Positions 1 through 64,000 of a stretch of 64,000 nucleotides of DNA are shown here, one piece after another (position 1 is the first letter of the stretch; every line of letters starts with the position of its first letter). Origin of the DNA: Octopus vulgaris (Eukaryota). Where the stretch lies: contig OX597818.1 in assembly GCA_951406725.2 (NCBI GenBank), positions 104,284,001 to 104,348,000 of the forward strand, given 5' to 3'. A model generated the notes under the pieces. It worked only from the letters and a program-made list of their open reading frames with translations, ran no database searches and was not told the origin of the DNA. The translations under genes were made by a program, and so were the position numbers.

Positions 1-680
1 GATGAAGCGAGACTGCAGCACAATACCAGCATTATATACCGTAAATGCTGTTGAGAGGAAGGACATGAACTCAGAATTGGGGGTGCAAATCCGTTGCTAT
101 ATATGATTCAGTGAAAAGCATTCAAGGTCATTCAGGAAAGAAAGCCTAAAAGAATACATATAGCATAAGTGAATACTGAATGTTGTTGGTCCGGGCACGA
201 AATCAAGACTCGAGTCGAAAATGTTAGCTCTTGGCAATAGTGATGTCCGCCTCCTCATGGCACAAATAGTCAATCGAGCTAAGTCAAGTAAAAAAAACGC
301 GGTAATGTGTATCCTTCTCATCAAAGGTGAGATATTTCTTGCCGCGAAATACCTCATTTCCAGTTAGGGGAATCTGTGTCTTGTGAGGAGGAAACGGCCT
401 TCTTTTTGAATGTATTTAAATTCACATCCTTTCGCATAACTGAGAAGCATATAAGGGACTTATGCAAAATACAAGGTATTACACGGCAAAGATCTACAAT
501 GCATGAGCCCTCTTTTGTGCACTGTAAGTACTGAGCTCATAACCGAAGATTTTTTATTCTCTAGCAGTGAACAAGACAAAAATGCAGTGAGTCTCTTTTA
601 TCAGAATTGTTGGGTGGTGAATAGTTCACGGTTTTCAGACCCGCAATAACTGAACAGGTGATTGTTCGTTTCTAAGCCAA
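1..680 (+). pseudogene. Possible highly decayed hAT (Charlie/Buster-like) transposase relic
   Basis: Only weak motif resemblance (LGNSDVRLLMAQI vs LSNxTVxRRI). Confidence 0.2.
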
Positions 681-744
681 GCTGTCAGTATTGTGCGTTT
701 TCGTACATTTTAAACTTATTCACCAGAGTCGTTATATTGAGGCT

Positions 745-945
745 AACGGCTGGTAGATACGTTTGCGTGTCGGATACAATGCTTAACGACATTTCTTATA
801 GATATTTACGCTCTGAGTTCAAGCCACGCCGATGTTGACTTTATCTTTATTCTTTCCGTTGTCGACAAAATACAATAGACGAGATCTGCGATCGATGCAA
901 TGGATGTGCATATTCTCCACCAAAAATATTCCCTGCCTTGAACAC
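745..945 (+). mobile_element. Diverged Meta-like SINE
   Basis: tgcttaacgacatttc..ctgagttcaagcc..gttgactttatc. Confidence 0.5.
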
Positions 946-1620
946 TGCAACGAACCGGTGTCCAGTTTAGAATAATGTTGTAAAATACGCCACAGACAGG
1001 CGCCTGCCTTTCTAAGTAACAGAGCTAAAGAAAAAAACACATATTTTGTTGTATGTATACATATTTTCACAACATAACAAAGCTTTTTACATTTCTTTCC
1101 CCTTCATATAATTTATCTACCTCACCACCTATTTATTACTATGTCCCATCATCAATGTATAAGGCATTGTATTGATTTATATATTTCGAGTCCCTGAGGC
1201 TAATAAAAATTATTATTATAATTATTGTCGTTGTTAGTATTAACATCGTTATTGTTGCTATTACTATGATAACTGCGGCTTTATTTTTAATACTAATATA
1301 AAATGCTATTGCGAATTTCATTCTTTTTCCTAATGTGAATATAACTACAGTTAATACGACGGCCACTAATACGATTAGCACAAATACCACTTCAACCATT
1401 GAAATCTGTGTTACGTTTTTTCTGTTTTTAATTTCTAAAAATTATTATATTAGAATTGCTAACAGGAATATAAAATTTAATATGATTCGACAAATAAATA
1501 AAGATATATGTGAATGCGTATGGCTAGGTGTAACACTGAATCTAGTCTGAGTATATACGAATTGTAATATAAACACACATACACGTACACGCACAGACAC
1601 ATACATGAATACATATATAC

Positions 1621-1672
<52 letters not shown>

Positions 1673-1730
1673 CATATGTATAAAATATATACACACACAT
1701 ATATATAATATGCATATGTATAATATATAT

Positions 1731-1816
<86 letters not shown>

Positions 1817-2198
1817 CATACACATGTATGCGTAAACACGCACGATGCGAATGTGTGTTGTTAGGCGTGTTGATGTATGTACATATATATATACAAACAC
1901 ACACACATGAACAAACACACAGCCGCACATACACACGCACACAAACACATGTATATAAGAATATATACTTGTCTACATACGCGTGTATATACATATGAAT
2001 CGGAACATACACAAATATTCATATATTTTTCGTATAGCATTCATTTTTTTTCTTTTTTTAAATTTTGTAATTTATTCATTTTTAATCGTTTGATTCTGCT
2101 TTAATTCGACAAAAGTAGAAAGATTACATTTGAGATTTAATATAAATACGGAAAATTAGAATTACATAACTTGTTGCATGTACGCATATAGCCACTAT

Positions 2199-2233
<35 letters not shown>

Positions 2234-2405
2234 CACACATACACATACAGATATATATATATGCATATATACATATGTATATATTTATATATATATATAT
2301 ATATGTATGCATATATATATACATATATATATATATATATGGGTGTGGGTGTTTATATATGCATATATACGTATCACTATGTGTGTGCATGTATATATAT
2401 GTATA

Positions 2406-2445
<40 letters not shown>

Positions 2446-2448
<3 letters not shown>

Positions 2449-2725
2449 TGAGTTCGGCTACTGCATATTTATAAGTGGCAACTACCTCGAAACTAGTCTG
2501 TGGCTGTCAGACTAGCAAGTGGAAGCTGCTGACCTCACCTCTCCGAATGTTTTAATGGACAAAGATTTGTGCGCTACATAGCTAGCTAGAAGCAATGGCC
2601 TCTTGGAGCTAATCAACGGCAGCATTCGTCGAATTTATCTGGATTGCCATGTTAGCTTGGTGATAACTATTAATATCCAGTACTGCTACCGCAGTCTCCC
2701 TTAGAGAGAATTAGAAATATTGATA
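2446..2725 (+). mobile_element. Possible 5'-truncated HHR-bearing fragment between TA tracts
   Basis: Contains cctc-GAAA-ctag-TC-tgtgg (3' half of a minimal HHR with palindromic CTAG), but no matching CTGANGA half is visible. Confidence 0.3.
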
Positions 2726-2767
2726 TATATATACATCATATATACATAAATACATGTATATATACAT

Positions 2768-2840
<73 letters not shown>

Positions 2841-2845
<5 letters not shown>

Positions 2846-3687
2846 TCAACAATATAAGGAATGGCCCTAATAGGCCATTCGACTCACTAGAAAGAGCAGC
2901 CAAACTCAAGCCGCTAAATAGTTGTAATTCTGAAATTGAAAGAGAAATAAAAACATTTACCCTTTTCATATCTGGACTATGCATAGTTTCGACAAACTAG
3001 TAAACAAATTAATTAAATTAAATTTAATTTATTTACAACTGGCGTGTCTCGTCAGCAGAGAAGCCGAGGACGAGTATATGTCCACGAGGCGACGGCAAAA
3101 TCCACCGCCACCGCGCGGTCTTCTCAGCAGCAAATATAAACTGCTGATTTAATTTCAAAATTAGCCAAAAAATCATTAATTAATAAATATAAGGGTAGCA
3201 AAAAAATTCTAGAAAAAATTCTTCGCTACCAGCGGTCTAGTGAGAAAGAAAGGATAGTCAAAGCCTATATGATATACATTCAACAATATAAGGAATGGCC
3301 CTAGTAGGCCATTCGACTCACTAGAAAGAGCAGCCAAACTCAAGCCGCTAAATAGTTGTAATTCTGAAATTGAAAGAGAAATAAACACGCCAGTTGTAAA
3401 TAAATTTAATTTAATTTAATTAATTTCTTTACCAAAGTTTGTCGAAACTATGCATAGTCCAGAGATGAAAAGGGTAAATGTTTTTATTTCTATTTCAATT
3501 TCAGAATTACAGCTATTTAGCAGTTTGAGTTTGGCTGTTCTTTCTAGTGAGTCGAATGGCCTATTAGGGCCATTCCTTATATTGTTGAATGTATATTATA
3601 TAGTCTTTGACTATCTCTTCCTTCTCACTAGACCGCTGGTAGCGGAGAATTTTTTCTAGAGATTTTTTGCTACACTTATATTTATTA

Positions 3688-3690
<3 letters not shown>
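2841..3690 (-). mobile_element. Non-autonomous hammerhead-bearing retrozyme-like element, family A: ~1.25 units of 434 bp on - strand (2841-3385) plus an inverted partial unit on + strand (3385-3690), within (TA)n
   Basis: tacattcaacaatataaggaatggccc recurs at 2841 and 3275 (period 434). 3385-3690 is the reverse complement of the same unit. No real ORF; TA/TG microsatellites on both sides; HHR inside. Confidence 0.85.
2971..3059 (-). ncRNA. Type I hammerhead ribozyme (canonical core)
   Basis: Minus strand reads tctg-CTGACGA-gaca[long AU-rich loop]tgtc-GAAA-ctatgcatag-TC-caga. Stems I and II pair, stem III is palindromic, cleavage triplet GUC. Confidence 0.9.
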
Positions 3691-3721
<31 letters not shown>

Positions 3722-3840
3722 ATGTGTGTATCTACATGTGTATGTGTGTGTGTGTGTGTATGTGTGTATCTACATGTATGTGTGTATGTATATATAATAT
3801 ATATATATATATAAATATATGTATATATATATATTATATG

Positions 3841-4322
3841 AACACCCGTTCCACCACGAATCGAAAACGAACTACGGTAAGAACTCTTCCCATTTTGTAT
3901 GCAAACACCCTAATGCACACAACATGAACAAAAAGCACAAACAAAATAGATATTGTTTTGAACAGACCATTAGCAGTAGAAATAACAGGAGATCATTTTC
4001 AAGACCTCAACAGAGATTACCCACAAGAAACTGGACAAAAAACCGATCTAGATCTAGAAGTAAACCCAGATCATTTCTCCAGGTGGTTAAAAACAATGCT
4101 AACAAGAAATTGAAAAGTAGCATACATAATACCAAAAACAAGACAGAAAACATAACGAAACCAAGTAAAGTACCACAACCAAAACGCAAAATTCATCAAG
4201 CAAACATCAACAGGAATATAAATCATAACCAGAAAAAAATCCATTTTTTTACGTCAGGACAACAAACACCGGAGAAAGAAAAAATCCAAGAGGAAACATA
4301 CCCCAAACAACTGAACGTATAG
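3841..4322 (+). CDS. 3' part of a basic, low-complexity upstream ORF (ORF1-like) of the PLE, overlapping the RT frame in -1
   Basis: Stop-free Arg/Ser/Lys/Asn-rich frame (RSRSRSKPRSF) ending at TAG 4320-4322; overlaps the RT frame from ~4250. Confidence 0.5.
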
Positions 4323-6555
4323 ATCCTAAAATAATTAATTTATCAAAAAGAGATCTTGACAATGATGAAATCCAACTTCTGTCAAAAGGACTGAAATTCA
4401 CACCTACACCAACAGCCAACCACCAAGAATTAAAGGAGGATATCCAAAAATTCTGTCGAAAATTACGACTTGTAGAATTCTTCGCTAACAAAAGTAATGA
4501 GATTGATGAATCCCTAGTAAGGAATAAATCAAATTTCACCCCACCAAAAGGAAGAAATAACTACCTTGACCAATACATTGATATCCTGTCTAAATTTCCC
4601 CTTAGACGCAATACCAATGTTAGGCCAAACATTAGCAAATCAGAGATGTCTGCATGTAAACGTATACAAAACGATCAAACAATAATAATTAAACAAGCAG
4701 ATAAAGGTGGTGCAATTGTTATTATGGATACCGAATACTATAAGGATTTGGTTGAAGACCAACTGAAGGATACAACCTTCTATTGTGAAATACCCGCAAA
4801 TATAGACCACCACATCATGAAAAAGATCAACAACCTGATTTCAACACACCACAACTCACTTACGGATAATGAAAAAGACTACATCACCAATTTTGAACCA
4901 AAACCCAGCAACTTCTACGGCTTACCAAAAATACACAAATCAAAAAACATTCAACAGGCAGTAAAAGAACAAGAAAGTGAGTACATAAAATTATTACATC
5001 CAAAAGACCTAAAACTTAGACCTATTATAGCTGGTCCAGCATGCCCTACACACCGTCTAAGCAATTTTATTGACATTGTTTTGAAACCACTATGTACTTA
5101 CATACCAAGTTTCATCAGGGATGACATCGACTTCCTGTCCCATCTTCCCAAAACAACAGAAACAAATTCAGTTTTACTAAGTTTTGATGTGGTAAGCCTC
5201 TACACCAATATTCCACACGATTTAGGAATAAAGGCGATTAAATACTGGTTAGAAAAACATAGAGAAGTGATTCCCAGCAGATTCACAGTGCCATTTATAT
5301 TAGACACAGTCAAACTTATTCTAGAAAATAACACATTCTTCTTCAATGGAAAGAATTACATCCAAATTAGAGGCACGGCGATGGGAACGAGGTTTGCTCC
5401 CGTTTACGCCAACTCTGTAATGGGATACTTAGAAGAACAACTCTACCAAGAGGTGGAGGTAAACTATGGCACTGGATTTAGAAAGTATATTGAAAAGGCA
5501 TGGAAGAGATACCTAGACGACTGTTTCATAATCTGACAGAATCTCTAAATACTCTGGAAGAGTTCAATATCCTCCTGAACAACCTACACCCATCTCTCAA
5601 ATTTACAAAGGAGATGAGTAGTACCAAATTACCATTCCTGGATATAATGGTAATTAAAAAAGACACCACCATCACCACAGATATATACTATAAACACACA
5701 GACACACATCAATACCTAAATTTTAAGTCGTGCCATCCACCACATACAAAACGTAACATCCCATACTGCCTAGCCAGAAGAATTTGTACTATTGTAGAAG
5801 ATGCAAATATCAGGAACAAACGCCTAATAGAACTAAGAGAATTTTTGCTCAAACAAAAATACCCATCTCTACTTATAGAAAATGGCATACAGCGGGCTAT
5901 AAAAATACCTATACAACAACTTAGGACAACCCAAGGAAGAGGAAAACAAGAACAAGTCATACCATTCATAGTGACACACAACCCATGTCACCAGAATATC
6001 TTCAACATTGCCAAAGCAAACCTACCAATCATTGCCCAAAGTAATGAATTAAAAGACATAATCAAGGATCGAGCTATGGTGCTTAGTAAAAGACAGCCTA
6101 AAAACTTGAAAACATTACTAACAAAGGCAAAATTTGACCTCAGCAACAAAGACCAAACATTCACGGTATCTAAATGCAATGATAGCCGATGTGGCACATG
6201 CCAATTCATACATACCGGTCAATATATAAACACAAAAACCGGGAAAATATTCACAAACGCGAATATGAACTGCAAAAGCAGAAATTTAATTTACTGCATC
6301 AAATGCCCAAATTGTGAAGAAATATATGTAGGTCAGACGGGAAACGCACTATTAGAACGCTCACGTGTACACCGGCAACAGATTAGAGACCCAGAGGTCC
6401 GTCAGATACCTTTGAGTAACCACCTAGCAACATGTGGTCGGAAAATATATATAATATTTCCATTCTACAAATTACACAGCCCAAGTGAAATCGAGAGGAA
6501 AATCAGAGAAAAGAATTTTATTGATAAATTCGAACCCAAGCTAAATAAGCAATAA
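4250..6555 (+). pseudogene. PLE reverse transcriptase / GIY-YIG endonuclease ORF broken by a single 1-nt frameshift
   Basis: Frame is open from ~4250 through ORF 4646-5536. At ~5534 atc-tg-aca is TGG (Trp of YLDDCFIIW) missing one G, shifting into ORF 5500-6555. Confidence 0.9.
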
Positions 6556-7049
6556 TAATAATACTTAGAGGTATTACTTCCACTGCTACGACCATGACCA
6601 CTAACAACAACAATAATACTAAAGGTGATCAAGACGAAGATAGCAGGAAAATTATCTTATTTTGGGTTAAAAGTTCTATTGCCACCACCATCACCACTAG
6701 CAACAATAATTAAGGTGCTGACAATGATGATGATGACAATTGAAATATAAAAATATAAAAATCTCTGACAAAGGATATTTACAACATTTCTAAAAATAAC
6801 CCAACAATTGCTGCTTCGGCCAGGGTCAAGATACAGGACTCTTGACCTGTCCAACAAAGCGTGATGCCTAAACCAATCAGCTCAACCAACCAATCAGCTT
6901 AAGTAATTGAGTGATACTACACACTGATTGGTCAGAATACAGTTTGCAAAACCTAGCACTCTGGAGCCTACCCAGCTGTATTTATAGCACAGAATCACTC
7001 ATCTTGCTACAGTCAAAAATTGTGAAGCATGACTGTCAACACTACTACA

Positions 7050-7094
7050 TGAACCCGAAGATTGCAGAATTCAATGCATGAAAGTACTAGTTCA
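7050..7094 (+). ncRNA. Minimal type I hammerhead (U4C core variant) in PLE 3' region
   Basis: tgaac-CCGAAGA-t-tgca-gaattcaa-tgca-t-GAAA-gtac-TA-gttca. Palindromic AGTACT stem III, CUA triplet. PLE pLTRs are known to carry minimal HHRs. Confidence 0.75.
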
Positions 7095-7314
7095 ATCAGA
7101 ATGAATATTTAACATTCTACTATTTCATTTTATTTTATTCAATTATAATATATTATCTTATAATATATCATTATAAGATTGTAAATAAAACGTGAAAATC
7201 AGACAAGGTTGGAATTCTTTTTATTAATATATTCTTCTATACACAATCACACACACCCATATATATATATATCTATATATATATATATATACATATACAT
7301 ACATACACGCACAC

Positions 7315-7348
<34 letters not shown>

Positions 7349-7394
7349 CCTGAGTGACAAAAAGAGAGAGAAAGAGAGAGAGAGAGAGAGATAA

Positions 7395-7929
7395 TCGTGT
7401 CTGTATGAATTGCGGGTTCTGTCCCCATGTGTGTCAATTTTGTCAAGTGTATTCTCCGGAGGTAGTGCTGCCCTGGGTCAAGAGACTGGCTGATGAAAGA
7501 CTCTATGTCTGGCAACAGGACTCTGCGTCATGCCACACAAGCAGGAGAAGCCAGTCATGGCTGTCAGACAATTTCTGCGACCACGTCACCCCTAACATCT
7601 AGCAACCTAATGCAACAGACTTCATCCCCCTTGATTATTATATGTGGGGCGCAGTTGAGCGTCAGACCAACAAATCTTTTTAACGCCAAGACGAACTGAA
7701 GGCAAAGATTATGGCAACACTCAACAACTTAAACAAGTACCGTCTACAAGAGTTGCAGGAAATTCCGAAGTTCTCTAGGGCGCCGTGGTTGAAGCCAATG
7801 GCAATTTTATTGAATGAATTAACTCAAGATAATTTTAGGTAATTTTGGTAAATATATCTGTCAAAATGAGATGTTAATGGTATTTTCATTTTTGCGCAAT
7901 TTAGACGACAGTTAATTCACTGCACCCTG
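7395..7929 (+). mobile_element. Tc1/mariner-superfamily (maT/DD37D-like) transposon 3' fragment with right TIR
   Basis: Translation EVVLPWV..YVWQQDSASCHTS..QSWLSDNF..PLDYYMWGAVE; ends in ...ttcactgcaccctg (CAGGGTG-type TIR). Confidence 0.75.
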
Positions 7930-7931
7930 AT

Positions 7932-7991
<60 letters not shown>

Positions 7992-8219
7992 CAGAGTGAG
8001 AGAGAGAACAAAGTCTACGTACGCCGATATATATATATATATGTATGTATATATATATATCATAGTCTAGACTCAAATAAATTTTTTGCATTTGTGCAGG
8101 ACCTTAGTTAAAAGCACAATAACAATAGAGGCAATTCTTGCTTCAGGTAATAATAGAGTAATAGAATGAAATTTTATAATGCATCTAAATTAAATAGCCT
8201 CAAGGAAATACAATTATGG

Positions 8220-8291
<72 letters not shown>

Positions 8292-8949
8292 TGTGTGTGT
8301 AGCGAAATATAGGCATAGCCTATCAAATAAATGTTCCTCGGTCACAGGTCTGAGTCTTTACCTTTCACAGAAATTATACATACATACAGATGTGAGTGCG
8401 CACATATATGCACAAATATACACACACACGCATATATATATATAGCACAGAAACGTATATGTATTTGGGTGTGTGCCGGGTTGTGTGTGTATATATATAT
8501 GTTTGTAGAGGTATAACATTTTTGAACAATACTACAATCGTATTTCTAATAAATATATATTTAACCTTATGAAATCATAGTCTGCTGATTACACAAGAGA
8601 ATGTAAGCAACTAGTATGAAACTTCAAATCGATTAATTTCGGTTCTCAGTAATACTTTGTCAGAATCTCTTAGTGCTAATAAAATGGTATGTCAATTGGT
8701 ATAAAATATATAAGGAAATTCATGGCAGATATAAGCACCTTCATATAACGGTGCAATGTTGACCAAAAATAATAACCGTTGCGGCATCAATATAAGCGTC
8801 TTTGAGAAGAGAGAATCTTTGTAAAATATAAAGAACACGACTGTATTATTCACATTTTTTAATCAGATTTTTTTCTACATATTTTCCTAGTAATTCTATG
8901 CAATTTTCTGTTATATACACCAGACAAACCGTAGATAATCATAACCCCG

Positions 8950-9400
8950 TGAATTTCACTTTAGCACCTTGTAGAATACTATGCAGCTGTGCACGCCCCA
9001 TCTTTTGCCCTCTGGATCATAGATGCCTCACAAAAATGTATACAAATGCACAGTTTCAGCTAAGAATTCTAAGGATGCATACATCGGTTTTTGTAGCTCC
9101 ACCTTCAAGATCAGATTTGGGAATCACTATTCTAGTTTGAAATCCCAAGCCAGAAATAACAATACGTTTTTATTCCGGTTGATTCATAATCTAAAACAAA
9201 GTTCAATTCTATATAATTTCAAATTTTCCATAGTTACACATGCCCATCATTATAACGGTTATAGTAATAAATACGATCTCTGCATCGCGGAAGTCTCTTC
9301 TATTATGAAATTCCACAATTGACTGAGTGAAAGAAACAATTTAATTTATAATTGTAGACACAGATCATTTAACCCATTCTCGAGGTACAAATAATAGCGC
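8950..9400 (+). pseudogene. Decayed GIY-YIG endonuclease of a different PLE subfamily, followed by CT-rich 3' region to ~10590
   Basis: CPLDHRCL..NVYKCTV..AYIG..TFKIRFGNH..YNGYSNKYDLCIAE..CRH across frameshifts. Confidence 0.75.
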
Positions 9401-10220
9401 CCCACGTATTATTCCCTAACTATTCCTCCACCACACCCCACTTGCAGCTATTTGTATTTATAATACAACTTTTTTAACAAGCTTTATATTTTCCGAACCT
9501 CGTGATGCCTTTCACATCCTCCACTCTGCACATGAGAATATGCAGGTACATGCACACCTATAAAATTCTCCAGACGATTAGAGAAAATTCACGCGTGCCC
9601 GCGAATATCCATATCTATGATTTTGTTGTGATAAACCACCAAATTGATAAACCACCAATTTGCCTAGTTCTACTATGTTCCCTTCTTGACCTAAGCTTTC
9701 TCTCCCGCCTCCTTTTACTTCCTCTCTTCTGACAATTTCACTTTGCTACCCTACCACTCGTCAATTTTCTCTCCCTCTTCTTCTCCTCACAATTTTGCCC
9801 CTACAATTCTTCTCTCTTAGTTTTTTTGATTTTGCTTAAATGTTTAAACATGGGTGCAAAATATATTTATTCATTTATTTACAGTTGACATGGCAAATGA
9901 CCCCAGCCTTATATTCACAAATGTCTTTCCCTAATCAACTTCAATCTAGAGAAAATTCGCCCGTCTTACGCCTCTCCTTTTCTATATTCTTATTCTTAAC
10001 CTGAGGCAATTGTCCACTCCCATATCTTATTTCGTCATACATATGTTTTTCTATTTTGTTCTCTTATTCCGTTCGTTACCAGTCAGTTTCGATTAAATCT
10101 CTTGCGAGTTAACTTGGGATCCCTTGGTGACAATTTAATCTTCATTTAACTAATTTATCTTCAGCTTCATGCGTAAGTGGTGGAGTATCGCTCATTGAGC
10201 AATTATTACTTCCTAAGTAA

Positions 10221-10313
10221 ATTCTAGTCTACATATGTTTCCTGGCTAACAGAACCACGGAAGTAATAATTACTCGACGAGGGGTACTCCACGAGCTAAT
10301 CATCAGGTCGAAT
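10221..10313 (-). ncRNA. Degenerate hammerhead-like motif
   Basis: Minus strand: gac-CTGATGA-ttagct...agccag-GAAA-catatg-TA-gac; palindromic stem III, imperfect stems I and II. Confidence 0.35.
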
Positions 10314-10587
10314 ATACCTTAGTTAAATGAGGGTTACATAGTCATCACAAGAGATTTGATCTACATGAGGTTACAGGAGATTTGATCTAAAGTGAGTTGT
10401 TGCATGTATAGCAAATTTAGTTTCTAACGGTAACTATAAAATAACTTTTAGCTTATCAAATTTCAATATGGGAATAATTTACAAACTTTCTCCGCCAATA
10501 AACAACGATTGTTTCTGAAAGTTATTTCTTTATACCTTCTACTCTTCGAAGCTTATATAACATCCTTGAATCTTGCATTTACATATC

Positions 10588-10632
<45 letters not shown>

Positions 10633-10723
10633 AAATACCATACATTACGCACTCTGTTTTAGCTCACGATCTCAGATCAAGTCACTCGCTATGCAAGAAC
10701 ATCTCCGTGATATACATACCTAC

Positions 10724-10757
<34 letters not shown>

Positions 10758-11979
10758 ATGCACGTTAATATGTATGCATATGTGTCTAAAGCTATGTAAA
10801 TGTATGTGTGTATATATATATTTATGTAAATCGACACAGACGCACATATATATACCTTTATACACACACATACGTATGTGGGTGCATTCAGGTATAAACC
10901 TACACCCTATAATTGAATATCCCCACATATACTTATATGACGCAAAGGACAGCATTTATATTTCACACGCAAACTAGGAACAACAACAAGAACAACCATA
11001 TATATTACAAATATTACAATACAGATCAATGGAAATTTAGGTGTACATGAGCCGACGTGTACAATGCTGTCCTTAAATGACAAAATAACAGTTATCGTGA
11101 AAATTAAACTTTTCCACGTTTGCACCTAAATTTGTAAATCAGATTATTTACAGTTTGATTTCGGGTTTACAAGTTTATGACTTGTTATTTGTCAGGAAAA
11201 TTTCAATTAAACAATTTTTTTGCATTCTATTACTGACATTAGTTCATGTCAATCTGCAATGCATTTTGAGTTCTATTTTACGAGAATTTTCGATAATTTC
11301 TTTACGACTGGACGCAGTTGATTCACATTATACAACATGTGTGCCGTCTGTATATTTTAACTTTCGGAGTTTCATGTATTTATGGCATTCCACTTTGTGT
11401 CTAAATTGTTCTATAGCTTCGTGTAATATCTTGTTTGTATACGCATTGTTGATCAGTGTTTATTTTATACATTTTGTGTATCGATTCGTTTCTGGAGGAT
11501 AATCTAAATTCTCATTTAAGTAGAGATTTTACCACTGACATTTTGTGACTATATTGACATTGACGGCCTCCATATAAGTACAGACTATTATTCGAGGTTA
11601 AGGTGTAGAGAAATTTGATACACATCTTATTTTTATCTGAAAATATCGCGAAATCGAGTTATTGTATATGTAATATGTTATTTAGACAGATCGGGATATT
11701 GAAATACCTTACATTACGCACTCTATTGCTACATTAATCGCTAGATATCTCCAATTAAATCACTCACTGTATCTGGTGATATATTGTATATTCATGCCTT
11801 GGCATCCCTTTATCTTCTTATGTAACGTGGCAAAACACTATAAACGAGGCCCCGCTATTGCCAAACCCACGCTTATTGTATCCCAGTGCTTATACCAATG
11901 GCATTGTCAACAGCGAACGATGTATTGTTATATGTATTGTTATATGAAATACAATTACTTGCAATGTTTGTGCAGAAAG

Positions 11980-12114
11980 AAGATAGCTTCCCAAAGACAT
12001 GGTTCCGGGTTCAGTCCCACGGCGTGATGCCTTGGTCATCTGCCTTCCACTGTAGCGTCGGGGTCTATGAGTGGATTTGCTGCACTGAAACTGCGATAAG
12101 CCCATCCTATACAT

Positions 12115-12188
<74 letters not shown>

Positions 12189-12700
12189 GTATGTGAATGT
12201 GTGTGCTTGTGTGTGTGTGTTTGTGTATATGTTTGTGTCTCATCACGGCTTGGCAATCGGTGCTGGTTTGTTTATGTCCTTGCAACTTGAGAGTTCGGCA
12301 AAAGTAACCGATGGGATACGTACAAGGCTTAAATAATAACTACTGGTTTCGATTTCTTCCACTAAACCAATGGTTCACAAACATTTTCAGGCTCCCATCC
12401 CCTTGACACACAGGCCATATTCCCAGTGCCACCACCCCAACTAACCATCACAAACATAGACCTCTTTCTGAAGCAAACTCAAAGCAATAAAACTTAACAT
12501 AATGTACCTATTATTCTGTTGTTTTTACATGAATCGTTGCCCTATCATCGCCTGTCTATTTTCTTCAACGACCCCTTAAAACTATCCACCGCTTCTAGTG
12601 GGAGGGCAATACTGCCCACTTTGAGAACCACTGGATGAAACACTTCGAGGCGGTGCCCTATCATGTCCGTAATCCAATGATTGAAACAAGTAAAAGATAA
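11980..12700 (+). mobile_element. tRNA-derived SINE with internal microsatellite (same family as 27762-28148), interrupted by a hAT-like MITE
   Basis: ggttcagtcccac B-box region; internal (CA)(TA)(TG); 3' tail tgaaacaagtaaaaga. Confidence 0.7.
12368..12633. mobile_element. hAT-like MITE
   Basis: Termini caatggttcacaaa / tttgagaaccactg (CAGTGGTTCTCAA-type TIR); splits the SINE. Confidence 0.6.
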
Positions 12701-12912
12701 AGGGGATACACTTAGTAATTTACTCGAATCCACATTACGTAAGATTTCATGGACTCGCAAATCGTAACCATCCTATCACGGGAAATAAATACATCCCATG
12801 TCACGCTAACTTGGAAATATGTAGAGCTGAGTGAAACTGCTGGTAAAATATATAAGTAACTTCTACCAAATGTTTTGAGTGCCTCTTTTCCCACTCATTC
12901 ATATATAGATAT

Positions 12913-13205
<293 letters not shown>

Positions 13206-13209
13206 CTCA

Positions 13210-14020
13210 CCTGGCGCAGTATGAAAATTTACCCAGGCCATGACAATCGTTAAGGATCGCGTCAGCAACCAACAATTGATCCACTGCTTCTTCTCCTACG
13301 TCCCTTCTGCTCTTCAAGTAATGTCATAAGCTTCCGCATAAGGCGCAGAAAAGAGGTAAGTCTAATGTTGGCAATGCATATCATTTGTTGGGTTTCTCCC
13401 ACAGTTTATCCATTCTAGCAACCCATCTTCACCGTTCAAGATCATATTCAGTTGGTCAGCAATTCTCACATGAAGAGCCCTCAGCATTTTCAACTAGAAA
13501 CCTTGCACTTGGTTTGTCCCAGAAGCTTACCAATTTGGCATCTTTCAACATATGGTTAGTTACCATATCAGTTGTTATTTCTAATTCTGCCTCTTTATTT
13601 TCCCCAATGCTATTTTTTTATGCTCGTCAGCGACCCCACACTTATTTTGGGCTCTTTTCAAACACTTCAGATATTACTCCAGAGCTTCTTACTTTCATCG
13701 GCATCAGGGATTAAATCATCATTCCTGAAAGAACCATTCACCTACTGATATAATCTCTTGGAAACATACAGTTTCTTTATACTATGTGACCTGTTTATAC
13801 TATGTGTCTTAATTTTTGCAGCTTTGGCAAATACCCTTTGTTTCGGCTTTTCAGTTACCTTTCTAATCTTCTTTCTCCTGATATCATACTTCACTGTATG
13901 TTATACAATATCTCCACGTATTTTTCTCTTTCCAGAATATTAATATCTTTCCCAAGCATTTTCATAACCATTTCAATTCTCTTTTCCGTCATGGTTTTCT
14001 CCTCTGCTCGCACTTAACTT
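13210..14020 (-). pseudogene. Decayed R4/Dong-type LINE RT fragment
   Basis: Minus-strand MPNW*ASGTNQVQGF*LK..LHVRIADQLN, EQKG, DQLLV..MAWVNF, homologous to the element at 47892-50545. Confidence 0.7.
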
Positions 14021-14029
14021 ATATATATG

Positions 14030-14287
14030 AAACATTCCTGTCACAACCTGGGACCTTGAAGACTGCTTAAATGCCAGAAAGTATACTAGTCCCTTAATAT
14101 TTTATATTCAATACTTTATCTAATCAATAAGACACTCAATACTTCATTTCATTTTACTATGTATATTATTTATACTATATATTCTATATTCTGCATTAAT
14201 ATTATAAAGAATATAAATAAAACATAAAAACAGAGTTGGAATTCCTTTGAATTATATGTATCCCTCTATACACAATCATACAATCCC

Positions 14288-14290
<3 letters not shown>
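14030..14290 (+). mobile_element. Solo PLE pLTR-like fragment with degenerate HHR (14050-14093)
   Basis: gggac-cTTGAAGA-...-GAAA-gtatac-TA-gtccc. The 3' end gttggaattc..ctatacacaatca..cccc-(TA)n parallels 7208-7260. Confidence 0.65.
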
Positions 14291-14357
<67 letters not shown>

Positions 14358-14825
14358 CCCGTCCTTCAACTTATAGGTAGATCCAGTATATTGAAAATAT
14401 AACGTTTTGCCTGTAGGTAGTTGGAAATTCCTCAAGAAAGATCGGTTTGAATGTCTCCAAGTATTCAGAAATTTGTTCCCAATTACGAGGCTGTAGTAAC
14501 CAAATGTTGTAATTTTCCTGGAAATATATTTTCAAACCAATTAACGTTGGGGAACTGCTTGTTTTGAAATGAATCAATCGATATAAGGCTTGGCCATATA
14601 TTCTAATCCTTTAGACTCCGGATATGACAGTCGGGTGAAGAGTTGTCTAACTGAATGCCTGAAAATTCATAAATACATGCACATATGTATACACGCATTC
14701 AAATATGCATACATTCATATATATAGATAAGTGTTTAGGTATTTAGGTTTCTCTCTGTCTATCTACCTATCTATCTGTCTGTATGTATGTATGTGTGCAT
14801 CATGTATGTATGTATGAATGTATGC

Positions 14826-14884
<59 letters not shown>

Positions 14885-15139
14885 TGAATGAATGTATGTA
14901 TGTATGTATGTATGTATGTATGTATGTATGTATGTATATATACAAACATATGTATAGATAAAGTCTAATGATTAAAGCGCTGGAAAATAGAGGCGAATGA
15001 TCTCTGCAAATGCGAGAAGGAAGAAACGCTGAGGCACATACTCTCCAGTTGCCCACAATGTCTGTAGGAGAAAAGCATAAAGCGGCAGAGCTAAATAATG
15101 TAATCGTGGGGTTAAAGTAAATCAAAACCAGCGAAACAC

Positions 15140-15540
15140 CACAAATAGTAGTGCAAAGAAATGGGAACAGAGCAATCCATTTTCCGCGAGGAAGAAGAAT
15201 GTCCCAAAATGAAAGATGACCTGGAAGTTCTCTGTTGGCCTTGATCGTAAATATTAGTTTTGGTGTTCTGCCACCAAAAGGATTGAAATCGCCACACCGT
15301 ACAAAGAAAGATTGAAAAGACGTTAAACTCTGAAATCTGTGAGCTGGTTGAACTCTGTAAATATAGTGGATGGGAAGTAATATGCCCTCCTGTAGAAATA
15401 AGAGTTAAATAATTTGTTGGACTGTGGACTTAGGCAATCCTAGGAGTCTTGCACTAGCTGTTATGGACGCAAAATTTGTTGAAGGAAAATTGACAGATCC
15501 ATAAGTGCCGTAAGAATAAACATCGAGTATGGCAGAGAAA
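15140..15540 (+). pseudogene. Relic of a restriction-like endonuclease domain of an early-branching (HERO/NeSL-like) non-LTR element
   Basis: Fragmented translation EIATPYKER..ELVELCKYSGWEVICPPVEI..FVG resembles the GW..PVEVG.RGF motif. Confidence 0.4.
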
Positions 15541-16216
15541 CATGCGGTCCAGAGTTGCAGCATCTGATCCAACACAGCTCATGTTTTTGTGTGAGAACTT
15601 TGTCATATATTTCGTTGGGTGGACCCTGGCACATACGGAGTAGCGGCGGAAGGAGCTGAAACACCGTTCGAGGTCAGAATATAGCAGCAATCTTAGCACA
15701 CATATGTATACCCTAAATATAGTAAATATTAGAGAAATTCGAGCAAATTTGGAATTAACATTTTAACTACGTGGTGGAATAAACCATAAAGTATTGCATT
15801 TCTTTCCTATTTTATTTATGTTAATAAGGTTTATCTCTATGATTGACAATATAACTTTCTTTGCACAGTCTTGTAATGCGTTAATGTAATATAACACTAA
15901 AGCTTAAAATTAACTCATCAGCATATAAGTTGTACATGGTTTTGAAATCGTCTATAACGACGATTTTACGAGTGATTCAAAGGTGGAGAAAATTTATATA
16001 ATTATCCAATAATCGCTTCATATGTTTATTGCAAAAGTTTTATAATATACCAATGTATGAAATGTAGAGAAATCTAAAAATTAGCTGTACTTCAATGCGT
16101 AAGTAATATAAACTTTACATCTCACTATTTGAACTTACAGAAAAACTCTCAAAAAAATAATATATGAATACATACATACATGGGTACATATATATACATA
16201 TATATGTATATATGTA

Positions 16217-16276
<60 letters not shown>

Positions 16277-16569
16277 CTTCTAACAGAATTACAAAACTAT
16301 GCCGAAGATTTATCGTCTAGGTATTGCAATGAATTGAAAGCCACAAAAATGCGGACAAAATAGTGAAGAATATTTTTTAGCCCATTATCATTAACAAATC
16401 ATCATTTTCAATCGATTACAAATTGTTAGACATGAAATATTTAATTCATACATACCGTTCGTTTAAATATTTGTGTAAGTTTTATAATACACAGACATGC
16501 GCTCACACACAGAGACGAGCAAAAACCCACCATTCGATATAGATGCACACACGCACACACACACACACC

Positions 16570-16608
<39 letters not shown>

Positions 16609-16609
<1 letters not shown>

Positions 16610-19600
16610 ATTAATTAATAAGGGTGAGAGAATTAGATACTAATTTAATAGTATATTTATTCCACACCAAGTGGCCTAGTGCTACGAGAAACCTGGATTA
16701 TTATAATATTTTATAACATATTATAATATTTTCACAAAATAAATATAAGAGAGTGTTCACTATATTGATCACTCTAGCACCAGTTAATCCAAGAGGTTTC
16801 AACCACGAAAAATACATGTTTCCCATGAAAGCCGGTACGACTGTTAGCTCACACGGACAGGGCAAATAAAAAATAACAAAAATACAGTGATCAATATAGT
16901 GAACACTCTCTTATATTTATTTTGTGAAAATATTATAATATGTTATAAAATATTATAATAATCCAGGTTTCTCGTAGCACTAGGCCACTTGGTGTGGAAT
17001 AAATATACTATTAAATTAGTATCTAATTCTCTTACCCTTATTAATTAATTATAATTATGCTGCATTTATTTCTAAATGCTGTATTTGTTTTCCGTGAGAG
17101 TTTGGCGCGCTGTTGGTTGGGGCATTTGAATTATAACGTCCGATGTAATCAATTGAACCGCACGCGTATTTATCGTTATGGTAAAATCTGGCGTGTGATT
17201 GAGTGGATTTCATCCAGATAGTCTTGGCTGAAGAGCTACAAATGGATTACTGTAAGTAATATTACATTTAATTCATTAATAGCGAAACAATTGTCCCAAA
17301 ATAATCTGTATTTTTGTTATTTTTTATTTGCCCTGTCCGTGTGAGCTAACAGTCGTACCGGCTTTCATGGGAAACATGTATTTTTCGTGGTTGAAACCTC
17401 TTGGATTAACTGGTGCTAGAGTGATCAATATAGTGAACACTCTCTTATATTTATTTTGTGAAAATATTATAATATGTTATAAAATATTATAATAATCCAG
17501 GTTTCTCGTAGCACTAGGCCACTTGGTGTGGAATAAATATACTATTAAATTAGTATCTAATTCTCTCACCCTTATTAATTAATTATAATTATGCTGCATT
17601 TATTTCTAAATGCTGTATTTGTTTTCCGTGAGAGTTTGGCGCGCTGTTGGTTGGGGCATTTGAATTATAACGTCCGATGTAATCAATTGAACCGCACGCG
17701 TATTTATCGTTATGGTAAAATCTGGCGTGTGATTGAGTGGATTTCATCCAGATAGTCTTGGCTGAAGAGCTACAAATGGATTACTGTAAGTAATATTACA
17801 TTTAATTCATTAATAGCGAAACAATTGTCCCAAAATAATCTGTATTTTTGTTATTTTTTATTTGCCCTGTCCGTGTGAGCTAACAGTCGTACCGGCTTTC
17901 ATGGGAAACATGTATTTTTCGTGGTTGAAACCTCTTGGATTAACTGGTGCTAGAGTGATCAATATAGTGAACACTCTCTTATATTTATTTTGTGAAAATA
18001 TTATAATATGTTATAAAATATTATAATAATCCAGGTTTCTCGTAGCACTAGGCCACTTGGTGTGGAATAAATATACTATTAAATTAGTATCTAATTCTCT
18101 CACCCTTATTAATTAATTATAATTATGCTGCATTTATTTCTAAATGCTGTATTTGTTTTCCGTGAGAGTTTGGCGCGCTGTTGGTTGGGGCATTTGAATT
18201 ATAACGTCCGATGTAATCAATTGAACCGCACGCGTATTTATCGTTATGGTAAAATCTGGCGTGTGATTGAGTGGATTTCATCCAGATAGTCTTGGCTGAA
18301 GAGCTACAAATGGATTACTGTAAGTAATATTACATTTAATTCATTAATAGCGAAACAATTGTCCCAAAATAATCTGTATTTTTGTTATTTTTTATTTGCC
18401 CTGTCCGTGTGAGCTAACAGTCGTACCGGCTTTCATGGGAAACATGTATTTTTCGTGGTTGAAACCTCTTGGATTAACTGGTGCTAGAGTGATCAATATA
18501 GTGAACACTCTCTTATATTTATTTTGTGAAAATATTATAATATGTTATAAAATATTATAATAATCCAGGTTTCTCGTAGCACTAGGCCACTTGGTGTGGA
18601 ATAAATATACTATTAAATTAGTATCTAATTCTCTCACCCTTATTAATTAATTATAATTATGCTGCATTTATTTCTAAATGCTGTATTTGTTTTCCGTGAG
18701 AGTTTGGCGCGCTGTTGGTTGGGGCATTTGAATTATAACGTCCGATGTAATCAATTGAACCGCACGCGTATTTATCGTTATGGTAAAATCTGGCGTGTGA
18801 TTGAGTGGATTTCATCCAGATAGTCTTGGCTGAAGAGCTACAAATGGATTACTGTAAGTAATATTACATTTAATTCATTAATAGCGAAACAATTGTCCCA
18901 AAATAATCTGTATTTTTGTTATTTTTTATTTGCCCTGTCCGTGTGAGCTAACAGTCGTACCGGCTTTCATGGGAAACATGTATTTTTCGTGGTTGAAACC
19001 TCTTGGATTAACTGGTGCTAGAGTGATCAATATAGTGAACACTCTCTTATATTTATTTTGTGAAAATATTATAATATGTTATAAAATATTATAATAATCC
19101 AGGTTTCTCGTAGCACTAGGCCACTTGGTGTGGAATAAATATACTATTAAATTAGTATCTAATTCTCTCACCCTTATTAATTAATTATAATTATGCTGCA
19201 TTTATTTCTAAATGCTGTATTTGTTTTCCGTGAGAGTTTGGCGCGCTGTTGGTTGGGGAATTTGAATTATAACGTCCGATGTAATCAATTGAACCGCACG
19301 CGTATTTATCGTTATGGTAAAATCTGGCGTGTGATTGAGTGGATTTCATCCAGATAGTCTTGGCTGAAGAGCTACAAATGGATTACTGTAAGTAATATTA
19401 CATTTAATTCATTAATAGCGAAACAATTGTCCCAAAATAATCTGTATTTTTGTTATTTTTTATTTGCCCTGTCCGTGTGAGCTAACAGTCGTACCGGCTT
19501 TCATGGGAAACATGTATTTTTCGTGGTTGAAACCTCTTGGATTAACTGGTGCTAGAGTGATCAATATAGTGAACACTCTCTTATATTTATTTTGTGAAAA

Positions 19601-20660
19601 TATTATAATATGTTATAAAATATTATAATAATCCAGGTTTCTCGTAGCACTAGGCCACTTGGTGTGGAATAAATATACTATTAAATTAGTATCTAATTCT
19701 CTCACCCTTATTAATTAATTATAATTATGCTGCATTTATTTCTAAATGCTGTATTTGTTTTCCGTGAGAGTTTGGCGCGCTGTTGGTTGGGGCATTTGAA
19801 TTATAACGTCCGATGTAATCAATTGAACCGCACGCGTATTTATCGTTATGGTAAAATCTGGCGTGTGATTGAGTGGATTTCATCCAGATAGTCTTGGCTG
19901 AAGAGCTACAAATGGATTACTGTAAGTAATATTACATTTAATTCATTAATAGCGAAACAATTGTCCCAAAATAATCTGTATTTTTGTTATTTTTTATTTG
20001 CCCTGTCCGTGTGAGCTAACAGTCGTACCGGCTTTCATGGGAAACATGTATTTTTCGTGGTTGAAACCTCTTGGATTAACTGGTGCTAGAGTGATCAATA
20101 TAGTGAACACTCTCTTATATTTATTTTGTGAAAATATTATAATATGTTATAAAATATTATAATAATCCAGGTTTCTCGTAGCACTAGGCCACTTGGTGTG
20201 GAATAAATATACTATTAAATTAGTATCTAATTCTCTCACCCTTATTAATTAATTATAATTATGCTGCATTTATTTCTAAATGCTGTATTTGTTTTCCGTG
20301 AGAGTTTGGCGCGCTGTTGGTTGGGGCATTTGAATTATAACGTCCGATGTAATCAATTGAACCGCACGCGTATTTATCGTTATGGTAAAATCTGGCGTGT
20401 GATTGAGTGGATTTCATCCAGATAGTCTTGGCTGAAGAGCTACAAATGGATTACTGTAAGTAATATTACATTTAATTCATTAATAGCGAAACAATTGTCC
20501 CAAAATAATCTGTATTTTTGTTATTTTTTATTTGCCCTGTCCGTGTGAGCTAACAGTCGTACCGGCTTTCATGGGAAACATGTATTTTTCGTGGTTGAAA
20601 CCTCTTGGATTAACTGGTGCTAGAGTGATCAATATAGTGAACACTCTCTTATATTTATTT

Positions 20661-20662
<2 letters not shown>
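16609..20662 (+). repeat. Retrozyme-like tandem array, family B: inverted partial unit (16609-16887) plus 7 x 534-bp direct units and 38 bp (16887-20662), flanked by (TA)n
   Basis: gtgatcaatatagtgaacac starts at 16887, 17421, 17955, 18489, 19023, 19557, 20091 and 20625. Units are almost identical, have no ORF and carry one HHR each. Confidence 0.95.
17224..17299 (+). ncRNA. Type I hammerhead ribozyme, copy 1 of 7 (others at 17758, 18292, 18826, 19360, 19894, 20428)
   Basis: ttgg-CTGAAGA-gcta[41-nt loop]tagc-GAAA-caattg-TC-ccaa. Canonical core, G10.1-C11.1 pair, GUC cleavage after 17295, palindromic stem III; stem I extendable (cagatagtc/aataatctg). Confidence 0.93.
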
Positions 20663-20702
<40 letters not shown>

Positions 20703-20893
20703 TATAAATAAATATAAATATTTCGTTTTTGGATTTGGTTTGCAAGGCACGAAAAGAAAATGACTGTACAGACACAAGAAAATATAAATATATACATATT
20801 CGTATGCATATATACCTGTATATGTATATATATATATATTATATATATATATATATATCTATATATATATATATATATATATATTTGTATGTA

Positions 20894-20948
<55 letters not shown>

Positions 20949-20992
20949 GCATGTATGTATATATAAATAAATATGTATATGTATATTTATAC

Positions 20993-21063
<71 letters not shown>

Positions 21064-21429
21064 TACATCTCTCTCTAAATATATGGCATTTTTCATTTTG
21101 TGACACTCGGATTGTTTTGAAACCTGTGTCCATGTGTACCTCTGTGTGTAGACAACTGTGTTTGAGTCCTATGTTTGTGACCATATGTATGCGTTTGAGT
21201 TTGTGTGTGTGTGTGTGAGCGAGAGAGAGGGAGAGTGTAGGCGTGTGTTGGTGCGTTCGTCTGTAGTGGTTCTGTGCCTGAATATGTAGATGTCTTTATA
21301 TTTATATCGTTTTCCCGTTTTCTCTTTTACCTAGAGCTTCAATCAAAATTCATAGAAATACTGCCATCACCGTTCACAATTCCTTTTTTTATTCATTGTC
21401 ACCTCATCGAAGGCCATAACTATCAGCGA

Positions 21430-21468
21430 TGTCGTCGTCGTCATCATCATCACCATCATCGTCGTTAA

Positions 21469-21508
<40 letters not shown>

Positions 21509-21859
21509 GTCATCAACATCCCACCCATCCTCATTGTCATTATTCCCATCATCATCATCACCCCCACCTTCGTCATTCTCCTTATCTCTATTGTAATTGA
21601 CTCTACTTTGAAGGCCATTATCATTTACGTTGTCCTCGTCGCCACCGCCTCCGACAGGGCCACTGCCGCCATTGTCAAAAAAATAATAAAACGTCACCTT
21701 CGCTTTTATCATCATTTTGCATGTTAATGTTATCAAGAGCATTGCAGGGTGCATCGTCATCATCATCGCCGTTCATACCACTTCCACTAACATCATCTTC
21801 ATCAACATCGTCGTCGTCGTCAGCCTTATCATTATAATCATCCGCAGCTTTATCATCAT

Positions 21860-21913
<54 letters not shown>

Positions 21914-22006
21914 CAACAGCGTTATCATCCGCATCTTTATCCTCAACATCGTTATCATCATCGTCATTGTCATTACCAACACCAACAGCACTACTACACT
22001 CATCAT

Positions 22007-22041
<35 letters not shown>

Positions 22042-22150
22042 GCATCGTCGTTGTCATCGCCATCGTCTTCGATATAACTGTCATCGTCGCCGCTGTCGCC
22101 AACGTTGTCGTCGACGTGCCGTTTTTATTGTCATTCATCACCGTCATTGT
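21430..22150. repeat. Degenerate (CAT)n/(CAG)n/(CGT)n trinucleotide region
   Basis: Direct inspection; source of the spurious poly-M/I/D/S ORFs. Confidence 0.9.
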
Positions 22151-22224
22151 CATCTTAAATCCTTAAAAGTGCTTCATCCCGAACGCTGTGACCATGCTGG
22201 GGCAGCACCCTTCAATGTACTACA

Positions 22225-22415
22225 CTAATATGTGAAACTGCCTCTGATATGTGGCACCAGGTCATCGAGGGAGTTCGACGCCGCTGCCCGTATCTGTGTG
22301 TCCTGCCGAGAAATAGGTTCATCTGGAACTCCTGACAAGAAGAGATCGAGTTTAGTTTTAAAGAAACCCACATCCACACCAATCATGTCTCTCGGGCATT
22401 TAGGAAGGATATCAT
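22225..22415 (-). mobile_element. CR1-group LINE 3' fragment
   Basis: ILPKCPRD..VDVGFFKTKLDLFLSGVPDEP..RAAASNSL C-terminal motif. Confidence 0.65.
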
Positions 22416-22600
22416 AAACAACAGCAACAAGAACAACATATGTAGAATGGTCACTAATACTGTTGCTACCATCTCCATTAAACCGATTTCGACACCCTAA
22501 CCCTCCTCCACCGCACGCCTCGAATTTCACAAACAAGATGAACAGCACCAAAAAAGGTGCAACACGAACACAACCTTAATATCATCAACACCACCAATAA

Positions 22601-23015
22601 GGCGGTGAGCTGGCAGAAACGTTAGTGCACCGAGCAAAATGCTAAGCGGTATTTCGTCTGCGGTTACGTCCTGAGTTCAAATTCCGCCGAGGTTGATTTG
22701 CCTTTCATCCTTTCGAAGTCGATTAAATAAGTACCAGTTCCGCACTGGGGTCGATATAATCGACTTAATGTCTTTTTCTGTCCTTGTTTGTCCTCTCTGT
22801 GTTTAGCCTCTTGTGGGTAGTAAAGAAATAGGTATTTCGTCTGCCGTTACGTCCTGAGTTCAAAATCTGCCGAGGTCGACTTTGCCTTTCATCCTTTCGG
22901 AGTCGATAAATTAAGTACCAGTTACGCACTGGGGTCGATATAATTGACTTAATCCGTTTGTCTATCCTTGTTTGTCCCTTCTATGTTTAGCCCCTTGTGG
23001 GCAACAAAGAAATAA
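22601..23015 (+). mobile_element. tRNA-derived SINE (Meta-like central domain), partially dimeric
   Basis: ggcggtgagctggcagaa A-box, gagttcaaattcc B-box, gactttgcctttcatcctttcggagtcgataaattaagtaccag core; internal duplication. Confidence 0.85.
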
Positions 23016-23990
23016 GAAAAAAGAAACACCACCACCACCATTACCGCCAACTCCACCATCGCTGCTGACACCATCGCTAACATGACCTTTATCACTATCG
23101 GTAGAAGAGCAATACCATTACCAACCATTGCCATCATCAGATGCAACATTTACAAAACAATTATCTTCGTTACTGACAAGTCTCAGAAACACCATCTCCA
23201 CGAGAATTGGTAAAGTTATTGTTATCCTATTTTATGTACAACTATTCTCTGAATATCAAATTCTCTAATAATGGTCACACCTACTCATGCAGGACATAAT
23301 ATACCTACTTAGTGATTTACTCATCGCTAAATCAGAAAGTCTGGCAAACTATGGTGACGCCTGCTCATCACCGAGAAGAAATAATACGTCTACTAGACGT
23401 AATAATTAAATTAATATTAGTCATTAACTAATATTGTATTTTCCTCGTCGCTTAATTATTTCTAATTAGCTTTTTTTTAATGTTCGCCGCATTAAATATG
23501 GTAACACAAGCTTGCCTAATTTCTATTTTTGCCTTTTATTAATTTTTGCTTTATTTTTCCTGCGAATGGCCTCTTAGAGCGTTTTATTTTCATAATTTAT
23601 CATCTCTCATACTCTCGGTTTTCTCATAGGCATATATATATATATCTGTATACATAAAAATATGTAGCATGGTAACACAGACTCTATCTTGTATTAGTGT
23701 GCGCATGTGGATCTGTGTGCTTGAGTGTGTGCGTGCGTGTGTAGCGGGGTGTATGTGTGTGTAGTGTCTGTAATATTATACTTAAGCTTACACTGCTTAT
23801 TAAGACGGAATACCATACCAATTGAGGAATATGTGAAATGTCTATATGTATTGCGACAGTACATTACATTTTCAATAATACATACGTACACACACGGATC
23901 TACACGCACACAAACACACTCATACATTCATATATACATGCATACATGCATACATACATACACGCATACATACATACATACATAAATACA

Positions 23991-24053
<63 letters not shown>

Positions 24054-24079
24054 CATAAAAATATATATAAACACATATA

Positions 24080-24290
24080 GTTGAAAAACAAAAGACGAAG
24101 ACAGGTGTATTAGTTTGACACTTGGGAAGGTGAGAAACTCTTTTATGTTTCGAGCCTACGCTCTTCAACAGAAAGGGATACAGAAATATACAGAGAGGGA
24201 AAATATAAAAACGTTTAGTGGCTAGTGATCTATCATGACGAATGGCGGACAAAGGGGTCACACAGGAGAGCTAGGAAGAAGAGAGAGAAT
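24080..24290 (-). mobile_element. Short repeat with variant minimal HHR-like motif (24140-24175)
   Basis: Minus strand cttt-CTGTTGA-a-gagc-gtag-gctc-GAAA-ca-TA-aaag. Confidence 0.4.
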
Positions 24291-24537
24291 AAAAAAACTT
24301 TTGGAGTTAGCGGTCACACACATACATGCATTTTCCTATTCTTTTATGCATTTCAGCTCAATGGCTGTTGCCGTGCCACGGCACCAAGTATATCATCACC
24401 TTTTCAATGATCATTCTGTTTGACTGACTTTTGGCGAAGGAGACAGGTTCATATTGTTGCCCTCTTTAGATTTTTTCTCGTGGTGTAGGTTGGCCAAGGA
24501 CCTTGGAAATAAAATTCAAGTTGTTTCGTGAAAACAT

Positions 24538-24722
24538 CTAACCTCTTCGTAGGTCTCCTAGATGTTTTGGCAACATATTAAATAACTGTGAACCTTTCAA
24601 TTTCAAGTTGTTGTAGTGCATAGCCATCACTCTAGATGGAATGTTTGGGTCTTTTATAACAGTGCAATGACGTCCAGTTCCAGCGATTGCGTATCTCACG
24701 ATACCAAAGTTTGATGCCAACG
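24538..24722 (-). mobile_element. CR1-group LINE fragment
   Basis: GRHC..NNLKLKGSQLFNMLPKHL motif. Confidence 0.6.
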
Positions 24723-24989
24723 TGTATATATACATATCTGTTTTTAAAGTTTTTCTGTATCACAAGCTATCTTCGCTCTAAACGCTAACAGGTACTTAAT
24801 AACATAATTTGAGGAAACACAATTTAATTGATGACGTACGGGCAAAGAGATTAATGTGTGAAGCTGAATGCAGGATTGATCACAGACGCGTTGTTACTGA
24901 AGTATAGCTGAATTTTACAAGCGGAAGACACACTCACGGCAAACTACCATCAAGTATTGATAGCACATAATATTAATTTACCAGCATAT

Positions 24990-27460
24990 GAAAACTCAAT
25001 TCAATGTTTCTTGTTTTGTGTTTTGTAATAAAGGGCAGATTATTGGATGTATCTGGAGCGTTTTTCGTAGTTCTTCGACTTTTGTCTTGGAACGTTCTAT
25101 TTCGTTGTCTATTAGTATTAATGGAGATTGTCTTTTCAGTAGTACTTGCTTCAGTTCCTGGACTGCTTTGTTATGATTTTCAGGGCTTAAGACAATTGTG
25201 AAGATTCTTCTTGCTAGATTAAATGAGATTTTTATTCTTCGTGTGTTTGGGATGGCATGAGTAGCATAGTAAGTATTGTTTGTAGTGAATATCCATTTCA
25301 ATGATTTTATCTCTTTTGATGATTACTTCATCCAAGAATCGTAGTTGAGTTTTATTGTATTCCATGGTAAATCTAATATTATTGTTTGTGCTCTTCATTA
25401 GACTTTTGAAGTTGGCAAGTTGTTCAAATATGTACATCCATAGGATTAGGCAGTCATCTAAGTATCGTTTCCAGTTTTCTAATAGATATTTAGATTGTTC
25501 ATATGTTTGGACTTCCATATATGCCACGACTAGATTAACGCAAATCAGAGCAACTTTTGTTCCCATCGCTGTCCCAGATATTTGTTAGTAAATATTGCCA
25601 TCCAAGTCAGAAAAGTTGTTTTCGAGGATAAACTTTAAAGCGTCAGTGATGAAACTCGTTGCAATTTTGTGCGGAATTTCATGAGGGACATTTTTAAGTC
25701 AGAAATTTATTGCCTTAAGTCCATATTGGTATGAGATTGTGGTATACTCGTTCACCACAGAAAAAAGAGACAATAGTGGTATCATTGCTTATGAACTTTG
25801 GGAGGTGGTTTAACAGGTCCAGGTCGTCTCTCACAATCCTTGGTATGTATTTTAAAATAGGCTTCATTAATATATCCCAAAAGTTGCTGTATCTGTGTGT
25901 TTCGCTGTTCGGGCTTGCTACGATTGGACTAAATTTAAGGTCGGTGGTATATTGTATGCTTTATGCCACTTGAAGTTGGTTCTTTACAGGCATTCTTAAT
26001 AGTTTGATACTTATGAGGTTTTGGAAGACCGTAGCAGTAGCTGGGCCTGCAATCACAGTGTATTAAGTAGTCACATTGTTTGTTTGTTAAACCTTTTCGA
26101 TGTTTGTGAGTAAATGTGTCCAGTTTAGTCATTGTCTATTGTTTTTGGTAAATATTTACGTTTTTGTAGTGGATCATACCTTATAGCATAGAATATCTCT
26201 TTTGTAGTGTTCTATATCCATAATAACTATTGTACTTCCCTTATCTGCTTCCTAACTATAATGTCATTATTGATTTTCAGTTCATGTATACTATCCCATT
26301 CCATTCGAATTTTATTGGGTTTGATTTTAAGGTCGTGGAAGTTCTTTGTAAAAATAAGGTAAAAATAAAATCACAAAATTTATCTAGAGCTTGTAATTGG
26401 TCTTGTTTCTTACAATTGAATCATCTCTGATTTCTTTATCGTACAATTCTTCTGTTAGGCGTAGTTTTCTAGCGAACTGTGAAACATCGTTCTGTATTTT
26501 ATTAGATTTAGGGTGCTGTGATGTTGGGGCAAATTTTAAGCCTTTTGACAAAATATTGATTTCTTCCATTGAGAAAGTTTCTTGAATAGGTTAATTATTT
26601 TCGGTTCTCACTTTCAGTTTGCAGCAACTGGTGTCTAGACCTCTATCGGTTGAATCTAAAAAATGATTTTACAAAGTTTTCCTTTTATTACTATTTATAT
26701 ATCCGGGGACATTTTCTCCCTTAACTTGTCCCCTTTTGTATTGATTTTATACGTTTGTTGCTCTGGACTGTGTTTATTTCTTTCTGTAATTGTCTTTTAA
26801 GTTGGTAATATATCCGTAGTGTATGTCTTCGGTTTGGCGGAACGTTCAGTGCAGTCGGAGAGAAAACATCGATTTTAGTTCGATCATTTTGTTGTAGAAG
26901 TATTCTTGAATTGTCTTTATGGAATTGGTGACTACAATTTCCAAATTTAGGTGTTTGATTAATCAGTCGCAAATGGGATTTGTGGATTTTAACTTTCGTC
27001 AGGAATGTTTTCTCGAGAATCATAATTGGAGAAGCAAATATCACTTCTCTCCCACCATTCAAGAAATGTTTTCCACGTTTTCACATTTTTTCTCTTTCCA
27101 AAGTTTAATATTGTTTTCTCAGCCTTCGGATGTTTTTGAAATTTCTGCTTGCATTTGGGTATCAATTGTTTTAAATATTTCGTCGTTGGAATTTTCTCTT
27201 AGCCGTAATAGCTGGGTTTCCATTTTGAATTTGTCGAGAGCCAGCATTTCTCTAAGTTATTTGTTATTGTTCGGGTTCATTAGCGATAGTTTGTATTTAT
27301 AGTTTCTTTGGGAGGATGATCGGTGTTGAATGGCGCCATGTTTCATGTTATTCCAAAAAGCAAATTTACAGGCTGTAATGTTTTCGTTCCATATATGCTT
27401 AATAGTGTTTTCGATGCGACGGTTTCTTTCAGTTTCCGTCAACCATATCCATTCTGAAGG
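24990..27460 (-). mobile_element. Decayed Penelope-like element of the same clade as 3841-7260, retaining upstream ORF remnants and lacking the GIY-YIG end
   Basis: ILSKGLKFAPTS..FARKLRL, YGLPKPHK, MGTKVA, WKRYLDDCLILW, LRFLD, NLARRIFTIV in broken frames. Upstream remnants read IWNENI..FAFWNN, PIILPKKL, LREMLALDKFKME. Confidence 0.9.
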
Positions 27461-27761
27461 CTTTCGTATCCCCGAGGCTATAGGGGAAAACTCTTACCCA
27501 TGGTGATAAGCAGTGAGACAGACTCTTGGCGTGTGTAGTGGGGACGAAACTTCTCGCATAGTCAGGTTTGTACCTTATAAGCATAGGTTTCCGTACGTCT
27601 GTATCTTTGTATCTGCATGTGTGTGTGTATTTGTGATAAGAATATATTTCTAAAGTTATGGTTCGATGATCATTGAAACACTTGAAGTTTATTGGTTAAG
27701 TAAAATGCTTAATTGTACTGAATTACTTTGGGAAGAGAAAGGAATTCGCAAACACATACGC

Positions 27762-27900
27762 ATAGCTTGCTTACCAACCACATGGTTCCAGGTTCAGTCC
27801 CACTGTGTGGCATCTTGGGCAAGCGTTTTGTGCTATAGCCCCGGGCCGACCAATGCCTTGTGAGTGGATTTGGTAGACGGAAACTGAAAGAAGCCTGTCG

Positions 27901-27935
<35 letters not shown>

Positions 27936-28147
27936 GTATGTATATGTTTGTTTGTCTATGTTTGTCCCCCTAGCATTGCTTGACAACCGATGCTGGTGTG
28001 TTTACGTCCTCGTCACTTAGCGGTTCGGCAAAAGAGACCGATAGAATAAGTACTGGGCTTACAAGGAATAAGTCCCGCGGTCGATTTGCTCGACTAAAGG
28101 CGGTGCTCCAGCATGGCCGCAGTCAAATGACTGAAACAAGTAAAAGA

Positions 28148-28148
<1 letters not shown>
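27762..28148 (+). mobile_element. tRNA-derived SINE with internal microsatellite
   Basis: tagcttgcttaccaaccacatggttccaggttcagtccc...gaagcctgtcg-(TA)n...gactgaaacaagtaaaaga. Confidence 0.85.
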
Positions 28149-28179
<31 letters not shown>

Positions 28180-28210
28180 CTATACAATATGTTACATTAC
28201 TCGGTAGTCA

Positions 28211-28270
28211 AGATAAAACTCTGAGTTTCAGGTGCCGAAGTGGAAATCCACAACACCATCTCTTCGGTTA

Positions 28271-28273
<3 letters not shown>
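28211..28273 (-). ncRNA. Type I hammerhead (U4C variant) in a ~95-bp insert between two TA tracts
   Basis: agataa-CCGAAGA-gat-ggtgttg..cggcacc-t-GAAA-ctcagag-TT-ttatct. 6-bp stem I, quasi-palindromic stem III, GUU triplet. Confidence 0.65.
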
Positions 28274-28312
<39 letters not shown>

Positions 28313-30287
28313 GTGTTGTTGTATATGACTTTACCTCTGTTCTCCGTGTCGCAATCATATTATTCCATGACATTACTCTCTTTGATGTGCTCAGAGTTCC
28401 GCTTTTCTCTAGCAAGGCAATTATAGGTTCTGACAAATACTCTTTTGCTTTTTGTCCTTCCTAATAGCCACTTATTGCGCGGGCGCGAATGTGTGTGTGT
28501 GAACACGTATCATTCACAATTTCAGTAAAACAAGTTATTTCCGCCTGCAAACACCTCCATCATCAAGGTTTATATGGTTTGTATTACTTCAGATATATAC
28601 CGTGTAATTTTGGAAACTTACATTTTGAATTTTAAATAAATAGAAAAGGAACAAAAGCGGTGTTAGCACAAATTAAGATACGAAATGGAGTGACAGAAAC
28701 TGGTGTTTCTTTCCCTGTGTTCACATGTTAGTGTTAGAAAAGTAACACATGTGTCGTAACTTTGTTACGACGTCGTCTCTTCTTAGTTTGTCATATTTAC
28801 GGCAGAAATTGGACAAATAGTGAAATGGATATAATGAGCAATAGATTGTCTTTGGATGTTCCGCAAGAACATGAAGATTTATTAATTTTTGAAGGCAACG
28901 AAATTACTATGACATTTTACTCCATCTTGAGAGTAGATATGAATGGAAAATTTATTTTAATGCACAGCAAAAGCCCCTAAGGCAACACGTGGGAAGAAAA
29001 TAGATGCTTGAATGATGTCTAACCAGAAGGGAAAATAGCGCGGTGGAGAGAAGAGGGCAACGGATAACTGTAGAGATCGCAACAAAGGTATTCTTCTCCG
29101 GAGGCTGCTTCCACAAATCACCTTGGAATCTGATCCACTCGCAAGAGGAGCTACTAATGTAGCAAAGCACCAAGACCTTTGCTTCTCCGATCAATAAATC
29201 TCAATCCATTTTCTGCACATGACGAGGAGATGAAAAATAACACACACACATATACCGTATAAACACACACGCATGCACACATACACGCACACACAAACAC
29301 ACACACACACATATATATATATATATGGGTGGGTATATATATATATGTATGTATATTCATATGCTTAATAGTTGTGTGTATATGTATATATACATATATA
29401 TGTGTATATGTGTGTGCTTACATAAACATACACACACACATACGCATATAGGTAAGTACATAGATATACACACATTCACATACGTACAGTCTAAAATATA
29501 CTCAGACAAATATGTTTTATTAACGTGTCCACTATTTTAATTTGTATTCATTATATTTATTTCTTGTTTTACTTATTTTTGAATCTGTGATATATTTGGA
29601 TATTCAAGATTTTCTGATAATATTACCATTTTCCAAACATTTCTCGCCATAAAAATTAAGTAATTTATACTCGCATCATATAGAACAATGTATCTTATTT
29701 CTCAGTATCTTTCATTCCAATAGTCTACTTAATTTCTCATTCATTTTATATTGGTGGCATTGTATATGGAATTAAAGAATAATGAATTGTATTCTAGCAT
29801 CACAATCTCCATCAATGAAATCGTGGGTAAATTCAGTAAGTTCTTAGGATTAACAACCTGGTACCGCTTTCTCCGTCTTCATTTTAATATATCATTTAAA
29901 TAACATACCGTTGGGAAAAAGATTGTTGAGAGGAGATAAGATATAGATATTTATTTTTGCATATTTTGTGGGTTTTTTGAAAAGTTCTTTTGCTGTTGTT
30001 TGCTAAATTTCATTCTTGTGTCTCCATTTCTTTGTAGCTTGAATTGAACACGTACCCGCATATACACATAAACCCATACACGCATACATACACGCAAGCA
30101 CAGATGCACACATACACATACATATACCCCAGTAATCACGCATAACAAGCGACAACATTGTTGCTGTTGTTGTTGTTAATTTTAGTGGTGGTGGTGGTGG
30201 TTGTGGTGGTGGTGGTGGTGGTGGTGGTGGTGGTATTGGTGGTGGCTGTGGTGGTGCTGGTGCTGGTGCTGCTTCTGCTGCTGCTGT

Positions 30288-30342
<55 letters not shown>

Positions 30343-31851
30343 GGTGGTGGTGGTTATGGTTTCAACTGGTTTCAAATCTTAGGACAAATCTAACAATTTG
30401 AATTCTGAAAGAATGAAGGACAAAGTCGACATCGGTGGAATTCGAACCGGTTTTCTGGCTGAGAGCCTCTCGGACTACATTATTCTATGTGCTATATTTA
30501 AGACGTTATACTGTAATTTGAAGTAGATTCGGCTGCTATTTTTAGCATGTAGATGAACGAAATTGATGTTCATTTGATTTTTAAAGATGATAAAGATTAT
30601 GGAATTAATGGTTAGTGGTTAGTGATTGTTATAGTGTTGACGATGAAGAGTAGCAGCAGCAGCAGCAGCAGCAGTAGCAGCCACAATGCCAACAGTAGTA
30701 ACAGCAAGAACAAGAACATCAACCGCAAAAAAAATCACACCTGTAACTGCACCAAAATTGAAAAACTAAAATTCAACAACTCAATTGGAAACACTTGTAA
30801 TAACAAAAAAATCTTGCAGTAGAAAAATAGTTTCCTACAGTCAAAAGAAACCCTCAAACATTCGCAAGTCCAACGAAACACAACTGCACACATGTGTACA
30901 TTAAAATACACCAATAACACATATACACGCGCACTTCATTCTTGGTATTCAGGCGTCACAGACAAATATCCGTCAAATATAAATAATGTAAATAAAGTGT
31001 AAGAGAGAAGTCTCGACGTTTTGATAGGAATCGCATTGAACAGATATAAACTACAACGACAAAACCTAACTCAGAACCGTTTGCAGAAACGTCAGAATTA
31101 CACCTACAAAAGAAAGAGAAGAGGAAGGAAAAGCGACAACCCCAATATAACCAACAGTTTAAGTCAAACATACAACCAGTCAACATCAACTCTGTTGACA
31201 TTTTAAATAATAAGGGTGAATTAAAACGTGCCAGTCGGGGGGATTTTAAGTAGCTCTTGCATAACACACCATCAAAAAAGTCAACTCATACACTCAGACA
31301 CCTATAAGACAATGAAGACAAAATATTTTATATGATATAAGAATCTTCGAGAAAAAAAATCCTTTTAAAGAGGAGTTAAGAGGGAATTTACTTAAATTTT
31401 CGGCAGACAGTATTATCTGCCTTTCTCTAAGACTGACGTGAATGGCTGCTCGCACTTTCCCTTCGACCAACATGGCCGTGCGAAGACTAGAATGTATTTT
31501 CACGAGTGGCCCCGCATGAACTTCGATGCAGGGTCACTTGCTCGAAGATATACGTAGACTAGTTAACAAGAAGATCAGATTACCACACTGCTTACTCATG
31601 GTTTAAAATATTTCTTCATTTACCTCATTGCTTCTCTGCCAACATATATACTATGTGTATATTTACATGATTGCTTTATATAGACTTTGTACAGCAAGCA
31701 ACGTACGTAACACATTTTCTTTACTCTTACTTAATATATATTTTGACCCCACTGAAAAAAATAGCTGTATGAATTATATAAGTTATTTTTATTATATATA
31801 TATTTTGATAAATTTGTTTGAGTATATAATAAAATATGATTGGCTATGATT

Positions 31852-32070
31852 ATGTGTGTGTGTATGTATGTGTGTACGTGTGTGTGTGTACGTGTGAGGG
31901 TGTACGTGTGTGTGTGTACGTGTGTGTGTGTACGTGTGAGTGTGTACGTGTGTGTGTGTACGTGTGTGTGTGTACGTGTGAGTGTGTACGTGTGTGTGTG
32001 TACGTGTGTGTGTGTACGTGTGTGTGTATATGTATGTGTGTACGTGTGTGTGTGTGTGTGTGTGTGTGTG
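31852..32070. repeat. (TG)n-derived minisatellite with periodic TAC interruptions (~42-bp higher-order period)
   Basis: gtacgtgtgtgtgt / gtacgtgtgagtgt units. Confidence 0.85.
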
Positions 32071-33416
32071 TCTTTCCCCTTACCATCTAAATATTTACCT
32101 CTTTGAGGAAAATTAACTTCTCTTTGATAATAACTTAGACAGAGGCTACCTCGTTAGCTTGAGGTCACAATTTTTTATGATAAGAGCCAGGAGTATATGC
32201 GTGTATTTATGTTATTATATTATGCAATTAACAAACGAAATCATTTGTTAATTGCAACAAAGATAGATTTTTGTTGTTGTTTTATTAATCTTTAATCTTC
32301 AAACAGTCAACTTGACACAGTTAAATATACGTGACTCCTTTCTATTAAGTTCTAAGAAAACACAGAAACACTTATTCATTCAGCTAACCAGACAGAAAAA
32401 TACAGCAAAATATAATCACGAGAATTCTACGAGATCGTTGGTATGATTTTCTTTCCCAAGAGTTAAGTTAATAAAAGGATTTTTCCTCTTACGGTTAAGG
32501 TAAGTTGGTGTGCCAAAAGGAAATGAACTATCTAATATTTTGAGTAGGATACTACTTTGGGGAAATATACTTGATTGAAAATGAAAAACAGAAAATAATA
32601 ACGCCAGGCTTTGTCTAGGGACACAAGCATAATAATGGTTGTATAGTATGAATTCACACGTGATTTATGATTTGTAGTTCACCACCTCCAACTAACAATC
32701 AGTGTATCTCATTAAAATGTTTTTATTGCAAATTACCCCAGGGTATTTGCTTTTTGTTATAGCTTCGTTGTTCTATGTTGCTGCGTTTGTTGTTTTATTT
32801 ATTTATTTATTTGTTTGTTTATTTATTTATTGTTTCTGAAATGTCAGATCTTTCGAATGTTGGTGCTCACATTTAAACTGGCCAAAGAACGATAATACAA
32901 GAGACAGTAAATTCTACGACAGACATGGCCGACAGATGGCAGTGTTGAGAAACAGAACGGAAGTGAAACAGTTGATGATGACGACGACGACGACGACGAC
33001 CATGATGACGATGACGAGGATGATGGACATGAGGTGGTAGTGGTGGCGGTGATGGCGGTGGTTGTGGTAGTGGTGGCGGTGGCGGCGGTGGCGCTGGTGT
33101 TGGTGGTGGTGACGACGATGTCGACAACGATAGTGATATAATGATGATGGTGAAGTTGATAATGAAGAGGCTGATGATGACGATGGTGGTGATGGGGATA
33201 ATGTCAAGGACGACGATGATAACAATGAAAATGCTGACAGAAAGTGAAGATGATGCTGATGAGGAGGGGGCGGATGACAGGAGGGGGGACGAGGAGGGGG
33301 GAGATGTGGAGGGGAGCAGGAGGGGGAGTGGAGGAGAGGAGGAGGGGAGGAGAGGGGGAGGAGGTTGGGGAGGAGGAGGAGGAGACTATTGCGTTGGCAA
33401 TATTGTTCGAGTGTAG

Positions 33417-33840
33417 GGCGGTGAGCTGACAGAATCGTTAGCACGCCGGGCGAAATATTTTGCGGTATTTCGTCTGCTGTTAATTTCTGAGTTCAAATTC
33501 CGCTGAGGTTGACTTTGCCTTTGATCCTTTTGGGGTCAATCTAATCGACTGGCTCCTCCTCCTTCGGGCCTTTTGCCTAGAGTATAACAGAATATCGTCG
33601 AATTATAGGATGATGAGCTGGCAGAATCGTTTGCACGCCGAGCGAAATGATTAGCGGTATTTCGTCTGCCGTTACGTTCTAAGTTCAAACTCTGCCGAAG
33701 TCGACTTTGCCTTTCATCTTTTCGTGTCTATTAAATAAGGAGCAGTTACGCACTGGTGTCGATGTAATCGACTTAAACCCTATGTCTGTCCTTGTTTGTC
33801 CCCTCTATATTTAGTCCCCTGTGTGCTATAAAGAAATAAA
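33417..33840 (+). mobile_element. Two tandem copies of the Meta-like tRNA SINE
   Basis: Same A-box, B-box and core as 22601. Confidence 0.8.
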
Positions 33841-35143
33841 TATTGTTCAATCGTTTCCTAAAATTTCTGGTATCGTTAAATGAGAAGCAAATATTATCGG
33901 CTTCACTGATAGAGTAACAGACAAGATGCTTCCAGGTGTTAAGTTATGCAATTTTAATTTCTGATGTCAAATCCTGATGAGATCTCTTTCTTTCAGTAGT
34001 ATTCGAGTACTGGATTCAATATAGTTTAATGTTCCATCCCGCTGATATTGCTACTCTCTGACTGTTTTACAAATCATCTACATTATTTCAATGATTAAAA
34101 CCGGTGAGATCGAAGAATTATTAGCACGCTGTACAAACTGCTTAGGAGGATATCATATTCCGCTGGCATCACCTTTGCTTTTCATCCCTATAAGATTAAC
34201 AAGATAAGTAACGGTTGAGTACTAAGGTTGATGTAGTGCACTAGCCTCATTCCACAATATTTCAGGTCTTAGCCTATAACAGAAAGAATTATTTCAATAG
34301 TTTAACTCGATGTGCTTGCAGAATCTTAAGGGTATCGGATAAATTATTTTGTGGCACTTCTTGTTCAGAACGTATTCAGCTCAAATACCGACGTAGTCAA
34401 CTCTGCCATCTGTCCTCGATGGGTTGATAAAATAATATGCCAAAGAAATACCGATTTTGAAAGACATCCGTCTCCCCCATACACGGGTTCGATTTCAATT
34501 TGTATGTTATTATTTCTCAATTAGAATATCCAATTAGCAAATCACTATGGCTAACGTCAAATGACTGTGAGAAGTAAAATATGACAGATAAAATAAATTC
34601 ATGCAGGAATACACATAAACACGCATATACACATACACACATACAGGTATACGGACACACAGCACACATATACATGCATACGTGCGTACATTCACACATA
34701 CATATGTAGTAGCAAGCATACATACGTACATGCACAAACACATACATACATACATACATACATACATACATACATACATACATACATACATACATACATA
34801 CATAAGTACGTACGTATGTACATGCATGTATACATACATATTCAGTTAGTTTCTGAAAAGCTGAGAGTTTCGTATGTTCCTTTCTTTTGCACTTACTAAA
34901 CCTGAGTGAATTAGGCTGTGCACTATTTCACATTATACACGCGGTCACATGCATGCATGCACTCACACACATACACACACATTACACGCACACTGAGTCA
35001 ACATATATATATACTTTTATATTGCGTTCTTTTTCTACTGTTTGATCCACCAAAAATGCATACAAAGGTATATATACATATATATGTAAACATATATATG
35101 TACACATTTATATAAACATACATATATACATAATTGTGAGCAC

Positions 35144-35204
<61 letters not shown>

Positions 35205-35289
35205 AGGGTGTATGTGTATGTGAATACATATATAAAGGAATGTGCATATATGTATGTATATATATATATATATAGATATATATATATAT

Positions 35290-35511
35290 GGGTGTGTGTG
35301 ATTGTGTATAGAAGAATATATTAATAAAAAGAATTCAACCTTGTTGATTTTCACGTTTTTACAATCTTATAATGATATATTATAAGATAATATATTATAA
35401 TTGAATAAAATAAAATGAAATAGTAGAATTTAAATATTCATTCTGATTGAACTAGTACTTTCATGCATTGAATTTTGCAATCTTCGGGTTATGTGTGTGT
35501 TGACAGTCATG

Positions 35512-35515
<4 letters not shown>
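35290..35515 (-). mobile_element. Solo 3' end (pLTR-like) of the PLE at 3841-7260, including its HHR (35449-35490)
   Basis: Reverse complement matches 7028-7260 closely; aac-CCGAAGA-ttgcaaaattcaatgcat-GAAA-gtac-TA-gttc. Confidence 0.9.
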
Positions 35516-35574
<59 letters not shown>

Positions 35575-35863
35575 GTGTACATACGCAAGAAGAAGGATGC
35601 GTTACCAATCGGCAATTTCAAATTTATACAATGGAAATAAAAGTTCTGTTCAATTGTACATTATTCAGATTGAAAGTTATATAAAACGACAGATAGATAG
35701 TGAGAGCAAGAGAGCGAGGGAGAGAAAGTGAGAGAGAGAGAGAACGAAAGAGAGACTGGCATACAGACAGAGGGGGAGTAAAATAAAAGGCAGATATATT
35801 GTAAAAATCTAGAAATATTTTTTGAAGTAAATTTGTTAGAAACACAAAATAATATTAATAATA

Positions 35864-35932
<69 letters not shown>

Positions 35933-36386
35933 GTAATAATAGTAATAATAGTAATAATAGTAATAATAGTAATAATAATAATAATAATAATAAATAATAT
36001 CAATAATAAAAAAGACGACGAACAAGCAAACAAACATGTATTTCATAATAGATTTTTATTTAGTCAAGAAGGAAGTGGAGGGGGTTAATTTCTGTCTAAA
36101 GAAATGAATTGTCAAAATTCCATATGTCATGGAAAATATTGATTTCTATTTGATACAACTTATTGAATGCTTCACTTGGGTTTTGATAAAATATTTCACA
36201 TTGATTTGTCAGAGGAAAGAAGATGCTATTAGAATAGTCTTTATTTCGGTAAAATATATTACAATGAATGTTATACGGACGGTTGATAGATAGTTGGGCG
36301 TGTGTTATATCATTCTCCCTGTCTCTCCATGTATACGAGTGTGTTAGAATATATGAATGTCGATACAATTGTGCAGATGTATGTCT

Positions 36387-36418
<32 letters not shown>

Positions 36419-36905
36419 GTTTATATATACATATGTATGTGTGTGTATAAGTATGTCTTCACACACATTATATTAATATGCATATAGAGGCATATGCCTA
36501 TTATATTACGGCACAAAGACTTGCATGAAGAACAAAAATGGAAAAAAAGTACTAAATATTTCTTGCAGAGTGTCATTCTATTTATTGTAAGCTGTAGACT
36601 TGTTTTCCGCTATACCTAGTTTCCTGTTTCGTCTGCCGGCCGGAAATCGGTTACATGAAAATTGAAGTAACGGTTCGTTAGTGACGTTTATAATTCATAT
36701 CTATATATATATATATATATGCCTGTGTGTGTGAGTGTGTGTAGAAATATGTACAAATATATAAGTATACATGTATACATATATATATACACAATATATA
36801 TATTGTATACATGCATGTATGTATATAACCATACTTATATATTATATATATTCTATATATTTGCATATGCATATATTTGCGTGCATGTGTATGTGTGTGT
36901 GTTTG

Positions 36906-36955
<50 letters not shown>

Positions 36956-37007
36956 TATGTGTGTATCAATATATATATATGTATGTATGTATATGTATAT
37001 ATATATG

Positions 37008-37073
<66 letters not shown>

Positions 37074-37116
37074 CATACATATATATATACATACATATAT
37101 ATATGTGTGTGTGTGC

Positions 37117-37154
<38 letters not shown>

Positions 37155-37647
37155 GTACAAGCACAGATATATCTTTTAACAGTATGTGTACGCTGTACAT
37201 CCTTAGCTTACTGAAAATGATTTTATCTGATAAGGAAATGCTAACTTCTGTATCTGCTGTATTCCTCTTACATACTTTTTCTATCCTTACATAACACGAA
37301 CATTGAATTATTGATTTTCTTTTCGTTTTAACATCGAGTACAAAATTTTGTGAAAATTTGAAAATCCACAATAGTTCATTCACAGAAATAATATGCGTAC
37401 ACTATTTCAGTAGAATACATAGGATCATATTAGCCATTTATAGGTGATTGACCTACGTTGCATAATATATATTTTATAAATTATTTTTCTCTGAAAGGCA
37501 GACATTCCTTGGTTTTGTTTCATCCTTCTTTATTATTTACTAGGCACCAGTTTGGAGATATTTTTGCCGCAAAGTGGATAAATTTTATTGAAAATTTTCC
37601 AGGAGAGCGTACAATATCACTAATGTTGCCAGTATTACGCTAACATG

Positions 37648-37700
<53 letters not shown>

Positions 37701-37717
37701 GTGTATACATATATACA

Positions 37718-37757
<40 letters not shown>

Positions 37758-39299
37758 GCTGCTGCTATTAACTCTTGTAAGCTGTCACATGCTAAATATA
37801 TATGGAAATACTCAAATTTGATAATGCAGTCTATCTCCAGAGTCACATGCCTATATCATTGTAAAACTGTAAAATAAATCTATGGAATGGAGTTGTATCT
37901 ATGCTTTTTATCTATTTATTTATTTAAGGCTTTTTTTCTATTTTTCATTTTTGGATAAATGTCGACTTCTTTCAATTTTTTGAGAAAGGAACTAGAAATT
38001 TGGATCGAATGCATTTAACGGAGCAAACTAAAGAAACCCCCACGGGTTTGTTAAATTGGTTGGTGGCGGTGTTTAATTGACTGGCGGATTATTTCAATCA
38101 CCCTGTGTCTCAGGTGTGAAATATTAGTATAGTTGACTTAATGTGAACTGGAGTACCAAACAAGAGACCAGGATTTTTTTATCCGAATCCTAGTAGGGTT
38201 TTTTTCTCGTCTACTGGTATTTAGCGCACAATTTATGAAGCAAGCTAAGGTGGAAGTTAATACTATTTTTAGGCATTTTACTATTTCCAGTATTTCATCT
38301 GGAGTTTACATTCGAAGTTACAGTTCCGCTCACACTGATATTACCTCACATCCTTTCGATAAAATGACTACCTGTGCAACACTACGTTGGTTGTAATCGA
38401 CTTACCGACATTCTTATATGCTAGCGCCTTTCTAAAATTTGAAATCACCCTGATTGAACAGACCTATTATCAAATGCTTTCTAGCCAACGCATTTCAGAT
38501 TCCTATCTTCCTAAATGTAATACTATCTAAGACTCCATTCTCTAATGTATCCGATATTTCTTCTTTTTTTTATTTCTTTTAAATACAAAGATGAGCAAAG
38601 ACGTCACTACTATTTGTTGAAAGGGAAAACCCCATACAAATTCCTCTCATTGCCTCCAAGTAGGGACCGTGAATCATTAGTAATTTACAGTTGCATACTG
38701 AACTATTCATGTGGTGTTTTGGTTTCAATTCTTACAATGGACATCGGTATCTGCAATAGCTGCAGCGTATGGAAAATAGGTTGTTATGCAACAGACAAAG
38801 AGTAACCATGAGTTTTTTTCTATTTTTATAACTTACAAAGTGTTTTGCAAAATCAATAACGTTTCTGTATATCAAATTTGTCATTCAGATATTGAATCGA
38901 CATTTCGCTAATAGTAAATGATATGGTTGCCAGCCTTTTTTCATAATTTTTAATTTTTAATTTTTTCCTTAGCCCTGGTGGGGCAACTTTCATTCAAGAT
39001 ATCGTAGAAGAGACCGTTACATTTTCTTTTCTCTCTTTTGTGATTGTAAATGTTGAACACTATTTATCAAACATTTCCTTCCTTGTTAAGACCAAGAAGT
39101 TGAATTAGAAGCTATAAATGCAGGCGGTGGCACCCTAATGCATTTAATACACAAAAGAGGAAAGATTGATGAAATAAAAAAAAAACATATTCGCCCTCTT
39201 CAGTTCAGTTTTTGTGCTTATCCGAACATATTGTCGTGTAAGTTTTGAGTGCAAAACCGAGTAGGATCGCGAATACAAGCAACCAAAGCAGATTTCCTA

Positions 39300-39680
39300 C
39301 TGTAAATCTACGATAGTGTGAGTAGCTCGAAATTCAGGTAATCTCTCAAGGTCCAGACGTTATTCCTTGCTTTGTTTGATCACAGCTCCGGTATTACGTC
39401 CATGCGATTGGAATGTTGCGGTAAAGGATCGCAAGACAGTTTCTTCATACTATACTAACTGGCAGGAGACGTAGTGGTAGACCAAGAATGAGATGGTTGG
39501 ACACAATATCCAGTCTCATTTGGTTAGGCTTGGGAAAACAGCCTGAAAGTCTAATGGCAGTTGCTTCTGCTAGGACACTTTAGAGGACATGGCTGGGGAA
39601 GCTACTTCCACGACCCTGCCAGAAATAGGGAGCAAACATGAATGAATGAGTTGATGGATGGATGGATGGAGGGATGGAGG
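39300..39680 (+). mobile_element. RTE-clade LINE 3' fragment
   Basis: QLRYYVHA..GRRRSGRPRMRWLDTI..LGLG..LLPRP; tail of TGAA/TGGA repeats. Confidence 0.7.
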
Positions 39681-39979
39681 GTGTTACGGATAGATGGAAG
39701 GAAAGAGTATGATACAGAAGCAGATTTGGCTACGGCGTTTCCCTCGTGGAGACAATTACTTTAAATTTGAGACTGATTAACATCTATGGACAAAACCAAT
39801 CTAACCTTGATCATTTTGTCTATTAGTGAACAGAAGGAGTACATTTCCCAAGCTTCCTTTCGTACGTTGGTAGAATATAACGTGACAGAGAAATGAATGC
39901 TATTTCTAGCATGGCATACGACAGCCTAAAGTTTTTCTTGATCCCTCAGTTGCTCTACAGTTTATTATATATAAACCAA

Positions 39980-40086
39980 CTCTGTCGGTCTCTTTTGTCG
40001 AACCCCCTAAGTTACGGGGACGTAAACACACCAGTATCGGTTGTCAAGCGATGCTGGGAGGGGGACAAACACAGACACACAAACAT

Positions 40087-40139
<53 letters not shown>

Positions 40140-40295
40140 CGACAGGCTCCTTTCAGTTTCCGTCCACCAGATCCACTCACAAGGCTTTGGTCGGCCCGAG
40201 GCTATAGTAGAAGACACTTGCCCAGGGTGGCACGCAGTGGGACTGAACCCGGAACCATGTGGTTGGTGAGCAAGCTACTTACCATACAGCCTCTC
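39980..40295 (-). mobile_element. tRNA-derived SINE (family of 27762)
   Basis: Reverse complement of 27762-28040. Confidence 0.85.
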
Positions 40296-40916
40296 CTACA
40301 ACTGTTTAATTTGTCTGAATGTGTAGTCATTCCTGCAAGAAGATATGTGACTTAGTTACTATTCGACGTGATCCCAGAGGAACATATTGGATGAGTGTTA
40401 ATAATGGGTTCAAATTTTGGCACAAGGCCAGTAATTTTTATGGAAGAGGTAAATAGATAACATTGACACCTGTATTAAATGGGTGCTTGATTTATAAACC
40501 CCGATAGAAAGAAAAAAGAGAAGCTTACTTCGGCGGCTTGGATGCACACTAATAATAGACAATTTTTATGTATCTCAAACATGATTAATAAAAAAAGTGT
40601 TGTGACGTCGTTTGAGCTGAACAACTTAGAGCAGCAGCAGAACAAAAAAAAACACACAGGGAAGTTAAAAGGAAGATGATAACTATGTTTGTGCTGATAA
40701 TAACGATGATGATGATTGGGATAACGGTAATTACGATGACCTGGAGAATCTCCATGATGATCACGATGAACGTGTTGCAGTTGTTGTTGTTGTTCCTCAT
40801 TATAAATTTGACCATGATCATGATTGTGATGGTGGTGGTGGTTGTGGTGTTGGTAGTGGTGGTTATGATGAAGATGATCTTCTGAATGTGCATGCTGATC
40901 GAGATGATCATGCTGC

Positions 40917-40953
<37 letters not shown>

Positions 40954-41470
40954 ATAGTAGTAGTAGCAGTAGTAGTAGTAGTAGTAGTAGTAGTAGTTAG
41001 TTGTTGTTGTTTTTGTTGTTTTTGTTGTTGATGATGATGAGGAGGAGGAGGAGGAGGAGGAGGAGAAGAAGGAGGAGGATGGTGGTAGTGGTGGTGATGG
41101 TGATGGTTTTGGTGATGGTACTGGTGGTGGTGGTGGTGGTGGTGGTAGTGGTGGTGGCGGCGGTGGGATTTTTTTTATCTTCAGATTATTCTTGCCGATC
41201 CTGATGATCTGACTGGTTTTCTCGCCGAAGTCGACGATGGCGATGACGACCGCAGCGATGATGACGATGACAATGGCGATGACGACTACAACGACGATGA
41301 CCACTACAACAGCGATGACCACGACGACGCCGGCGACCACGACGATGACGACGACGGCGACGACGACGACGGCGACGACGACGACGGCGACGACGACGAC
41401 GGCGACGACGACGGCGACGACGACGGCGACGACGACGACGATGATGATGATGATGATGGCAATGAAGATT

Positions 41471-41502
<32 letters not shown>

Positions 41503-42489
41503 AGTGATGGAGTTGGTAAGAAGATAGAGAAGGACTGTGGTAATGGTCAAGTTGATTGGCACTAATTACTCTCTTGCCAAATTAAAATTTGCACATTTCA
41601 TTTGTCTGTAGAAATCCTTGATGTTATCCTCCTTATGCAGAAGGTCAATTTTATAGATATTCTCTCTCTTCGTACAAGGTAGTGACGTTTCTAATTATTT
41701 AACGAGTGCTGCTTCCAGAAAAATGTGTTCCGCTAAATTGACTTTACTTTGATACTCCACGTTACGACAAAGTCCTGAAGTGGTGATCCAACAAACCAAC
41801 GACTTTCAAGCCTCAAATTATTATATCAAGACCGAGGGAGAGGAGAGAGGATGGGGAGAGAGGGAGGGAGATAGAGGAGAGAGGGAGAGGGCGAGAGAGA
41901 GGACGAGAGGGAAAACAGACAAACAGACAGCGATACAAACAGAGAGAGAGAGCCAGTGAAATAGAGAGAGCCAGTGAGAGAGAAAGCCAGTGAGAGAGAG
42001 AGTCAGTGAGAGAGAGAGCCAGTGAGAGAGTAAGCCAGTGAGAGAGAGAGCGAGACAGAGAGAGAAAGAGAGAAAGAAAGCGAAGGAGAGAGAAAGAGAG
42101 AGAAAGAGACAGAGGCAGATAGAGAAAGAGAGACAGACAGACAGACAGACAAACAGAGACAGAAAGAGAGAGACAGTGAGAGACAGAGAGAGAGAAAGAC
42201 AAAGACAAAGAGAGACAGACAGAGACAGTCAAAGAGAGAGAGACGGACGAAAGAGACAGAAAATGACACAGAGAGAAACAGTGAGAGACAGACAGACAGA
42301 GACAAACAGCGAAAGCGAGACAGAGAAAGGGGGAGACAGAGAGTGAGAGAGGAGATTGTAGGTTTGCGTTGGCACAAATTCCCAGCGATTCTCATAAGTC
42401 ATTCAGTTGCGTGGTTATAATTAGAAAGTTTGTCGTGTATCCAGAACAAGTAAAAGTCATTCAGCATAATTTGAATATTAGTTTCTAAC

Positions 42490-42940
42490 TATGGAACAGT
42501 TCTATATTTAAGAGATGGGGAATTATGTACATTGTTTACAGTATTTACATTTGACGGATATTTGTCCTCATCTTGTTTGTTGTTAACACAACGTTTCGGG
42601 TGATATACCCTCCAGATTTCATCAGGTGTCTCGGGAAAATTTAGAACCTGGGGTTTCATTCCTAAGGTATTTTTCGATGTTGTATATGCCCACGGATATA
42701 TGGCGTTGTGGTTAAGAGCGCCAAGACTCCGAGTTCGATTCCTGAACAATATTAATAATAATTAGAACAACAACAACAACATCGAAAAATACCTCAGGAA
42801 TGAGAACCCAGGTTCGAAATTTCCCCGAGACACCTGATGAATGCTGCAGGATATATCAGCCGAAATTTGTGTTAACAACAAACAAGATGAGGACAAATAT
42901 CCGTCAAATGTAAATAATTTAAATAATGTAAATAATGCTG
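42490..42940. mobile_element. Inverted pair of short HHR-bearing repeats (family C): HHR on - at 42586-42629 and on + at 42830-42872
   Basis: acac-CTGATGA-[a(t/g)ctg..atatca(g/c)cc]-GAAA-(cg)TT-gtgt in both arms. The arms are reverse complements of each other, separated by a tRNA-SINE head fragment. Confidence 0.7.
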
Positions 42941-43624
42941 TATTTAATTAAGTCACCCTCATTTAAGAACCACCGCTATATTCTTTTGATCATTGGGCAT
43001 ATACTGTCGAAAGTGAATACAGAAATGGATGTGTCAACAATCACCGGGTCACGGATCAGTACAAGGCTGCGGGTTATTTAGCTGCGGGGAAAAATACATT
43101 TTCAAATCTTGAATTGCATTATTATCTCCCTTCTTTAAATGTTCTTCATTCACAAATGTATGCGTCTCACGCTAGTTTCATGTCGCACCGGCGTGCAGTT
43201 CTGGGTAAGGCATACATGAACGATTTGAATTTCATTTCGAACGACCAGTTTCAATGCAACAACCTTCAAAAATATGAAAGTCATGTGGAGGATCGAAGCG
43301 TCACAGAAACATTCAATATAATGGTGCAGAAACTTGTGCCAATGTTGAAATGTGACATTGCTGCAGTATACCTGATCAGCACTTCAAACAACTTCAGAGA
43401 TCAAGCTCTGATAGGAGCAGACAGCCACCATAAATTTATTACAATGTAATAATAGTAGAAATAAAATGCATACCATGTCATAATTACATTCTCGTTAATT
43501 TTGTAATAATTATATTATACTAGCTGGACCCGTGAAAAATTTACGGAAAACACAAAAAAAAGTAAGCATCTGTAAATTGTGTGCTGATGCCATAAGAAAT
43601 GTTTCTATATTGTGACAGTAAAAG

Positions 43625-43890
43625 ACGGCGAACTGGCAGAATCGTTAGCACGCCGAGCGAGGTGCTCAGCGGTAATTCGTCAGACTTTACGTTCAGAGTT
43701 CAAATTCTGCCGAGGTCGACTTTTCAATTGAAACACTCTAAATGATTTTGAAGTTTATCGTTTTAATAAGATTGCCTTTCATCCTATCGAGGTCGATAAA
43801 TTAAGCACCAGTTGCGTACTGGGGTTCATCTAATCGACTGGCCTCCTCCCCAACAAAAAAAAATTAGGACTTGTGCCTGTAGGAGAAAAA
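43625..43890 (+). mobile_element. Meta-like tRNA SINE interrupted by a ~50-bp insertion
   Basis: SINE core gtcgactt|tgcctttcatcc is split at 43722-43771. Confidence 0.8.
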
Positions 43891-44059
43891 TATATTGCGA
43901 CAGTTACAGAATACAGAAAGAAGGGAAAAACCGATAACTATATAATACAACCAAAATATCTCAGTTACGCAAGCGTAAACAGAGTTATTATTTAGCCTTA
44001 AAATACATCGTACATATTCAGAGAACCTTCTTGGTTTAATGATACGGAGGCTTTTCTTG

Positions 44060-44260
44060 TATTCTTTTATTCTTTTACTTGTTTCAGTCACTTGAGTGTG
44101 GTCATGCTGGATCACCCTTTTGTCGAAGAAATTGACCCCTGGACTTATTCCTTGTAAGCTTGATGCTTATTCTGGCTGTCTCTTCTGCTGAAAAGCTAGC
44201 ATACAGGGACGCAAACACACCAACATCGGTTGTCAAACAATGGTGATGGTGGGACAAACA
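44060..44260 (-). mobile_element. SINE 3' part (family of 27762)
   Basis: tcttttacttgtttcagtca...aacacaccaacatcggttgtcaa. Confidence 0.7.
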
Positions 44261-45682
44261 CACACACAACACATACGCATATATATGTATATGACGGGCT
44301 TGGAGATGGTGGTGATGCTGGCTGGTGCTATTTTGTGGTTTACTGGTATGCCGAGAGAGATCCAGCTCTGTTTCTCATACATTTTAAGTACAGCTTCTTT
44401 TGCTCTTGGCTCATGTGTTCACGATTCTGTTGATCTCTATCTCTCTTATTTGGAAAATAACCTTCTCTTTGGTCCTGGCTCACTTGTTCCATCCTTTGCT
44501 GGTTTCTTTCCATCCTGTGCCGTAGGATACCCTCCCTCTCCTCTTGGTTTATTCCGTTTCTTCTCTGTCTCACCCTCGCACGATTTGGATTCCTTATTAC
44601 CACCCGCTGTCCCTCGTGAAACCGTTCTATCTCTCACTCTCTCTACACTGACGCTCGCGTGCTGCGTCCCTCATGCGATTATCCATATTTTAAAACTTAT
44701 TAAAACGATAAATCTCCAAAATGATTCAGGGTGTTTCAATTGAAAAACATGTACGAATATATTAGACAGTTTTTTGTTTAAAAAGGTGAATATATTTCTG
44801 AAATAATTATCTAATATGCACAGTATATAGGACACAATAATTAATGGTATTGTAGGAAAGTTAAAAGCAAAAGGAAAAAAATAAAATTAATATATTTGAT
44901 TTTGTTCGGCTCTATGAATTTGATTTTTTTTTTAATGCTTTCGTCAATTGCTTGCTACAAGTATAACGAAATTGGAAGAATCCTGACCAAAAAAGAGAAA
45001 TTCTAACTCAACAAAAAAGTATAGAAAGAGAAAGTTGTATTTATTTCCACTATACGACACTTATTATCACACACACACACACACACACACATACAGACAT
45101 ATATACATTCATGTATATATATATATATGTGATTTGTGTGTTTGTTTGTGTGTGTGTGTGTCTTAGATTTTGTTTACTTGAACAGATAAAAAAATGAGCC
45201 ACTTGAACAACTCTGTGTGGTTGTTCAATTTGCTAGAAATAACAGCCAAATCTCCCTCATACTATGGTTTTGTTAATATTAAGGAAAGGGGAAAATAGAA
45301 TTAATGTTTTGGATTTTGTTCAGCTCTATGAATTTAATTTGTTTTCTTAAATGCTTTTTTTTCCATTGCTTGATACAAGAAAAAAGAATTGAAAAAATTC
45401 TGACAAAAGCAGAGAAATTTTGACTGAACAAAAAATATAGATGAGAAAGAAAAAGTATTCGAAAGTCAAACGATATTTTATAATTTTATAATTAAAACAA
45501 ATTCAAAATTTGAATTTCAGAACATAAGACTTAACGCGTTATCAGGTGTATGAGCGAATTCAAATGGGTAGAATACCTAAAACAAATGTCTGTGTGTGTG
45601 GGGGGGGGAGTACTTTTAATAGCCAGGGGTCAATTTCAGTTCAATCGTAGAAAGGAATTCAAATATCAGCCACTCCCTCTCA

Positions 45683-45717
<35 letters not shown>

Positions 45718-46342
45718 ATTATCTCTCTCCATTGCTCGAAACGCGTCAAATTTAAGTATCGTAAATTTGTCATTAAGATCCTCGCTTCTTCGGTGGCCCA
45801 GGAGGCATGGATGCCAAGAAGTAGTAATACAACACATAGATGTCGGTTTTAAATCTCCTCCGGAAATTACAAGAGATCAAATTAAAAATTTTATTTAAGT
45901 AACAAAATTTTTTTTTAACAATTTCTTTTTCTTAAGCGTGTCACACGCGTCAAGTACAAAAAAAAAAACAAATTGGCGTATTAATATTATTGATAGTATG
46001 CATTTTATAGTTCTAACATTCGCGAAATCCTCCGGTCTGTGATACAAAATGAAAATAAAATTTAGGGATTCCTGTAGTATTGCATGTGCATGTTGCTTTG
46101 ATGTTTCTTTGTCGTGGCTTTGTTTTGATTTCTTTTGTATCCCTCATCAATTTTAATGGATTGGAGGGGCAAGATGTTCTCGTGCTTCTAACAGAGATAA
46201 ATTGCTTTCAGATGAGAATTTGTATGACTTAACATTCTAAGATGAGATAAAACTTGGAATTCTTTCGCATGCTAGAGATGAGTCAGGGACAAGCTCATGT
46301 AATTCAGGATAAAAGAAAACATCCGCAATATTTTTATTATCA

Positions 46343-46453
<111 letters not shown>

Positions 46454-46459
46454 CGTTGA

Positions 46460-47220
46460 TAGTGCTACGGAGGGGAGCGTTATCAGTTCGATGTAAACTC
46501 TACAGGAACGGATGTGCTTTCAATCGGGCTTTTCCAAGGTGCGCGCAGAGTGACGAAACATTTCTGCACGCACTCTTTCATTGTCCAAGTACTGCTGACT
46601 TGTGGGATTATATCGAACAGCGTTATCACGTGTGGGACGGACCCTTCCGCTGCTCTCCTACAATCGAGCAGGCAAGACAGTTTCCCTTTACCTGGCGGCT
46701 GTGGTGAAAGAGGTTGTTTGGTGACAAGGCTGAAAGGCACGAGGACAGAATCATTTCTCTTTGGTAGAGCTCTCGTTGACTTCTCCAAGTTTCACTTGAA
46801 AAGGAAATTAAGAGTAGAGAGGGAAGTGCTATCCTCAAGTAAGTTTATTGAAAGGTGAGTGAAAGCTGCGAAAATGGCAAGAGTGGATGGTACTCCTCTC
46901 AGTGTTGACCTGTAAGTCAGAGAGAAGGAACTGGAAAGGGCATTTGCTCTTAGGGTTTTAGGGAAATCTCGGACAGTGAGGTTCCTCGATTATCCCTATA
47001 GATCCTTCTGTATCAGGAGTGCTATATTATTATCCTCCGCCCCCACACTTTTTCTTTTTAAACGTTTTTATATTACGTATATGCCCCCTTCTTTTTCAGT
47101 GTATATCGTTTATACTTACTTTCTATTTCTTTTCATCTTTTCATTATAAGAAATCCCCTAACACTTTATGTCTGACTTTGTATTGTCCACCTCCTCCTTC
47201 GCCTCTGTTGGAAATAAATG
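46460..47220 (+). mobile_element. L1/Tx1-clade LINE 3' fragment
   Basis: zf-RVT-like PRCAQSDETFLHALFHCP..W; pyrimidine-rich 3' UTR ending in aataaa. Confidence 0.65.
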
Positions 47221-47272
47221 CAATCATTATTATTGTTATTATTATCATTCTTCTTCTTATTATTATTATTAT

Positions 47273-47331
<59 letters not shown>

Positions 47332-47339
47332 TTGTGCTA

Positions 47340-47810
47340 TGAGATTAATATTATTAGTAAGAGCTGTATTTTCATTGTTATCTCTGCTGCTATTTTCCGT
47401 GACCTGTTTTCTGATAGCTTCGAACTCTACTTCTGTGAACCAACAATTCTTTCTTATTGCTCTAGCTTGATTACTCTGTTCCACGAGTTGAAACAATCCT
47501 TTTTCTCCCCAATGATCATACATAAGCTGTCGGTAACCCCTAATTTGAGCACCATTTTCATCATCACCATCATCATCATAATCATCATCATCATTTTTAT
47601 AACTGCTTTTGCACACATTCTAACGCTGGAGATGTACTACAGTGTCAGCTGTTCACTACCAGTGAACTAAGGTAACACCTCTTATTTTTCGAACACCTTC
47701 ATGAGTATCCGAGCGGTTCCAAGCCGTGCTGTTTCTTACAAGTGATCCATCCTTATTTGCTTCAAGTACATCTCGAAACTTTTGCTCACTGTTCCCAGGG
47801 CTTCGACAAT
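47340..47810 (-). mobile_element. Fragments of further R4/Dong-type elements (N-terminal motif 47340-47545; C-terminal end and 3' UTR 47595-47810)
   Basis: RGYRQLMYDHW..GLF..EQ..QARAIRKN.WFTEVE; VEALGTV..LGTARIL.KV. Confidence 0.6.
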
Positions 47811-47811
47811 T

Positions 47812-47891
<80 letters not shown>

Positions 47892-50544
47892 TCAGTAGTT
47901 TTATTTTTATAGCGTGCTTTCACTTCACTACCGAGCGCAGCTCTGAGTGCCTTTGATATGTGCTGTGATTTGTTGTGATGCTCTGGTGGTTATTGTATGG
48001 AAAGTGTTCTGCGTAGGATGTGCGCAGTGCCTAGTAATGCAATTTTCTGTATGTTATATGTGTTTGTAAGTCCTGGTGTTTTTGTTATGTATTTGTCTGA
48101 ATATTTTTTTATCATGCCTAATGCACCTACTATGATAGGAATTGTTTCTGTTTTTAGATTCCACATTCTGGTTACCTCTATTTCCAGGTCTTTGTATTTT
48201 GAAAGTTTCTCCATTTCTTTTAGAGACATGTTGTCATCTGCTGGTATTGATACATCAATTAGAAAGCATTTTTTTCTTCATGATCTCTGACAACTATATC
48301 TGGTCTGTTGGCCTTAACTTCTCTATCTATGTGTATCGGCATATCCCAGAGTATGATTGCTTTCTTGTTTTCTGTGACATTTTCTGGTGTGTGCCTATAC
48401 CATCTTTTTTCTGTTGTTATTCCATAATGTTGGCATAGCTTCCAGTGTATGTAGGTCCCAACTCTGCCGTGTCTATGAATATATTCCTTCTTAGCCAGGA
48501 CTGGGCAGCTAGAGATAATATGATTTATTGTTTCTTGTCCATCTCCATATATTCTGCAGTTACTTGTTATATTTCTTTTCATTACATGATTTGGTAATTT
48601 CTGATGGGGAGGCTTTGGTCTTGTGCTGCAATTAAAAATCCCTCTGTCCCTGCTTTGAGTCCTGAGCTTCTCCACCATTACTGGGATTTTTCTTCGTCTA
48701 TTTCTTTTGCATTTAGTTTAGTCCAGTATTTACCATGAAGGGGCTTTTCTTGCCATCGTTTTATCATGGTTCTTTGCTGTTCTAGTTTTAGTTTGGATTT
48801 CATTTGTTTTATATCTTTTGTTGTTTCTTCTTCTTCTTCTTCTTCTTCTTCTTCTTCTTCTTCTTCTTCTTCTTCTTCTTCTACTCTTCATCTTCTTCTT
48901 CTTCTTCTTTTTCTACCTCTTCTTCTTCTTCTTCTTCTCTTCTTCTTCTTCTTCTTCTTCTTCTTCTTCTTCTTCTTCTTCTTCTTCTTCTTCTACTTCT
49001 TTTTCTTCTTCTTCTTCTTCTTCTTCTTCTTCTTCTTCTTCTTCTTCTTCTTCTTCTTCTTCTTCTTCTTCTTCTTCTTCTTCTTCTTCTTCTTCTTCTT
49101 CTTCTTCTTCTTCTTCTTCTTCTTCTTCTTCTTCTTCTTCTTCTTCTTCTTCTTCTTCTTCTTCTTCTTCTTCATATTTGTTAGGTGGTATGATTTCTTG
49201 TTTGTATTTGTCAGCTTCTTTAAATACTGAGAACAGTTTTTAGTTTTGCTCGTGTTTTGCCGCTATTTGTATCAGTTTTTCTTCCTGCTGAAGTAGATAT
49301 TTTTGCAGTTCTATGGTGGTTATTTTATAGTAGTTTTCCAGCTGCATAAGGCCTCTACCACCTTCTATACGTTGTATATATAGTCTTTCTATGTCAGATT
49401 TTGGGTGATGCATCCTAGATCCTGTCATTATTTTTCTTGTTTTCCTATCTATTTTGGTCAGTTCATTTAGTGTCCAGTTAAGGATATTGTAGCTGTAACT
49501 TATAACTGGGACGGCTAAAGTGTTAATACCTATTATCTTGTTTTTAGCATTGAGCTCTGTTTTTAGTATTGATCTAACTCTTGTATAATATTCTTTTTTT
49601 ATTTTCTCTTTCATTTGTGTGTGTTGTGTTTTATCTAGTTCATGGATTCCTAAGTATTTGTAAGTTTGGCTTTGGTCTGATTCTTTTATTTCATTGGTTT
49701 TATCTAGTGTGATGTTGCTACTCTTAACTAGTTTTCCTCTTTTCAGGGTTACTTTGGCACATTTTTCTAATCCAAATTTCATATATATTTCTTTGGTAAA
49801 TCCATGAACTGTCTTTAATAGTGTTTCCAGCTGTTTGTCATTTACAACGTATAGTTTTAGGTTATCCATATATAAAAGGTGGCTGATCGTTTTGCCGTAA
49901 CATTTATATCCGCATCCAGTTCTATTTAGCATATCAGATAGAGGTGACAGTGCCAAGCAGAAAAGGAGTGGAGAGCGCGTGTCTCCCCGGAATATTCCTC
50001 TTCTAATGGGGATGGCTTTGGTTTTCACGAGTCTCTCTTTTGTTTGGAGCTGTAGCACTGTTTGCCATTTATTCATAGAGTGTCCTATGTATTTTATAAT
50101 TGTTGGTACTACTTTGTTAATGGCTAGTGTTTCGAGGATCCATGTGTGGGGGATACTATCAAACGCCTTTCTGTAGTCGACCCATGCCATACTGAAGCCT
50201 TTCTTCTTTCTGTGGCTGTCTTTAGTTATGGCTTTATTGATCATTAGTTGATCTTTACAGCCGTATGAGCCTTTGTGGAATCCTTTCTGCTCTTCTGGAA
50301 ACAGGTTGTTTTCGTCCAGGTGCTTGTTCAACCTTTGCGATATCACTGCAGTAAATGCCTTGTACATTGTAGGGAGACAGGTTATTGGTCTGTAGTTTTC
50401 TGGTTTTGCTGTCTCATTGGATTTGGGAGTTAAGATGGTTTTCCCCTTCGTGAGCCATTCAGGCATTGTCTCTGGCTTTGCCAGTATGTTGTTAAAGCTT
50501 TCAGCCAGCTTTTTGTGTATTCCTGGTAGATATTTTAACCAGAA

Positions 50545-50545
<1 letters not shown>
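47892..50545 (-). mobile_element. R4/Dong-clade non-LTR retrotransposon (RT + CCHC + restriction-like endonuclease), 5' truncated, inserted in (TAA)n
   Basis: ORFs 49240-50466 (NYRPITCL, DYRKAFDSIPH, GIFRGD..SPLLF, YMDN), 48259-48678 (C..ETINHIISSC, RH, NRPDIV) and 47990-48229 (KLSKYKDL, VGALG). TTA arrays on both flanks match the known TAA targeting of Dong. Confidence 0.92.
48823..49174. repeat. (CTT)n/(GAA)n expansion inside the LINE coding region
   Basis: ~350 bp of nearly pure ttc repeats. Confidence 0.95.
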
Positions 50546-50610
<65 letters not shown>

Positions 50611-51166
50611 GAGTGAGAGAGCAGTTCATGCCATCAAAGTGACACTGGGGTAAAATATACGAAGCCCAATATACCCATCATGACTATCTGTCTGATAAGG
50701 GTACACTAGGCACATGCTTCACAACCATATGTGCGCGCATGGTGATCTCATATCAAGATAAACAGCACATGACCTTGCAGGTGGGGCCCACTTAGAATTT
50801 TCTTCAGGTTGAGTAGCCCATCCCGCTCAAAAGGTCCCTGAATAAGGGTTGTTTAAGGATGTTGAAAGAACCACCCATGTTTCCAGAGGTGAACTATTCA
50901 AACCCCAAAGAATCCCTCTCAACACATGGCTATGATGCTCCCCCACTACTTCTGCTCGTGATCAGAGATGCACATATCGTCAGCCACTAAGGGACATGCT
51001 CAACTGGTTATGGTCAAACAACTGACAAGCAAATCTGTGGTATTGAGCAGAATATTTGCTGTAGCCCATCTTTTATACCAAGACAAAACAATGTACATGA
51101 TAACACTTCCAATCAGTTAAGATCAGAAGACATGAGAGCCAATGCCTGGTACTGCATCAGGGCATT
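50611..51166 (-). mobile_element. Non-coding insert between TAA arrays, probably the 3' UTR of a TAA-targeting LINE
   Basis: Higher-GC unique block bounded by (TTA)n on both sides; no ORF. Confidence 0.4.
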
Positions 51167-51204
51167 TATTATTATTGTTATTATTATTTTTGTTATTATT
51201 ATTA

Positions 51205-51279
<75 letters not shown>

Positions 51280-51663
51280 GCATGAGCGTCGTCATCGTCG
51301 CTGTCATCCTCCTCCTCCTCATCATCATCATCATCATCATCATCAACACCAACATTTTCTTCATCAACGTCATTATTACCTCCTTCTTCATGTTCGAGCT
51401 AATTATCTTTAATTTCTTTTCCTCTTGATTACTCACTAAAGTTTTATAGAGATCTCATTCTTAGAATTCATGTTAAAGTCGTTTCTGTGAGAATTAATGG
51501 AAAATATAGCTTTGGAAACACATTTTTCAAATTTACTGCAAGGATTTATACGGTAAGTTAATCAACATTAACACAGACTCCAAATCCTTCACTTTTATGA
51601 GAAAGTCATGTTTGGTTTTGCCTCTGTTGCTCTCATTCTATGCATAAATTACTGTCTATCTAT

Positions 51664-51738
<75 letters not shown>

Positions 51739-53621
51739 CTATCTATCTACCTCTCCCCTTTCTCTCTCACTCTTTCTCTCCCCATACATATATATATATA
51801 CATGTACGTATGTATCTATCTAAATATTTGAAGCATATATATACATTCAACCTTGGTCTTCTTCCATTCGTTTTCTCATAGTTACTGTCTTATCGTCTCT
51901 CACAAGTTCTCATTATTCCGGTTACACGATCACATTACATTATCTATACTCATGTCTCCCCCTCTCTCTCTCTTTCGCACTATGTCGCACTTTCTTTCTA
52001 TCAGTATATCTATTTTCCTATGGCTTTCTCTTGTCTTCTATCCTTAACCTAGTCTTAGTTCATCTAATCTTGCCATGTCACAACATTTTCCTTTCAGTTT
52101 TATCATTTTCTTTACTAGCGGAGTGTCTTTACCTGTTCTCATTCAAATATACATCTCTATACATAATATTTAGACTGATAATTACCACAGCCCTTACGGT
52201 GTCGTACATATTTCTTTGTGGTAATCTCCCTGCTTTCTGCTTTCTCAATTCAGATCCGATCGAAAACGAATTTAGCTTACATCCCTTCGCAACTGATTAA
52301 TAGAGAATCGAACATGTACTTGCGTGGATTCTCCTCTTTTGCTCTACCTGTTTTGCTCCTAAAAAAAGAAAATGGCTGTAATCAGGTCTGAAAAGTATGG
52401 ACTCCACCAAGCTTGAAATTGGCGAAGACATGCTGCCTGCTATGTTGGCGCGCTTGCGACCCCTTCATAAAATGGATAACCTAAGTCAAGGCAAGAGGAG
52501 CACTGTATAATATCGAGATATAGAAGGTGAAAACTTTCAAGAAATATAGAATGCATTTATTCAACTGCATGATTGGTTGTACAGTTTCCCCGAGATAGTA
52601 AATCATGTGTATTAGTAGTAGTAGTAGTAGTAGTTGTTGTTGTTCTTGTTGTAATAGTAGTAGTGTTGATGGTGTTGGTGGTGGTGGTGGTGGTGGTGAT
52701 GGTGGTTTTGGTGGTGGTTGTGGAAGTGGTATCAGCAGCCGCAGCAGCAGCAGCAGCGGTGGTAAGGCTTGCAGTTCTTATTTTGTATTCCATAGTAAAG
52801 AGGGGAATTCGCAGAATTTTAGGTATTACTCTATCATCAATTCACATACGGTTAGGATTGGTTTTTCCAGCACAAAAAAATATCTTACAAATTATCTCTT
52901 CACATAATAACAACTCGTTAAATATTAATACATTTACTAATACTAACATTAATTTAGCTAATACCATCCATCCCTCTAGAAATATTGATAACAAGGTTAT
53001 TGTATCTGAAGTCAATTCCAACAGAATTAAGTTTATGTGAAGTAACACTAAAATTTGAAATTCTATATACCAGTGTAAAATAAGTACCCATAATTAAGTA
53101 CTATTTTACATTGGAAGCACGTCGTTACAGTTATCTAAAACAACTTCTATCCATTACTCAACATTTAGGGATAGGAATAAGCGTAACAGTACAGGGCTCA
53201 GTAAATTAATTTGAGATCTAAAAGACCATAAAGAACAATTTAATTTAGATTCTCTCAATGTCGATACCTTATGACGAAGGAAAGGAATTCTGTCTTCTCT
53301 GTAATCCTGAACTATTTTTCATTATTTTTTCTAAAGATCCCCTAGTAAATACGGTTATAAAGTGTGCAGACCCATGTAAACATTGGCAAAACCACACCTT
53401 TTGTTCATATAAGTAATCTGTATCATTATATGTAATTTAGACATTAATTTTCATTTTATATTCAATATTCACTAAAAATATATCCCTCCTCTTTCTATAG
53501 GCTACTTCTGACGTTATACCATATAACGTTTTTTTCAAACAATATTGATAGCGTTCAGTAAATCAGAAAACATATCCATCATTTTCTGTTAAAATGTCTT
53601 CTTGACAAGTTTCATTTCTTC

Positions 53622-53709
53622 ACTTTCCTGAAGAGAAGCTTACATTGTTTTACACCATTTATTCCTTTGGAATACTATCGGGGAAATCTTCGAAACATGT
53701 ATCGGAAGT
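53622..53709 (+). ncRNA. Type I hammerhead, slightly degenerate, in a non-coding element ending at the (TA)n at ~53900
   Basis: actttc-CTGAAGA-gaag[long loop]cttc-GAAA-catgta-TC-ggaagt. Confidence 0.6.
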
Positions 53710-53894
53710 AAAAGTATTTCAATTATACTTGCGTTAAACTCTATTTATTAATTTATGTATTATACAAAAAATTCCACGTAAGCCCGAAGTTTCTAACTTT
53801 AAACACAAGGAGTTACAACATCTTTACTACCCTGCTACCCTGGTACCTATTTATCTATCTTTTCCGTGTTAATTGTTAACAAGGGAAAATTACA

Positions 53895-53976
<82 letters not shown>

Positions 53977-54089
53977 CGGTATATTCTGTTAATAATTATG
54001 TAGAGTACAGTATAAAGCTATATCGTGACGCTACTTGGAATTAATTTGCTAGATGTGGTAAAATATTGGTAAGTTTACTCGGGATTAAA

Positions 54090-54297
54090 GTGATGACCTA
54101 GCAGAATCGTTAGCACACTGGCCAAAATGCTTAGCGGCATTTCGTCTGAATTTTTGCGTTGTGAGTTCAAATTCCACGGAAGTCGACTTTTCATTCGAAT
54201 CTTTCTGTGTCGATAAAATAGGTGTCATTTAAACAGTGGGGTCTATCTAATCTACTAAGTATCTCAAACTTACTGGCCTTGTACCAAAATTTGAAAC
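54090..54297 (+). mobile_element. Diverged Meta-like tRNA SINE
   Basis: gcagaatcgttagcac...gagttcaaattcc. Confidence 0.7.
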
Positions 54298-55108
54298 CTG
54301 TCGGTCAATTTCGGTGGAGATTTTAAAGGACGCTGAACACGAAGCACATTTTATTGTTCGATGTTCAATAACTAACTTTGATCAGGTATTAATGTTTAGC
54401 ATGCAATGTGTGGGGCTTAGATCCACGTGCACACAACGTGAAGTCGGAAGAAATACCTCTAATCTTTCTCTCCCTCTGCTCGCCTTAAAATATCAATATT
54501 AATAATATTGATAAAATAAGTCGTGAACAGCTAATGTCAGAATGCAGGTTTATTGTCCAGTAGATTTGCGAATCAGCAGATTAATTGGAATAGTTGTGCT
54601 TAGCGTCGAGAATTTGTTCCACCGAGTTTTCTTTGGATCTTGACAGCCAGATCTCTTGCAACGGCGACTGAATATAGTAAATTATTTCAGCCAACATCTA
54701 TCATCATGGCCGTTGAAAATATGCGACCGATCTCCGCCTGCTTTGCAGTAATCCTTGACTGTGAAGTAAGATAGATTGTTTGCAATTTATTTCCCGGTAT
54801 GCCGCCTCGAATCTCCTTCGGTATAAACAGTGATTTAACGACTTCTTGCTTTACGTGTTAAGGTAGGGGAATATCATCACGTTTCTCGCTCTCCTAATTC
54901 CTAATTATGCATATAAAATCGCTGACATCAATCAATAGACTGACAAAATGAATAACTAGGAAAGAAAATCTCATGCATTTTTTTAAATGTCTTTTTATGC
55001 ACTAAGTTCAGATACTGGCAGGATCGGCTTTGCCTGCCAACCGATCGAAGTAAATAAGATTAAGAACCAATGAAACAATTGGGTCGATATAATCTTCTAT
55101 ACCAACTA

Positions 55109-55690
55109 GGCGGCGAGCTGGTAGTAACGTTAGCACGCCGGGCGAAATGCTTAGTGGTATTTCGCCTGCGTTACGTTGTGAGTTCAAATTCTGCCGAGGT
55201 CGACTTTGCCTTTCATCCTTTCGGGGTCGATAAATTAAGTACCAGTTACGCACTGGGGTCGATGTAATCGACTTAATACCTATGTCTGTCCTTGTTTGCC
55301 CCCTCTGTGTTTAGCCCCTTGTGGGTAATAAAGAAATAGGTATTTCGCCTGCCTTACGATCTGAGTTCAAATTCCGCCGAGGTCAACTTTGCCTTTCATC
55401 CTTTTGGGGGTCGATTAAATAAGTACCAGTTACATACTAGGGTCGATATAATTGACTTAATCCGTTTATCTGTCCTTGTTTGTCCGCTCTGTGTTTAGCC
55501 CGTTGTGGGTAGTAAAGAAATAGGTATTTCATGTTCCGCTACGTTCTGAGTTCAAATTCCGCCGAGGTCGACTTTGCCTTTCATCATTTCGGTGTCGATT
55601 AATTAAGTACCAGTTGCGCACTGTGGTCGCTCTAATCGACTGGCCGCCTCTCCAAAAACTTCGGGCCTTGTGCCTAGAGTACAAAAGAAA
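55109..55690 (+). mobile_element. Meta-like tRNA SINE with triplicated body
   Basis: gtatttc..gagttcaaatt..gactttgcctttcatc repeated three times. Confidence 0.85.
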
Positions 55691-56140
55691 ATAAAAAGAT
55701 AAGAATCTTCTGTACCAATTGCCAAAATGCGTGGCCTTATAACTATGGTAAAAGAAAAACAATATAAAACAACCAGTTTCTTTTAGTTACTTTTGTTCTA
55801 GTTGATCGGAATAGTTTATTTTTTATCTATTATTTGTTTCAGTCATTAGACTGCGGCCATGCTGGGGCAACTTCTTAAAGATTTTTTAGTCGAATGAAAC
55901 GAATCCAGGAGATCGTTTTTTAATATTTTGTTAAACATCGTGCTTATTCTATCGGTGTCTTTTGACGAACCACTAGTTATGGAGACAAACACCTGTCGTC
56001 AAGTTTGGGCGGGAGACGAATACAAACACAAGGATACACATATACACACACAGACATGCATATATATATATATATATATATATCTGTATGTTTGTCTGTC
56101 TGTCTGTATGTATGTATGTATTATGTATGTATGTATGCAT

Positions 56141-56480
56141 GGTCGGTTCGTCGGCGACTAAACCGGCAATCCCACCAAGCTTGCTTGGTGAGGAGGGTGT
56201 TTATATTACACCCTGCGGGATGAAAAACAAACCCCGTCAAAGGGCGGACGAACTCTTGAGAGTCAACGACCATCCAATAAATGTCTTAAGGATGTATCAT
56301 GCGCGGGAACATAGAAATAATCGGACTGAATACCCGATCGCACGGTTAAACCATTGGGAGTGAAGGACTCCTAGCCTTTGTTAGGGGATCCTTCTAGGAG
56401 AAGGTAACTCAGGTAACTGGGATAACTCCGACGTAAAACCTGCGACTCAGTGGTTACCGATGATGTTGATTTGTTCTTCT
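56141..56480 (+). mobile_element. GC-rich structured insert resembling an RTE-LINE 5' leader, nested in a minus-strand SINE (55830-56600)
   Basis: Hairpins caccaagc-tt-gcttggtg, agggtgt..acaccct and ccttct-agg-agaagg; ctaggagaagg.aactc motif. Confidence 0.45.
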
Positions 56481-57137
56481 TTTCGGATTATGGCTTTGGT
56501 CCACTCGAAACTACAAGAGAGGACACTTGCGCAAGGTACCATGGAGTGGAACTGAACTTGAAACTATGGCAGCAAGCTTCTTACCACACAGCCAGCCCTT
56601 CACCCGCTTTATTTTTTGCCTTTTTTGACATCTTTTCTTTTATATTTTATTGTTTTCGTTGACCGATTTTCAGAGGAATTGTTTATATCTTAAAGAAGTA
56701 TTGTCGTGAAATAAGGTTTGTGTGCCACATGTTAATTATAGCGATGCAAAGTGAACAATAAAAACAACAACTTCAGCAACAGCAATTCGAAATGAAATAT
56801 AGGAACTATTAGATATTGAATACAATTGATATAAAAAAATAAAATAAAAACTATCGCAATTATTAAGAATGGGAAGTTACATGCGATATGAGTAAACGTC
56901 ACAGATGTGAAAAAATATATTAGGAAATATGACGAGAAGGAAATGATTGATCGATTTCAAAAGAGAGAAAGAGAGAGAGAAGTGGGGGCTATGAGGGCAA
57001 ACCAGTAGGAGGAAGAAGTAGAGAAAGGGATGGGGATAAGGGATGGATGAGGAGGGAACGTGAGGAATGGTTAAAACAATTAAGTGCAGAAGTCTATGTG
57101 CATGTATATATAAATATATGAGTGCGTATGTATGTAT

Positions 57138-57399
<262 letters not shown>

Positions 57400-58600
57400 A
57401 AATGAATGACGGAAGGTGGAATATATACATATGTATGTATATGTGTATAGATGCGTGTATAGATGTGTGTGTGTTTAAGGTAATTGTGTTATTGTTTTTG
57501 CTTCATGGCCATTTATGAGATGATTTCCAAATGGTTGTTTTTGCTATTTTGCTCATGTTTTGTTTTTGTTTTTCGTTTCTTTCCTCTCTCATCGATAATT
57601 TTATTTTGCGAAGAAAATAATTATGTGAGAAATGCCCTCTTAGATTTTTTTTTTTCATTTCTTTAATGTAAATTCGAAAGCAAATGAAATAATGCTTATT
57701 TTATTTGTCGGTGATGGTAAGAGGAAGGAAAAATTACAACCAGTGAGGATTCTTTACAGCAAGGAACAGAAGCAAAAACCAGCATGGAAGACAATAGCAC
57801 AAACACAAGGGAGAAATGGCGATTAAAACGTCATAATTAGCCGGTTAGTCCTTAGAGATTATCAGAAGTTGTATAGATTCTGGATTATATCTATTGTTAA
57901 GAACAAGTTTTCTCTCAGTGCTGAAAGTAAGTCCTTTCGGAAAATCTCTCTTTTCGCTCTTGTCTATGTTCAGGAGGAGAGCATCTCTAACTTGATACAG
58001 AATTCTTATTTCAAATGCCGCTTCAAGACAGAGCGTATTTGTCTTCTTGTTTGTCTTCATTCTTTGCAATCTCGGATACCACACAGAAGAAGCTCACATG
58101 ACCTTTCTGGCTAAAGGAATGCTGCTGTGTCATTTTACCGATGGACGTCCTTGTTAGACTGATCTAACCTCCACACACGTTAGCAACATGCGTGTAATGG
58201 CTATGTTGCACAATGCACATCTATTGATAGATTAGATCTGCCTGGTAGTATATTTGTGTCTGTACTCATTACCTAGCAAAGGTTGGGACAAAATCCCTAA
58301 CTTGAAAGTCTTTCGAAATTCACAGCGTTGTTCCTTATCGTTGATACCAAGAATCTCTTGAGTATCATTCTCACACAAGTCCCTCACAAACCGTTTTCAG
58401 AATACAAAAGTCGATTCCCCGCGGTCCGAATACTAAGTGCCCAATTACAGATTGTCAACCACCGCACCCCAAGTGTGTGTCGTAGAAATAGCAAATGACA
58501 TCCTGGATCCTGGGACCCATTGGTACCATAAAGCGGAAAAACAAACTGCAAGGGAGATGATCTTAAAAAAATGCATTTGTCAGACCCTACTTTACATGTT

Positions 58601-58860
58601 GTGGAGGCGCGTGGCTTAGTGGTTAGGGTGTCAGCATCATGATCGTATGATTGTGGTTTCGATTCTTGGACCAGGTGACGCATTGTGTTCTTGAGCAAAG
58701 CACTTCCTTTCACGTTGCTCCAGTCCACTCAGCTGGTAAAAATGAGTAACGCTGCAATGGACTGGCGTCTCGTCCAGCTGGGGATCACATACGCCATTGA
58801 AATCGGGAAACCGCGCCCATGAGCCTGTCTAGGCTATAAAAGGGTGCATTTATTTTAATT
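58601..58860 (+). mobile_element. tRNA-derived SINE, third family (diverged copy at 62515-62700)
   Basis: gtggcttagtggttagggtg A-box, ggtttcgattc B-box, ttgagcaaagcactt core. Confidence 0.8.
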
Positions 58861-59489
58861 TAATTTACAGGTTACATTTCGTGTAAATTTTCATTTTCCA
58901 ATTCAATTAGATCCGATATTAGCCTATTTTGAGACTTCCCGCCTAGTCTCCAATTTGAAAGTGGTGTGTCTTAGCACCTGCAACTATGTCAAAGTTAATT
59001 GAAGCAGCATGACGGACTAGGTGTCTGATCCAAAGCGGAAATGCTGACGGTTGCTACCAACATTCTTACTACTATGAGGATAACGCCACAGTTTTTTTTT
59101 TTTATATTTGTCTGGTTTTCTAACGAAAGCTGAGAGTATTTACACCTTTGAAAATAGTTTCAAAGGCGGAGGTAATAATTTCTAGTCAGTAATTTTCAAA
59201 TGAATAGCATGTGACCTAATAATATATAATATATATTATAATAATATATAATATATATTATAATAATATATAATATATATATATTATAAAAATATGTTAA
59301 TGTTATTTAAATTCTGAACGGTTTTGCTGCTGTAGTTTGATTTCTTCAGCCATCAGTTTCTACTAAGATAGAAACGCGAGTAAAATTAGTAATTAGAAAA
59401 TAAAACTTTGGAAGCAGACTAAAAGGAGATAACTGAGAAAGACTTGAAAGTCAACGTAAGATCGTAATCATGTAAAGTAAATATAAGAA

Positions 59490-59680
59490 ATCATGGAGAA
59501 TCCTTGTCCGGTAGTCGATCGATGCCAAAATCTAATCAGTTTGAGCCATTCACGAGGTCAAACATCCCCGAATGTTTCATCCGAATCATTCCTGCGGTTC
59601 TTGAGATATCTTGTCAACGGACAAACAAACAAACATGACTGAAAACGATACCTCCGCATTCGCTATGGCGGAGGTAATAA
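59490..59680 (+). mobile_element. 3' end of a Helentron/DINE-like non-autonomous element
   Basis: (ACAA)n followed by terminal hairpin acctccgc-attcgctatg-gcggaggt-aataa; ggcggaggtaat also occurs at ~59166. Confidence 0.45.
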
Positions 59681-60163
59681 AACCAGTCACTCATACAGAG
59701 ATGAGACGCCGCCACCTGGCTAAGAGCAGATGAAGAATAGTGGCATTTAATGTGCTTCAAACATGTGTCTGTGCAGGTTTCCATGTGTGGACGTGTGTAT
59801 GCTTGAATTTATGCATGCATATATATACATATACATATGCACACAAACCTGTATTGAGTTGTTTTTTTTCGCGTTTAAATGCCTCTGCATAATTGTACGG
59901 ATTTTTCGTATTTGCTCATATACACATAATTGTGGGATTTCAGACGTAGCTCTCATATTTTTCACTTAGTTTCACGCCCAACTTAGTCCATGAGGTTGTG
60001 AATTCGTGGAACTGGAATAGTGTATCATGAATTGGTGTAGCTGTATTATCATATACTATGCACATATAGAGACATGTATACGAGTAGCAATTGACAGCTA
60101 CCCAAATGTATTCTAATCAAAATAAACGGAACAAAGATTATAAAACGAGGCACCTTTTGAGAA

Positions 60164-60269
60164 GTTACCTGACGAGACACATCTGCATCAATGATGCACC
60201 ATAACTGCTTGCATAGCATCCCGCCCACGAGAGACCGATGCACGATGGGTCGAAATGATCGCTCGTTAA
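60164..60269 (+). ncRNA. Degenerate type I hammerhead
   Basis: ttac-CTGACGA-gac[long loop]gtc-GAAA-tgatcgc-TC-gttaa; core intact, stems I and III eroded. Confidence 0.45.
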
Positions 60270-63066
60270 AGACTCTCATAAATTGTATTTACTTTGTGTT
60301 TCTCTCATATGTTATACAAGGGGTAATGATATGAATAGATAGATATGTATGATATATTTCAGAAATGGAACCACACGTGGGCCGTTGCCGATTTGGTCTT
60401 CTTTGAACTTTTCCTTTTCTCCTTTACGACTAAGAGCTACGCTCGAAACGTTAAAAACTCTATCCTTTCATATGCAGGAGCCTTATACTCTTCATCAAAA
60501 TAGACAAAGCACACATGAGATATTCACAAAATTACTTATATGCAAGCCAACGAATATTCTATAGCAGAATAATTTTATTCACTTATGTGTATCTTTAAAG
60601 CATTTTTCACTTTTTCATAATCAAAACGCGATATCAAGTAGAACATTTCCTAAGCAATCGATATATTATATTCCATATAATGTAAAAACAAACGGTGCCA
60701 TAGATATATACATTATCGACTGGAATTCTATTTTCATTTTTTATTATATAGCTATAGTCATCTAGGATTTTTCTTTTCAAAAGATTACAAAATATGTGTA
60801 TGCTCCATGATATGTTTTATGCGAATATTTTTAAGTAGTAATACGCAACAGATTATGCGTAGACCATGCTTCAATTTCCTTTTCATTGCAGCTACAGTAA
60901 CAAGAGGACGGGTTTAATACGATTACCTGGTTCTCGGATGTCTTTAATAGAAATTATCTCAGGAACAACAATTCTTCCCAGTGAGTCCGGTTCCACATCA
61001 GGTCAATTTTTCCCTGCAGCTGTTTTCGCCAACTGTTGGTCACATTATTTTCTCCAGTTTAAGACAATTTACACACTCCAGGGTCTCTGACCTTTCACCT
61101 CTGGTTAACTTATATAAAGCGTTTGAGAAACTGTCTTGTCTATGCAAGAAATGTATTGATTAAAATCGAATAGCGTCTTGGAATAAGACTGATGAATTAT
61201 AATTAAACTTACAGCTAAAATCGGATCAAAATAATCTTCGATAGCAATCGATTAATTTAATTTGTATTAATTGCTCCGTTCGTTCACTCTTCACTTCGTT
61301 GATCCTGTAGTTGTCAGGTAACTAAATCAATAACACTTACCTGTTTCTTAGACGCATTCCTCTCTGTGCGCTTAGTAATATTGACCTGTAGAAGAGGTCA
61401 GTAGAAATTGTTTTCGTCTAACAACACGTACATACACACAGTCACACTCTCTCACACACACACTGTATGTTTGACTCTTTAAAAAAAGAAGTAACGATTA
61501 ATTCATTACTGAAATTTTTGCTCATTCTCAAATAAGTCACCGACATTGTTATGTATTACTCTGTTGAGATTTAATCGTATTAATCAAAGTAAATCTGCCA
61601 TTCTCTTGTTCAAGATTTAAATACAAACACAGATAAACGATACACATAAATGAAAATCTCTTAAAGGTAACCAACCAATTAAAATCATTGGATTGGAAAA
61701 ATTTTCAGAAATGTGCAATCTCACATCTGAGCTGTTGTAAATCCAGCAATAATAACTTTCAAGTATTCAGTGCTTTTATCATTCGTTGAATTTTGCCCAT
61801 GCTGGGGCACGTTCTTTAAGGGCTTAGTCAAAACAGAGACCCCAATCGTCTTTTTAATACATCTCTAATTCTAAAAGCCCACTAGATTAATTGGAGGTAA
61901 ACGAACCTACATGGGTTGCCAAGCAGATGGCAGATGAGGACAAGCTCCAACACAAATTTTTACATATACATGTGCATGCACGTGTTTACGGACATGGACA
62001 CACATGAATACACTCACATATTTTCCTCAAGGTTTCCATCTACCAGACTTGCCCGCAAAGCATTCATTAGTTCGGAGCTATAGCAGAAGACATTCGACTA
62101 AGATATTGCTCGTTAGAATAGGACACCTACCACCCGGTTGTGAATCTCAGTTTGCTATCACATAAGTGTTGTGAAAAAAGTCGACTGACACATTTCAATA
62201 CAATAAAGAAACTGTGTGAACTGTCCGAGTTGACAGTCGGCTGTTGGCATCGTTGATAGTTCATGTTGGATTACTAGCGTAGTACGAAGTACGTTATACG
62301 TAAACATATTAATTCTGCGAAAAGTTTTTCTAGATAACCATATCCAAATATTCATTTGAGTAATACTATTCCTACACCCTTGTGCACATCCCAGCGTCTT
62401 CATAAAATTATTGACGACGAGATATTGAAAACTCCGGAAGACATAACAATATCCATTCCCGCACTTTCAGTTTTTATTATTTTTACTAATAATATATCTC
62501 ACGTTCTAAACTCCGTGGAACCACGTGGTTTAGTGGTTAGGGTGTTAGTCTGATGATCGTAATATTGTAGTTTCTATTCCTGGACCGACTTCATTCTGCG
62601 ACGGACCGGCGTCCCGTCCGGGTTGGGAATATGTTACGCCATGAAAACCGGGAACCGGCTTTTGTGAGTCGGTGTCTCTTCGAGAAGGCAAACTTCAATT
62701 TATTTTCCATAATCCGTTCTAAAATGGCATTGTATCATTCAGAAATAATATCACAACTACATTAGACGGATTTGAACACAGAATGAAGGGGCATACATTG
62801 GATCAACCATCCCTTCACCGATTTCACCGATCATGATGTATTATATATATATTTCATGGCAATTCTATTGCATCTGAATAATCAAATTCATCGTATGTTT
62901 TCTACATAATGATGCTTGAGAACTTCAGGCACATTGATTGCTGTACGAGATAACAAATATTCGTACAAATAAACAAGTATTCACACGTGAAAGTAGCCCA
63001 GAAAACATACTCTTTTGAACGCATTAGCGCATTTAAGCATAAATATGTCCATGCAATTATGGAAAA

Positions 63067-63114
<48 letters not shown>

Positions 63115-63401
63115 CTTATGCACAAATACACATTCACATAAGTATGTATATATGTATGTATGTATATGCATATATATATATATATGCGTATGCATACAAG
63201 AAGAAAATGGTTGGAGCGGTAACTGCATACATACATACATAGATATTTATAACATGTATAGGGTTTCAGCCAGCAGTATATAAATACATTCATATTGTCG
63301 ACATATCACATGTGTAATAAAACATACATTAAATGATCATACGTATCTGTATGTTTGTATGTGCGACATATATTTATCAGCAATATCAGATAGATAGATA
63401 G

Positions 63402-63455
<54 letters not shown>

Positions 63456-63599
63456 TTGTACATACATATATATATGTATGTATTCATATATTTATATATA
63501 TATATGTATAGTATGTGTGTGTTTGTATGTATGTATGTATGTATGTATGTGTTTATACTTACACATATACTTATCCACGTACGTTGATACATGAATACA

Positions 63600-63648
<49 letters not shown>

Positions 63649-63973
63649 GTATATATGCGAGTGGGTGCTTGTATGTTTGTTGCTGTGGGTATGTATGTTT
63701 GTCTGACAAATATTTTCATTCAACATTCGGTATCCGTACATCGTAGGTGAGATATATATTTCTATTTCAAAGTAGTCTAATATATTAATGGTGATTCAAT
63801 AAAAATTCCGGTTTTCACTCATATTTATGCTCTGCCTGTCTTTTATAAGAACACCATACATCTCTGTTTAATATCCTGTCTCAAACTTTAAAAAGCGAAA
63901 TCTCCTATCATGAAAAGTCATTCTCCTCTGTCTATTTCGCATATATTTACTAAGTTTATCGAAGCTATGTTCG

Positions 63974-64000
63974 ACTTCCGGTGTGTATTAAACTTCCGGT
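63974..64000. promoter_or_regulatory. Two ETS/GABP-like ACTTCCGG motifs, possibly the edge of a promoter
   Basis: gacttccggt and aacttccggt 17 bp apart at the window end. Confidence 0.25.

Follow-up and report, generated by a model that had tools for sequence, protein, structure and literature searches.

The window analysed here is a stretch of 64 kb, G000:C5:104284001-104348000, from a (TA)n-rich host genome of 2.8 Gb in 227 contigs, and it contains two families of hammerhead-bearing tandem repeats, A and B, with units of 434 nt and 534 nt, respectively. At each locus an arm of tandem units is joined to an inverted arm, and both arms carry parts of the segment that concerns us, i.e., a predicted structured domain with two CTTA-like motifs (motif 1 and motif 2), each followed by a zone in which insertions end (E1 and E2). 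In each unit of A and B, a type I hammerhead motif precedes motif 1 by about 110–150 nt and shares the strand of the domain. The features of both loci, and of a neighbouring Penelope-like element (PLE), are the following:

16883..20663, + strand: family B tandem arm, ~7 units of 534 nt that are >99% identical; 3' end at E1
16606..16887, − strand: family B inverted arm; 3' end at E2
17224..17299, + strand: family B hammerhead motif, type I, read by hand; core at 17228, palindromic stem III, predicted cut after 17295
17410–17418 with 17509–17517, + strand: family B predicted helix P1, closing the first module; pair probability 1.0; co-varies across 7 families
17419..17443, + strand: family B predicted hairpin P2, directly 5' of motif 1
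17444..17459, + strand: family B motif 1 (CTTAT) and end zone E1; CTTATATT at 17444, E1 lying 11–15 nt past the motif start
17462..17491, + strand: family B AU-rich hairpin within the P1 loop; differs between families
17519..17570, + strand: family B conserved linker and predicted hairpin P4, GGTG at 17525–17528 with CACC at 17567–17570
17571..17590, + strand: family B motif 2 (CTTAT) and end zone E2, the latter mostly 10–16 nt past the motif start
2839..3388, − strand: family A tandem arm, a 434-nt unit with the full domain and a hammerhead (core at 3055), followed by part of a further domain that stops at E1
3385–3690, + strand: family A inverted arm, carrying the domain; 3' end at E2
3543..3689, + strand: family A domain; P1 at 3543–3551/3624–3632, P2 at 3554–3575, CTTATATT as motif 1 at 3576, P4 at 3638–3674, motif 2 at 3675
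3840..7262, + strand: neighbouring frameshifted PLE, a separate insertion; RT at 4229–5536, GIY-YIG at 5494–6555, hammerhead near 7050–7095, tail of ~35–45 nt

By sequence, A and B are classified as non-LTR retrozymes: their tandem units each bear a type I hammerhead and are non-coding, and target duplications of >4 bp were observed at four selected retrozyme loci with non-TA flanks. No open reading frame of at least 150 aa was found over the A or B units. The hammerheads of A, B, B2 and E (the last two being further families described below) were read by hand and comprise the core, stems I and II and a palindromic stem III, the copy in family F being degenerate. A search of Rfam gave nothing relevant over the 64-kb window or at either locus and also missed the hammerheads of A and B; no match reached the gathering score, the best E-values being 1.9 (B) and 3.8 (A). 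The 5' ends of 16 of 106 arms lie within −5 to +25 of the hammerhead cut, a count that short arms confound. GC-rich words are present in the spacer of B at 17636–17666, followed there by TTTGAA, as well as in L042 and in the spacers of B2 and F; they resemble E2F sites and might form an internal promoter.

The PLE at 3840–7262 is Neptune-like, as judged by a linker motif described in PMC8557442. Its family has intact 775-aa ORFs elsewhere, with at least 150 identical matches, and is very young; the copy in the window has a frameshift near 5500–5536 and a changed hammerhead core (CC for CT). It was considered as a carrier of the domain and rejected, as no model match was obtained and the folding of its 3' region is not distinguished from that of shuffled sequences (z −0.83). 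Other repeats in the window include an old broken PLE fragment at 25059–26566 (−), 34–44% identical to the young family, a 461-aa RT-like frame of a non-LTR element at 49240–50625 (−), judged by eye, and hammerhead-like cores in further repeats at 10306 (−), 42625 (−) and 42834 (+), the last two facing away from each other on opposite strands.

A conserved predicted RNA domain

The common layout of the domain consists of the long-range helix P1, which encloses P2 and the first CTTA-like motif, followed by P4 and the second CTTA-like motif. Two similar modules can be recognised, in each of which a hairpin has a CTTA-like motif directly after it, with P1 enclosing only module one; the spacing from motif 1 to motif 2 is 88–127 nt across families. 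The six sequence features that the first-pass annotation had listed for A and B were all found, each in its reported place. Nevertheless, CTTATATT, which had been considered invariant, has variants in families E, F, I and J, and the small hairpin with a GGT loop, formable in both A and B, is not conserved and is outcompeted by the longer P4 (GGT..ACC). This small hairpin was rejected because RNAalifold on 18 relatives gives P4 instead, the outer pairs of which have a probability of 0.84–0.99 in 7/7 families. A helix of motif 1 with the GG upstream of the P1 3' arm was predicted in F and I only, and was not adopted.

The same fold was found in five more tabulated families and in held-out subfamilies. 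Flank mining of the retrieved loci gave B2 (503 nt), E (560 nt), F (~470–480 nt), I and J, each with about 900–2400 candidates at first look, as for A and B. A covariance model built from these families was searched over the retrieved loci and matches subfamilies outside its input in L042, L082, L039, L192 and L196, as well as two in L264. A 15-nt pattern formed by the P1 3' arm and the linker gave 1227 matches versus 8 for the reversed control, and contigs of three other organisms cover the B domain region partly or fully with high identity. Of a family K, at L142:2210-2545 and L160:1710-1960, only short arms were seen, which end at E1 or E2 and bear the end motifs of the other families. At L053/L091/L163 (G000:C3:41198000-41200000), copies of I, E and A and a piece of the 717-aa PLE described below are nested in each other's (TA)n runs.

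The covariation proposed earlier between the structures of A and B was upheld for P1 in wider sets. Over seven families, with the register set by hand, 55 of 56 P1 pairs are kept (cross-family mean, 6.0/8), a result reached by 1 of 5040 permutations of the arms, and the outer four pairs of P4, mostly invariant, are kept in 27 of 28 cases, with 360/5040 permutations reaching the observed score; these permutation counts overstate independence because the families are related by descent. For P2 the left arm was picked by best pairing. Among older A-like copies, where the 5' arm was located by sequence alone (20 rows kept; 23 matches skipped, with an arm or motif 2 missing), 70 of 80 inner P1 pairs are formed versus a shuffle mean of 53.0 (0/10000). 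A MAFFT alignment of 18 relatives, namely these 20 rows minus four (L216, L231, L234 and the second L042 copy) plus two A copies, has 91.3% of its cells paired, with 11 of 24 pairs changing on both sides and a covariation of 0.304 versus 0.170 (0/500), and slid controls pair at 30–51%. From the same relatives RNAalifold recovered, unaided, P1, the inner P2, part of a small loop hairpin and P4. Relatedness among the sequences inflates tests of this kind. The predicted folding of the B domain is better than that of shuffled sequences (z −4.46, with 0/200 shuffles as good), and representatives of the seven families gave z values from −2.5 to −5.6. It is likely that the domain folds as RNA; the sequence would fit folding of the single-stranded cDNA equally.

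Insertion end-points and pairing of the arms

In the window, the long arms stop about 8 nt past CTTATATT, at 20662 (+) in B and ~2843 (−) in A, and the inverted arms stop past motif 2, at 16606 (−) in B and 3689 (+) in A; all four ends enter (TA)n, in agreement with the first-pass annotation. The mapping of 251 outer 3' ends from 164 loci of the seven families gave 100 at E1, 137 at E2 and 14 elsewhere, in which the E2 counts are inflated because most queries ended at or near E2 (those of A, E, F, I and B2; the J query ended at E1 and that of B spanned both, with 22/24 on-site) and include a few read-throughs, since the I and J references stop at E2. The tabulated termini form the two clusters anticipated from A and B: 237/251 ends fall a short distance downstream of motif 1 or motif 2, mostly 10–20 nt 3' of a helix-abutting CTTA-like motif, within two 32-nt zones that amount to 11–15% of a unit, and 216/251 are followed by TA-rich DNA. 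An anchor-based tally of ends misclassified some read-throughs and was used for spotting duplicates and for the 775-aa PLE family only. L150, L152 and L158 were taken as one duplicated insertion; a PLE fragment that abuts the B2 arm in L150 and L152 was not taken as evidence for a partner, as it lies within a segmental duplication common to L158.

Among 89 two-armed head-to-head loci (87 within a single locus and 2 across overlapping loci), 75 have E1 and E2, 12 have an off-site end and 2 were called E2+E2. The latter are not true same-site pairs, given that L040 represents a secondary 700-bp inverted duplication and L193 a read-through. One end of each kind is present in 75/75 on-site retrozyme pairs; if sites were chosen independently under the E2-biased selection, about one third of the pairs would be expected to be E2+E2. 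The assignment of the long arm to the first site did not hold as a rule, for the E1 arm is longer in 18/53 loci.

Neither arm is nested in the other at 19 of 53 loci; at the other 34 one arm contains its partner, and both orders occur (24 and 10). Arms longer than one unit are frequent (27/106), the arms overlap in template, and an E2 arm ends near the E1 zone at a single locus of the 53. The junctions show overlaps of 1–5 nt in 27/53 cases. Target duplications are not discernible in (TA)n targets; at four hand-picked loci with non-TA flanks they measure 14, 15, 17 and 18 nt, and the same two end sites are used. In 34 of 52 comparisons, the two arms of a locus differ less from each other than the family median, and 67 private variants are shared between arms versus 200 unshared. 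This similarity within loci fits a single multimeric or circular template, gene conversion or fold-back copying being also compatible with it.

The autonomous PLEs of this genome show the same pairing of ends, with 19/19 mixed head-to-head pairs over three families, i.e., 7/7 in the 775-aa family, 7/7 in the 899-aa family (tail of ~155 nt, with one E1 14 nt early) and 5/5 in the young 717-aa family (L306-L334), whose tail of ~70 nt starts ~35 nt past the hammerhead. The 899-aa and 717-aa families are, by their motifs, presumably Hydra-like. The 899-aa PLE (L293 at G000:C1:119513000-119522900, L295 and L302) is young and forms 3.6-kb tandems in which a 13-bp long-range helix encloses the second end site, an outer helix extending into the start codon. 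The 781-aa family (L263, L268 and L261) has two ends and a hammerhead with an altered core, and its second end is preceded by a short hairpin with CTTAT. A search of the 3' ends of five PLE families with the model R1 revealed no autonomous PLE bearing the domain, and their end motifs differ; the misses of this model are weak since it derives from a poor cross-family alignment (A1, 7 base pairs).

Proposed mechanism and its alternatives

In non-autonomous Penelope-like retrozymes, the segment described here is conserved, its predicted helices co-vary and insertions end at two fixed sites within it; we consider it fairly probable that it forms an RNA fold that positions a PLE RT/endonuclease to start copying at both. 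A PLE protein, probably as a dimer, would bind the domain within a retrozyme RNA that is multimeric or circular, and would make staggered nicks in the two strands of an AT-rich target; E1 would be primed from one nick and E2 from the other, with each helix-plus-motif serving as a ruler. Each cDNA would then grow in the 5' direction of the template, the one begun at E2 passing through E1, and short microhomology would serve to join the free ends head-to-head; the interval from E1 to E2 would correspond to the PLE tail. Given that both outer ends are RNA 3' ends, each arm would start at a target nick. Two separate primings, one per target strand, are favoured by the arms that are not nested and by the target duplications of 14–18 bp.

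It is also conceivable that the fold is conserved for another purpose, such as stability of the circle, free folding of the hammerhead or export, and that nothing but AU-rich microhomology with the nicked (TA)n determines where insertions end. In favour of this, both end zones are rich in A and U and share a few bases with the TA run, and autonomous PLEs reach two ends without the domain. Against it, the two sites are also used where the flanks are not TA, the unit's other long AU-rich stretches seldom serve as end-points (14/251 ends off-site), the distance from motif to site is similar at both sites despite the spacing of 88–127 nt between motifs, and microhomology leaves the one-of-each pairing unexplained. 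We consider this explanation unlikely. L1 5' inversions have head-to-head arms with microhomology at the junction. The arms studied here resemble them, which could suggest twin priming of the L1 type on one linear RNA, where the E2-primed cDNA halts at the second primer at E1. Such an event on one linear pass was rejected because an E2 arm ends near E1 in only 1/53 loci; moreover, the arms overlap in template and 27/106 exceed one unit, which makes this explanation highly improbable.

A different account, an older view of the tail put forward in PMC8557442 and PMC3846280, invokes a single RT start; the second arm would be copied by fold-back from the first cDNA, and its end would be the endonuclease cut that resolves the intermediate. 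It yields one of each end by construction, and arms often share private variants, as counted above. Nevertheless, a fold-back copy cannot yield arms of which neither is contained in the other, and it is therefore contradicted at 19/53 loci; the nesting of the other 34 goes both ways, and PMC11167929 reports that both tail ends of the anole element are RT starts in vitro. We regard this account as decidedly unlikely.

The reading that best accommodates these comparisons would be that a PLE complex is anchored on both helix-plus-motif modules and primes twice in a coordinated way, each time at a different site and on a different strand. Of the proposal in the first-pass annotation that the domain is a cis element recognised by a PLE RT/endonuclease, the part that stands is a conserved, predicted structure with two end-points, as indicated by the covariation of P1 and the clustered ends; recognition by the enzyme is what we infer, and it would fit the in vitro start sites reported for the anole PLE in PMC11167929 and the three autonomous PLE families analysed here. 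Only tentatively can it be suggested that the domain is a discrete and portable two-site RNA that recruits RT and loads an asymmetric PLE dimer, each subunit priming a different site and strand, and that, with no autonomous carrier among the PLE families sampled, it is perhaps a structural mimic by which the retrozyme clan hijacks non-homologous PLE proteins.

PLEs are the closest retroelement relatives of telomerase, and among the papers found a single one addresses in vitro how they recognise RNA and produce inverted insertions with one tail. The families described here provide a compact natural phylogeny for a candidate recognition element: its helices are defined, compensatory variants are at hand and two start zones are mapped, which makes it amenable to mutagenesis in binding and priming tests. 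The one-of-each rule, together with the non-nested arms, would limit the mechanism to two coordinated primings, and a candidate cis signal for the mobilisation of animal retrozymes can be named.

Comparison with known elements

Animal retrozymes were defined, and their link to PLEs was proposed, in PMC7229834, PMC4209133 and bioRxiv 10.64898/2026.07.22.740005. The metazoan non-LTR retrozymes described in the available parts of PMC7229834 and the bioRxiv report are similar to the families studied here in their non-coding tandem units, type I hammerhead and low G+C, as well as in target duplications of >4 bp and a presumed mobilisation by PLEs. They differ in that the hammerhead is the only conserved motif given in those parts, which mention no end domain, fixed ends or inverted-arm rule.

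The autonomous PLEs of this genome (775-, 781-, 899- and 717-aa) share with the retrozymes the (TA)n targets, the hammerhead and the two end sites; the 899- and 717-aa families are also alike in their long tails (~155 and ~70 nt), and the one-of-each pairing was observed in the three families counted. Unlike the retrozymes, these PLEs gave no match to the domain model, and the long-range helices of the 899-aa element are laid out differently.

With regard to the tail itself, PMC11167929 describes for the anole PLE (the Poseidon element PAc) two internal RT start sites that correspond to the tail; both strands were extended, and a dimer was predicted. PMC3846280 and PMC8557442 assign the tail to one pLTR of the inverted pair and consider resolution by the endonuclease and self-priming. 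As presented in these three sources (PMC11167929, PMC3846280 and PMC8557442), the tail resembles the pattern found here in its two alternative 3' ends downstream of the hammerhead, its presence on one arm of an inverted pair, its AT-rich targets and a start site that needs no match to the target. The two-end pattern is therefore already described as the PLE tail, and only the structured domain appears to be undescribed. No description of this domain was found in the open-access literature, and the comparative sequence data indicate that a conserved predicted RNA domain, likely undescribed, is real and carries the known two-site PLE tail in the retrozyme clan. The length does not agree, since the known tail has 30–40 nt and the motif spacing here is 88–127 nt. 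Likewise, the known tail has one AC-rich stem-loop, whereas here helix-plus-CTTA modules are duplicated within a multi-helix domain and the carriers are non-coding.
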